NCBI GenBank assembly: GCA_964486465.1
Contig: CAZAMI010000001.1
Coordinates: 1 to 41,382 of the forward strand
Length of the DNA stretch: 41,382 nt
Source of the DNA: an uncultured Desulfurococcaceae archaeon
GTDB taxonomy: Archaea > Thermoproteota > Thermoprotei_A > Sulfolobales > NBVN01
Direction: 5' to 3'
Shown: one piece after another, positions 1 to 41,382 of the stretch
Numbering within the stretch: the stretch's first letter is position 1
Layout of the letters: every line of letters begins with the position of its first letter
Made by a program: the position numbers and the translations under genes
The notes under the pieces: model-generated
The model's database searches: none
What the model was told of the DNA's origin: nothing
What the model saw: the letters and a program-made list of their open reading frames with translations, nothing else

Positions 1-583
1 TCCTTAAGACTACCGCGTAACCATTGACCATACCCCAGGAAGGATCTATGATGTATACCTCACCCCTAACCTTATCAATAGCTAGTACAGCCGTATGACC
101 TTCAGGTTCAGCCCTAACGAGTAGAAGGTAGACCCCCTCACCAGGGTTTAAGGTAGCCTTAAGTAGTGAGTAAACCAGTAGTGATAGGTCCTCACAATCA
201 CCACCACGCCTCACAGTCTCGTTAGGTAGGTTCAACACATCATTCAGTATTATTAATTCAGCAGTAGGTAGTACCACCCTTGCGTATGGGTCCCTCAAGT
301 ATGTAAGGTTGATCGCAACATACTTAATTACCTTCCAAGCCCTCTCAAGTAATGGCTCACCATATCTCAACCCCAACCTACGGGTTAAGTCGTAAATCAC
401 GGACTGGTGAGTAGACTCCCTTAACACACCCTTAACGAAGTCACTAAACATTCGTGTATTACCGAAGTATAGGTACCAAGGCTCTACAGATGCGAGAGCA
501 CTGAAGTACTCATTAGTATTTACTGGTTGCTGTACCAGCTTACTAGACTTAAGTTCCTCCACATCCTTCTCCAAAAGACTCAT
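1..583 (-). CDS. Transglutaminase-like (Cys-His-Asp) domain protein; the 3' end runs off the window
   Basis: Not in the ORF track because the window edge truncates it. Manual reverse translation from the ATG at 583-581 stays open down to base 2: MSLLEKDVEELKSS...RRGGDCEDLSLLVYSLL...EGHTAVLAI...YIIDPSWG. The GDC...H...D spacing fits a transglutaminase-core fold. Confidence 0.55.
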   Translation of the reverse strand, partial: MSLLEKDVEELKSSKLVQQPVNTNEYFSALASVEPWYLYFGNTRMFSDFVKGVLRESTHQSVIYDLTRRLGLRYGEPLLERAWKVIKYVAINLTYLRDPYARVVLPTAELIILNDVLNLPNETVRRGGDCEDLSLLVYSLLKATLNPGEGVYLLLVRAEPEGHTAVLAIDKVRGEVYIIDPSWGMVNGYAVVLR

Positions 584-699
584 ACCTACTAGCTAAGTCA
601 TTAATCAAGTCATAAAGTTCGGCAATCCGGGACTTCAACTCATCAACATCAGCCCTCACCTTAGTTAAGCCCTCAACACTACTACTGATACCCTCAACC

Positions 700-906
700 C
701 TACGTATAGCTCATCCAGCCTACCTTACTCAAGCCAGCAACAGTCCTAGTCACCTCATCAATTAAGCCCCTAACCTCATCCCTAATCATAGAGACATCAC
801 TTAATCTAGGCTTAACATTAGTCTTAACATCGTAATAGACATAGAAGTTCATACCAGTAAGTAGCAGAACCGCAACAGCCCACACAGCCAAAGCAGCCCT
901 CATCAA
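700..906 (-). CDS. Small hypothetical protein with an N-terminal TM helix and a charged helical tail
   Basis: 68-aa ORF. It has a hydrophobic N-terminus (AALAVWAVAVLLLTG) followed by a heptad-like DEVRGLIDEVTRTVAGL tail. I recognise no family. Confidence 0.35.
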   Translation of the reverse strand: MMRAALAVWAVAVLLLTGMNFYVYYDVKTNVKPRLSDVSMIRDEVRGLIDEVTRTVAGLSKVGWMSYT

Positions 907-1052
907 GCAATCCCTTAAAGATCTCTAACAGAAAATTTATTAAGGAAGCTTACATGGGGTTCAAGACCTGTAAAGCGGATCGATAATAAGTGACTATGTC
1001 TTTGTTTCTCTAATAGAGTATAAGTACATAAGAGCTAACGAGTATTGAGTAC

Positions 1053-1241
1053 TTGCTTAAATATTTCATGGTTAGTGGTATAATTAATGGTGTAATGCTT
1101 AACATTATACAAGTGGTTGAGGAAGTTATTGAGTCCTTAATTAGGGAGCTAAGCTTTTGGGATATAATCTACTTAGCCATGGCGATCTCAACAATAGCGT
1201 TAGCCATAATAGCATTAATGCTTATAGTGAAGAGTAAATAA
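1053..1241 (+). CDS. Small hypothetical protein with a C-terminal TM helix
   Basis: 62-aa ORF starting at TTG 1053; an in-frame ATG at 1068 is an alternative start. The C-terminus is hydrophobic (IIYLAMAISTIALAIIALMLIV). Confidence 0.3.
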   Translation: MLKYFMVSGIINGVMLNIIQVVEEVIESLIRELSFWDIIYLAMAISTIALAIIALMLIVKSK

Positions 1242-1585
1242 TCAACCTAAACATACTACTAAGTGCGGAATTACGGAAGTGGGATTCTTAACTATTTGTT
1301 TTGAATTTCTTAAACTTTATTTAGTGGTAATTTGATTTATGTAGAAGACTACCTGCTACTAATGATAACTGACCTATAAAGCATGGAGGGTTTGTTAAGG
1401 GACATAAACCATACAAGACCTACCAATAGATATGATGAACAACCAATAGTTACTATCTTCATAAGGGGTCATGACACATAAACAATCATTAAAAAGACAT
1501 GATTTTGCGGCTTTACTTCCTTACTTTCGGGATTTACATAAGAATATAGAGGATAGACTATATAGTGTAGCGTTATATTGTGTCC

Positions 1586-1756
1586 TTAACAATCTTTCTC
1601 TTTAAGCTTTATCTCTACGCCATCGGGTGTGAAACATATGACCTCTCTTCCACTATTTAATATATCACCTATCGCAAGTACTATAAAGAATATTATTCCT
1701 GGGATGCACGCCAATACCAACCCTATCTTCTCAGTTAACGTGAAATCTGTAACCAT
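1586..1756 (-). CDS. Small hypothetical membrane protein (56 aa, below the ORF-track cutoff)
   Basis: Manual translation gives MVTDFTLTEKIGLVLACIPGIIFFIVLAIGDILNSGREVICFTPDGVEIKLKEKDC. A GAGGTGA Shine-Dalgarno-like motif lies just upstream of the ATG at 1756-1754. Confidence 0.3.
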   Translation of the reverse strand: MVTDFTLTEKIGLVLACIPGIIFFIVLAIGDILNSGREVICFTPDGVEIKLKEKDC

Positions 1757-1939
1757 TATTCACCTCAATTAATTATCGTACTACACCTCTATTAACAATT
1801 TACTTTCTAACAATCTTGTACCCCTATATTGACTTGTGGACGTGGAGCTCTATTTATGATATTTTCCTAAAAGCCTTAATTAAGATCTTGTCGTAGAATT
1901 ACTGAACTTCTATGGTTTAACTTATTTCCTCGCGTAAAG

Positions 1940-2308
1940 TCAGCAAGCTACGTAATGCCCTCTTTCCACCTCTATCATAGGTGGTTCTCCCGTTTTACAC
2001 TTACTTCGAGTAAACGGACATCTAGGATGAAACCTACACCCTGCGGTGGGTTAATGAGGTCTGGTAGCTGTCCAGGAATTCAAGTTATTCTCTCTACGTC
2101 TAATCCTAGGTCGCTAAGTTTAATGCTATGGCCTCATCATTGGATGTTCATGAATCATCTCACGGGTTGATTCAGTAAAGTATAATGAATTCTTAGGAAT
2201 GTGTTCTAACGCTTTGATCCAGGCCCTATATAGTTTTGCGACGTTATTGTTATAGAGGTTAGTACTGATTATTAAAGACTTTAAAGGGAGTTTTATGTAA
2301 AAGAAGTA
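1940..2308 (-). pseudogene. Degraded C-terminal remnant of an Opp/Dpp/Nik-family ABC transporter ATPase
   Basis: Reverse-strand translation gives three pieces. First ...SLIISTNLYNNNVAKLYRAWIKALE...REMIHEHPMMR (compare ITHDL...VMYaGkivE...HPYT). Then, in another frame with an in-frame TGA, ...IPGQLPDLINPPQG. Then, after a 1-nt frame change, CRFHPRCPFTRSKCKTGEPPMIEVERGHYVAC*. The last is the classic oligopeptide-ABC C-terminal motif. The Walker A/B part is absent. Confidence 0.7.
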
Positions 2309-2343
2309 TTAAAGTGTATTTTTAATGGAGACTAAAACGATAC

Positions 2344-2772
2344 TTACTCCTCAACAGCTAGTAGTAAGGGCCTTGTAATTTCAACACCTTTAACAATACT
2401 TAACCTACCTATCAGGTGTTTAATCTTCTCAGCATCACCTCTAACAGCTATTGCTAACATGCACTTCTCCTTACTTAGGTGTACATGGAGTGTTGAAACT
2501 ATTATGTCTAGGAAATCATGCTGAATATTCGTTAATTCCTCGTCAACACCTCTAACTTCATGATTATAAATCACGCCTACAATCCCTACAGCTTCCTTAG
2601 CTACCTTCCATTCATGCTCAATTATGAACAACTTTAACGCCTCCCTAACCAGTGCTGACTTACTACTGATTCCTAAAGCTTTCATAAACCTCTCCAAGTC
2701 ATTAGCAAGTTCTTTTGGTATATACACCCCAAACTTACTTCCTAATCCGGTCCTACGCAAGTGAAGCACCAT
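2344..2772 (-). CDS. nikR: NikR-family nickel-responsive regulator (ribbon-helix-helix plus C-terminal metal-binding domain)
   Basis: The N-terminus is CopG/RHH-like (KFGVYIPKELANDLERFMKALGISSKSALVREALKLFI). The C-domain reads HDFLDIIVSTLHVHLSKEKC, which reproduces the H-x10-H-x-H-x5-C high-affinity Ni site spacing of E. coli NikR. I start the gene at the internal ATG 2772-2770; the track's extension to 2826 is hydrophobic and probably spurious. Confidence 0.75.
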   Translation of the reverse strand: MVLHLRRTGLGSKFGVYIPKELANDLERFMKALGISSKSALVREALKLFIIEHEWKVAKEAVGIVGVIYNHEVRGVDEELTNIQHDFLDIIVSTLHVHLSKEKCMLAIAVRGDAEKIKHLIGRLSIVKGVEITRPLLLAVEE

Positions 2773-2820
2773 GATAATACTATCCAAGGCAAAATAAGAG
2801 ATTAATGATAAAATGAATAC

Positions 2821-2848
2821 ATTCATTAACTTGAATGATGTGATGAAT
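2821..2848. promoter_or_regulatory. Perfect dyad ATTCAT-N16-ATGAAT upstream of nikR; candidate operator
   Basis: The half-sites are 2821-2826 ATTCAT and 2843-2848 ATGAAT, separated by 16 nt. E. coli NikR operators share this geometry (GTATGA-N16-TCATAC), though the half-site sequence differs. Confidence 0.35.
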
Positions 2849-2890
2849 TAAATAAATAAAGAATAAATAAGCATCTACTTGAATCATGTG
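2829..2890. repeat. Direct repeat ACTTGAAT(G/C)ATGTG, two copies 48 bp apart
   Basis: 2829-2842 reads acttgaatgatgtg and 2877-2890 reads acttgaatcatgtg (13 of 14 identical). Both lie in the AT-rich intergenic region between nikR and the MBL hydrolase gene. Confidence 0.4.
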
Positions 2891-3049
2891 CCTACCTTAT
2901 AAAGTAATTAATGATGAAGTTAGATATTGAAAAGCCTCATTAAATTAAATGAGTAAAAGTGTATATGCTTATGGTTTAAGAAGTATTTGTTAAGTAATAT
3001 GTTGATACATGCATCTCATATATTAAAATATGATGTCGCTTCTCGTTAC

Positions 3050-3784
3050 TCAAGGTATTTGCTTCACATTAAAGTATTCCTTATCATGGATTGCTATGAT
3101 GATATCTGCTACATTCTTTATTCTATTCATGCTTTCATAAAGCTTGACTATATCTATATGAATTCCGGGTATTATGAAATCCTCAGAGATACCTTTAACA
3201 GGCGGCTCAAAGTTCTCCTTAATACAGCAGAACCCGGTTATCGCCACCTTACCTTTAACTGTATCAACGATTACTGTTTGACCCCCAGGTGTATGTCCTG
3301 GCGTTAACATTACTGAAACACCCTCAACTATCTCCTTATCTCCGCTTACGTACTCAATTCTCAATCCCGAAAGAACCTTCTCAATTACTTCGCTGGGGTA
3401 AAATCCTTTATAGGCTGGATGAGGATTTAATGCAGCTTTAAACTCCTCATCCTGAATTATGAATGTTGATCTCTTTAACTCTTTAGCATAAGCTATATGA
3501 TCTAAATGAAGATGTGTTAATATAACTATGTCCACATCATTGATGTCCCAACCAATCTTAGCTAATCCCTCAGTTAAAGTATATACCTGAGTAGCTGGGA
3601 ATCCTGAACTTGACTGTACATTCGCAGGACAACCTGTATCTACAAGTAATCTCCTATCACCACACTCGATTGCCCAAGCGAAGGTTCCTAACTCTATTGT
3701 GGTTCCGAAATTTATTAAATAGGTCATGACTGATTTATCCACCTTAACTTTAGTAATAGGTATGGGTTTAATAACACAGTTCAT
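3050..3784 (-). CDS. MBL-fold metallo-hydrolase (lactonase-like)
   Basis: HLHLDH (HxHxDH) zinc motif, with a downstream TPGHTPGG and a further His/Asp. Length is 244 aa. Confidence 0.75.
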
Positions 3785-3860
3785 ACGCTCACAAAGATAT
3801 TATGATCAAGGAAGTTTATTAATTTATTTTCATGGATTCAAGATAATTAGGGGTGAAGTT

Positions 3861-4352
3861 ATGACTTTAGCTAATACTAATTATAGTAATGAGGTTAGAA
3901 CTCATACCGCACTACACATACTAAAAGGTGCTGTTGTCAAGGTTTTAGGTAAAGATGCTATGTGGACAGCTAGTACTTATGTTAGCGGTAAGCACGGTAG
4001 ATTAACAGTTAAATTTAATAGAAAACCAACTAACGATGAGATTAAAGCCATAGAAGAACTTGCTAATAAAAAGATTAAGGAGAATTTAAGAGTAGAAATC
4101 AAAGTAATGCCTAGAGATGAAGCTGAGAGAACCTATGGAAATATAATCTACGACCTCTTTCCAGTACCTCAGGAGGTTAAAGAGTTAAGTATAGTTATAG
4201 TGTTTGATACTGACGGCAGTATATGGAATATAAACGCATGCAATAAAGAACATTGTACGACGGCAGGTTGTGTAGGTGAAATAAGTATAAAGAAAGTGAG
4301 ATTTCGAAAGAGTAAGCAATTACTTGAGATTTCATTCGATATTAAACCCTAA
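3861..4352 (+). CDS. alaX: AlaX-type alanyl-tRNA editing domain protein (small form)
   Basis: HTALHIL (HxxxH) together with the C-terminal ACNKEHC zinc motif of the AlaRS second additional domain. I start at ATG 3861, which is preceded by AGGGGTGA. The track's upstream extension overlaps the divergent MBL gene. Confidence 0.6.
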
Positions 4353-4375
4353 AGAGAGGTAAGGTAATTAATATC

Positions 4376-5002
4376 TTGGTGACATCCTTGAAATGTGAAT
4401 GCTTCCTTGACGTCATATTAACTAGGCGTAGTATTCGCTGGTTTAAACCTGATCCCATTCCTAACGACATATTATTAAGGATAATTGAAGCAGGTACTAG
4501 GGCGCCAACAGCTGGTGGTGGTGAACAATGGTTTTTCATAATTGTTAAGGATGCTGAAAAGCGTAAGAAGATCCATAAACTACTACTTGAAGCTCATAAA
4601 AAGTACGCTATTGAAGTATTAAGAAGTCCTTTACCTTCAGCTAAGGTTGAGAAGTGGATGAAACGTATAATTGAGGGTATGTATTTAGCTCCAATCTATA
4701 TAGCTGCATATATAGATCTTAGAGAAAGACTCTTCAATGACTCATTCCTAGAATTTGAGAGAATATCTGCAATTCAGAGTCTAGCTACAGCTATTGAAAA
4801 TATTTTATTAACTGCACATTCCATGGGCTTAGGCGCAGTATGGTTAGGAGTTCCCTTACTAATGAGGAATGAATTTAACAAAATTCTTGAGCCCCCTAGG
4901 AGGTGTGAATTACAGGGATTAATAGCGTTAGGATATCCTAATGAGGATGTAAAACCTAGGGCTAGACGTAAGAAAGTAAAGGATGTGATTAAGATAATTT
5001 AG
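4376..5002 (+). CDS. Nitroreductase-family FMN oxidoreductase
   Basis: ILTRRSIRWFKPDPIP...IIEAGTRAPTAGGGEQWFFIIV is a typical nitroreductase N-terminus. TTG start. Confidence 0.7.
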   Translation: MVTSLKCECFLDVILTRRSIRWFKPDPIPNDILLRIIEAGTRAPTAGGGEQWFFIIVKDAEKRKKIHKLLLEAHKKYAIEVLRSPLPSAKVEKWMKRIIEGMYLAPIYIAAYIDLRERLFNDSFLEFERISAIQSLATAIENILLTAHSMGLGAVWLGVPLLMRNEFNKILEPPRRCELQGLIALGYPNEDVKPRARRKKVKDVIKII

Positions 5003-5021
5003 TGTTAAAAATATTGAGCTA

Positions 5022-6179
5022 TCACCTTCGATGGAGTTTCCTAAGACTTTTCTCTAACCTATCCATTGCTTCAACAAGTTTTTCATAAGGTGCTGCACAG
5101 GATATTCTAACATAACCCTCACCATACTTACCAAAGGCGCTACCTGGCACCACAGCTACTCTAGCTTCATATAGTAAATACTCAGCTACTTCACTTGATT
5201 TACCATAACTTGACATGTTAGGAAATATGTAGAACGTACCTTTAGGCTTAACGACACTTATATCAGGTATTTCCTTAAGCCTCTTATATACCATCTCAAT
5301 TCTCCTTCTATATTCATAAACCATGCGTTTAACGCATTCCTGAGGACCCTTAAGTGCGGCTATGCCAGCCCTCTGAACAAACGCTACAGGGCATGTCACT
5401 AAGTACATATTTAATTTAACCATCCTGTTTATCACATCTCTACGAGCAACTACATAACCCAGTCTCCACCCAGTCATAGCGTATGTCTTCGAGAATGAGA
5501 ACACGCTTATGACTCTATCCCTCATACCATTAAGTGAGGCTATACTTACATGCTCACCATCAAATACGATCTTCTCATAGGCTTCATCAGAGATTATCAT
5601 GAGGTTACGTTCAACAGCTAAATCAGCTATCTCCTCAAGTACCTTTCTAGGATACACCGCCCCAGTAGGATTACAGGGAGTATTAATTATGATAACCCGT
5701 GTCTTTTCAGTGATATACCTTTTTATATCATCAACTATAGGTATGAATTCGTTCTCCTCCTTAACAGGTACTTCAACAGGTACACCTCCAGCCATCATTA
5801 CTAATGGTTTATACGATACGAATGAAGGAGATAATATTAAGACCTCATCGCCTCTTCTAACCGTTGCAAGTATAGCGTTAGCAAGTGCTTGTTCACCACC
5901 AACAGTTACTAAAACTTCATCTACTGTTACATCAATATCATTCTCTTTCCTCAACTTCTCAATTAGCGCTTCCCTAAGCTCTAATAGACCTGCATTAGAT
6001 GTGTAATGAGTATAGCCTTCCATTAATGCATTGATAGCTGCCTCCTTAATGTGTTTAGGCGTGTCAAAGTCAGGTTCCCCAATGCCTAAGTTAATTACAT
6101 CAGCCATCCTAGATGCAAGTTCAAATAACCTTCTTATTCCTGAGATAGGTATTTGGTCAAGAACCTCAGATATACTCAA
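5022..6179 (-). CDS. Class I/II PLP-dependent aminotransferase (aspartate/aromatic type)
   Basis: NLGIGEPDFDTP, NPCNPTG and the PLP-lysine motif SFSKTYAMTGWRLGY. Length is 385 aa. Confidence 0.85.
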   Translation of the reverse strand: MSISEVLDQIPISGIRRLFELASRMADVINLGIGEPDFDTPKHIKEAAINALMEGYTHYTSNAGLLELREALIEKLRKENDIDVTVDEVLVTVGGEQALANAILATVRRGDEVLILSPSFVSYKPLVMMAGGVPVEVPVKEENEFIPIVDDIKRYITEKTRVIIINTPCNPTGAVYPRKVLEEIADLAVERNLMIISDEAYEKIVFDGEHVSIASLNGMRDRVISVFSFSKTYAMTGWRLGYVVARRDVINRMVKLNMYLVTCPVAFVQRAGIAALKGPQECVKRMVYEYRRRIEMVYKRLKEIPDISVVKPKGTFYIFPNMSSYGKSSEVAEYLLYEARVAVVPGSAFGKYGEGYVRISCAAPYEKLVEAMDRLEKSLRKLHRR

Positions 6180-6342
6180 CTCAAACCCTCTACATCATTA
6201 CGCAGCGAATTTTAAAGTGTACGTACTTGAGATAGTCTTTGATTATTTTGAATAACCCGCCACACTTGCTTTAATTATGTATACTTTTCATAACTTCCGA
6301 ACGATATAAAGGCTAATTCAATATTCCTTGTGAGGAGATAGT

Positions 6343-6909
6343 TTGGAGGAGATTAGACTTCATGGTAGGGGTGGTCAGGGAGTAGTTCTATGTTCTGAGT
6401 TAATTGCCTTAGCTGCTTTGTATGATGGAAAATTTGCTAGAGCATTTCCATGGTTTGGGATAGCAAGGCGTGGAGCACCTGTTACATCGTTCATAATGAT
6501 GGGTAGGCCGAACGAGATTACGAGGAGTATGATCTATAGCCCTAAATATGTAATGGTCTTAGATCCTCAATTACACAAGGTGATGCCCTCAGTAACTGAC
6601 GGTATTAAAGATGGTGGAATCTACATACAAAATACTGTGAAGGAACCTAGTGAATTAATTCATGAGTTAAATCTCAAGGTTAAGTTGAGTGTGGTAGCAT
6701 CTGTTGACGCGACAGGTCTCGCCATGAAGTATATGGGTGTAGCGATACCAAATATAGCTATGTTAGGGGCATTCACTCGGGTTACAGGACTCATAACACT
6801 GGACTCAGCTAAGAGAGCAGTTAAGGCTAGATTTCCAGAAGGGGTTTGGGATAACTACATAAAGTGTCTGGAAGCCGGGTATAGTGAGGTACGTATTAAG
6901 GTGATGTAG
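6343..6909 (+). CDS. porG: 2-oxoacid (pyruvate/2-ketoisovalerate):ferredoxin oxidoreductase, gamma subunit
   Basis: HGRGGQGVV N-terminus and 188 aa length. It is the first gene of a gamma-delta-alpha/beta array. Confidence 0.75.
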   Translation: MEEIRLHGRGGQGVVLCSELIALAALYDGKFARAFPWFGIARRGAPVTSFIMMGRPNEITRSMIYSPKYVMVLDPQLHKVMPSVTDGIKDGGIYIQNTVKEPSELIHELNLKVKLSVVASVDATGLAMKYMGVAIPNIAMLGAFTRVTGLITLDSAKRAVKARFPEGVWDNYIKCLEAGYSEVRIKVM

Positions 6910-6910
6910 C

Positions 6911-7177
6911 ATGGAGAAAAATTCTGAATATCCTGAAATTCCTCTAATACTTACTAGTGAAATAGGTTCCGAACCTGTATCCCACTGGAGAGTTCTAAAG
7001 CCCGTCATTAACTATGATCTGTGCAGGAAATGCTGGTTATGTATTATGTACTGTCCTGAGGGAGTGATAAGTAAGGGAGATAGAGGTCCTGTGATTGATT
7101 ACAGATTCTGTAAGGGATGCGGTATTTGCGCGAATGAATGTCCCACAAAGGCTATAAGTATGGTTAGGGAGGTGTAA
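6911..7177 (+). CDS. porD: 2-oxoacid:ferredoxin oxidoreductase, delta (2x[4Fe-4S] ferredoxin) subunit
   Basis: CRKCWLCIMYCP and CKGCGICANECP motifs. Length is 88 aa. Confidence 0.8.
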   Translation: MEKNSEYPEIPLILTSEIGSEPVSHWRVLKPVINYDLCRKCWLCIMYCPEGVISKGDRGPVIDYRFCKGCGICANECPTKAISMVREV

Positions 7178-7180
7178 CTT

Positions 7181-9283
7181 ATGGGTAGAATAGATCTTCT
7201 CTCAGGTAATAAGGCTGTAGCTTATGGTGTTAAACTATCTAGAGTTCAAGTAGTTTCTGCCTACCCTATTACGCCTCAAACACCTATAGTTGAGTATATT
7301 GCTGAGTTCATAGCTAAAGGAGAACTAGATGCCGAGTACATACACCCAGAAGGTGAGCACTCAGCTATAGCTGCTGCTTTAGCGGCAAGTATCGCAGGTG
7401 CTAGAGCATTTACAGCTACATGCTCCCAAGGACTTGGTTACGGTTTTGAGGTTATTGCTCAAGCGCCCGCGTATAGAGCTCCATTACTTATGGCAATAGC
7501 TAACAGAACCTTAGGGTGGTACTGGAGTGTAGCTTCAGATTACTCAGACTCCATGACAACTAGGGACTTAGGCTGGATTCAATTCTATGCGGAAAGTTGC
7601 CAAGAATGTCTTGATGGTGTAATTCAACTATATAGAATCCTAGAAGATGGGAGAGTCCTATTACCTGGTATGTTGTGTCTTGATGGATTTCACTTGTCAC
7701 ACTCATCAGAGCCTGTCGATATACCTGATCAACGTGAGGTTGATGACTATTTACCGCCGAGAAGGATTTATAGACATACTGTAGATCCCGTAGAGTCTAA
7801 TAGCTACGTATTCCCAGTACTACCCCCAAGTCTACATACGAAGTATAGAAGAATATTTGAAGATGTCATGAGAAGAACTAAGGACGTAATACGGGAAGTA
7901 AGTAGAGAGTATAGTGAAAGATTCAGAAGGGATGTGCATGGCCTTGTTGAGAGATATAAAACTGACAACGCAGAAATACTTCTCATAACTATGGGCTCCA
8001 TGTCAACAGCAGCTAAGAGATGCATCGATAGAATGAGAAGTAAAGGAGTTAAGGTAGGTCTCTTAAGGATAAGGTTCTTTAGACCATTCCCTCATGAAGA
8101 GATAATAGACGCTATTGTAAAGAGTGACGTTAAAGCTTTAGGAATAGTTGATAGAGCTGTAGTTCACGGTACTTCATCAGGACCCTTAGGCAGTGATGTA
8201 ATATCAACGATCTATAATCTAAGGAATAAACCTAATGTAATTAATTTCATAGCTGGAATGGGAGGAGATGATGTCTCGATCAAGGACTTCGAATTCATGG
8301 TAAGTAAGTTACTAGAGTCATTAAATAAGGAAAACATAAGAGAAACTGTATTTGTAGAACGTCATGTAAAGGTGAAGAGGCCATCAATAACTTTTAAGGA
8401 AGTTATTTACTGTCCAGGATCACAGCTATGCTCGGGCTGTGGCGCTTCATTAACTATTAGGCATATATTGAGAGTACTAGGGAAGAATGCTGTTGCTGTT
8501 TTCCCACCTAACTGCGTATCGGCTGCTATCGCCATGCACTTTCCAAGTAACTGGATTGGTGTGCCTTGCGTCTTAGCTAACTATGCTGCAGCTGCAGGTT
8601 ATGCGAGGGGGCTATATAGGGCATATAGGTATAAAGGTAAGAAGGTATATGTAGCCGTCATAGCTGGTGATGGATGTACCGCCGATATAGGGCTACAGTC
8701 ACTCTCATCAGCGGCTGAATGTGATGAGTCTATAATATGGATAAACTACGATAATGAAGCATACATGAATACAGGAATACAGAGAAGTGGTACAACACCT
8801 ATGAAGGCATGGACTACAACAACGCCTGTAGGACTTAAGTGGAGAGGTAAGAAGGAGTTACCTAAGGATTTAATATCTATAATGATAGCTCATAGAGTAC
8901 CGTACATAGCTACGGCATCACCAGCATTCATACATGATTTAGAAACTAAGGTAAGGAAGGCCATGAAGGTCGTCGAAAGAGATGAGGGACTAGCTTACAT
9001 CCATGTTCAAACACCGTGCCCTACAGGCTGGAGATTTCCTGAGAGTAAAACAGTTGAAGTTGCTAGATTAGCCGTACTAACAGGTATGTGGCCGCTCATA
9101 GAAATAGACCATGGGCTATTTAGACTAACATTTAAACCTACAAAGTTAAGACCAGTTAATGATTACTTGAGAATTCAGGGCAGGTTTAGACACTTAAGTG
9201 ATTCTGAAATAGCTGAAATTCAGAAAATTGTTGAGAATAATTGGAGAAGACTGCTTGAACTACATGGGAAGAAGCTATGGTAA
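7181..9283 (+). CDS. 2-oxoacid:ferredoxin oxidoreductase, fused alpha and beta (TPP-binding) subunits
   Basis: The N-terminal ~390 aa are alpha-like (GNKAVAYGVKLSRVQVVSAYPITPQT). The C-terminal ~300 aa are beta-like (CPGSQLCSGCG, GDGCTADIGLQSL TPP motif, NYDNEAYMNTGIQ). It is one uninterrupted 700-codon frame. Confidence 0.8.
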   Translation: MGRIDLLSGNKAVAYGVKLSRVQVVSAYPITPQTPIVEYIAEFIAKGELDAEYIHPEGEHSAIAAALAASIAGARAFTATCSQGLGYGFEVIAQAPAYRAPLLMAIANRTLGWYWSVASDYSDSMTTRDLGWIQFYAESCQECLDGVIQLYRILEDGRVLLPGMLCLDGFHLSHSSEPVDIPDQREVDDYLPPRRIYRHTVDPVESNSYVFPVLPPSLHTKYRRIFEDVMRRTKDVIREVSREYSERFRRDVHGLVERYKTDNAEILLITMGSMSTAAKRCIDRMRSKGVKVGLLRIRFFRPFPHEEIIDAIVKSDVKALGIVDRAVVHGTSSGPLGSDVISTIYNLRNKPNVINFIAGMGGDDVSIKDFEFMVSKLLESLNKENIRETVFVERHVKVKRPSITFKEVIYCPGSQLCSGCGASLTIRHILRVLGKNAVAVFPPNCVSAAIAMHFPSNWIGVPCVLANYAAAAGYARGLYRAYRYKGKKVYVAVIAGDGCTADIGLQSLSSAAECDESIIWINYDNEAYMNTGIQRSGTTPMKAWTTTTPVGLKWRGKKELPKDLISIMIAHRVPYIATASPAFIHDLETKVRKAMKVVERDEGLAYIHVQTPCPTGWRFPESKTVEVARLAVLTGMWPLIEIDHGLFRLTFKPTKLRPVNDYLRIQGRFRHLSDSEIAEIQKIVENNWRRLLELHGKKLW

Positions 9284-9287
9284 TTAA

Positions 9288-10949
9288 TTATGACTCTTCA
9301 AAGCAGTAATACTTCATAGCTTTTTCTAGTGATATCTTACCCTCACTTATATCTCTTAGAACAAGTTCTCTATCCCTTGCACATGGATCACCATAACCTC
9401 CACCACCTGGAGTGTTAATTACTACGATGTCTCCCCTCTTAAGTACTACCTTACTTTTACTACTAAGTCTCTCGATTTCACCATTACTTCTAATTATGTA
9501 GTGCTCTGATGGTGATGCTTCCTTACCACCAGCTATACCCCAAGGCTTTGTAATACTACGTTCTGAAAATATTGTCAGTATGACATTGTCTTCTAATACC
9601 ATAAAAGCTCTAGTTATCCCTAATCCCCCTCTATACTTTCCAGGACCCTCACTATCCTCGCGTAATTCATACCTAGTGAATAGTAGTGGGTAGTCCTGCT
9701 CTATGACTTCTATGGGAGTGTTTAGAGTGTTCGTCATATTTGTATGGATGCCGTCTATTCCATCAGATGTGGGTCTGCCTCCACTACCGCATGCTATGGT
9801 TTCATAGAAGACCCAATCCCTACCACCAATCATGACGTTAGTCATAGTACCGCAACTAGCGGCCGGTATGCGGTTAGGTAACGCCTTTGATAATGCCTTA
9901 AGTATGACATCAACAATTCTTTGGGATGTCTCAACATTACCTCCACCAACAGGTGCTGGGGGTTCTGGATTAACTAGGGATCCTCTAGGTGCTTGAATTT
10001 TAACTACTCTGTAAAACCCTGAATTCATAGGCATTTGAGGATCAATAACAGCCTTTAAAGCAAATGTTGTTGCTGCAACAGTCACCCCGTAGACAGCATT
10101 AAGCGGTTCATTGACCTGAGGATCAGTACCGTTGAAGTCTACTTGAATACTTTCTCTACTAATAGATATGGAGACACTTATTTTGACTAACGAATTGTTA
10201 GAGAGTTCCATGAATTCATGCGCTCTGTACGTACCTGCTAAATTATAGGTCTCCACCAACTCACGGATCTTACTCTTGGCAAATTTTTCAGTATAAGCCA
10301 GTACTGCATTCCAGGACTCCAGAACGGTATCGTATCCATAATGATTAACTAATTCTAAAATTCTCTTTTCACCCACATTTAGAGATGCTATTTGAGCCAT
10401 TAAGTCACCTTTAAAGTATCTAGGAACTCTAACATTACTTTGTAGTATCTTAATGATGTCCTCTCTAAGTCTGTTTCTTTCAACTATCTTAATTGGGGGT
10501 ATGATAAAGCCTTCTTCAATGAGTGATTTAGCATCAATGGATATACTACCAGGGCTTGAACCACCAACATCTACGTGATGCGCTTTATTAACTAAATAGC
10601 CTAGGATTTTATTCCCAACATATATGGGCTTTAGGAGCATTACGTCATTTAAATGAGTTCCTGCTATGTATGGGTCATTAGTTACGATTATATCTCCTTG
10701 GCTTAATTCAATACCTTCTCTATCTAGGTATTTAAGTATATTCTTTACGCCAATGAAGAGACTACCTAAATGTACTGGTATATGCTCTGCCTGAGCTACT
10801 ATCTCACCATTGATTGCTGCTATAGCGCATGAATGATCATGCCTATCCTTTATGTTAGGGCTAAAGGCAGTATTTCTTAACGCTACGCCCATTTCTTCAG
10901 CGATGAATATAGTACCATACTTTATTATTTCAATAGTAACTGGATCCAT
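9288..10949 (-). CDS. hyuB: Hydantoinase B / 5-oxoprolinase family protein
   Basis: DPVTIEIIKY...FSPNIKDRHDHSCA... is a typical HyuB N-terminus. Length is 553 aa. It overlaps the hyuA stop. Confidence 0.8.
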   Translation of the reverse strand: MDPVTIEIIKYGTIFIAEEMGVALRNTAFSPNIKDRHDHSCAIAAINGEIVAQAEHIPVHLGSLFIGVKNILKYLDREGIELSQGDIIVTNDPYIAGTHLNDVMLLKPIYVGNKILGYLVNKAHHVDVGGSSPGSISIDAKSLIEEGFIIPPIKIVERNRLREDIIKILQSNVRVPRYFKGDLMAQIASLNVGEKRILELVNHYGYDTVLESWNAVLAYTEKFAKSKIRELVETYNLAGTYRAHEFMELSNNSLVKISVSISISRESIQVDFNGTDPQVNEPLNAVYGVTVAATTFALKAVIDPQMPMNSGFYRVVKIQAPRGSLVNPEPPAPVGGGNVETSQRIVDVILKALSKALPNRIPAASCGTMTNVMIGGRDWVFYETIACGSGGRPTSDGIDGIHTNMTNTLNTPIEVIEQDYPLLFTRYELREDSEGPGKYRGGLGITRAFMVLEDNVILTIFSERSITKPWGIAGGKEASPSEHYIIRSNGEIERLSSKSKVVLKRGDIVVINTPGGGGYGDPCARDRELVLRDISEGKISLEKAMKYYCFEES

Positions 10950-13005
10950 CAGGCTTCACCTCAATAACGATGAGATTGAAGTGATTCACATATGCATTAA
11001 GTCCTGGTGGAATCAATATAGTACTATCATTTGATTCTATAATTGCTGGTCCCTCAATACATGCTCCAGCCTTGAGCGACTCCCTACGATATATGGGAGT
11101 CCTTACCCACTCTTTAAAGTAGACATTCCTGTAGCTTACATGCTTAGGCTTGTAGTTCCTCTGAGCTACTTTACGTAGAATCTTGGGCTTATTGACTAAA
11201 CCTATTGCTGTAATTCTTAGAGTAGTAACTTCAACTACTTCATCAGACATGGTGTATCCATACCTTAGTAGGTGATTTCTATGAAATTCCTTAATAGCCT
11301 CATTGAGAGAACCTCTATAGGGTACGGTTATGGTGTATTCCTGGCCATGATATCTCATATCTAGGAACTTCATTATCCTTATTCTATTCTTAGGTATACC
11401 CTCACTAATTAATGCAGATATTAGTTTACTTTCTAAGTCATTAGCAAGTGTCTCAATAGATTCGTCCCTTAATTCATTAACTAATCTCAAGACACTAGCT
11501 ATGGCTTCATGCCTATAATCCACGAGTAATAACCCTAAAGCTGAGAAGACACCTGGATAGGGAGGCACAATAACCCTTGAAATGCCCAGCTCTATAGCTA
11601 TCTCAGCAGCATGTAAAGGACCCGCACCACCAAATGCGAACAGCGTGAATTTCCGTGGGTCAAGACCACGCTCTATAGTGACTAATCTAATAGCCCTAGA
11701 CATTAACGTGTTTGCTAGTCTAATTACGGCATAGGCTGTCTCATATACATCTAGACCTAAGCTCTCTGCGAGTCTCCTTAATGCATTGACGGCTAAGTCC
11801 TTCCTTAGAATTACTTTACCACCAGCAAGAATATTAGGTAATCTATTAAGTACGAAGTTAGCATCCGTTATCGTGACTTGAATGCCTCCTCTACCATAGC
11901 ATGCGGGTCCCGGATCTGCACCGGCACTCATAGGACCAATCCTAAGTGCACCACCAGCATCAATCCATGCTATCGTACCTCCGCCCGCACTTACTTCAAC
12001 TAAATCAACAAATGGGTACCTTACAATATAACCTGAACCACGTATTAATTTACCCATATGTGTTCGTCCTCCCACTTCAAACTCAGCTACAGTGAGAGGC
12101 TCACCATCAAGTACTGTAGCTACCTTAGCTGTAGTTCCACCCATATCGAAGCTTAAGGCATTGTCTATACCTAGAGGTTTTGATATATATGCTGTAGCTA
12201 CAACTCCTGCTGCTGGCCCGCTTTCTATGAATGCTGCTGGAACTTCTATAGCTCTATTACTATCTACTACACCACCATTACTCTGCATGATTAATATCTT
12301 ACCCTTGAAGCTTCTCTTCACTAACTCACTCTTAAGTATGGCTAAGTACTTAGATAGTATGGGTTTAAGCACGGCATTAACAACCGTGGTGCTCATACGT
12401 TCGTACTCCTTAGGTTGAGGATCAACCTCAGAACTTAAGACAATCTCAGCATTAGGGCATACTTCCTTAATTACCTCCTTAGCTCTAATTTCGTGAACGG
12501 GATTCTTATAGCTATGAAGGAAGGCTATCGCGAAAACATCAGCCTTACCACACCATTTACGAGCTACCTCCTTGATGCCTTCAATGTCTAAGGGTTCTAG
12601 CTCAGTTCCATCAGCACCTATCCTACCTCTAATACCTAATCTGCGTGAGCGTGGAACTAACGGTTTCGGTCTCTCAAAAAATAGGTTATAAAGTTCAGGT
12701 CTATTCTGGCGGCCAATTTCTAAAATATCTCTAAACCCCTCATTAGTTAGTAATACAATATTAGGAATTTCAAGTCCAACTTGACCTAAAAGTAGATTCG
12801 AACCTAGAGTAGTTGCATGAACTATTATGTGAACATCACTAAGCGACACACCAGAATTCTTAATTCCTCTAATAAAGCTAATCCAGGGTTCCTTAGGGTT
12901 AGTCAAAACCTTAAAGACCTCAAAACTTCCGTCACTCTTCAACACTACTATATCAGTAAAGGTACCACCAATATCTATGCCGATCTTAACCTCATTCATC
13001 CCCAT
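10930..13005 (-). CDS. hyuA: Hydantoinase A / 5-oxoprolinase family protein
   Basis: IGIDIGGTFTDIVV ATPase motif and MGGTTAKV. Length is 691 aa. Confidence 0.8.
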   Translation of the reverse strand: MGMNEVKIGIDIGGTFTDIVVLKSDGSFEVFKVLTNPKEPWISFIRGIKNSGVSLSDVHIIVHATTLGSNLLLGQVGLEIPNIVLLTNEGFRDILEIGRQNRPELYNLFFERPKPLVPRSRRLGIRGRIGADGTELEPLDIEGIKEVARKWCGKADVFAIAFLHSYKNPVHEIRAKEVIKEVCPNAEIVLSSEVDPQPKEYERMSTTVVNAVLKPILSKYLAILKSELVKRSFKGKILIMQSNGGVVDSNRAIEVPAAFIESGPAAGVVATAYISKPLGIDNALSFDMGGTTAKVATVLDGEPLTVAEFEVGGRTHMGKLIRGSGYIVRYPFVDLVEVSAGGGTIAWIDAGGALRIGPMSAGADPGPACYGRGGIQVTITDANFVLNRLPNILAGGKVILRKDLAVNALRRLAESLGLDVYETAYAVIRLANTLMSRAIRLVTIERGLDPRKFTLFAFGGAGPLHAAEIAIELGISRVIVPPYPGVFSALGLLLVDYRHEAIASVLRLVNELRDESIETLANDLESKLISALISEGIPKNRIRIMKFLDMRYHGQEYTITVPYRGSLNEAIKEFHRNHLLRYGYTMSDEVVEVTTLRITAIGLVNKPKILRKVAQRNYKPKHVSYRNVYFKEWVRTPIYRRESLKAGACIEGPAIIESNDSTILIPPGLNAYVNHFNLIVIEVKPDGSSYY

Positions 13006-13033
13006 TTTTACCTAGGTAACTATGGTAACTATT

Positions 13034-13039
13034 AAAAAA
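13034..13039 (-). terminator. T6 run (minus strand) downstream of the deiminase-like gene
   Basis: A6 on the plus strand at 13034-13039 reads as an oligo-T tract on the minus strand, about 40 nt after the stop at 13079. Archaeal terminators are oligo-T tracts. Confidence 0.3.
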
Positions 13040-13078
13040 GCTGTATCTAAGCTACCACCAAGCTGGGTAGTCTAGCAT

Positions 13079-14170
13079 CTATTCCCTCACTAATTCTAGC
13101 GTTAAACATCTGGGACCGCCACCTGCCTTACAAAATTCTGTTAGCTCTACATCAATTACATCTACGCCTTCTTGACGTAACCTCCTAATAGTCTCTCTAT
13201 TTCCAGCAGGTATGATTACCTTACCAGGTGCTAATGGTAATACATTAGCTGCACACCTTCTTAGCTCATCTTCAGGTATTTCTATTAAGTTTATTTCTTT
13301 ACTCTTTAAGAACAATATAGTATCATAATCAACTCCTGCTGGATATATCACGGCTAGTGATTCATCAACCATACCAAACGTCATATCTAAGTGAAAGATT
13401 CCTGATATGCCGCCAATCTGTGTTGGTCTAGTCTCAAGATATCCGGGTAAGTGCGCTATGTGTATCTCCTCAACTCCAACTCTTCTTAATATATGCGCTA
13501 CCTGTTTGGCGCCATCAATGTTAGTTCTAAGCCCCGTAGCTATTATTGCGGTCTTTTCATCTATGAACCAAAGGTTACTAGCTTCAAAAACTCCCTTACC
13601 ATGAACAGTATAAAGTATTGGGCAACCTAACTCCATAAGTTTCTTAGCTATGAATACCTCTAATCCCTTCTTATATGCCATAGCAGGTCTTTCAATTATC
13701 GCGCCACCTTTAACTATTACTGCTTCATGCATAAAGCATGCAGATCTTAGCGGTATACCATAGGTACCTATTAATGGCTCTTTAGGGTTTAGGTAGATGA
13801 CTTCAACTCCCTCACTTCTTAAAGCCTCTACTAAGCGGTCATGCTCTTCTTGCATCCTCTTTAAATCAGGAAGTCCTTCAGGTAAATTAAAGAAGGCTGG
13901 GTCAGCAGCTATTATCGGTGATTTATTCTCATCACCAGGTCTATGTACTAGGACCTTCTTAAGCTTACCAACAGCTGATTGCGCACCCCACTCCTCACCC
14001 CATGTGGATTTCAATTCATCTAGGAATGACTTATCAAGGATGGGCTTAGGAGGTTTACCAGGTTCATAACCAGGTATCTTCCTTAAGATTTCCGAATTCA
14101 AAAATCTCACCAAGTCACGAGTTATGACTTCATTATTAAGTTTATCAGAACCCCTACCCTTCATCAACAA
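13079..14170 (-). CDS. Arginine deiminase / amidinotransferase-superfamily enzyme
   Basis: FHLDMTFGMVD and the C-terminal catalytic-Cys motif GGGPRCLTLELVRE. Length is 363 aa. The substrate cannot be assigned from sequence alone. Confidence 0.6.
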   Translation of the reverse strand: MLMKGRGSDKLNNEVITRDLVRFLNSEILRKIPGYEPGKPPKPILDKSFLDELKSTWGEEWGAQSAVGKLKKVLVHRPGDENKSPIIAADPAFFNLPEGLPDLKRMQEEHDRLVEALRSEGVEVIYLNPKEPLIGTYGIPLRSACFMHEAVIVKGGAIIERPAMAYKKGLEVFIAKKLMELGCPILYTVHGKGVFEASNLWFIDEKTAIIATGLRTNIDGAKQVAHILRRVGVEEIHIAHLPGYLETRPTQIGGISGIFHLDMTFGMVDESLAVIYPAGVDYDTILFLKSKEINLIEIPEDELRRCAANVLPLAPGKVIIPAGNRETIRRLRQEGVDVIDVELTEFCKAGGGPRCLTLELVRE

Positions 14171-14302
14171 TCAGGACGCCGTTTAGCTCATCATTAACTC
14201 CTTACCCTCATCCAGGCATATAGACTCACTACTTATTAGCGTCACGGATGGTGGCTACATAATTAATTATTATTTGCGAAATCACAATAAATTTCAGGAA
14301 AT

Positions 14303-15385
14303 ATGAAGACTGTTAAAAAGACGAAAATAGTTAGGGTTGACCCTGTAAATCCTGATGTTACATTACTACGTAAGGTAGCAAAGGTTATCAAGGAGGGTGG
14401 TCTTGTAGTATTCCCTACTGAGACCGTTTACGGTTTAGGTGCCAATGCTTATGATGCTAAGGCTGTTATTAAGATATTTAAGGCTAAGGAAAGACCTATT
14501 GATAATCCCCTCATAGTACATATATGTAACATCAAGCAGCTAATTGATCTAACGAGTGAACAACCTGAAGAGGTGTTTATTATTGCCAGGAAGTTCTGGC
14601 CAGGTCCTATAACTGCAGTGTTGCCTAAGTCTGATAAGGTGCCTAAGGAAGTAACTGCGGGCCTTCCAACAGTTGCTATACGTATGCCTGCACATCCTGT
14701 AGCTTTAAAGCTCATAGAGTTAAGTGGTGTACCCATAGCAGCGCCAAGTGCTAACTTAGCTGGTAGACCCTCACCCACGACGTCTAATCATGTAATCAGA
14801 GATATGTATGGTAGAGTTGACGTAATAATAGATGCTGGTGAGACTCTATTTGGTGTTGAATCAACAATAATAGATCTCACGCGTAAGCCACCATTACTAC
14901 TAAGACCTGGAGCTATACCTGTTGAAGATATAGAGAAATCACTTAACTTAAAGGTGGAGATACCAGCATTTGCTAGAGGATTAATGGAGGCTGAAAAAGC
15001 TTTAGCTCCCGGTCTTAAGTATAAGCATTATGCACCCGAGAAAACGCTAATACTTGTTGAATCTAATAATTACGGTAATTATGAGAATTACGCACTTAAA
15101 GTCATGAATATAGCGCAAAAATATGCTAAGAAGGGTTTAAAAGTATTGATACTTGCGTCCAGAGAGACTAGTAAGTATTACGTGGTAAAGGGGCTTAAAG
15201 TTATGGTATTAGGCTCTAGAATGAATATGTATGAAGTAGCTAAGAACCTATTTAAGATCTTAAGAACGATAGATTATATGGATATTGACATAGCTATATG
15301 TGAAGGCTTTGAGGAACGAGGTCTTGGTCTAACTATTATGAATAGATTAAGAAAGGCTAGTGGTTACAATATAGTGAGGGTTTAG
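14303..15385 (+). CDS. sua5: L-threonylcarbamoyladenylate synthase (Sua5: YrdC domain plus Sua5 domain)
   Basis: VVFPTETVYGLGANA, KERPIDNPLIVH, SANLAGRPSPTT. The 360 aa length includes a C-terminal Sua5 domain. Confidence 0.85.
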   Translation: MKTVKKTKIVRVDPVNPDVTLLRKVAKVIKEGGLVVFPTETVYGLGANAYDAKAVIKIFKAKERPIDNPLIVHICNIKQLIDLTSEQPEEVFIIARKFWPGPITAVLPKSDKVPKEVTAGLPTVAIRMPAHPVALKLIELSGVPIAAPSANLAGRPSPTTSNHVIRDMYGRVDVIIDAGETLFGVESTIIDLTRKPPLLLRPGAIPVEDIEKSLNLKVEIPAFARGLMEAEKALAPGLKYKHYAPEKTLILVESNNYGNYENYALKVMNIAQKYAKKGLKVLILASRETSKYYVVKGLKVMVLGSRMNMYEVAKNLFKILRTIDYMDIDIAICEGFEERGLGLTIMNRLRKASGYNIVRV

Positions 15386-16701
15386 GTAAGTACCCATGTT
15401 AATTCATAAAGTAACCATCCACTCAATACACTTACTGTATTGAATGGTACGCTTAACCTTATGAACTCTATGAATGTTGTTTGAAATCCTTTTTTCTCAA
15501 GAAGTCTCACAGCAACAACATTCGCTGAAGCACCTATGTAAGTTAAGTTACCACCTAAAGTAGCACCCAATAATAACGCCCAAGCGAGAACGATTGGATT
15601 CACACCCAAGATCCTTTGAAGACTTTCCACAACAGGAAGCATTGTTGCTATGTATGGTACATTATCGATGAATGCTGAAGCAATTACTGAGAGCCAAACT
15701 AAAGCTGAGGTTATTAAGAATAAGTCCCTACCTCCTACGAAGCTTATTAACATAGCTAAATCATTAGCTAAGCCCTGCTCACTAAAGGAACCTGCAATAG
15801 TAAATACTCCTATTAGGAACAATGCAACTCTCCATTCAAAACCCCCCTTCAATGCTTTAATAACGCTATCTACATCCTTATGAATAATTAATCTAACCGT
15901 AGAAAGACCTGCAATAGCTACAAATGCTGCAAGTGATAATGGTATACCTAGCTCATTTCTAAGGGTAAGTAGGATGATCTTTATGGAGAGAAATATTACG
16001 GTCTCAAAAACGAATGCTTTATCAATTCTATTACTGACTTTCATCACTGAATAGATTTGAGTGTTGCCTTTATTGATATACCTAGTTCTTGCCATATAGG
16101 TTAAGCTTATGCAGGCTAAAATTAATGCTGCTAATGTAAAGAAAAACATCGAAGGTTTACCGTTATAGATTATGAAGTCACCAAATGCTAGTTTAAAGTA
16201 TCCAGCAGTTATTATTGCTTGAGGATCACCTATCATCGTTGCTGATCCAGAGAGATTTGAAGCTAATGCTATGCCTATGATCAGTATCTTAGGGTCAACT
16301 TTAAGTTTGGATGCTAATGTGAATGCTATCGGAGCCATAATTAATACAACACTAACATTTTCTAATGCTATGCTGATAATCCCTGCAGTTAAACTTAATG
16401 ATAGAATTACTAGGGACGGTCTATGAACGTACTTACTAATTATGGAAGCTGTTAATTCAGCTAAACCTGAAAGTTCTATGAAGACAGTCATTATAGACAT
16501 TCCTATTATTAAGCCTATCACATCAATATCGATATAATTAAGAATCTTATTTAGAGGTAATAAACCTAAAAATATCGCAAGGATAGCTACACCCAATGCT
16601 ACGTAATGCCTATAATTAGCTATCCTACGAATACTTGAGGTAAGCACTATTACCGACAACAGTGCAAGCACTAGCAGCTTACTTAGCATGAACTTAAACA
16701 C
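15382..16701 (-). CDS. ArsB/NhaD-superfamily (citrate-transporter-like) permease
   Basis: 439 aa polytopic membrane protein with two similar hydrophobic halves. This is a family-level call from overall pattern only. Confidence 0.55.
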   Translation of the reverse strand: MFKFMLSKLLVLALLSVIVLTSSIRRIANYRHYVALGVAILAIFLGLLPLNKILNYIDIDVIGLIIGMSIMTVFIELSGLAELTASIISKYVHRPSLVILSLSLTAGIISIALENVSVVLIMAPIAFTLASKLKVDPKILIIGIALASNLSGSATMIGDPQAIITAGYFKLAFGDFIIYNGKPSMFFFTLAALILACISLTYMARTRYINKGNTQIYSVMKVSNRIDKAFVFETVIFLSIKIILLTLRNELGIPLSLAAFVAIAGLSTVRLIIHKDVDSVIKALKGGFEWRVALFLIGVFTIAGSFSEQGLANDLAMLISFVGGRDLFLITSALVWLSVIASAFIDNVPYIATMLPVVESLQRILGVNPIVLAWALLLGATLGGNLTYIGASANVVAVRLLEKKGFQTTFIEFIRLSVPFNTVSVLSGWLLYELTWVLT

Positions 16702-16808
16702 ACCATATACATAATTTTAGACTTGGTGTTTAAAAGTAGAGATCTAATACGGGTAAATAGTCATTCTTTAATTCCTACTTTAATTCTTATATTGCCTTAG
16801 ACTTACGT

Positions 16809-17300
16809 GTGAGGGGTGCAAGAGTGGAGGATATTTTTATCAAAATTCTATGGATATATATTCTATCATTAGTTCCAGGTCTTGAAGGGCGTTATGCCTT
16901 AGTCGTAGGTAAGATTATGGGTTTGAATTTAAGTACTTCATTCCTTATCGCATCGTTCGGCGTTATTACATTATCGCTAATATTACCTACAGTGCTGCCA
17001 TATATTGATAAGCTAATGCTTAAATTAGTTAACAAAGGTGGATTAACGGGCAGGATCGCAACAATGTACTTAAAGTATTTAGAGAATGTTAGGAGAAGAT
17101 CAAGTAAGTACGTCAATAAGTGGGGAATCCCGGGACTCATATTATTCGTGTCAATACCATTACCAGCAACAGGTGTGTGGACAGGATCCGTTGCAGCATA
17201 TATCTTAGGGATGAGGAGAAGAGCCGTAATTTCTTCGTTACTTATTGGTGGCTTAATATCTAACATAATAACCTTAATACCCTCAATAATTATTACATAG
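16809..17300 (+). CDS. Small multidrug-export-like membrane protein (COG2426-like)
   Basis: LVPGLEGRYALVVG and SIPLPATGVWTGSVAAYILG motifs. Length is 163 aa with 4 TM helices. Confidence 0.5.
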   Translation: MRGARVEDIFIKILWIYILSLVPGLEGRYALVVGKIMGLNLSTSFLIASFGVITLSLILPTVLPYIDKLMLKLVNKGGLTGRIATMYLKYLENVRRRSSKYVNKWGIPGLILFVSIPLPATGVWTGSVAAYILGMRRRAVISSLLIGGLISNIITLIPSIIIT

Positions 17301-17318
17301 CTTTGATTATACGGAACC

Positions 17319-17594
17319 TTAGCCTTTGTATGACTTCAATGGTAAGAGAATCTTCAAGTATTCATATGTTCCTAACCATTCATAACCTCTATCCAGAATT
17401 ACGTAATACGTTGTAGTGCCTACTGAGTACTTTGTAATTAGCCCATAAAACTCGAGTATGTTGAGAAATTTCTTACATCTATCCATGGGTATGTTCGACC
17501 TTAAGCATATTCTAGTTATCCTACTTTCACCCTCACTTATGGCCTTAAGAATTGACTCTACTATATCGTGATAACATCTATATTTTCTTCTCAT
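17319..17594 (-). CDS. Small winged-helix transcriptional regulator
   Basis: 91 aa. YHDIVESILKAISEGESRITRICLRSNIPMDRCKKFLNILEFYGLI is an archaeal wHTH pattern. Confidence 0.5.
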   Translation of the reverse strand: MRRKYRCYHDIVESILKAISEGESRITRICLRSNIPMDRCKKFLNILEFYGLITKYSVGTTTYYVILDRGYEWLGTYEYLKILLPLKSYKG

Positions 17595-17616
17595 ATGTAC
17601 AATTTGTGAGTTCTAC

Positions 17617-17623
17617 TTATATA
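17617..17623. promoter_or_regulatory. TATA-like box (TTATATA) shared by the divergent wHTH and bactofilin-like genes
   Basis: It lies about 31-37 nt upstream of TTG 17654 and about 25-30 nt from the ATG at 17594 on the other strand. Confidence 0.3.
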
Positions 17624-17653
17624 GGTATGTAGGTCATACTTCACGGTGATTAT

Positions 17654-18307
17654 TTGCAGGAAGTTGAAGAGATTAAGGTTGGTGGCTCAATAAAGTTTAA
17701 GGGGCCTTTGAAATTTAAGAGGATAGAAGCTGGTGGCTCAATAAGTATTGATGGTGATGCTGAAGGAATAGAACTCTCAATAAGTGGTTCCGGTTCAGTA
17801 AACGGTAATCTAACCTGTGAAAAAGTGCGTGTTTCAGGCTCATTTAAAGTAGGTGGTGGTATTAAATGTAAGGAGTTAGAAGCTTCAGGATCCATTCATG
17901 TAGGGAGTAACGTTAATTGTGATAACATAGATATTTCAGGTAGTTTTAAAGCAGAGAGCATAAAAGGTATTAAGATCGAAGTGCATGGAGCATTAAAATG
18001 TGAAGAACTCCATGCTAGTGAAGTACGTATAGGTAGGAAATCAAAGGTACTATGTAATATCATTGGTCAGAAAGTATTCATAGGTAGGAAAGCCGAAGTT
18101 AGAAGTATAGTTGGCGATGATGTCCACATAGATAGGGGAGCTTACGTAGAGTATGTTGAGGCAGTGAAAGTTAAAGTAGAGAGAGATGCTGAGATTAGAG
18201 AACTGAGATATGTTGAAGAAGCTGATATAAGCAAAAATGCTGAAGTAGATAGATTAATAAAAATTGATAGGTTATCTAAGTACATTAGTAAAGATGAGGA
18301 GACGTAG
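17654..18307 (+). CDS. Bactofilin-like (polymer-forming cytoskeletal, beta-helical repeat) protein
   Basis: Six consecutive ~17-aa repeats of the form (S/G)GSxx(V/I)xGxxxCxxxxx: GGSISIDGDAEGIELSI / SGSGSVNGNLTCEKVRV / SGSFKVGGGIKCKELEA / SGSIHVGSNVNCDNIDI ... These are followed by a.v.G.i-type turns (KVFIGRKAEVRSIVGDDVHIDRGAYV). TTG start. Confidence 0.5.
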   Translation: MQEVEEIKVGGSIKFKGPLKFKRIEAGGSISIDGDAEGIELSISGSGSVNGNLTCEKVRVSGSFKVGGGIKCKELEASGSIHVGSNVNCDNIDISGSFKAESIKGIKIEVHGALKCEELHASEVRIGRKSKVLCNIIGQKVFIGRKAEVRSIVGDDVHIDRGAYVEYVEAVKVKVERDAEIRELRYVEEADISKNAEVDRLIKIDRLSKYISKDEET

Positions 18308-18318
18308 GGTAAGCTATA

Positions 18319-19092
18319 ATGCTTAAGAAGAAAGAAGCAGCTCTAATGGTGCTTCTGGTTTTAACGTTAGCGTTGGTGTATATGTACATAGGCTACTTAA
18401 TAGGTACGGGATACACGTTAGAGGTCAGATTCTTCATAAGTTCAAGACCCTTTAAGTTATCAATAAGTAATTTCTCATCACCAGATATTCATCCGGCAAT
18501 GCTTGTCTCAGGTCTCGCATACGATAAAATTAAAATCAACACTTCAAATGTTATGAGATTCTATGCTCCACCTCATGTTGAGGGCAATGTTACTTGCAGG
18601 TTGATAGCTGGTAAGAATTACTATGAATGTAAAGGGGAAGGTTACGTTTATGTGTTCAGGGGTAGAGAGTTAGAGATAGTGGTTGATAATAATGTTTCTA
18701 GGTATTATTATGGAGGCCCTACTTTAGGTACTTCAGGTACTTACGTGATACTCTATGGTTACGGATTCGCTGATGCGGTCTCAAAATACTTTGTACCCTT
18801 ATTTTCGGCAGTAGCGGCTTATTCATTGTTAAAGTACTTGCCAAGAGTAACCAAGAAAGAGTATTTAAGAGTTACCTATGTATCAGTAGTATTAATTGCT
18901 ATAGCAATGATGTATATAGGTTTAATAGAGGGATTCAATGAAATTCCTTCAGAGATAGCTATCTTAAAGACATATTTACTAAATATCTACTTGATATCAT
19001 GCTTATTCCTATGTACCGTATTCGCAGTGTTGTACATAATAATTAATGTATTGCTACCTAAGCGTTCATCCCAGGCTTCATTTATGCATTAA
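18319..19092 (+). CDS. Hypothetical membrane protein (N-terminal TM, ~130-aa beta-rich external domain, 3 C-terminal TMs)
   Basis: 257-aa ORF starting 11 nt after the bactofilin-like gene, so probably co-transcribed. I recognise no family. Confidence 0.5.
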   Translation: MLKKKEAALMVLLVLTLALVYMYIGYLIGTGYTLEVRFFISSRPFKLSISNFSSPDIHPAMLVSGLAYDKIKINTSNVMRFYAPPHVEGNVTCRLIAGKNYYECKGEGYVYVFRGRELEIVVDNNVSRYYYGGPTLGTSGTYVILYGYGFADAVSKYFVPLFSAVAAYSLLKYLPRVTKKEYLRVTYVSVVLIAIAMMYIGLIEGFNEIPSEIAILKTYLLNIYLISCLFLCTVFAVLYIIINVLLPKRSSQASFMH

Positions 19093-20187
19093 TGTATATG
19101 AATCCTTCAGTATATCATAACATAACATTAATTCTGATGGTGGTCTTAACCTAGCAAAATTCATTGCCGATAACTTAAGACATGCCTTACCGAGGTAAGT
19201 CTGAGCTTCAAGCAATAATATCGTGTCATACATATTAAAGAGCTCTGGATGTTCATTATACGTATTTTTATGGTAATTATAGAATGCTGTTATTCCTAAT
19301 TTCTTTCTTAGCCATATGTTATTTACATGCTCCTTAGCAACATCAATAAATTTAGCAGGTATTAACTCGAAGGAATCGGCAACAAGGAATTCCTCCTTAA
19401 GCTTTAGATCCATAGCTCTGTTCTCTGAGGATATCGTGAATAAGTCCTTTGATGTAAGGCTATGAGACATTATGTGTTTAGTGTAGCTCTTAGGTTTAGT
19501 CCTTATATCTTCACTGAGGAGTACATTCTCAAGTACATAACACTTACTTAGAAGTATGTCCACCTCATTAGGTGATAAGGTATAAGCTCGAACAAGTAGC
19601 CTACCTCCATACTTCATGGCTAGTGATTTAGCTAAACATAAACTAAATATGAAGCCTATCTTAGGCATATTAGATACCACGGCTATTTGAGCACCCCTCC
19701 TTATACCGCCTCCTAACAAGCCATTTATTCTGTCGTTGTCAAATATGTAAAGCTCTTCACTTAACGGAGGAATTTCCTCTATATGAATTGGCATGTGAAG
19801 TCTAATTATTTCACTGGGTGTTATATCAAACGTTAGGTATTCCTGCGGTACTATACTTATCCCCCTAAACTTGACTATCTTTAACTTCCTAATCATGAAG
19901 TCTTGATACTCCATAGCATCTAAATGGATTATGCCATCAATTAATGATAAATCGATTAAGTCCTTAACTTCAATAGGATCTTTGCAATTAGCGGTGAGGA
20001 TTATTATAGAATCCTTCTTTTTAACTAAGTTGATTAACAATATTCTTAACAACTCTCTAATACTTCTTTCACTCCTTAATGATCTCAAAGATGTTATTGA
20101 ATCAATAATTACTCTAATATATTTGAACCTGATCAAGATATCATTAATTCTATTCACTACCTCATCAACATTACGATATTCAAGCAT
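19078..20187 (-). CDS. KaiC/RecA-superfamily ATPase, downstream fragment (Walker B onward plus a degenerate second domain)
   Basis: RVIIDSITSL (Walker B-like), IIILTANC, KLKIVKFRGISIVPQEYLTFDIT. A second KaiC-like domain has lost the P-loop (AVVSNMPKIGF). Confidence 0.65.
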   Translation of the reverse strand: MLEYRNVDEVVNRINDILIRFKYIRVIIDSITSLRSLRSERSIRELLRILLINLVKKKDSIIILTANCKDPIEVKDLIDLSLIDGIIHLDAMEYQDFMIRKLKIVKFRGISIVPQEYLTFDITPSEIIRLHMPIHIEEIPPLSEELYIFDNDRINGLLGGGIRRGAQIAVVSNMPKIGFIFSLCLAKSLAMKYGGRLLVRAYTLSPNEVDILLSKCYVLENVLLSEDIRTKPKSYTKHIMSHSLTSKDLFTISSENRAMDLKLKEEFLVADSFELIPAKFIDVAKEHVNNIWLRKKLGITAFYNYHKNTYNEHPELFNMYDTILLLEAQTYLGKACLKLSAMNFARLRPPSELMLCYDILKDSYTLMHK

Positions 20188-20201
20188 TTCTTCATAGTGT
20201 A

Positions 20202-20465
20202 TTAGCCTTTTTTCTCGAGATCATAAAAGTTCATACCTAAGTTCTTCATATATTCGTAAAATCTCTCTTTGACTTCAGTAAGACTTATATAGACGCCTTT
20301 CTCCCCATACCTTAATGCTCCTTCATATAGGATTTTAGCAGCAAATATTGTTTTACCGCTTCCTGATTCCCCAGTCACAAGTATTACATATCCTTCAGGT
20401 ACGCCTCCACCTATGATTTTGTCTAATTCATTAATCCCCAAACATCTTCTCTTAGATATCCTCAT
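20202..20465 (-). CDS. KaiC/RecA-superfamily ATPase, upstream fragment (Walker A)
   Basis: LGINELDKIIGGGVPEGYVILVTGESGSGKTIFA. The fragment ends ...DLEKKG* at an A6 run. Confidence 0.7.
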   Translation of the reverse strand: MRISKRRCLGINELDKIIGGGVPEGYVILVTGESGSGKTIFAAKILYEGALRYGEKGVYISLTEVKERFYEYMKNLGMNFYDLEKKG

Positions 20466-20564
20466 ACTACTCTCATTGATTTCTTTAAGTATATTTCTTA
20501 AATCTTTCTGAATTTAACATCTTAGAAAGGGCTGTGGTTAAAAATTCTTTAATCAGGGTTAATG

Positions 20565-21002
20565 CTACTTTGACTTCATTTTCTCAATTGTGAGACTTAT
20601 CGGTGTGTTGCTTGCTAAGGTATCGCCTACAGGGCAGTGTTCTTCGACGTACTTAAAGAATTTCCTTAGTTCATTAATATCGTTAGGTGAATCAACTATA
20701 ACTCTGGCCTCTACTCTATGCATACCTGCCTTTACATCCTTACCCTCAAATCCTGCAGTATCATACTCTGCCTCCACAATAACCTTTAATGACCTTATCT
20801 CTATACCAAAGTTCTTGACATGATACCTAGCTACTATACCTATACATCCAATAAGTGAGGCAAGCATTAAGTCCACAGGTGTAGGACCTAAATTTTTACC
20901 GAGTGGTGGAGGGAGATCCATAATTATCTTATGACCTTTTGCCTTAGCTTCAACAACGTATCCTTCCCGAAGTTCGCCATCAACCCTAGCACGCTTAAGC
21001 AT
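20565..21002 (-). CDS. osmC: OsmC/Ohr-family peroxiredoxin-like protein
   Basis: GPTPVDLMLASLIGCIG and EEHCPVGDTL carry the two conserved Cys. I start at the internal ATG 21002-21000; the track ORF extends to 21059. Confidence 0.7.
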   Translation of the reverse strand: MLKRARVDGELREGYVVEAKAKGHKIIMDLPPPLGKNLGPTPVDLMLASLIGCIGIVARYHVKNFGIEIRSLKVIVEAEYDTAGFEGKDVKAGMHRVEARVIVDSPNDINELRKFFKYVEEHCPVGDTLASNTPISLTIEKMKSK

Positions 21003-21091
21003 GTTTAGATCCGTGTAAATATCATTGACTAAGTATAAAATACCTAATCGCCTTCTCATCCTCCTTACTCAGCTCTAATTAGGTAGTTAAA

Positions 21092-21700
21092 TCATAGCAA
21101 TGTTGATACGTGATTACAGATTTCTTTGGTAATCTTATCCTTCAATCTGTTAACGTTATTCATTACGTAGTTCCTTAGATTATTACCCTTACCATCTATC
21201 GTTACGATTAAAGGTCCTAATTCCTTAACTTTTAGGACCCATAATGCCTCAGGTACTCCTAGCTCTAACCAGTAAACACCTATTACTTCCTTGATGCTCA
21301 GTGAAGTTATTGCTCCACAACCACCTGGGTATAGAGCGACTATAGCTTTAAAGTCTTTACAAGCTTTTGCAGTCTTATCTCCCATGAATCCTTTACCAAT
21401 TATTAACTTAACTCCCGTTCTCTTTATGAATTCATACTCGTAAGGCTCCATCCTATAGCTTGTTGTTGGGCCTATTGAAGTTATAAACCACTCATTATTA
21501 TACTTCCTAACTATCGGACCAGCATGAAAGATCGCTAATCCATTAAGGTTAATAGGGCATTCCTTACCTTCCTCAACTATTAATTTATGTGCTAAATCTC
21601 TAGCTGTAACAACTATACCGTCTAAGAACAGTACGTCACCGATAGATATTTCAGCAATTGCGTCATCACTTATGGGAGTTTTTAACCTAAACACCCTCAA
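21092..21700 (-). CDS. Class I (Fe-S) fumarate/tartrate hydro-lyase, beta subunit
   Basis: GPTTSYRMEPY motif. Length is 202 aa. It overlaps the stop of the alpha subunit gene. Confidence 0.8.
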   Translation of the reverse strand: MRVFRLKTPISDDAIAEISIGDVLFLDGIVVTARDLAHKLIVEEGKECPINLNGLAIFHAGPIVRKYNNEWFITSIGPTTSYRMEPYEYEFIKRTGVKLIIGKGFMGDKTAKACKDFKAIVALYPGGCGAITSLSIKEVIGVYWLELGVPEALWVLKVKELGPLIVTIDGKGNNLRNYVMNNVNRLKDKITKEICNHVSTLL

Positions 21701-22574
21701 GTTTCACACCATGAGTTTTCACATAAGCTTTACCATTGGGATAGAGTACTAACGTACCTCTCCTAAGAGCCCAACAACTTAATGATACAGCTATAGCAAA
21801 TGTTGCTGGATGCCTAAATCCATACTCTATATGTACATCAAGAACAAACGTCTTACCGGTGAGACCCTGAGGCCCTATACCTAAGCTATTTAATTTACTA
21901 AGTAATAAACGCTCAAGTTCAGCCACTTTAGGGTTTGAGTTCCTTACACCTATCGGTCTTAATAATGCCTTCTTAGATAAAGTAGATGCCACTTCTAGTG
22001 TCGCACCGATACCTACTCCAACAATTAATGGAGGACATGCATTGAGCCCGTAGGTACCAACAGTATCAAGTACTAACCTAACTAATTCATAAAGTCCCCT
22101 AATCGGTGGCACTACTAATGCTCTCGCAGGTAAACTACTTCCACCACCAGCTACGTAGAGAGTTATCTCGGTAACATTATCGTTACCTAGATCCCATTCA
22201 ATCCACGGTACGTACCTACCCGTATTATCGCCTGTATTGATGTTTGTAAAGGGATCAATGGAATTGGGTCTTAATATTCCTTCCCTACTTAACTCCCTAA
22301 CGGCTTCTATGATTACTTCCTTGAGATCTCCAATATGCGGAGATTTAATATTGGTTTTAATAAAGAACATCAAAATTCCCGTATCCTGGCAGAGAGGTCT
22401 ATGAGTTCTTGAGGCGAAGTACACATTTTTAAGCATGTAATCACATACGTATTTAGCAACACTTTCTTCATTCTCACAAACTTTCTCTAGAGCATTCATT
22501 ACATCACTAGGTAAAGATGTTACAACTATCTTTATGAACTCCTTCATGACGTTTAATAAATTTATGGATATCAC
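21687..22574 (-). CDS. Class I (Fe-S) fumarate/tartrate hydro-lyase, alpha subunit
   Basis: PLCQDTGILMFF motif. Length is 295 aa. Confidence 0.8.
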   Translation of the reverse strand: MISINLLNVMKEFIKIVVTSLPSDVMNALEKVCENEESVAKYVCDYMLKNVYFASRTHRPLCQDTGILMFFIKTNIKSPHIGDLKEVIIEAVRELSREGILRPNSIDPFTNINTGDNTGRYVPWIEWDLGNDNVTEITLYVAGGGSSLPARALVVPPIRGLYELVRLVLDTVGTYGLNACPPLIVGVGIGATLEVASTLSKKALLRPIGVRNSNPKVAELERLLLSKLNSLGIGPQGLTGKTFVLDVHIEYGFRHPATFAIAVSLSCWALRRGTLVLYPNGKAYVKTHGVKLEGV

Positions 22575-23206
22575 CTCTTAATAAAGTCCGTTAATGATTT
22601 TTGCTTCCTTTTACTCTCTTCATAAACTTTATCGGCAGCCTTGATTTTTGTTATTATGTTCTCAGGAGGTTTGGGTTCCTTACCCTCAATTACGTCCATA
22701 AGGAGAGTATCCCTTACTGGTTCATAAACTAATTTGTAAAATCTTCTAGGATCACTTAAAACCCATTTAGGGTACTGTTTTACGTAATTGATCGCTATTT
22801 CCCATAACTTATTCTCATCAATGAACCTTCTTAACTTCATTGTTACCTGGTAGTCAAAGTCTTTAGGTTGCTGTTCCCTGTCACCTATCTTGTAGTACCC
22901 CCTAGGACCTACCTGAACACACTCACCAAGTATCTCTTCATAACCTTCGGGGCATTTTATTTTCTTGACTTCATCCTTAATACCCCTCCTAAGTAATTCT
23001 TCGAATTTGGCCCTATACCACCCCTCCTTTGCTGGTCCATAGTGCTTAGCCCAAGCATAGAATATAGCTCTATTAATTCCGAATGACTTGGCTTTATTCA
23101 TATCACCCATTAAAACATAATATCTAGCAGCCTGTAATAATGCCATGACTTGAAACCTACCGACTCCGTATATCTTTAATTTATTCTCGCTCAATCTCTC
23201 CACCAA
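22571..23206 (-). CDS. Hypothetical protein (211 aa), translationally coupled to the hydro-lyase alpha subunit
   Basis: Long ORF with coding-like composition. Its stop overlaps the downstream start by 4 nt. I recognise no family with confidence. Confidence 0.55.
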   Translation of the reverse strand: MVERLSENKLKIYGVGRFQVMALLQAARYYVLMGDMNKAKSFGINRAIFYAWAKHYGPAKEGWYRAKFEELLRRGIKDEVKKIKCPEGYEEILGECVQVGPRGYYKIGDREQQPKDFDYQVTMKLRRFIDENKLWEIAINYVKQYPKWVLSDPRRFYKLVYEPVRDTLLMDVIEGKEPKPPENIITKIKAADKVYEESKRKQKSLTDFIKR

Positions 23207-23304
23207 TAGCCATATAACCTACAAGGATCTAAAGCGCTATCTAGAGTCCAACTAAGCATTAAAACTTAATAGTTACATGTGTATACTATTACGTTACAAA
23301 TTCT

Positions 23305-23316
23305 AAAGTTTAAATA
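23305..23316 (+). promoter_or_regulatory. TATA box (AAAGTTTAAATA) for the S13 ribosomal operon
   Basis: AT-rich BRE/TATA-like element about 30-40 nt upstream of the GTG start at 23346. Confidence 0.4.
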
Positions 23317-23345
23317 CTCTGTGAAGTAAGGTTGGTAGGTACGAG

Positions 23346-23807
23346 GTGGCTAAGATCGTGAGTGCTCAGGGATTTAGACATATAGTTAGAATAGCGGGTG
23401 TGGATGTAGAGGGAGACCTACTCTTACCTTATGGTTTAGCTAAGATTAAAGGTATAGGATATAACTTCGCCCTAGCACTCATTAGAGTCCTTGGTTATGA
23501 TCCTAGACTACGCGTAGGTTTCCTTACGGATGAGGATGTGAAGAGAATCGAGGATGCCATTAATAATCCATCGAAATATGGGATACCAATATGGTATTTT
23601 AACAGGAGAAAAGACTATGTAACAGGTGAGGATAAGCACTTGATAGGTGCTGACTTAATATTTGCAGCAAGACAGGATATTGAACGTGAAATTAAGATTA
23701 AGTCATGGAGGGGTATAAGGCACGCCTTAGGACTTAAGGTTAGGGGTCAGAGAACTCATACAACTGGTAGGATTGGGCCTACGGTAGGTGTTAGTAAGAG
23801 GAGGTGA
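23346..23807 (+). CDS. rps13: 30S ribosomal protein S13 (uS13)
   Basis: [14 protein letters not shown]...[10 protein letters not shown]...[10 protein letters not shown]. Confidence 0.9.
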
Positions 23808-23812
23808 TAATT

Positions 23813-24376
23813 ATGGGCGATCCTAAGAAGCCTAGGAAGAAATGGGAACGTCCGGGACATCCATGGATTAAGCAAAGACTCATTGAGGAAATGGAACTTG
23901 TGGGAGCCTACGGTCTTAGAAATAAAAGGGAGTTATGGAAGGCTCAAACATTACTTAGAAGGATTAGGCAGAGAGCTAAGGCTTTACTATCATTGCCACC
24001 AGAGATCAGGAAAATGCGGGAGAGGGAGTTAATTAGGAAGTTGTATAGAATGGGTTTATTAGAAAGTGAAAGTGCGACATTAGATGAGGTACTTGGACTT
24101 AATGTATCATCAATACTGGAACGTAGATTACAGACCATTGTTTACAGGAAGGGCTTAGCTAAGACAATACATCAAGCTAGGCAATTAATAGTTCATGGCC
24201 ACATAGCTATAGGGGGTAGGAGAGTTAAATCTCCAGGTTATATAGTATCGAGAGATGAGGAGGATTTAATAGATTATGCGCCGAAATCTCCCTTTAGGGA
24301 TGAACGTAAGAGAGCCTTACTACTTGGTATGCAGCAGGTGCAACAACAAACCCCATCTTCGGGAGGTGGTAGGTAA
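23813..24376 (+). CDS. rps4: 30S ribosomal protein S4 (uS4)
   Basis: [18 protein letters not shown] is the canonical archaeal S4 N-terminus. ATG at 23813; the track ORF begins at GTG 23804. Confidence 0.9.
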
Positions 24377-24777
24377 TGGCTTATACAGCTCGAGAACTTA
24401 AGTGGGGTGTAGCCCATATATTCTCTTCATTTAATAATACGATAGTTCATATAACTGACCTAAGTGGTGCCGAGACTGTATCTAGATGGTCTGGAGGTAT
24501 GGTTGTTAGGGCTGATAGAGAGAAACCATCACCTTATGTAGCTATGATGATAGCGTATAGAGCTGCCCAGGAAGCCATGGAGAAAGGAATTATGGCCATA
24601 CATATAAAGGTTAGGGGTCCCGGAGGACATGGACCTAAGATTCCTGGTCCAGGTGCTCAAGCCGCTATTAGGGCGTTAGCAAGGGCAGGTTTCATTATAG
24701 GCAGGATAGAGGATGTGACGCCAATACCTCATGATACAACAAGACGTCCTGGAGGCAGACGTGGTAGGAGAGTGTAG
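24376..24777 (+). CDS. rps11: 30S ribosomal protein S11 (uS11)
   Basis: [19 protein letters not shown]...[23 protein letters not shown]. Confidence 0.9.
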
Positions 24778-24792
24778 TCAGGGTGGATTAAC

Positions 24793-25644
24793 TTGCTTAG
24801 TAAGACCAGTAACATCGAGGTTAACGTTGTTGAGAAAAATGATAAGCTTGTTAAACTACTATTAAAAAATGTGCCATTAGCCATAGTTAATGCTATACGA
24901 AGGGCAGCTCTTGAAGAAGTACCTACTATGGCTATAGATTATGTGATATTTAGAACTAATACTACGGTTTTACATGATGAGATAATAGCACATCGCTTAG
25001 CTATGATACCATTAAATTCAGAAGAGGCGTTAAGGAAGTATAGAGCACCTGAGGAATGCTCTGATGGAGAGGAAGCACTCTATAGGGAAGAATGTTACGC
25101 AACACTTTACTTAGAGGCTGAGACAGGAGATAATGAAGTAAAGACAGTATATTCTAAGGATTTGAAGCCCATCGATGATCCCTATGTAAAGCCTGTCTAT
25201 GATAGCATTCCAATAATAATTATGGGGCCTAATCAAAGAATTGCCTTGGAAGCTAAAGCAAGATTAGGTAGGGGTAGGGAACATATAAAGTGGTCTCCAG
25301 CAACGATATCAGTATCAACTTACGTACCTAAGATAGTGATTGATAGGAGAAGATGTACAAATTGTGGTGAGTGCACTAAAGTATGCCCTAAGGGAGCATT
25401 AAAAATTGAGGAAGGTAAGCTAATAGCTAATGAGAAATTATGTATACTCTGCAGGCAATGCATTAAAGCATGTCCTTACGATGCATTATCTCTTGAATGG
25501 TATAATGACATGTATTACTTAATGATAGAGTCATCGGGAGCTTTAAAACCAGAGACAATAGTTATTGAGTCAGTGAAGGAGGTAATTAAGAAGATAGATG
25601 AACTCTTAAGTAGACTTGAAGAATTAAGGAGGAGTAAGAGGTGA
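24793..25644 (+). CDS. rpoD: DNA-directed RNA polymerase subunit D (Rpo3) with a ferredoxin-like insert
   Basis: [18 protein letters not shown] and HRLAMIPL, plus [12 protein letters not shown] and [12 protein letters not shown]. Confidence 0.9.
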
Positions 25645-26012
25645 GTAGCGTGAGGAGGACTGGACCGACTAATATAGTTATTAGGAAATTGGTAAGGGAG
25701 CTAAGAAAATATGCAAATAAATATAAAGCACCCATATGGGATTATGTTGCTGAACTACTTGAGAGACCTAGTAGGAGGAGAGTCGCCGTAAATGTGAGTA
25801 AAATAAATAGGTACGCTAAGGATAACGAAGTAGTCGTCGTACCTGGTAAGGTGTTAGGGGCTGGCATACTCACGAAGAAAGTGACTGTAGCTGCAATAGC
25901 CTTTTCTGAGTCAGCATTAAGGAAGATAGTTAATGCTGGTGGTAGGGTATTATTTATAGGTGACTTAATTAAGGAGAATCCCAGAGGTAGTGGGGTGAGG
26001 ATAATAATATGA
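25641..26012 (+). CDS. rpl18e: 50S ribosomal protein L18e (eL18)
   Basis: [19 protein letters not shown]... Position between rpoD and rpl13. Length is 123 aa. Confidence 0.85.
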
Positions 26013-26488
26013 GCTCTAAAAGTAAACCTACTTTAGATAGGGTAATAGTGATCGATGCTGAGGGTGCTATACTTGGTAGGTTAGCTAGCTATGTAGCTAA
26101 ATTACTTCAGGAAGGATTTAAGGTACATGTAGTTAACGCGGAAAAAGCCGTACTCAGTGGTGACCCATTGATGGTTATTAGGTCTTATCAGATCTGGCTA
26201 AAAATAAGAACCTTGAAGAATCCTCAAAAGCATGCCCCAAGACGTCCACGATCACCTGAAATGATAATTAAAAAAGCTGTTAAAGGAATGCTACCTAAGG
26301 ATAACTGGAAGGGGTTCATTGCATTAAGGAATCTTAAGGTTCATGTCGGAGTTCCTAAGGAGTTGGTGAATAGGGAGAGGATTAAGATCACCGATACTGA
26401 CGCTTCAAGACTTACTAAAAAATTCATTACTGTAGCTGAGGTAGCTAAAGCTATGGGGTGGAAGGGGTATGAGTACCTCTCAAAGTAG
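26009..26488 (+). CDS. rpl13: 50S ribosomal protein L13 (uL13)
   Basis: [20 protein letters not shown]. Confidence 0.9.
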
Positions 26489-26888
26489 TAGAATAGTTAT
26501 TGCTACAGGCAAGAGAAAGACAGCCATTGCTAGAGCAATAATCAGACTCGGTAAGGGTAGAGTATGGATTAATGGTATTCCACTAGAGATATACCCAATA
26601 GAGATGGCAAGGTTAAAGATGATGGAACCTTTATTACTTGCAGGTGAGAAAATATGGAAGTCCGTAGACATTAAGGTAAACGTAAAGGGAGGTGGTGTGA
26701 TGGCTCAAGCAGATGCTGTTAGAACAGCTATAGCACGAGGTTTAGCAGCTTACACTGGTAGTGAATTATTAAAAAAGATATACAAGGAATACAGTAGACC
26801 CATGCTAGCAGGAGACCCTAGGCAGACTGAGCCTGAGAAGTGGATGAGGTATAGTGCTAGAAGATGGAGGCAGAAGTCCTATAGGTGA
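26469..26888 (+). CDS. rps9: 30S ribosomal protein S9 (uS9)
   Basis: ATGKRKTAIARA...GGGVMAQADAVRTAIARGL...RQKSYR. Confidence 0.9.
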   Translation: MSTSQSSRIVIATGKRKTAIARAIIRLGKGRVWINGIPLEIYPIEMARLKMMEPLLLAGEKIWKSVDIKVNVKGGGVMAQADAVRTAIARGLAAYTGSELLKKIYKEYSRPMLAGDPRQTEPEKWMRYSARRWRQKSYR

Positions 26889-26894
26889 TTAATC

Positions 26895-27098
26895 ATGGTA
26901 CTCTTCCCTGTAAGATGCTTCACGTGTGGCGCGATAATAGGTGATAAGTGGGAGGTATTTATTGAGAGAGTAAAGAAGGGTGAAGATCCTGGTAAGGTAC
27001 TTGATTCCTTAGGTATTAAGAGGTACTGTTGTAGGAGGATGTTCATATCACACGTTAACTTAATTGAGGAAATGATTTACTACTCTAGGAAGGTGTGA
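26895..27098 (+). CDS. rpoN: DNA-directed RNA polymerase subunit N (Rpo10)
   Basis: [13 protein letters not shown]...RYCCRRM zinc motif. Length is 67 aa. Confidence 0.9.
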
Positions 27099-27102
27099 AA
27101 TT

Positions 27103-27738
27103 ATGTCCTCAGGATCTAGTGAGAAGGCATCAATAGAATTGCTGGTTCCCCTAAATGTATATTTAGAGGCAGGTGTGCATATAGGTACATACATATGTAC
27201 CAAGCACATGAAGAAATTCGTTTATAGACAGAGACCTGATGGACCATACATACTCGATGTGAGGAAGGTTGATGAAAGGATAAGAATTGCCGCTAAGTTT
27301 ATAGCACGATTTAAACCCGAATCAGTACTTGCAGTATCAGCTAGACAGTACGGCTTCACACCAGTAAAGAAGTTCGCTGAATATACTGGTGCTAAGTACA
27401 TCATCGGTAGATTCATACCAGGTACGTTAACAAATCCATGGCTTGACACCTATGTAGAACCCGATGTACTGATAGTTACTGACCCTAGAGTTGATCAACA
27501 GGCCATAAACGAAGCATCAAGAATAGGAATACCAGTAGTAGCTATCGCTAGCACTGATGCTAAGTTAAGTCACGTTGATATAGTAATTCCAGGAAATAAT
27601 AAAGGCAGGAGATCCTTAGCTGTCATTTACTGGTTATTAACTAGGCAAGTACTTAGGGAGAGAGGAGTCATACCACCTGATGGCGAACTACAGGAAGGAC
27701 CAGAAGCTTTTGAGACAAGGTTAACTCAAAAGGTTTAA
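27103..27738 (+). CDS. rps2: 30S ribosomal protein S2 (uS2)
   Basis: [10 protein letters not shown]..., [30 protein letters not shown]. Confidence 0.9.
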
Positions 27739-27779
27739 TGTTTCAGTAACTCAAGGATTTCAGTACCATTGAATTATTA

Positions 27780-28493
27780 GTGAAGGCATTGACTAAGGAA
27801 GATAGAGTAATATCTGTTCTACTTCCTCACAGTAAGTGTCCTGAGTGCCTAATCATTTGGAATGAGGCAATTAAATTATTAAAAAACATAAGTATACGTA
27901 ACTTCATAATTTTAGCTACAGGTAAGCCAGACATAGACAAGATACTCCTATACCAACCTGTACGTAATGGGTTAAGCAAATATGTAAGTAGGGAATTAAG
28001 AGACTACTACCCCATAATACGTGAGTGTAAGGATGACGTTATAGCTGAGGATGAAGTACTAAAGGACTTACTAACTAAATTTATGAATTTAATTAATTAT
28101 GAATTGATTATTGTTATAATTGTAGGTTTAAGATCACCAGATATATATTTAGGAATTGCTAAGGCAATAAAATCTATAACAAGATTTCTTCACGGAAACC
28201 TTATAGTTATCTCATTAGCTAATTTAGGTTTAGCTATGAGTGAGAATGCAGCGCTAAATAATCTTAGTAGAATCATCGATGATATAAAGAGACTTAACAT
28301 AAATGAGGAGTTTGAATTCCATCCTTATATGGACATTCCCTCATTACTAACTCTACTCACATACTTGAAGTTAATGGACAGCCATAATCTAAGTATCAAG
28401 ATATTAGGCAAGGGATCTTCGAAGTTATGTGTGGACCGTAAATGTATATACTTAAATTATGCTGGAATTGTTTTCTATGTAAAGCGTATCTAA
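27780..28493 (+). CDS. Hypothetical protein in the position of MEMO1-family (COG1355) genes; possibly a degenerate MEMO-like fold
   Basis: Sits between rps2 and the IPK cluster. It resembles MEMO blocks only weakly (VISVLLPHSK vs aiivPHAGy; FIILATGKP vs vvilGpsH; YAGIVFYV at the C-terminus). Most metal-ligand residues are absent. GTG start. Confidence 0.3.
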   Translation: MKALTKEDRVISVLLPHSKCPECLIIWNEAIKLLKNISIRNFIILATGKPDIDKILLYQPVRNGLSKYVSRELRDYYPIIRECKDDVIAEDEVLKDLLTKFMNLINYELIIVIIVGLRSPDIYLGIAKAIKSITRFLHGNLIVISLANLGLAMSENAALNNLSRIIDDIKRLNINEEFEFHPYMDIPSLLTLLTYLKLMDSHNLSIKILGKGSSKLCVDRKCIYLNYAGIVFYVKRI

Positions 28494-28541
28494 TCAAGGG
28501 AGTTGATATTAATATTTAATGCTCTAAGGTCTCGTTAAGGA

Positions 28542-29321
28542 TTGGAGGTAGTTGTGGTCAGAGTAGTCAATGAATACATACCCTTACTTCACATACCCAT
28601 ACCTAGGAGGCATAACCCTGTAGTTGTGGTACCTACGAAGAATACTCTTGAAGTGAATATTGAAAGAAGTAGTGAAGGTTTAACCTTAGAGGGTGAAGTA
28701 CCAGATGAAGTATTTAATTTCATAGTAGTGTTTGCAAATATTCTCATGAGGAAGTTTAGATATAAGGATAGATTTAAGGGTCTAACTATAAGGCTAAGAG
28801 GAGATCATGTAAATACTCTTTACCTCTATGCACTACTAACAAATATTATTGCCGAGTACCTAGCTGGAGGCATAGACTATGAAATCCTTAAGGGATTATA
28901 CTATATCGATAGGGAAATAGGATTCGAGGATGTTATTTACGCTCTAAGACTTGCATTAATTATTAAGAAACCATTCATATGGAGGCTAGGTGAGGATGCC
29001 GTAAGTTTAGATAAAATGGTATATGCAGAAGTAACTTCAAGATCTCTTCATGTTGATATGAGATTAATACCTGAAGTCCCTTTGATTGATTTAATAACGC
29101 ATATGGCTGGTTTAAGCATTATTGAGGGTTTTAAGTGCATAGGTGAAGGACGAAGCTTAAGGGGTGTTTTAAGAATAATGAATTCACTATGGCACATACT
29201 TTATGGTATACATTTAGATGAGGATGTTGAGGAGAACGTTCTAAGTTATAGAGCCTTTGTAAAGGAAATTAACGGATGCAGCTTAATATCGTTTAGATTA
29301 GTTTATGGGGATAGTACATGA
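28542..29321 (+). CDS. GHMP-kinase-like protein lacking the ATP-binding P-loop (sits in the mevalonate-kinase slot)
   Basis: Its stop overlaps the IPK start (ATGA). GLTIRLRGDHVNTLYLYALLTNIIAEYL aligns by eye to GHMP motif II (G.xIxIxSxIPxGSGLGSSAAxxVA), but the GSGLGSSAA stretch is replaced. YYIDREIGFED matches the MVK 'vEkEiqG' block. KEINGCSLISFRL stands in for motif III (KLTGAGGGGC). Confidence 0.4.
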   Translation: MEVVVVRVVNEYIPLLHIPIPRRHNPVVVVPTKNTLEVNIERSSEGLTLEGEVPDEVFNFIVVFANILMRKFRYKDRFKGLTIRLRGDHVNTLYLYALLTNIIAEYLAGGIDYEILKGLYYIDREIGFEDVIYALRLALIIKKPFIWRLGEDAVSLDKMVYAEVTSRSLHVDMRLIPEVPLIDLITHMAGLSIIEGFKCIGEGRSLRGVLRIMNSLWHILYGIHLDEDVEENVLSYRAFVKEINGCSLISFRLVYGDST

Positions 29322-30091
29322 GGATAGTAAAGATAGGTGGTTCAGCAATATCTAATAAGAGGAAGCCATTCTCTATTAAGTTTAATGTACTATCGATGAT
29401 AGTAGATGATATAGCTCAATATGTTAGAGAGAAATCAACAGACTTAGTACTAATTCATGGTGGTGGGAGTTTCGGGCATCCTATAGTGCATGAGTGTATG
29501 AGTACTACAGGTATAGATCCTAAATGCTTCTCCATCACTTCAGAGGCTATGATAGCACTCAACATGATAGTTGTATCAGAATTATTGAGTAGGGGGGTTA
29601 ATGTCGTCTCTATACCACCACATACAATATGTGAAGCCGTTAACGACGAATTTAAGTGTGACATGAATATCGTTAAGAAATACCTAGATAAAGGTGTTAT
29701 GCCTATCCTGTATGGCGATGTAGTATTGAGTAAGTTTAATGAGAATTTTAAAGTGATATCGGGTGATGTAATCTCATGGCTCTTGGTAAGGGAATTAAAT
29801 GCTTCAACATTAATCTTTGTAACCGATGTTGATGGTCTCTACACTAAAGATCCCAAGAAGTATCCTGATGCTTCATTCATAAGGGAATTAAATAAGAGTG
29901 AAATAGTGAATATAGCATTAAGTAGTAGCGAGGATGTTGATGTGACGGGAGGTATGCTCAGTAAGTTACTTTTAGGCATTAAGTTAGGTATAAGTAACGT
30001 TAAGGTAATAATAATGAATGTTGATAAGAAAGGAAAGCTATTTAATGCCTTGATAGGTCGTGAGATTAGAGGAACAATAATATGGTACTGA
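29318..30091 (+). CDS. ipk: Isopentenyl phosphate kinase (amino-acid-kinase fold)
   Basis: VKIGGSAISNK, LIHGGGSFGH, DVTGGM. It lies immediately upstream of type-2 IDI. Confidence 0.8.
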   Translation: MRIVKIGGSAISNKRKPFSIKFNVLSMIVDDIAQYVREKSTDLVLIHGGGSFGHPIVHECMSTTGIDPKCFSITSEAMIALNMIVVSELLSRGVNVVSIPPHTICEAVNDEFKCDMNIVKKYLDKGVMPILYGDVVLSKFNENFKVISGDVISWLLVRELNASTLIFVTDVDGLYTKDPKKYPDASFIRELNKSEIVNIALSSSEDVDVTGGMLSKLLLGIKLGISNVKVIIMNVDKKGKLFNALIGREIRGTIIWY

Positions 30092-31152
30092 GGGGAAATC
30101 CTCAAAGAAAGCTCGAACATATAGACATAGTGCTTAAGGAGGACGTTGAAGGCCCCCTAACAACGTTCTTTGAATACATATTTATACCTCATTACGCATC
30201 TTCGGAAGTTTGTATTGATGATGTTAATTTAAGTACTAAATTCTTGGGTAAGAACGTTGACGCACCAATAATGATCTCAGGTATGACGGGTGGGGCACCG
30301 AGTACTGAAAAAATTAATGAGGCATTAGCGTCCATAGCTGAGGAATTAAGGATAGCGATAGGTGTTGGAAGTGAGAGAGCAGCAATCGAGGATAGCTCTC
30401 TTGAGTACACCTTCAGAATAGTTAGAAGAGTTGCAAAAACGGTACCAGTAGTAGCTAATATTGGTGCTGCTGAATTCGTTAAGTATGATTTAAAGAGCAT
30501 AGAAAAAGCCGTAGAGATTGTGGAAGCAGATGCTCTAGCAATCCACCTAAACCTCCCTCAAGAATATGCCCAACCTGAGGGTAGAGCCTCCTTCAAAGGA
30601 TTTAAAGAGAAGCTTATGGTTGTTAAAGATTACCTTTCTGTCCCCATAATAATTAAGGAAGTAGGTTTTGGATTATCATATGAGGTGGCTAAGGAGTTAA
30701 ATACTATAGGAATTAAGTACTTTGATGTGGCAGGGGCGGGAGGTACTAATTGGGTTAAAGTTGAAGGTATTAGAGCTATGAGAGGTAACGAAGGCGTTAA
30801 GGTAATGATGGCACAAAACATTATTGAGTGGGGCATACCTACAGCAGCCTCAATAATTGAAGTAAGGAATGCCGCACCTAAAGCATTCATAATAGGTAGT
30901 GGTGGGATTAGATCAGCTTATGATGCTGTTAAGGCATTAAGGATAGGTGCTGATATGGTTGGTATTGCTCGACCTATATTAAGAATGCTAATTGAGGGTA
31001 AACTTAGAGATTACATGAAGGCATTCATACTCTCGATGAAAGCGTTAATAGCCATGACCAATTCTAGAGACGTTAATGAATTAAGATTAAAACCTGTAAT
31101 AATAGTTGGTTTACTTAAGGAATGGATTGAAAGTAGAGGGTTAAGGATATAG
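30082..31152 (+). CDS. fni: Isopentenyl-diphosphate delta-isomerase, type 2 (FMN-dependent)
   Basis: RKLEHIDI, ISGMTGG, VAGAGGTNWVKVEG, GSGGIRS. Confidence 0.85.
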   Translation: MVLRGNPQRKLEHIDIVLKEDVEGPLTTFFEYIFIPHYASSEVCIDDVNLSTKFLGKNVDAPIMISGMTGGAPSTEKINEALASIAEELRIAIGVGSERAAIEDSSLEYTFRIVRRVAKTVPVVANIGAAEFVKYDLKSIEKAVEIVEADALAIHLNLPQEYAQPEGRASFKGFKEKLMVVKDYLSVPIIIKEVGFGLSYEVAKELNTIGIKYFDVAGAGGTNWVKVEGIRAMRGNEGVKVMMAQNIIEWGIPTAASIIEVRNAAPKAFIIGSGGIRSAYDAVKALRIGADMVGIARPILRMLIEGKLRDYMKAFILSMKALIAMTNSRDVNELRLKPVIIVGLLKEWIESRGLRI

Positions 31153-31231
31153 AGAAAACTTAATGCATTAACAACTTAAGCGGAAAGAACTTTATCTATG
31201 TAATCTAAGTAGTAGTTGTGGGTATAGTACT

Positions 31232-32236
31232 ATGGAGTTTAATGATCTTCTGAATTACGCGAGAAACATAGCTAAACGAGTTAATGAAGTAATATTTGAG
31301 ATTGTAAAGGGTGAACCTAGGGTACTCTATGATGCAGCTCTACATTTAATTAAAGCTGGAGGTAAGAGGTTAAGACCTTTACTATTAGTGTTATCTGGCA
31401 GACTTTATGGTTTAAATGAAGATATAGGTATTAGAGCTAGTGCTTCTGTCGAAATACTTCATAACTTCACATTAATACACGATGATATAATGGATCACGA
31501 TACAACTCGTAGAGGCGTACCGACAGTCCATGTTCTTTGGGGTGAGGATATAGCCATATTGGCTGGTGATCTACTATTTTCTCTATCGTATAAGGCATTA
31601 ACGAATCTCGTAAAGTATGGTATTGACCCTGATAGAGTGGTTAGGGCTATAGATACATTAACATGGGCAGCCAAAACGGTTGCCGAGGGACAGGCACTAG
31701 ATATGGAACTATCTAAGAGAAGTAATGCATCATTAGAGGATTACATAAACATGGTATATAAGAAGACAGCAGCACTCTTCGAAGCAAGCTCTGCTATAGG
31801 TGCTATATTAGCTGGAGCACCCAATGAGGAGGTAGAGAAGGTCAGAATGTATGCCTTAAGTATCGGTATTGCCTTTCAGATACGTGACGATGAACTAGGC
31901 TTAATAGCTGATGAGAAAAAACTAGGTAAACCCAAGTACAGTGATCTAAGGGAGGGTAAGAGAACAATACTTGTTATTCACGCACTTAATAATTTAAGTG
32001 AGGATAAGAGAAGCAAACTACTATCAATACTAGGTAAGAGGGATGCTTCAAGAAGTGAATTGGAGTACGCTACTAAACTGATAATAGATTCAGGCGCCCT
32101 AGAATTTAGTAATAAATTAGCTCAAGAATACCTAGAGAGGGGCATTAGGGCTCTAAACTCTACTAGTTATAAGGATCTCAAAGCTAAGGAATTATTATTA
32201 AAGCTTGCATACTTCTTTGCAAGGAGGCAATATTAA
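31232..32236 (+). CDS. idsA: Geranylgeranyl (short-chain polyprenyl) diphosphate synthase
   Basis: GGKRLRP, first Asp-rich motif LIHDDIMD, KTAALF, second Asp-rich region FQIRDDELG, GKPKYSDLREGKRT. Confidence 0.85.
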   Translation: MEFNDLLNYARNIAKRVNEVIFEIVKGEPRVLYDAALHLIKAGGKRLRPLLLVLSGRLYGLNEDIGIRASASVEILHNFTLIHDDIMDHDTTRRGVPTVHVLWGEDIAILAGDLLFSLSYKALTNLVKYGIDPDRVVRAIDTLTWAAKTVAEGQALDMELSKRSNASLEDYINMVYKKTAALFEASSAIGAILAGAPNEEVEKVRMYALSIGIAFQIRDDELGLIADEKKLGKPKYSDLREGKRTILVIHALNNLSEDKRSKLLSILGKRDASRSELEYATKLIIDSGALEFSNKLAQEYLERGIRALNSTSYKDLKAKELLLKLAYFFARRQY

Positions 32237-32670
32237 TGAAGAGAAAAGCAACAAAGAAAGTACTTGACGAATTAAGAAAGATACAACATGCATATAAACC
32301 AACGAAGTGCTATCTAATATCTAATGAACTAAAGGAAGAGATAGACTGTGTTGAATTAGCTAACAAGCTCTACCTTAAAGCACTAGATAAGGAATTTGAA
32401 ATATGTAATGAACGTTTAAATAAGTGCTACCGCATTAGTAAGGGCTCCAAAATAGAATGCATTGAGGTTGTAGGGCATGATGTTTACCTACTAAAGGATG
32501 AGTTAGAGGATGTGAACGTTAATGATAGATTGAGCTATGTTGTAACAAATAAGGGTGAAGTGAGAAGTATAAGATCTCCGTATAAAGGTAAAATACTTCT
32601 CATACATGAAGTCCTTGGTGAGAAGTACACTCATTATAGAATATTCGTTGAGGTGAGGAGCCATGAGTAA
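32236..32670 (+). CDS. Hypothetical protein; the C-terminus resembles a biotin/lipoyl-type hybrid barrel
   Basis: 144 aa. Its ATG shares one base with the idsA stop, and its end overlaps the gltX start by 8 nt. VVTNKGEVRSIRSPYKGKILLI resembles the hybrid-barrel hairpin but has no modifiable Lys context that I can assert. Confidence 0.45.
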   Translation: MKRKATKKVLDELRKIQHAYKPTKCYLISNELKEEIDCVELANKLYLKALDKEFEICNERLNKCYRISKGSKIECIEVVGHDVYLLKDELEDVNVNDRLSYVVTNKGEVRSIRSPYKGKILLIHEVLGEKYTHYRIFVEVRSHE

Positions 32671-34441
32671 CGAGGAACTTAGTAAGGAGCTTAAGGATGA
32701 GATATATGGATTAGCATTAAAGAACGCCATAGAACATAACGGTAAGGCATTACCCGGACCTGTAATTAGTAAGTTCCTGGGTAGGCATCCTGAACTAAGA
32801 TCTAAAGCCAAAGTAATAGTGCAAATAGTGAAAAGTTTAGTGAGTGAAGTAAATAAGTTAAGTCTAGATAAGCAGATTAAGCTATTGAAGGAGAAATTCC
32901 CTGAACTGATGGAGGAAAGACTACCTAGAGAAGAAAGAAAAGGCTTACCACCATTACCTAATGCAAGTAAATACAAGGTAATAATTACTAGATTTGCACC
33001 AAATCCAGACTTCCTAATACATTTAGGCAATGCTAGACCAGCAATTCTTAGCTACGAATATGTACGTATGTACAAAGGTAAGATGATATTAAGGTTTGAA
33101 GACACTGATCCAAAGAATAAGGCACCACTACCTGAGGCTTACGATATGATTAGAGAGGATTTACTATGGCTAGGAGTTAAGTGGGATGAGGAATACGTTC
33201 AATCACTTAGACTGGAAATTTACTATGAAATCGCTAAGGAAGCCATAAGAAGAGGTGGTGCTTACGTAGATTTATGTACTCAAAATGAATTTAGGAAGTA
33301 TAAGTTAGAAAGAAGACCCTGTCCACATAGAGATCAGGACATAGAAAAGAACTTAGAGCTATTTGATAAAATGATTGAAGGATACTTTACTGAGGGTGAG
33401 GCGGTACTTAGAATTAAGACCGATTTGAATTATCCTGATCCTTCAGTAATAGATTGGGTTGCATTTAGAATAATCGATACGGATAGGTATCCTCACCCAA
33501 TAGTTGGGAGCAAGTATGTAGTATGGCCCACATACAACTTTGCAGCAGCAGTTGATGATCATTTAATGGGTGTAACGCACATACTTAGAGGTAAGGAGCA
33601 TGCGGTTAACACCATAAAGCAGAAGTTTCTTTACATGCACTTAGGTTGGAGTTATCCCGAAGTTGTTAATCTAGGTAGGCTTAAACTTGAGGGATTCATA
33701 TTAAGTAAGTCCAAGATAAAGGAGTTATTAAGTAAATATGGTAATAAATTTAAAGGTCCCGATGATCCCCGATTTGGTACAATAGCCTCACTGAGAAGTA
33801 GGGGTATAGAACCTGAAGCTATAAGGCAATTAATTATGGAAGTGGGGGTCAAAGAGGTTGATGCAAGCATCAGCTGGGATAATTTGTCAGCAATAAATAG
33901 GAAGATAATAGATCCTAAGGTTAAGAGGGTTATGGTAATCAGGAATCCCATCAAACTTGTAGTAGAGAATTATGAAGGACCTGATAAAGTGCTTTTACCG
34001 TACCATCCCGATAATAAAGAGCTTGGTTATAGAGAAGTAAGAATTAATAGGATAGGTTCACGTGCCGAGTTCTTCATAGAGAAGGATGACGTAGAGCATC
34101 TACGTGAGAGAGGAGGTGTTAGGCTCATGGAATGCTGTAATGTGAGAGTACTTTCAGTAAGTGAAATTGAAGGTAAGGTTAAAGCTGAGTACATAGGTAA
34201 GGATTTAATGCAAGCTAAAGAGCTGAAGTTTAAGATAATTCATTGGCTACCCACATCAGAATATGTTGATGTTACCATAATAATACCTGAGGGTCTAAGA
34301 CTAAAGCGTATTAAAGCACTAGGTGAGGCAAGCCTAGCAAACAGCAAGGTAGGTGAGAGGTATCAATTCATTAGGTATGGCTTCTTCAAAGTAGAACGTG
34401 TAGGTAGGAGTAAAATTGCTGTCTTATTTATTCATGAATAA
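32663..34441 (+). CDS. gltX: Glutamyl-tRNA synthetase (archaeal/eukaryotic type)
   Basis: FAPNPDFLIHLGNARPA (HIGH) and ILSKSK (KMSKS). Length is 592 aa. Confidence 0.85.
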   Translation: MSNEELSKELKDEIYGLALKNAIEHNGKALPGPVISKFLGRHPELRSKAKVIVQIVKSLVSEVNKLSLDKQIKLLKEKFPELMEERLPREERKGLPPLPNASKYKVIITRFAPNPDFLIHLGNARPAILSYEYVRMYKGKMILRFEDTDPKNKAPLPEAYDMIREDLLWLGVKWDEEYVQSLRLEIYYEIAKEAIRRGGAYVDLCTQNEFRKYKLERRPCPHRDQDIEKNLELFDKMIEGYFTEGEAVLRIKTDLNYPDPSVIDWVAFRIIDTDRYPHPIVGSKYVVWPTYNFAAAVDDHLMGVTHILRGKEHAVNTIKQKFLYMHLGWSYPEVVNLGRLKLEGFILSKSKIKELLSKYGNKFKGPDDPRFGTIASLRSRGIEPEAIRQLIMEVGVKEVDASISWDNLSAINRKIIDPKVKRVMVIRNPIKLVVENYEGPDKVLLPYHPDNKELGYREVRINRIGSRAEFFIEKDDVEHLRERGGVRLMECCNVRVLSVSEIEGKVKAEYIGKDLMQAKELKFKIIHWLPTSEYVDVTIIIPEGLRLKRIKALGEASLANSKVGERYQFIRYGFFKVERVGRSKIAVLFIHE

Positions 34442-34491
34442 TTTAGACTTAAGCTTATAAAGTGTAAGCCCGATTTTTAGCGGGCGACGAC

Positions 34492-34498
34492 GGAGGTG
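34492..34498 (+). promoter_or_regulatory. Shine-Dalgarno (GGAGGTG) for rpl7ae
   Basis: A strong anti-16S match 7 nt upstream of ATG 34506. Confidence 0.5.
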
Positions 34499-34505
34499 GA
34501 TGAGA

Positions 34506-34892
34506 ATGAGCAAGCCACCTTATGTTAGATTTGAAGTCCCACCTGAAATAGCCGAGAAGGCGTATGAGGCTTTAAGGAAGGCTAGAGAAACTGGTGGAAA
34601 GATTAAGAAGGGAACTAATGAGACAACGAAAGCTGTTGAGAGAGGCTTAGCGAAGCTAGTTCTGATAGCTGAGGACGTAGATCCACCAGAGGTTGTCATG
34701 CATCTACCGTTATTGTGTGAGGAGAAGAAGGTTCCATACCTTTACGTACCAAGTAAGAAGAGATTGGGTGAGGCAGCTGGCATAGAGGTTGCAGCAGCTA
34801 GTGCAGCAATACTGGATCCTGGCGGCGCTAAGGACTTACTCGAGGAATTAGTTAGGGCATATCAGGAACTTAAGTCTAAGGCGGGTAAGTAA
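34506..34892 (+). CDS. rpl7ae: 50S ribosomal protein L7Ae (K-turn binding)
   Basis: [12 protein letters not shown]...[45 protein letters not shown]. The track ORF starts two codons earlier, at 34500. Confidence 0.9.
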
Positions 34893-34897
34893 TTTTT
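34893..34897 (+). terminator. Oligo-T tract directly after the rpl7ae stop (a second T6 lies at 34930-34935)
   Basis: The sequence reads taaTTTTTaag. Archaeal intrinsic termination uses T runs. Confidence 0.35.
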
Positions 34898-34933
34898 AAG
34901 TAGCCTTAGAGTAACTAACCCAGGCAACCTTTT

Positions 34934-35200
34934 TTATCTCCTAGCAGTCAGCTTTCTAGCCTCTCTCTCAGTTTCTCTTAAGATAACTATATCACCTATC
35001 CTTACTGGCCCTTTTATATTACGTGTTATTATCCTCCCTTTATCCCTACCTTCAAGAACTCTAACTCTGACCTGCGTTATCTCGCCAGTGACTCCCGTCC
35101 TACCAACTATCTGAATAACTTCAGCTGGAAATCCAAAATCCTCAATGACGTTTACTGGTTTATCTGCTACATCAACCCTCCTTTCCCCTTCCCTACTCAT
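34934..35200 (-). CDS. rps28e: 30S ribosomal protein S28e (eS28)
   Basis: [61 protein letters not shown] start at ATG 35200-35198. The track's 167-aa version runs antisense into rpl24e. Confidence 0.85.
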
Positions 35201-35294
35201 CAACACACACCGATGTAGTATGTAGTATTTGGGATTTATAAGGATTGTTAAAACTTTTAAGTGTCTTCCACTCAAAATCTGTGGTGTGGATTTA

Positions 35295-35492
35295 ATGCCA
35301 AGAATAAGGAAATGCTCATTCTGTGGTGCGGACATACCACCAGGTACTGGCATGATGTACGTTAAGAATGATGGTACGATACTCTGGTTCTGCTCTAGTA
35401 AATGTTTTAAGAGTTTTAAAATGGGTAGAGATCCCAAGAGATTACCCTGGACTACATACTATCTCGGGAAGGGTAGGAGGTCGAAGGCATAG
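35295..35492 (+). CDS. rpl24e: 50S ribosomal protein L24e (eL24)
   Basis: [39 protein letters not shown] zinc ribbon. ATG at 35295. Confidence 0.85.
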
Positions 35493-35926
35493 TGGATCAG
35501 ATCACATTACTAATAATAAAACCAGATGGTGTTAGGAGAGGATTAATAGGTGAGGTATTAAGGAGAATAGAGGCTAAGGGATTAAGGATTTTAAATATAA
35601 GGATGGTGAAACTCAAAAAAGTATGTGCTGAAAAATTGTACGATATACATAGGGGGAAGGAATTCTTTAAACCACTCATAGAGTTTATGACTTCAGGCCC
35701 CATAGTTGCCGTCATAGTTAAAGGTGATGAAGCTGTAAACGTCGTTAGAATCTTAGTAGGGCCTACAGACGGAAGGAAGGCACCGCCAGGAACTATTAGA
35801 GGTGACTTCTCATTATCAGTTAGGGAGAATGTAGTTCATGCAGCTGATAGTGAGGATAGAGCTAAGTATGAGATATCAATTGTATTCGATCCCGAATGTG
35901 ATGAGGGTAAGTTAATGTATGAATAG
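35492..35926 (+). CDS. ndk: Nucleoside diphosphate kinase
   Basis: TLLIIKPDGVRRGLIGEV..., GPTDGRKAPPGTIRGDF, NVVHAADS (active-site His). GTG start. Confidence 0.85.
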   Translation: MDQITLLIIKPDGVRRGLIGEVLRRIEAKGLRILNIRMVKLKKVCAEKLYDIHRGKEFFKPLIEFMTSGPIVAVIVKGDEAVNVVRILVGPTDGRKAPPGTIRGDFSLSVRENVVHAADSEDRAKYEISIVFDPECDEGKLMYE

Positions 35927-35927
35927 G

Positions 35928-37769
35928 TTAGCCTTTAATTTCAGCTTCAATCTTCTTAAGTTTCATTAGTATTGATAACCCGAAACTCCTAGAGCTTCTC
36001 TGCTTTATCTTAATTATTTCCTTTAAACAGTCAATCATATCGGGGGTTAGTTGATCCTTAAATTTACTTATTACTTTCTCCATATCATCCTCTGATGGAT
36101 CAGTATATAGTATATCACCCTCATCGAAATGTCTTCCTACAAGTACATTACCTTTAATGGATATAGCGACTTCGGAGCCCTTCTTAGCTTCATGTAATTG
36201 CTTACCTTTACTCTGTATTTGTAGTATATTACCTAACCTCCTACCGTCATCCCTAATTAAGGGGTAGCCAGGCCTTATTACGCCGGTTAGAACTTCTACA
36301 CCTACAATAGCTGGATTGCTTCTCCTAAATATGAAGCCAGGCAGTACCCTTATCTTAGCTGGGAACACAGTTCTCAGCATTTCATAGTATGCCTCCTTCT
36401 CCTTCTCTTCTTTAACCCATTCCTCATAGTTTTCTATCAGCTTATAGATTATGTTATCATAAAATATCTTGACTCCCTCCTTTTTAGCGAGTTCTTCAGC
36501 ATCAGGAAGGGGTTTAACATTAAATAACAGTATAACTCCTAAGTATTTATTTGATTTAGCGACTATTGATGCTTCAATTACTTCGCGCTTAGTTAATGGA
36601 CCGACATCAGCTAATCTAACAGGGTAACCTTTCCTCTCAAGTGTTAATACTAGTGCTTCTAAAGTACCAAGAGTATCAGCTTTAACTACTAAGCCATCAA
36701 TATCCTTCTTAAACCTAAGTTGGGTAAGTTCTTCAGCTACCTTTCTAGCATATTCGTCAGGACTAAAACCTTCAGGTACTACATAAAGTGGGGCACCAGC
36801 AATTGCCTCATCAAGTCCTGGTGCAGAGATCCTTACTCCAGCCGCAGCTACTACTTCATCTACACTTCTAAACCCTGCTGTAGCAACTCTCATTTCCTCT
36901 AATGGTTTAGGCATGAGTAGTGATCTAACCTTGGTAATTATTGGTCCATTAATACCTCCAACAACTACTACGTCCCCCTTCTTAATTACACCATCATATA
37001 TGACCACGTCAATGCATGTACCTAAACCCTGAATCTCCTTAACTTCTAAAATAACACCTTTTGCAGGGCCTTCAGTAAACATTATTCTCTTAGTAAGGTA
37101 TTTCTGAACTAAACCTGCAAGTACGGCTAATAGTTCAGGTATTCCCTCACCTGTTTTCGCTGAAATAGGCACTATTGCTATAGCTTTAGTGAAGTCCCTG
37201 ATCCTATCAAATCTATCAGCAGGTATACCTAAATTACTTAGCTCACCTATTAGTGTATATAATCTACGTTCAAGTTCCTCTATGGCTCTCATATTCTGCT
37301 TCTTAATCGTGAATAGGAATGGCTCGTCGGGATTAGGTCTCCAACCATAGATTCTATCGATTTTATTGGCAGCAACTAAGAACGGTACTTTCCTATCTAG
37401 TAATATCTCTATGCTTTCAACAGTCTGCCTCTTCACACCCTCCATAATATCCACAACAAGAATCGCGAAATCAGCAACACTACCACCTCTCCTACGTAAA
37501 TTACTGAATATTTCATGACCAGGAGTATCTATAAACAAGAGACCTGGTATCTTCAATTTTATTGGGAAGAGGGCTTTAAGAGGCTCAGTTATTTTCTTTA
37601 TCACTGATAAGGGAACTAAGGAAGCTCCCACATGCTGGGTCATTTCACCAGGTTCCTTCTTAACTACTGCTGTACCCCTTATCTTGTCAAGTAATGTTGT
37701 TTTACCATGATCCACGTGCCCCAGCACCACGACTATGGGTGATCTCAGCCTCCCCTTACTCATATGCAA
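35928..37769 (-). CDS. infB: Translation initiation factor aIF5B (IF2-type GTPase)
   Basis: RSPIVVVLGHVDHGKTTLLD, FIDTPGH, ANKIDR. Length is 613 aa. Confidence 0.9.
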   Translation of the reverse strand: MHMSKGRLRSPIVVVLGHVDHGKTTLLDKIRGTAVVKKEPGEMTQHVGASLVPLSVIKKITEPLKALFPIKLKIPGLLFIDTPGHEIFSNLRRRGGSVADFAILVVDIMEGVKRQTVESIEILLDRKVPFLVAANKIDRIYGWRPNPDEPFLFTIKKQNMRAIEELERRLYTLIGELSNLGIPADRFDRIRDFTKAIAIVPISAKTGEGIPELLAVLAGLVQKYLTKRIMFTEGPAKGVILEVKEIQGLGTCIDVVIYDGVIKKGDVVVVGGINGPIITKVRSLLMPKPLEEMRVATAGFRSVDEVVAAAGVRISAPGLDEAIAGAPLYVVPEGFSPDEYARKVAEELTQLRFKKDIDGLVVKADTLGTLEALVLTLERKGYPVRLADVGPLTKREVIEASIVAKSNKYLGVILLFNVKPLPDAEELAKKEGVKIFYDNIIYKLIENYEEWVKEEKEKEAYYEMLRTVFPAKIRVLPGFIFRRSNPAIVGVEVLTGVIRPGYPLIRDDGRRLGNILQIQSKGKQLHEAKKGSEVAISIKGNVLVGRHFDEGDILYTDPSEDDMEKVISKFKDQLTPDMIDCLKEIIKIKQRSSRSFGLSILMKLKKIEAEIKG

Positions 37770-37938
37770 CCCCTACTACATCATACTAAGCCAATTAATT
37801 AATGTAAGTGACTAGCATCACTACGTTACCATAAGATTAATCCCTACATGAAGAAGGTGTCATATCAACTATGTCGATTGATTGATAAACGTAAGATAAT
37901 TAAGGGTTATACATTAAGCTTTTGTCGGGTATGTAATC

Positions 37939-39483
37939 TTGGTATTCAAGCAGCCATTTTACTCGTTATCTGGTGTTGTTGCTTCTGAACATCCTCTAGC
38001 TTCATTATTGGGATCACAAATACTTGAGAGGGGTAATGCTATTGATGCAGCTGTTGTAACTAGCTTAACATTGGCTATGACATTACCTCATCTTGGTGGT
38101 TTAGGCGGTGATTTCTTTGCCTTAATACTGGATCCTAACGGTGAGGTTCACTTCGTAGATGGTAGTGGTTACGCGCCATCAAGACTCACATTAGATTTAA
38201 TGAATACCTTAGGTTATAGATCCATGCCAGCACATGGGCCTCTATCGATTAATGTGCCAGGCATGATTGATGGTTTAAGAGTTATGTGGGAAAAATGGGG
38301 TGTAATAGAGTGGAAGGATCTAGTTAAGAGAGTAGTTGAGGTTATTAGTAAAGGCATTATAGTGACACATAGTTTTGCACAAAGTCTTAGAGCTCTATAT
38401 AACGAGCTATCCCTAGATCCAGGATCTAAAAATACATACTATAGTAATGGTTTACCAAAGGAAGGTGAAGTAATAGTATTTAAAGGATTAATCAGTGCTT
38501 TAGAGCTAGTAAGTGATGATCCTAGAAGTTTCTATGAAGGAGAAATAGCGGAGTGCATAGTTAATTACGTTAAAGATAGAGGAGGTGTAATGGAGCTTAA
38601 TGATCTAAAGCAATACAAAGCATATATAGGCAAAGGACTAAGTATTGAGTACAGAAATAAAATAGTGTATGAAATGCCCCCAAGTACGCAAGGTATAACG
38701 ACATTACATATGTTAAAGCTTCTAGAGGAGTATGATCTTAAATCACTAAGTCTTAATTCACCTAAGAGGATTGAGCTCTTGCTTAAGATGGCTAAGATAG
38801 CTTATAAGATCAGGGATTCGTATGTAACCGATCCTAGACATATGAACATTGACGTAAGATACTTACTAAGTGAAAAGTTTATAGAGAGAATAAAGCATGT
38901 AGTAAGAAGTAACGATTTAGATGAGCCAGAAATTAGTTTGAGCGGATGTGATACAACATTCTTTGCCATAGCTGATAGTGAAGGTTGGGTAGTAGCAGGT
39001 ATTCAGAGTCTTTTCTATCCGTTTGGTTCATATATTACTGAGCCAAGATTTAACATAACGTTGAATTCACGAGCATCATCATTTAGTCTCAATAAAAACC
39101 ATGTAAATAAACTTGAGCCGCTAAAGAAGACCCTACATACCTTATCTGCAGTAATAATAGATGATAATGGCAGAATACTATCTTTAGGGTTATCGGGAGG
39201 TCATTTCAGACCATTACTTCATGCACAATTAATTACCAACATAATAGATTACGGATTAAGCGTTCAGGAGGCGATAGAACATCCTAGGTTTATATGGCAT
39301 TTATGGTCTAAACATGTAGATTATGAGGAAGGGCTTAATGTAGAGGGTATTGAAGGTTATGTGTTTTCGAGGAAGCCTTATCCATCAAGAATGGGTGTCG
39401 CTGCAGCAGTTGAGATCAGAGGTAAAGTAAAAGCTGGTTATACGGATATACGTGGTGATGGAATGGCTATAGGAACTCCCTAA
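37939..39483 (+). CDS. ggt: Gamma-glutamyltransferase family protein
   Basis: GVVASEHPLASLLGSQILERGNAIDAAV, and GCDTTFFAIAD carrying the autoprocessing nucleophile Thr. TTG start; there is no in-frame ATG upstream. Confidence 0.8.
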   Translation: MVFKQPFYSLSGVVASEHPLASLLGSQILERGNAIDAAVVTSLTLAMTLPHLGGLGGDFFALILDPNGEVHFVDGSGYAPSRLTLDLMNTLGYRSMPAHGPLSINVPGMIDGLRVMWEKWGVIEWKDLVKRVVEVISKGIIVTHSFAQSLRALYNELSLDPGSKNTYYSNGLPKEGEVIVFKGLISALELVSDDPRSFYEGEIAECIVNYVKDRGGVMELNDLKQYKAYIGKGLSIEYRNKIVYEMPPSTQGITTLHMLKLLEEYDLKSLSLNSPKRIELLLKMAKIAYKIRDSYVTDPRHMNIDVRYLLSEKFIERIKHVVRSNDLDEPEISLSGCDTTFFAIADSEGWVVAGIQSLFYPFGSYITEPRFNITLNSRASSFSLNKNHVNKLEPLKKTLHTLSAVIIDDNGRILSLGLSGGHFRPLLHAQLITNIIDYGLSVQEAIEHPRFIWHLWSKHVDYEEGLNVEGIEGYVFSRKPYPSRMGVAAAVEIRGKVKAGYTDIRGDGMAIGTP

Positions 39484-40451
39484 AAGAAGTCTACTTGATA
39501 CCTAAGTACAGCTACAATTCCTCCGAATGTCTTCTTTATCCACGTATATTCAGGTACTCTGTCATCTATAACGTAAACATCAGCATTACTTCTCTTAGCC
39601 TTCTCTCTAAATTCTTCAATTCTTGGATGATCATGTGTTATTATTAAATACTTAATAGCCCCTATGTTTAGTGCTTTCTCTATTACCTTTTCACCATACA
39701 ATGCTAAACCATCATCCTTAGCTAGATGGTAATTGAACTCCTCAAAGGCCTTACGTAGTCTAATGTAGGCGTGATCCTTAATCATCTTTTCAGCTTTAAG
39801 TACTAACTCCCTAAGCCCAGGTTCGCCCTGATCACTCACATCGATAAGCGATGGTAGTATCAACTTTTGAAGTCTATAATCAAGTAGTTTAGAGTTAAAG
39901 AAATCAACCTTAGTGAATCCTGGACCACCAATAATTATACCTTTAAGCTTACCTTGCTCTAGTAGCGGTATGAAGTAATTGTTAGCTTTCTCAGCAACTC
40001 TCTTAAAGAACTCCTTGGTTAATTCCTCAATTATCCTCTCAAAACGCCTCTGAGACCATCCACCCTTACTATGTTTACCTGGTACATATCCCTCTATCTC
40101 ATCTAATACCTGCAATGCCGTACCCTTCAATAATCCTATAGTTGCTTCATCCCTCTCTATTATTATTAAACCGTAAACATCCTTCTCCTCAATCATTTCT
40201 TCAAGGAACTCTGTATGGAACCACTTGTCAGTCCTATAGAAGTATATCTTTATTGGTTCAGGTGGTGAGAATACTAGGGCTATGAACTCTCCAGTCTCGT
40301 CATTTTCACCAGCAAATATTACTAAACCATTCTCAGGTACCTTAGGTATTTTAAGTAATCTATCAATTGCTGCTGAAAGCGCTGCTTGAACTTTAGATCT
40401 TGTTCTCTTTAACTTAATATTCTCAGTTATTGCTAGCTCCTGTCTTAACAT
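39480..40451 (-). CDS. aRF1-like peptide chain release factor homologue with substituted GGQ/NIKS/YxCxxxF motifs. The homologous frame continues upstream to 40604 without an ATG, GTG or TTG.
   Basis: The in-frame upstream extension reads ...YLISKDELRRIIKELKKWKAHATTLLSLYIPPGRPIADVIN, followed by MLRQELAITENIKLKRTR. This is the typical aRF1 domain 1. The middle domain reads VPGKHSKGGWSQRRFERIIEE, and the C-domain is eRF1_3-like. Confidence 0.75.
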   Translation of the reverse strand: MLRQELAITENIKLKRTRSKVQAALSAAIDRLLKIPKVPENGLVIFAGENDETGEFIALVFSPPEPIKIYFYRTDKWFHTEFLEEMIEEKDVYGLIIIERDEATIGLLKGTALQVLDEIEGYVPGKHSKGGWSQRRFERIIEELTKEFFKRVAEKANNYFIPLLEQGKLKGIIIGGPGFTKVDFFNSKLLDYRLQKLILPSLIDVSDQGEPGLRELVLKAEKMIKDHAYIRLRKAFEEFNYHLAKDDGLALYGEKVIEKALNIGAIKYLIITHDHPRIEEFREKAKRSNADVYVIDDRVPEYTWIKKTFGGIVAVLRYQVDFF

Positions 40452-40626
40452 GTTAATAACATCGGCTATAGGCCTACCTGGTGGTATGTAGAGACTAAGT
40501 AGTGTTGTTGCGTGAGCTTTCCACTTCTTTAGCTCTTTAATTATCCTTCTAAGCTCGTCCTTAGATATTAAATACGCATTATCCCTGCTAAATACTATCC
40601 ACCCTCAACATTAAGATTTTACTAGG

Positions 40627-40633
40627 TTTTTAA
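40627..40633 (-). promoter_or_regulatory. TATA-like element (TTAAAAA on the minus strand) upstream of the aRF1-like frame
   Basis: It lies about 29-35 nt upstream of the ATA codon at 40598-40596 that opens the homologous frame. This would fit a leaderless transcript. Confidence 0.25.
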
Positions 40634-40705
40634 GTGTAATAGCACCTAATTAGTCTTACACTTTTAAAGCACTTCAACAATTTAGGACATCAATAGGGGT
40701 CTTAA

Positions 40706-40882
40706 GTGAAGAAAAGGGTAGTCGTATATGTAGGTTATGACGATGAAAGCGCTAAAATTCTTAGGAAGGTCATGAACTTTAGAAACTTATTTGATGATAT
40801 TACAATAGTTTATGTACCTGAGAGTAAGAAGGAAGTATTGAGCTTACTCTCAATACCCTCTGTAGTTATAGAGGAGGTTTAG
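40706..40882 (+). CDS. Small thioredoxin-fold-like hypothetical protein without CxxC (58 aa, below the track cutoff)
   Basis: Manual translation from GTG 40706 gives VKKRVVVYVGYDDESAKILRKVMNFRNLFDDITIVYVPESKKEVLSLLSIPSVVIEEV. The pattern is glutaredoxin-like (beta-alpha-beta ... IPSVVI) with YDDE where CxxC would sit. A TTTTAAAG element lies about 40 nt upstream. Confidence 0.3.
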   Translation: MKKRVVVYVGYDDESAKILRKVMNFRNLFDDITIVYVPESKKEVLSLLSIPSVVIEEV

Positions 40883-40913
40883 AGAACAGAGCATCATTCG
40901 TGAATTTTGCAGC

Positions 40914-41306
40914 TCAAGTAGTACCAAGTCTTAGTCCGAGTTTTCTATAAGGGCATTCATTCCAATGTTGAGAACACAAATTAACTTCATACCTTGTTAA
41001 ATATCTATTAAGTACTTTACAAGCAGCAACATATACATTTTCCTCATATTTTTCCACGATGAAGAACTCGCATAAGCACTTAGGTGGTTTATTTAGAGAA
41101 TGTATTAGCAATATGGGCTTACCGTACTTACCACTAAACTCTTTAGGTTCCCTACCTGTTGGCTCAACATAGTACCTACACTTACCATAAACCTCTTTAT
41201 TACTGGAGCATATGGAAGGTATGACTGGATCTCTAGATGGTTCATTAAGTAATGGTGATGTACATATACCTTCCTTATACCAAGGACAGGGCAATAATTT
41301 CCCCAA
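40914..41306 (-). CDS. Cysteine-rich hypothetical protein (11 Cys in 130 aa)
   Basis: PCPWYKEGIC...CSSNKEVYGKC...CLCEFF...AACK...LCSQHWNECPYRK. TTG start. A TTATAAG element lies about 25-30 nt upstream on the minus strand. Confidence 0.5.
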   Translation of the reverse strand: MGKLLPCPWYKEGICTSPLLNEPSRDPVIPSICSSNKEVYGKCRYYVEPTGREPKEFSGKYGKPILLIHSLNKPPKCLCEFFIVEKYEENVYVAACKVLNRYLTRYEVNLCSQHWNECPYRKLGLRLGTT

Positions 41307-41382
41307 TAATTACCTACGTCCTGGGTAAACTTATAAGCTATTAATACAGTAACCCCCTGGGGGATTTAAGAGTGGGTAGAGA

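Follow-up and report, generated by a model that had tools for sequence, protein, structure and literature searches.

The window, as we call the whole stretch of 41,382 nucleotides analysed here, carries on its minus strand a gene that, judged by sequence comparison, is an aRF1 orthologue by descent and an atypical variant by motif. We take it to be the organism's housekeeping release factor and the positional orthologue of the canonical crenarchaeal aRF1. The glutamine of the catalytic GGQ motif is replaced by tryptophan, and the missing in-frame start, which the preliminary description left unexplained, appears to correspond to a conserved +1 frameshift site. In our reading, to which we give a probability of roughly 0.6, the housekeeping aRF1 is expressed via a +1 frameshift from a very short upstream reading frame (ORF0), and the GGW protein still acts as a release factor. 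The features of the coding region are as follows.

39480-40604, minus strand: open frame of the aRF1 gene, between TGA at 40607-40605 and TAG at 39482-39480
39480-40589, minus strand: main aRF1 frame (the +1 frame with respect to ORF0), with 369 sense codons and the TAG stop
40056-40064, minus strand: GGW (GGT GGA TGG), replacing the catalytic GGQ, with TGG at 40058-40056
40410-40421, minus strand: NIKL, crenarchaeal counterpart of the stop-codon recognition motif NIKS (sequence and homologue alignment)
40218-40238, minus strand: YRTDKWF, the crenarchaeal form of YxCxxxF (sequence and homologue alignment)

The three-domain aRF1/eRF1 architecture proposed earlier was borne out, with the Pfam models eRF1_1, eRF1_2 and eRF1_3 all matching above cut-off, and everything that the preliminary description had read from the letters of 39480-40604 proved correct in content and position. 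The predicted product of 373 aa, composed of the four codons of a GTG-started ORF0 and the main frame (MDSI followed by SRDNAYLISKDEL...), scored 435.2 bits with the NCBIfam aRF1 model TIGR03676 (cut-off 234.7) and 446.9 bits against A. pernix aRF1 (3AGK; E = 5e-133, residues 11-372). It resembles the A. pernix factor (3AGK, 3VMF) in having three domains, 373 aa, an alignment from end to end, and NIKL and YxTxxxF. Both N-domain stop-codon recognition motifs, of the NIKS and the YxCxxxF type, are present in crenarchaeal form: NIKL is found in 119 of the 120 nearest homologues, the exception (P0073, 297 aa) being truncated and beginning past the motif, and YRTDKxF in all 120, GGQ-bearing ones included; in A. 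pernix (3AGK) the motifs are NIKL and YYRTDKRF. Their presence and positions had been described correctly, but their classification as substitutions did not hold, since they are the normal crenarchaeal form, also in A. pernix. An identity as Pelota/Dom34 was rejected, because the pelota model TIGR00111 reached only 82.2 bits against a cut-off of 177.65 and the NIKL and GG-SQRR loops are present. Pelota/Dom34 share with the window protein the eRF1 fold and the absence of a catalytic glutamine, but in them both the NIKS-type motif and the GGQ loop as a whole are missing, whereas the window protein keeps all other aRF1 signatures.

To our knowledge, GGQ is the textbook motif of class-I release factors, common to them all in every domain of life. 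The window protein has GGW instead of this tripeptide; the TGG at 40058-40056 was confirmed in the sequence, and in the alignment the tryptophan stands in the same column as the glutamine of 3AGK and 8HKU. The aRF1s of A. pernix (3AGK, 3VMF) and S. acidocaldarius (8HKU, on the 50S subunit) have GGQ, in contrast to the GGW of the window's clade. That the tryptophan is no sequencing error, as had been argued before, is supported by the 96%-identical ENA contig L081, which has TGG and an identical layout of the start region. An 87%-identical relative shows TGG and the same start region in three independent assemblies (NCBI MAG, JGI and Logan; L082-84), and all four of these additional contigs, of independent sources and two lineages, carry TGG.

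Tryptophan occupies the position in 60/60 sequences of one Desulfurococcaceae/Zestosphaera clade, and glutamine in 138/138 sequences outside it. All 60 GGW tips fall into a single monophyletic clade with zero GGQ sequences nested within, and the sister of the clade is a GGQ protein (P0013), a single sequence that is itself syntenic. The tryptophan codon is TGG in 24/24 genomic copies, the glutamine codon CAG in 32 and CAA in 25. No other alignment column sets the clade cleanly apart, and its catalytic loop PGKHxxGGWSQRR has one variable position (G in 57, S in 3 of the 60), GG, W and SQRR each being found in 60/60. Compensating columns accompanying the change from glutamine to tryptophan were looked for within aRF1 and none was found; a change from H to S at position -4 is enriched together with W, but S also occurs in GGQ lineages. 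On this phylogeny, the glutamine was replaced by tryptophan once in the clade and then kept under purifying selection. The GGW clade is of family level and hyperthermophilic, and the named species Zestosphaera tikiterensis belongs to it.

One explanation offered by the preliminary description was the first step in the decay of a redundant aRF1 copy. The unusual catalytic motif and the apparent lack of a start codon would fit a decaying copy, or equally a sequencing or assembly artefact, but we regard both as hardly credible: the frame is intact, seven GGW-clade pairs gave dN/dS values of 0.02-0.12 (a range that overlaps the 0.05 of the only GGQ pair with a defined value), the tryptophan and the shift site recur in independent assemblies and across a deep clade, and cultured species with finished genomes have the shift site too. 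Neither relaxed selection, nor a disrupted frame, nor patchy conservation was found, and the earlier view that the gene is no old pseudogene stands, given that the frame is intact across the clade and the apparent break at the start is itself conserved. In the window and the GGW loci, aRF1 is followed downstream by aIF5B and NDK, then by S28e, L7Ae and GluRS; aIF5B also lies directly downstream in the GGQ sister loci L020, L024, L025, L036 and L085, and the position beside aIF5B-NDK is common to GGW genes and GGQ sister lineages. As the tryptophan is fixed, the loop invariant, dN/dS low and the aIF5B-NDK neighbourhood kept, we take the gene for a housekeeping orthologue rather than a decaying or spare copy.

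The other explanation put forward before was a neofunctionalised, non-hydrolysing factor that would bind stop codons in the A site while another, undetected protein releases the peptide. We consider this unlikely, but it deserves weight because glutamine is universal in the 138 sequences outside the clade and changes to GGQ are poorly tolerated in yeast, where eRF1 Q182E cells could not be reproducibly propagated even with wild-type eRF1 (PMC12440015); in view of this yeast result an active GGW factor is not a given. A second aRF1 was absent from the 23 GGW assemblies among the best 80 of 176 loci, in a scan with patterns specific to the crenarchaeal-type aRF1, which a divergent factor could escape; within the same best 80 loci, two aRF1 loci were found in only one Pyrodictiaceae MAG of a GGQ lineage. 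Against a non-hydrolysing factor stand, besides this result, the orthologous position beside aIF5B-NDK, the lack of any paralogue clade (the only sister being P0013), an evolutionary rate that is not accelerated, the putative stop-codon-sensing recoding site kept at the gene's own start, and the invariance of GG and SQRR on either side of the tryptophan. Pelota, the known non-hydrolysing derivative of the eRF1 fold, has lost the whole GGQ motif.

We infer that the GGW protein is a hydrolytically competent release factor at the peptidyl-transferase centre; in the window, TAA (16), TGA (13) and TAG (13) all serve as stop codons. Hydrolysis would then use the Gly-Gly backbone geometry and the main-chain amide, not the glutamine side chain. 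Engineered glutamine mutants of eRF1 and of bacterial RF1/RF2 have the same residue replaced; however, they are laboratory products and mostly unfit in vivo, while GGW is natural, clade-wide and under purifying selection. Glutamine substitutions in eRF1, studied by Seit-Nebi in 2000, reportedly did not entirely abolish release in vitro, and nucleophile-partitioning studies of bacterial RF1 are said to have come to a like result for glutamine-substituted release. If GGW is active, the glutamine side chain and its N5-methylation would be dispensable in vivo. A selected, natural GGW in an apparently sole release factor would reveal the true need for this side chain, and the clade would offer a natural high-temperature system for the study of hydrolysis at the peptidyl-transferase centre.

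The first 51 codons of the open frame contain no in-frame ATG, GTG or TTG, as had been noted before, and the first such codon is the ATG at 40451. The start region contains the following elements.

40627-40633, minus strand: TATA-box-like TTAAAAA, 24 nt upstream of GTG 40602 (sequence reading)
40597-40607, minus strand: SD-like purine-rich TGAGGGTGGAT, ending 3 nt before the shift codon and overlapping the 5' end of ORF0
40588-40611, minus strand: ORF0, reading ATG (40611) TTG (40608) AGG GTG (40602) GAT AGT ATT (40593-40591) TAG (40590-40588)
40587-40593, minus strand: A_UUU_AGC, the proposed site of the +1 shift (AUU UAG C in the ORF0 frame), with AGC at 40589-40587

Candidate starts of ORF0 are GTG 40602, at a position conserved in the clade, TTG 40608 and ATG 40611, giving ORF0 a length of 4-7 codons. 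The distance of 24 nt between the TATA-box-like element and GTG 40602 suggests that the aRF1 mRNA is leaderless or has a very short leader, and related loci have TTAAAAG, TTTTTAAG or TTATAAGC at a distance similar to that of the TATA-box-like element. Because the SD-like element overlaps the presumed start of ORF0, its site and mode of initiation are uncertain. An Rfam scan of the whole window gave no match, which leaves the start region unexplained by known RNA elements, and no tRNAs were found in the window.

The layout is that of a prfB-type gene, with a short ORF0 ending in a stop and a main ORF in the +1 frame devoid of a start, and it is conserved among relatives. An in-frame TTT followed by AG, GA or AA, that is NTT-T(AG/GA/AA), lies at the same position in 74 of 81 related sequences; since this was the selection criterion for the 74 loci, the invariance of these bases in a sequence logo is given by construction. 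In 68 of the 81, a start codon of ORF0 accompanies the out-of-frame stop at exactly this place; it falls within the 7 codons upstream that were considered and always 3-5 codons before the stop, most often as ATG at 3 codons (42) or GTG at 4 codons (19). Among these 68 loci the shift codon is ATT (42), TTT (16), CTT (8) or GTT (2), the stop of ORF0 TAG (61), TGA (5) or TAA (2), and the base following it mostly C (52) or T (13). The aRF1 frame is free of ATG, GTG and TTG from the upstream stop to the shift site in 51 of the 81, and this upstream in-frame stop is often the TGA within ATGA. By comparison, in 1.8 Mb of flanking sequence the start-plus-shift motif turns up as background about once every 11 kb.

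The 74 loci share a conserved block G[AG]G[GT]G-ATG at -12 to -5, and in the sister locus L085 the SD-like AGGTGATCC ends 2 nt before ATT. The Sulfolobus SD consensus is GGUGA, with UGAGGUGA being fully complementary to the anti-SD (PMC11627041). Both TGAGGGTGGAT of the window and AGGTGATCC of L085, each 5' of the shift codon, match it, and by sequence a role as frameshift stimulator and a role in initiation look alike. Finished genomes carry the site as well: it reads ATG AGT CTT TGA C in S. islandicus and ATG GGT TTT TAG C in Thermogladius, and in both the annotated aRF1 protein begins at an internal codon. Genomes that bear the names of Metallosphaera, Acidianus and Thermogladius strains have the same shift site, and CUU UGA C recurs in three other Sulfolobaceae loci (Metallosphaera, Stygiolobus and Ca. 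Aramenus). In lineages devoid of the site, e.g. Hyperthermus butylicus, a normal in-frame ATG stands at the corresponding position. Some loci do not fit a simple ORF0 model, namely L022 and L023 with no usable start in either frame, L016-18 with an in-frame GTG, and L008 with TAT TAG C at the site.

Translation might instead start, with no frameshift, at the non-canonical ATA 40598 or GTA 40595 after the in-frame TGA, placed there by the SD-like element. Non-AUG initiation exists in prokaryotes, and both codons follow the SD-like element at a distance of 1-7 nt; the codon at this place, however, is not conserved (GTA, GTT, GTC, ATA, GCA, GGA, GAA, CTA, CCA and others), many loci have just two codons between the in-frame TGA and TTT, and what is conserved is the TTT together with a start (ATG or GTG) and a stop that are both out of frame. 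We therefore judge such a start improbable, a shade more so than the non-hydrolysing factor discussed above. Initiation at the first in-frame ATG (40451, Met52), the sole canonical in-frame start and the one that ORF callers predict, would yield a 323-aa protein lacking the start of the N domain, the same product that gene callers gave for the relatives P0002 and P0008. This is very doubtful, given that the 45 codons upstream of Met52 are under strong in-frame purifying selection (dN 0.019 and dS 0.95, window versus L081) and align to A. pernix residues 10-50, the invariant LLSLYIPPGRP included. Selection at the amino-acid level is also evident in the codons directly after the shift site, which vary synonymously (Ser as TCT, TCG or AGT; Leu as TTA, CTT or CTG; Arg as AGA or AGG).

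The frameshift reading would account for the lack of a start in the aRF1 frame by initiation on ORF0, most likely at GTG 40602, with TTG 40608 and ATG 40611 as alternatives. At UAG 40590-40588 the ribosome would hold AUU in its P site and this stop in its A site; the peptidyl-tRNA (tRNA-Ile) would then slip by +1 from AUU to UUU, AGC would be decoded next, and reading of the 369-codon frame would yield the product of about 373 aa. The presence of an SD-like element, here 3 nt upstream, and of a C after the stop recalls bacterial prfB. Since aRF1 itself reads UAG, abundant aRF1 would terminate ORF0 and scarce aRF1 would permit the shift, resulting in negative autoregulation. Both the frameshifting and this regulatory role we infer from the conserved architecture. 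Transcriptional slippage in place of a ribosomal shift was considered and rejected, the T-run being only 3-5 nt long.

The autoregulatory +1 site of E. coli prfB (RF2) reads AGG GGG UAU CUU UGA C, at the end of an ORF0 of 25 codons. The archaeal site resembles it in several respects: ORF0 is short and closes with a stop that the gene's own product recognises, the main ORF is in the +1 frame, a shift-prone P-site NUU can re-pair with UUU in that frame, C follows the stop, and 2-4 nt separate an SD-like element from the shift codon downstream of it; the weak stop context in archaea is assumed by analogy. In S. islandicus and the Metallosphaera, Stygiolobus and Ca. Aramenus loci, CUU UGA C is even identical. 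A 3' stimulatory RNA structure was absent, as MFE z-scores of the 70 nt downstream were about 0 in 22 diverse loci and none was conserved, which is consistent with prfB but means that one possible independent signal is lost. The systems differ in that the archaeal factor is an unrelated class-I release factor of the archaeo-eukaryotic type, its ORF0 has 3-7 codons instead of 25, its stop is mostly UAG but also TGA and TAA, the SD-like element overlaps the start of ORF0 on an mRNA that probably has no leader or a very short one, and the archaeal shift is a prediction from sequence. The use of all three stops at the archaeal site fits an omnipotent factor.

Another comparable case is that of the eRF1-like genes of Mimivirus (R726) and Megavirus (mg280), where a frameshift and a further stop that is read through both lie inside the gene (Jeudy et al. 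2012, PMC3521657). They share with the window gene the eRF1/aRF1 type and a stop bypassed by frameshifting and interpreted as autoregulation, whereas the archaeal gene has a single event, at codons 3-7. Such recoding was stated to be absent from archaeal and eukaryotic homologues (PMC3521657), and fucA1 has been described as the single programmed frameshift known in Archaea (PMC8211752). The literature searched held no report of an archaeal aRF1 frameshift or of GGW, and the aRF1 frameshift is not among the cases in the reviews PMC5009743 and PMC8211752 or the paper PMC3521657.

Taken more broadly, that a whole clade terminates all its translation with a GGW factor, and that a prfB-like feedback on aRF1 operates across many Sulfolobales and Desulfurococcales, is a tentative proposition which we rate at slightly below even odds. 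If true, it would give Archaea a first case each of +1 programmed frameshifting and of release-factor autoregulation, as well as convergence on, or shared ancestry with, the bacterial prfB solution, down to an identical CUU UGA C in Sulfolobaceae. Autoregulation of release factors, a feature of Bacteria and giant viruses, would then reach Archaea too, fucA1 would be joined by another archaeal programmed frameshift of different mechanism, and aRF1 N-termini would have to be corrected in many genomes, e.g. S. islandicus. Genetic tools exist for Saccharolobus/Sulfolobus, in which both the GGW and the frameshift claims are directly testable.

The Pfam domains eRF1_1, eRF1_2 and eRF1_3 were all matched in the minus-strand frame of the archaeal class-I release factor (aRF1), and its product scored 435 bits against the NCBIfam aRF1 model (cut-off 234.7) and fell under the cut-off of the NCBIfam pelota model. 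In a search of solved structures, the aRF1 of Aeropyrum pernix (3AGK; E 5e-133) aligned with this protein over its whole length, and the tryptophan of its GGW motif falls exactly on the Q of GGQ in both 3AGK and Sulfolobus acidocaldarius aRF1 (8HKU). The first ATG, GTG or TTG of the frame is ATG 40451, with none ahead of it. The three-domain architecture, the placement of the tryptophan and the lack of a canonical start for the N-domain, as put forward in the preliminary description, are thereby confirmed.

Features of the aRF1 gene
40604-39480, minus strand: aRF1 frame, open between TGA 40607-40605 and TAG 39482-39480
40421-40410, minus strand: NIKL motif, read from the sequence
40238-40218, minus strand: YRTDKWF motif, read from the sequence
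40064-40056, minus strand: GGW motif (GGT GGA TGG), read from the sequence
40611 onwards, minus strand: proposed +1 shift site, reading ATG(40611) TTG AGG GTG(40602) GAT AGT ATT TAG C, with putative shift codon ATT at 40593-40591

The three functional signatures had been described as substituted together, which holds for GGQ to GGW only. YRTDKxF is present in 120/120 nearest homologues and NIKL in 119/120, the sole exception being a truncated sequence that begins downstream of the motif; both forms co-occur with GGQ in most of these homologues, and A. pernix aRF1 also has NIKL and YxTxxxF. Both are, on this comparison, normal for the lineage and uninformative on loss of function. GGW is found in 38 of the 120 nearest protein clusters and in 23 of 80 species-representative genome loci (best 80 of 176). 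In neighbour-joining trees, the GGW sequences form a single clade with no GGQ sequence nested in it, both for the 24 genomic copies and for 60 tips after addition of protein clusters, the two tip sets overlapping in part. Members are named as Desulfurococcaceae or "Sulfolobales archaeon" MAGs and as Zestosphaera, including Z. tikiterensis, and the nearest sisters are GGQ lineages, namely protein cluster P0013 with locus L085, followed by loci L020, L024, L025 and L036. The Q/W position is the only alignment column that cleanly splits off the clade. Within the clade, the loop P-G-K-H-x-x-G-G-W-S-Q-R-R is constant save one position (G in 57 and S in 3 of 60), with GG, W and SQRR each in 60/60. 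Branch lengths are unremarkable, and dN/dS was 0.02-0.12 for seven pairs inside the clade and 0.05 for the one GGQ pair giving a defined value, so that conservation of GGW under purifying selection is supported. The W codon is TGG in 24/24 genomic copies, and Q is elsewhere encoded by CAG (32) or CAA (25); the evolutionary route from CAG to TGG necessarily passes via TAG or CGG. The TGG codon is seen again in an ENA contig of 96% identity and in a relative of 87% identity that was assembled three times independently, which bears out the earlier view that GGW is not a sequencing error. Taken across the compared sequences, GGW appears real, old and selected. A singleton aRF1 cluster, P0050, has GGK for GGQ among otherwise near-identical GGQ sequences, probably a sequencing error.

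Downstream of aRF1, the window contains a gamma-glutamyltranspeptidase gene followed by aIF5B, NDK, S28e, L7Ae and GluRS. In most GGW loci with aIF5B inside their flanks, that gene is found downstream of aRF1; in loci L020, L024, L025, L036 and L085 of the GGQ sisters it is the immediate neighbour, and its offset is the same. The preliminary description had considered decay of a redundant aRF1 copy; this is contradicted by the position next to aIF5B shared with the GGQ sisters and by the low dN/dS, and the window gene is, judged by sequence and gene order, the orthologue and not a spare copy. Among the best 80 of 176 loci, no second aRF1 locus came from any of the 23 GGW assemblies, and aRF1 is likely single copy in these genomes. 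The only assembly with two aRF1 loci in that set is a Pyrodictiaceae MAG (JALTZF01), whose two different GGQ loci (L045 and L056) have ordinary in-frame starts and are either true paralogues or the product of a mixed bin. The ORFs of the window end in TAA (16), TGA (13) and TAG (13), and since all three stops are used, an omnipotent release factor is needed.

The 5' regions of 81 sequences were aligned on the NIKL anchor, and a conserved nucleotide motif, (GA)GG(G/T)G-ATG-nGT-NTT-T(AG/GA/AA)-C/T, was found exactly at the opening of the aRF1 frame. In the frame that lies one base earlier, the motif forms a mini-ORF (ORF0) with its stop three codons after ATG or four after GTG. NTT plus a stop is present at this place in 74/81 sequences, for which in-frame TTT followed by AG, GA or AA was the selection criterion, so that the constancy of those bases, including TTT at 74/74 sites, is by construction. 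An ORF0 start was found at most seven codons upstream in 68/81 (3-5 codons in all 68), and in 51/81 no start codon (ATG, GTG or TTG) is available in the aRF1 frame from its upstream stop up to the shift site; this stop is often the TGA inside ATGA, leaving room for two codons only. In the 68 sequences, the codon preceding the stop is ATT (42), TTT (16), CTT (8) or GTT (2), all able to re-pair with the +1-frame TTT, and the stop is TAG (61), TGA (5) or TAA (2), followed by C in 52 and T in 13. The background of the start-plus-shift pattern was about 1 per 11 kb in 1.8 Mb of flanking DNA. Directly 3' of the site, amino-acid-level selection on the +1 frame is visible as fewer differences at codon position 2, both serine codon families at one position and synonymous variation at Leu and Arg codons. 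The start-less stretch of the window lineage contains LLSLYIPPGRP, part of the solved N domain, and a +1 slip would yield a 373-aa product, the length of A. pernix aRF1.

The finished Saccharolobus islandicus genome (CP001731, L086) reads GGG ATG AGT CTT TGA C, in which CTT TGA C is the shift heptamer of Escherichia coli prfB. Thermogladius (CP196893, L089) reads ATG GGT TTT TAG C, and CTT TGA C or CTT TAG C is found in Metallosphaera yellowstonensis, Acidianus copahuensis and a Stygiolobus strain. As far as such comparison can tell, the shift site is not a MAG artefact. Public aRF1 annotations of L086, L089 and other finished genomes begin at internal codons (MKALIKELKKW in S. islandicus, for example) and leave out the conserved N-terminal residues from the shift site to the annotated start. 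Lineages without the site, namely Hyperthermus and Pyrodictiaceae (L045, L056, L087), L030 and L034, L042, and Fervidicoccaceae (L053), carry a conventional in-frame ATG at the corresponding place and serve as an internal control. Two Zestosphaera relatives (L022, L023) keep ATT TAG T about 160 nt upstream of NIKL; their ORF0 and aRF1 frames both lack ATG, GTG and TTG, and the GTG within GGTGA belongs to the third frame. Loci L016, L017 and L018 have a GTG in the aRF1 frame three codons ahead of TTT with ATT TAG still there, and an indel seems to have circumvented the frameshift. L008, from the GGW clade, reads ATG AAG TAT TAG C with unchanged ORF0/stop/+1 geometry, and its P-site Tyr codon TAT is unable to re-pair in the +1 frame.

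The layout proposed for these aRF1 genes and that of bacterial prfB are alike in a short ORF0 closing in a stop read by the encoded factor, a P-site NUU that finds UUU when moved by +1, a C after the stop, and, 2-4 nt upstream, purine-rich bases with complementarity to the 3' end of 16S rRNA, which in the archaeal genes may act as a stimulator or as an initiation signal. They are also alike in doing without 3' structure, none having been found in the 70 nt downstream of the shift site in 22 diverse loci. The window has TGAGGGTGGAT as its purine-rich element, and L085 has AGGTGATCC; for Sulfolobus, the SD sequence is GGUGA or UGAGGUGA (PMC11627041). With plentiful aRF1, ORF0 would be terminated, and with scarce aRF1, the A site would remain empty long enough for the P-site AUU (40593-40591) to slip +1 onto UUU, upon which AGC (40589-40587) would enter the A site. 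From this arrangement we infer a negative feedback on aRF1 synthesis. The TATA-like stretch TTAAAAA, 24 nt before GTG 40602, suggests that the aRF1 message may be leaderless or near-leaderless and would make this GTG the likeliest ORF0 start.

GGW aRF1 has retained its orthologous place in the genome, the loop around the motif, both the N and the C domain and the stop codon through which it would sense its own level, and the simplest reading is that it would still be the release factor. Structural and kinetic studies of bacterial release factors attribute much of the catalysis to the conformation of the two glycines and to the backbone amide of the third motif residue. A preprint reported no reproducible propagation of yeast expressing eRF1 Q182E (PMC12440015). 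A hydrolytically active GGW is therefore plausible, if unproven. In the literature library searched, no paper combined GGQ, GGW and "release factor", and nothing relevant was found on an archaeal aRF1 frameshift. Release-factor recoding was stated to be absent from archaeal homologues (Jeudy et al. 2012, PMC3521657), a 2016 frameshifting review treated release-factor autoregulation as bacterial (PMC5009743), and a 2021 review of archaeal recoding gave one programmed frameshift, a -1 event in fucA1 (PMC8211752). Within the literature searched, both GGW and the proposed aRF1 frameshift site appear undescribed.

Other genes near aRF1 in the window
37939-39483, plus strand: gamma-glutamyltranspeptidase gene (Pfam E 4e-103), between aRF1 and aIF5B
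40706-40882, plus strand: 58-aa ORF without Pfam match, present in 12 related loci
40914-41306, minus strand: Cys-rich 130-aa ORF without Pfam match, about 5 kb or nearer to aRF1 in 44/80 related loci
34934-35437, minus strand: 167-aa ORF, S28e match limited to residues 103-163

The stops of the gamma-glutamyltranspeptidase gene and aRF1 overlap by 4 nt. Given that a homologue gave 0 matches in the fetched flanks of 80 related loci, this gene looks like a lineage-specific insertion in a conserved translation-gene neighbourhood. The 130-aa and 58-aa ORFs are conserved neighbours of unassigned function. The 167-aa ORF as called probably reaches too far in the 5' direction; in relatives, S28e and L24e are encoded in this region by small genes of their own.
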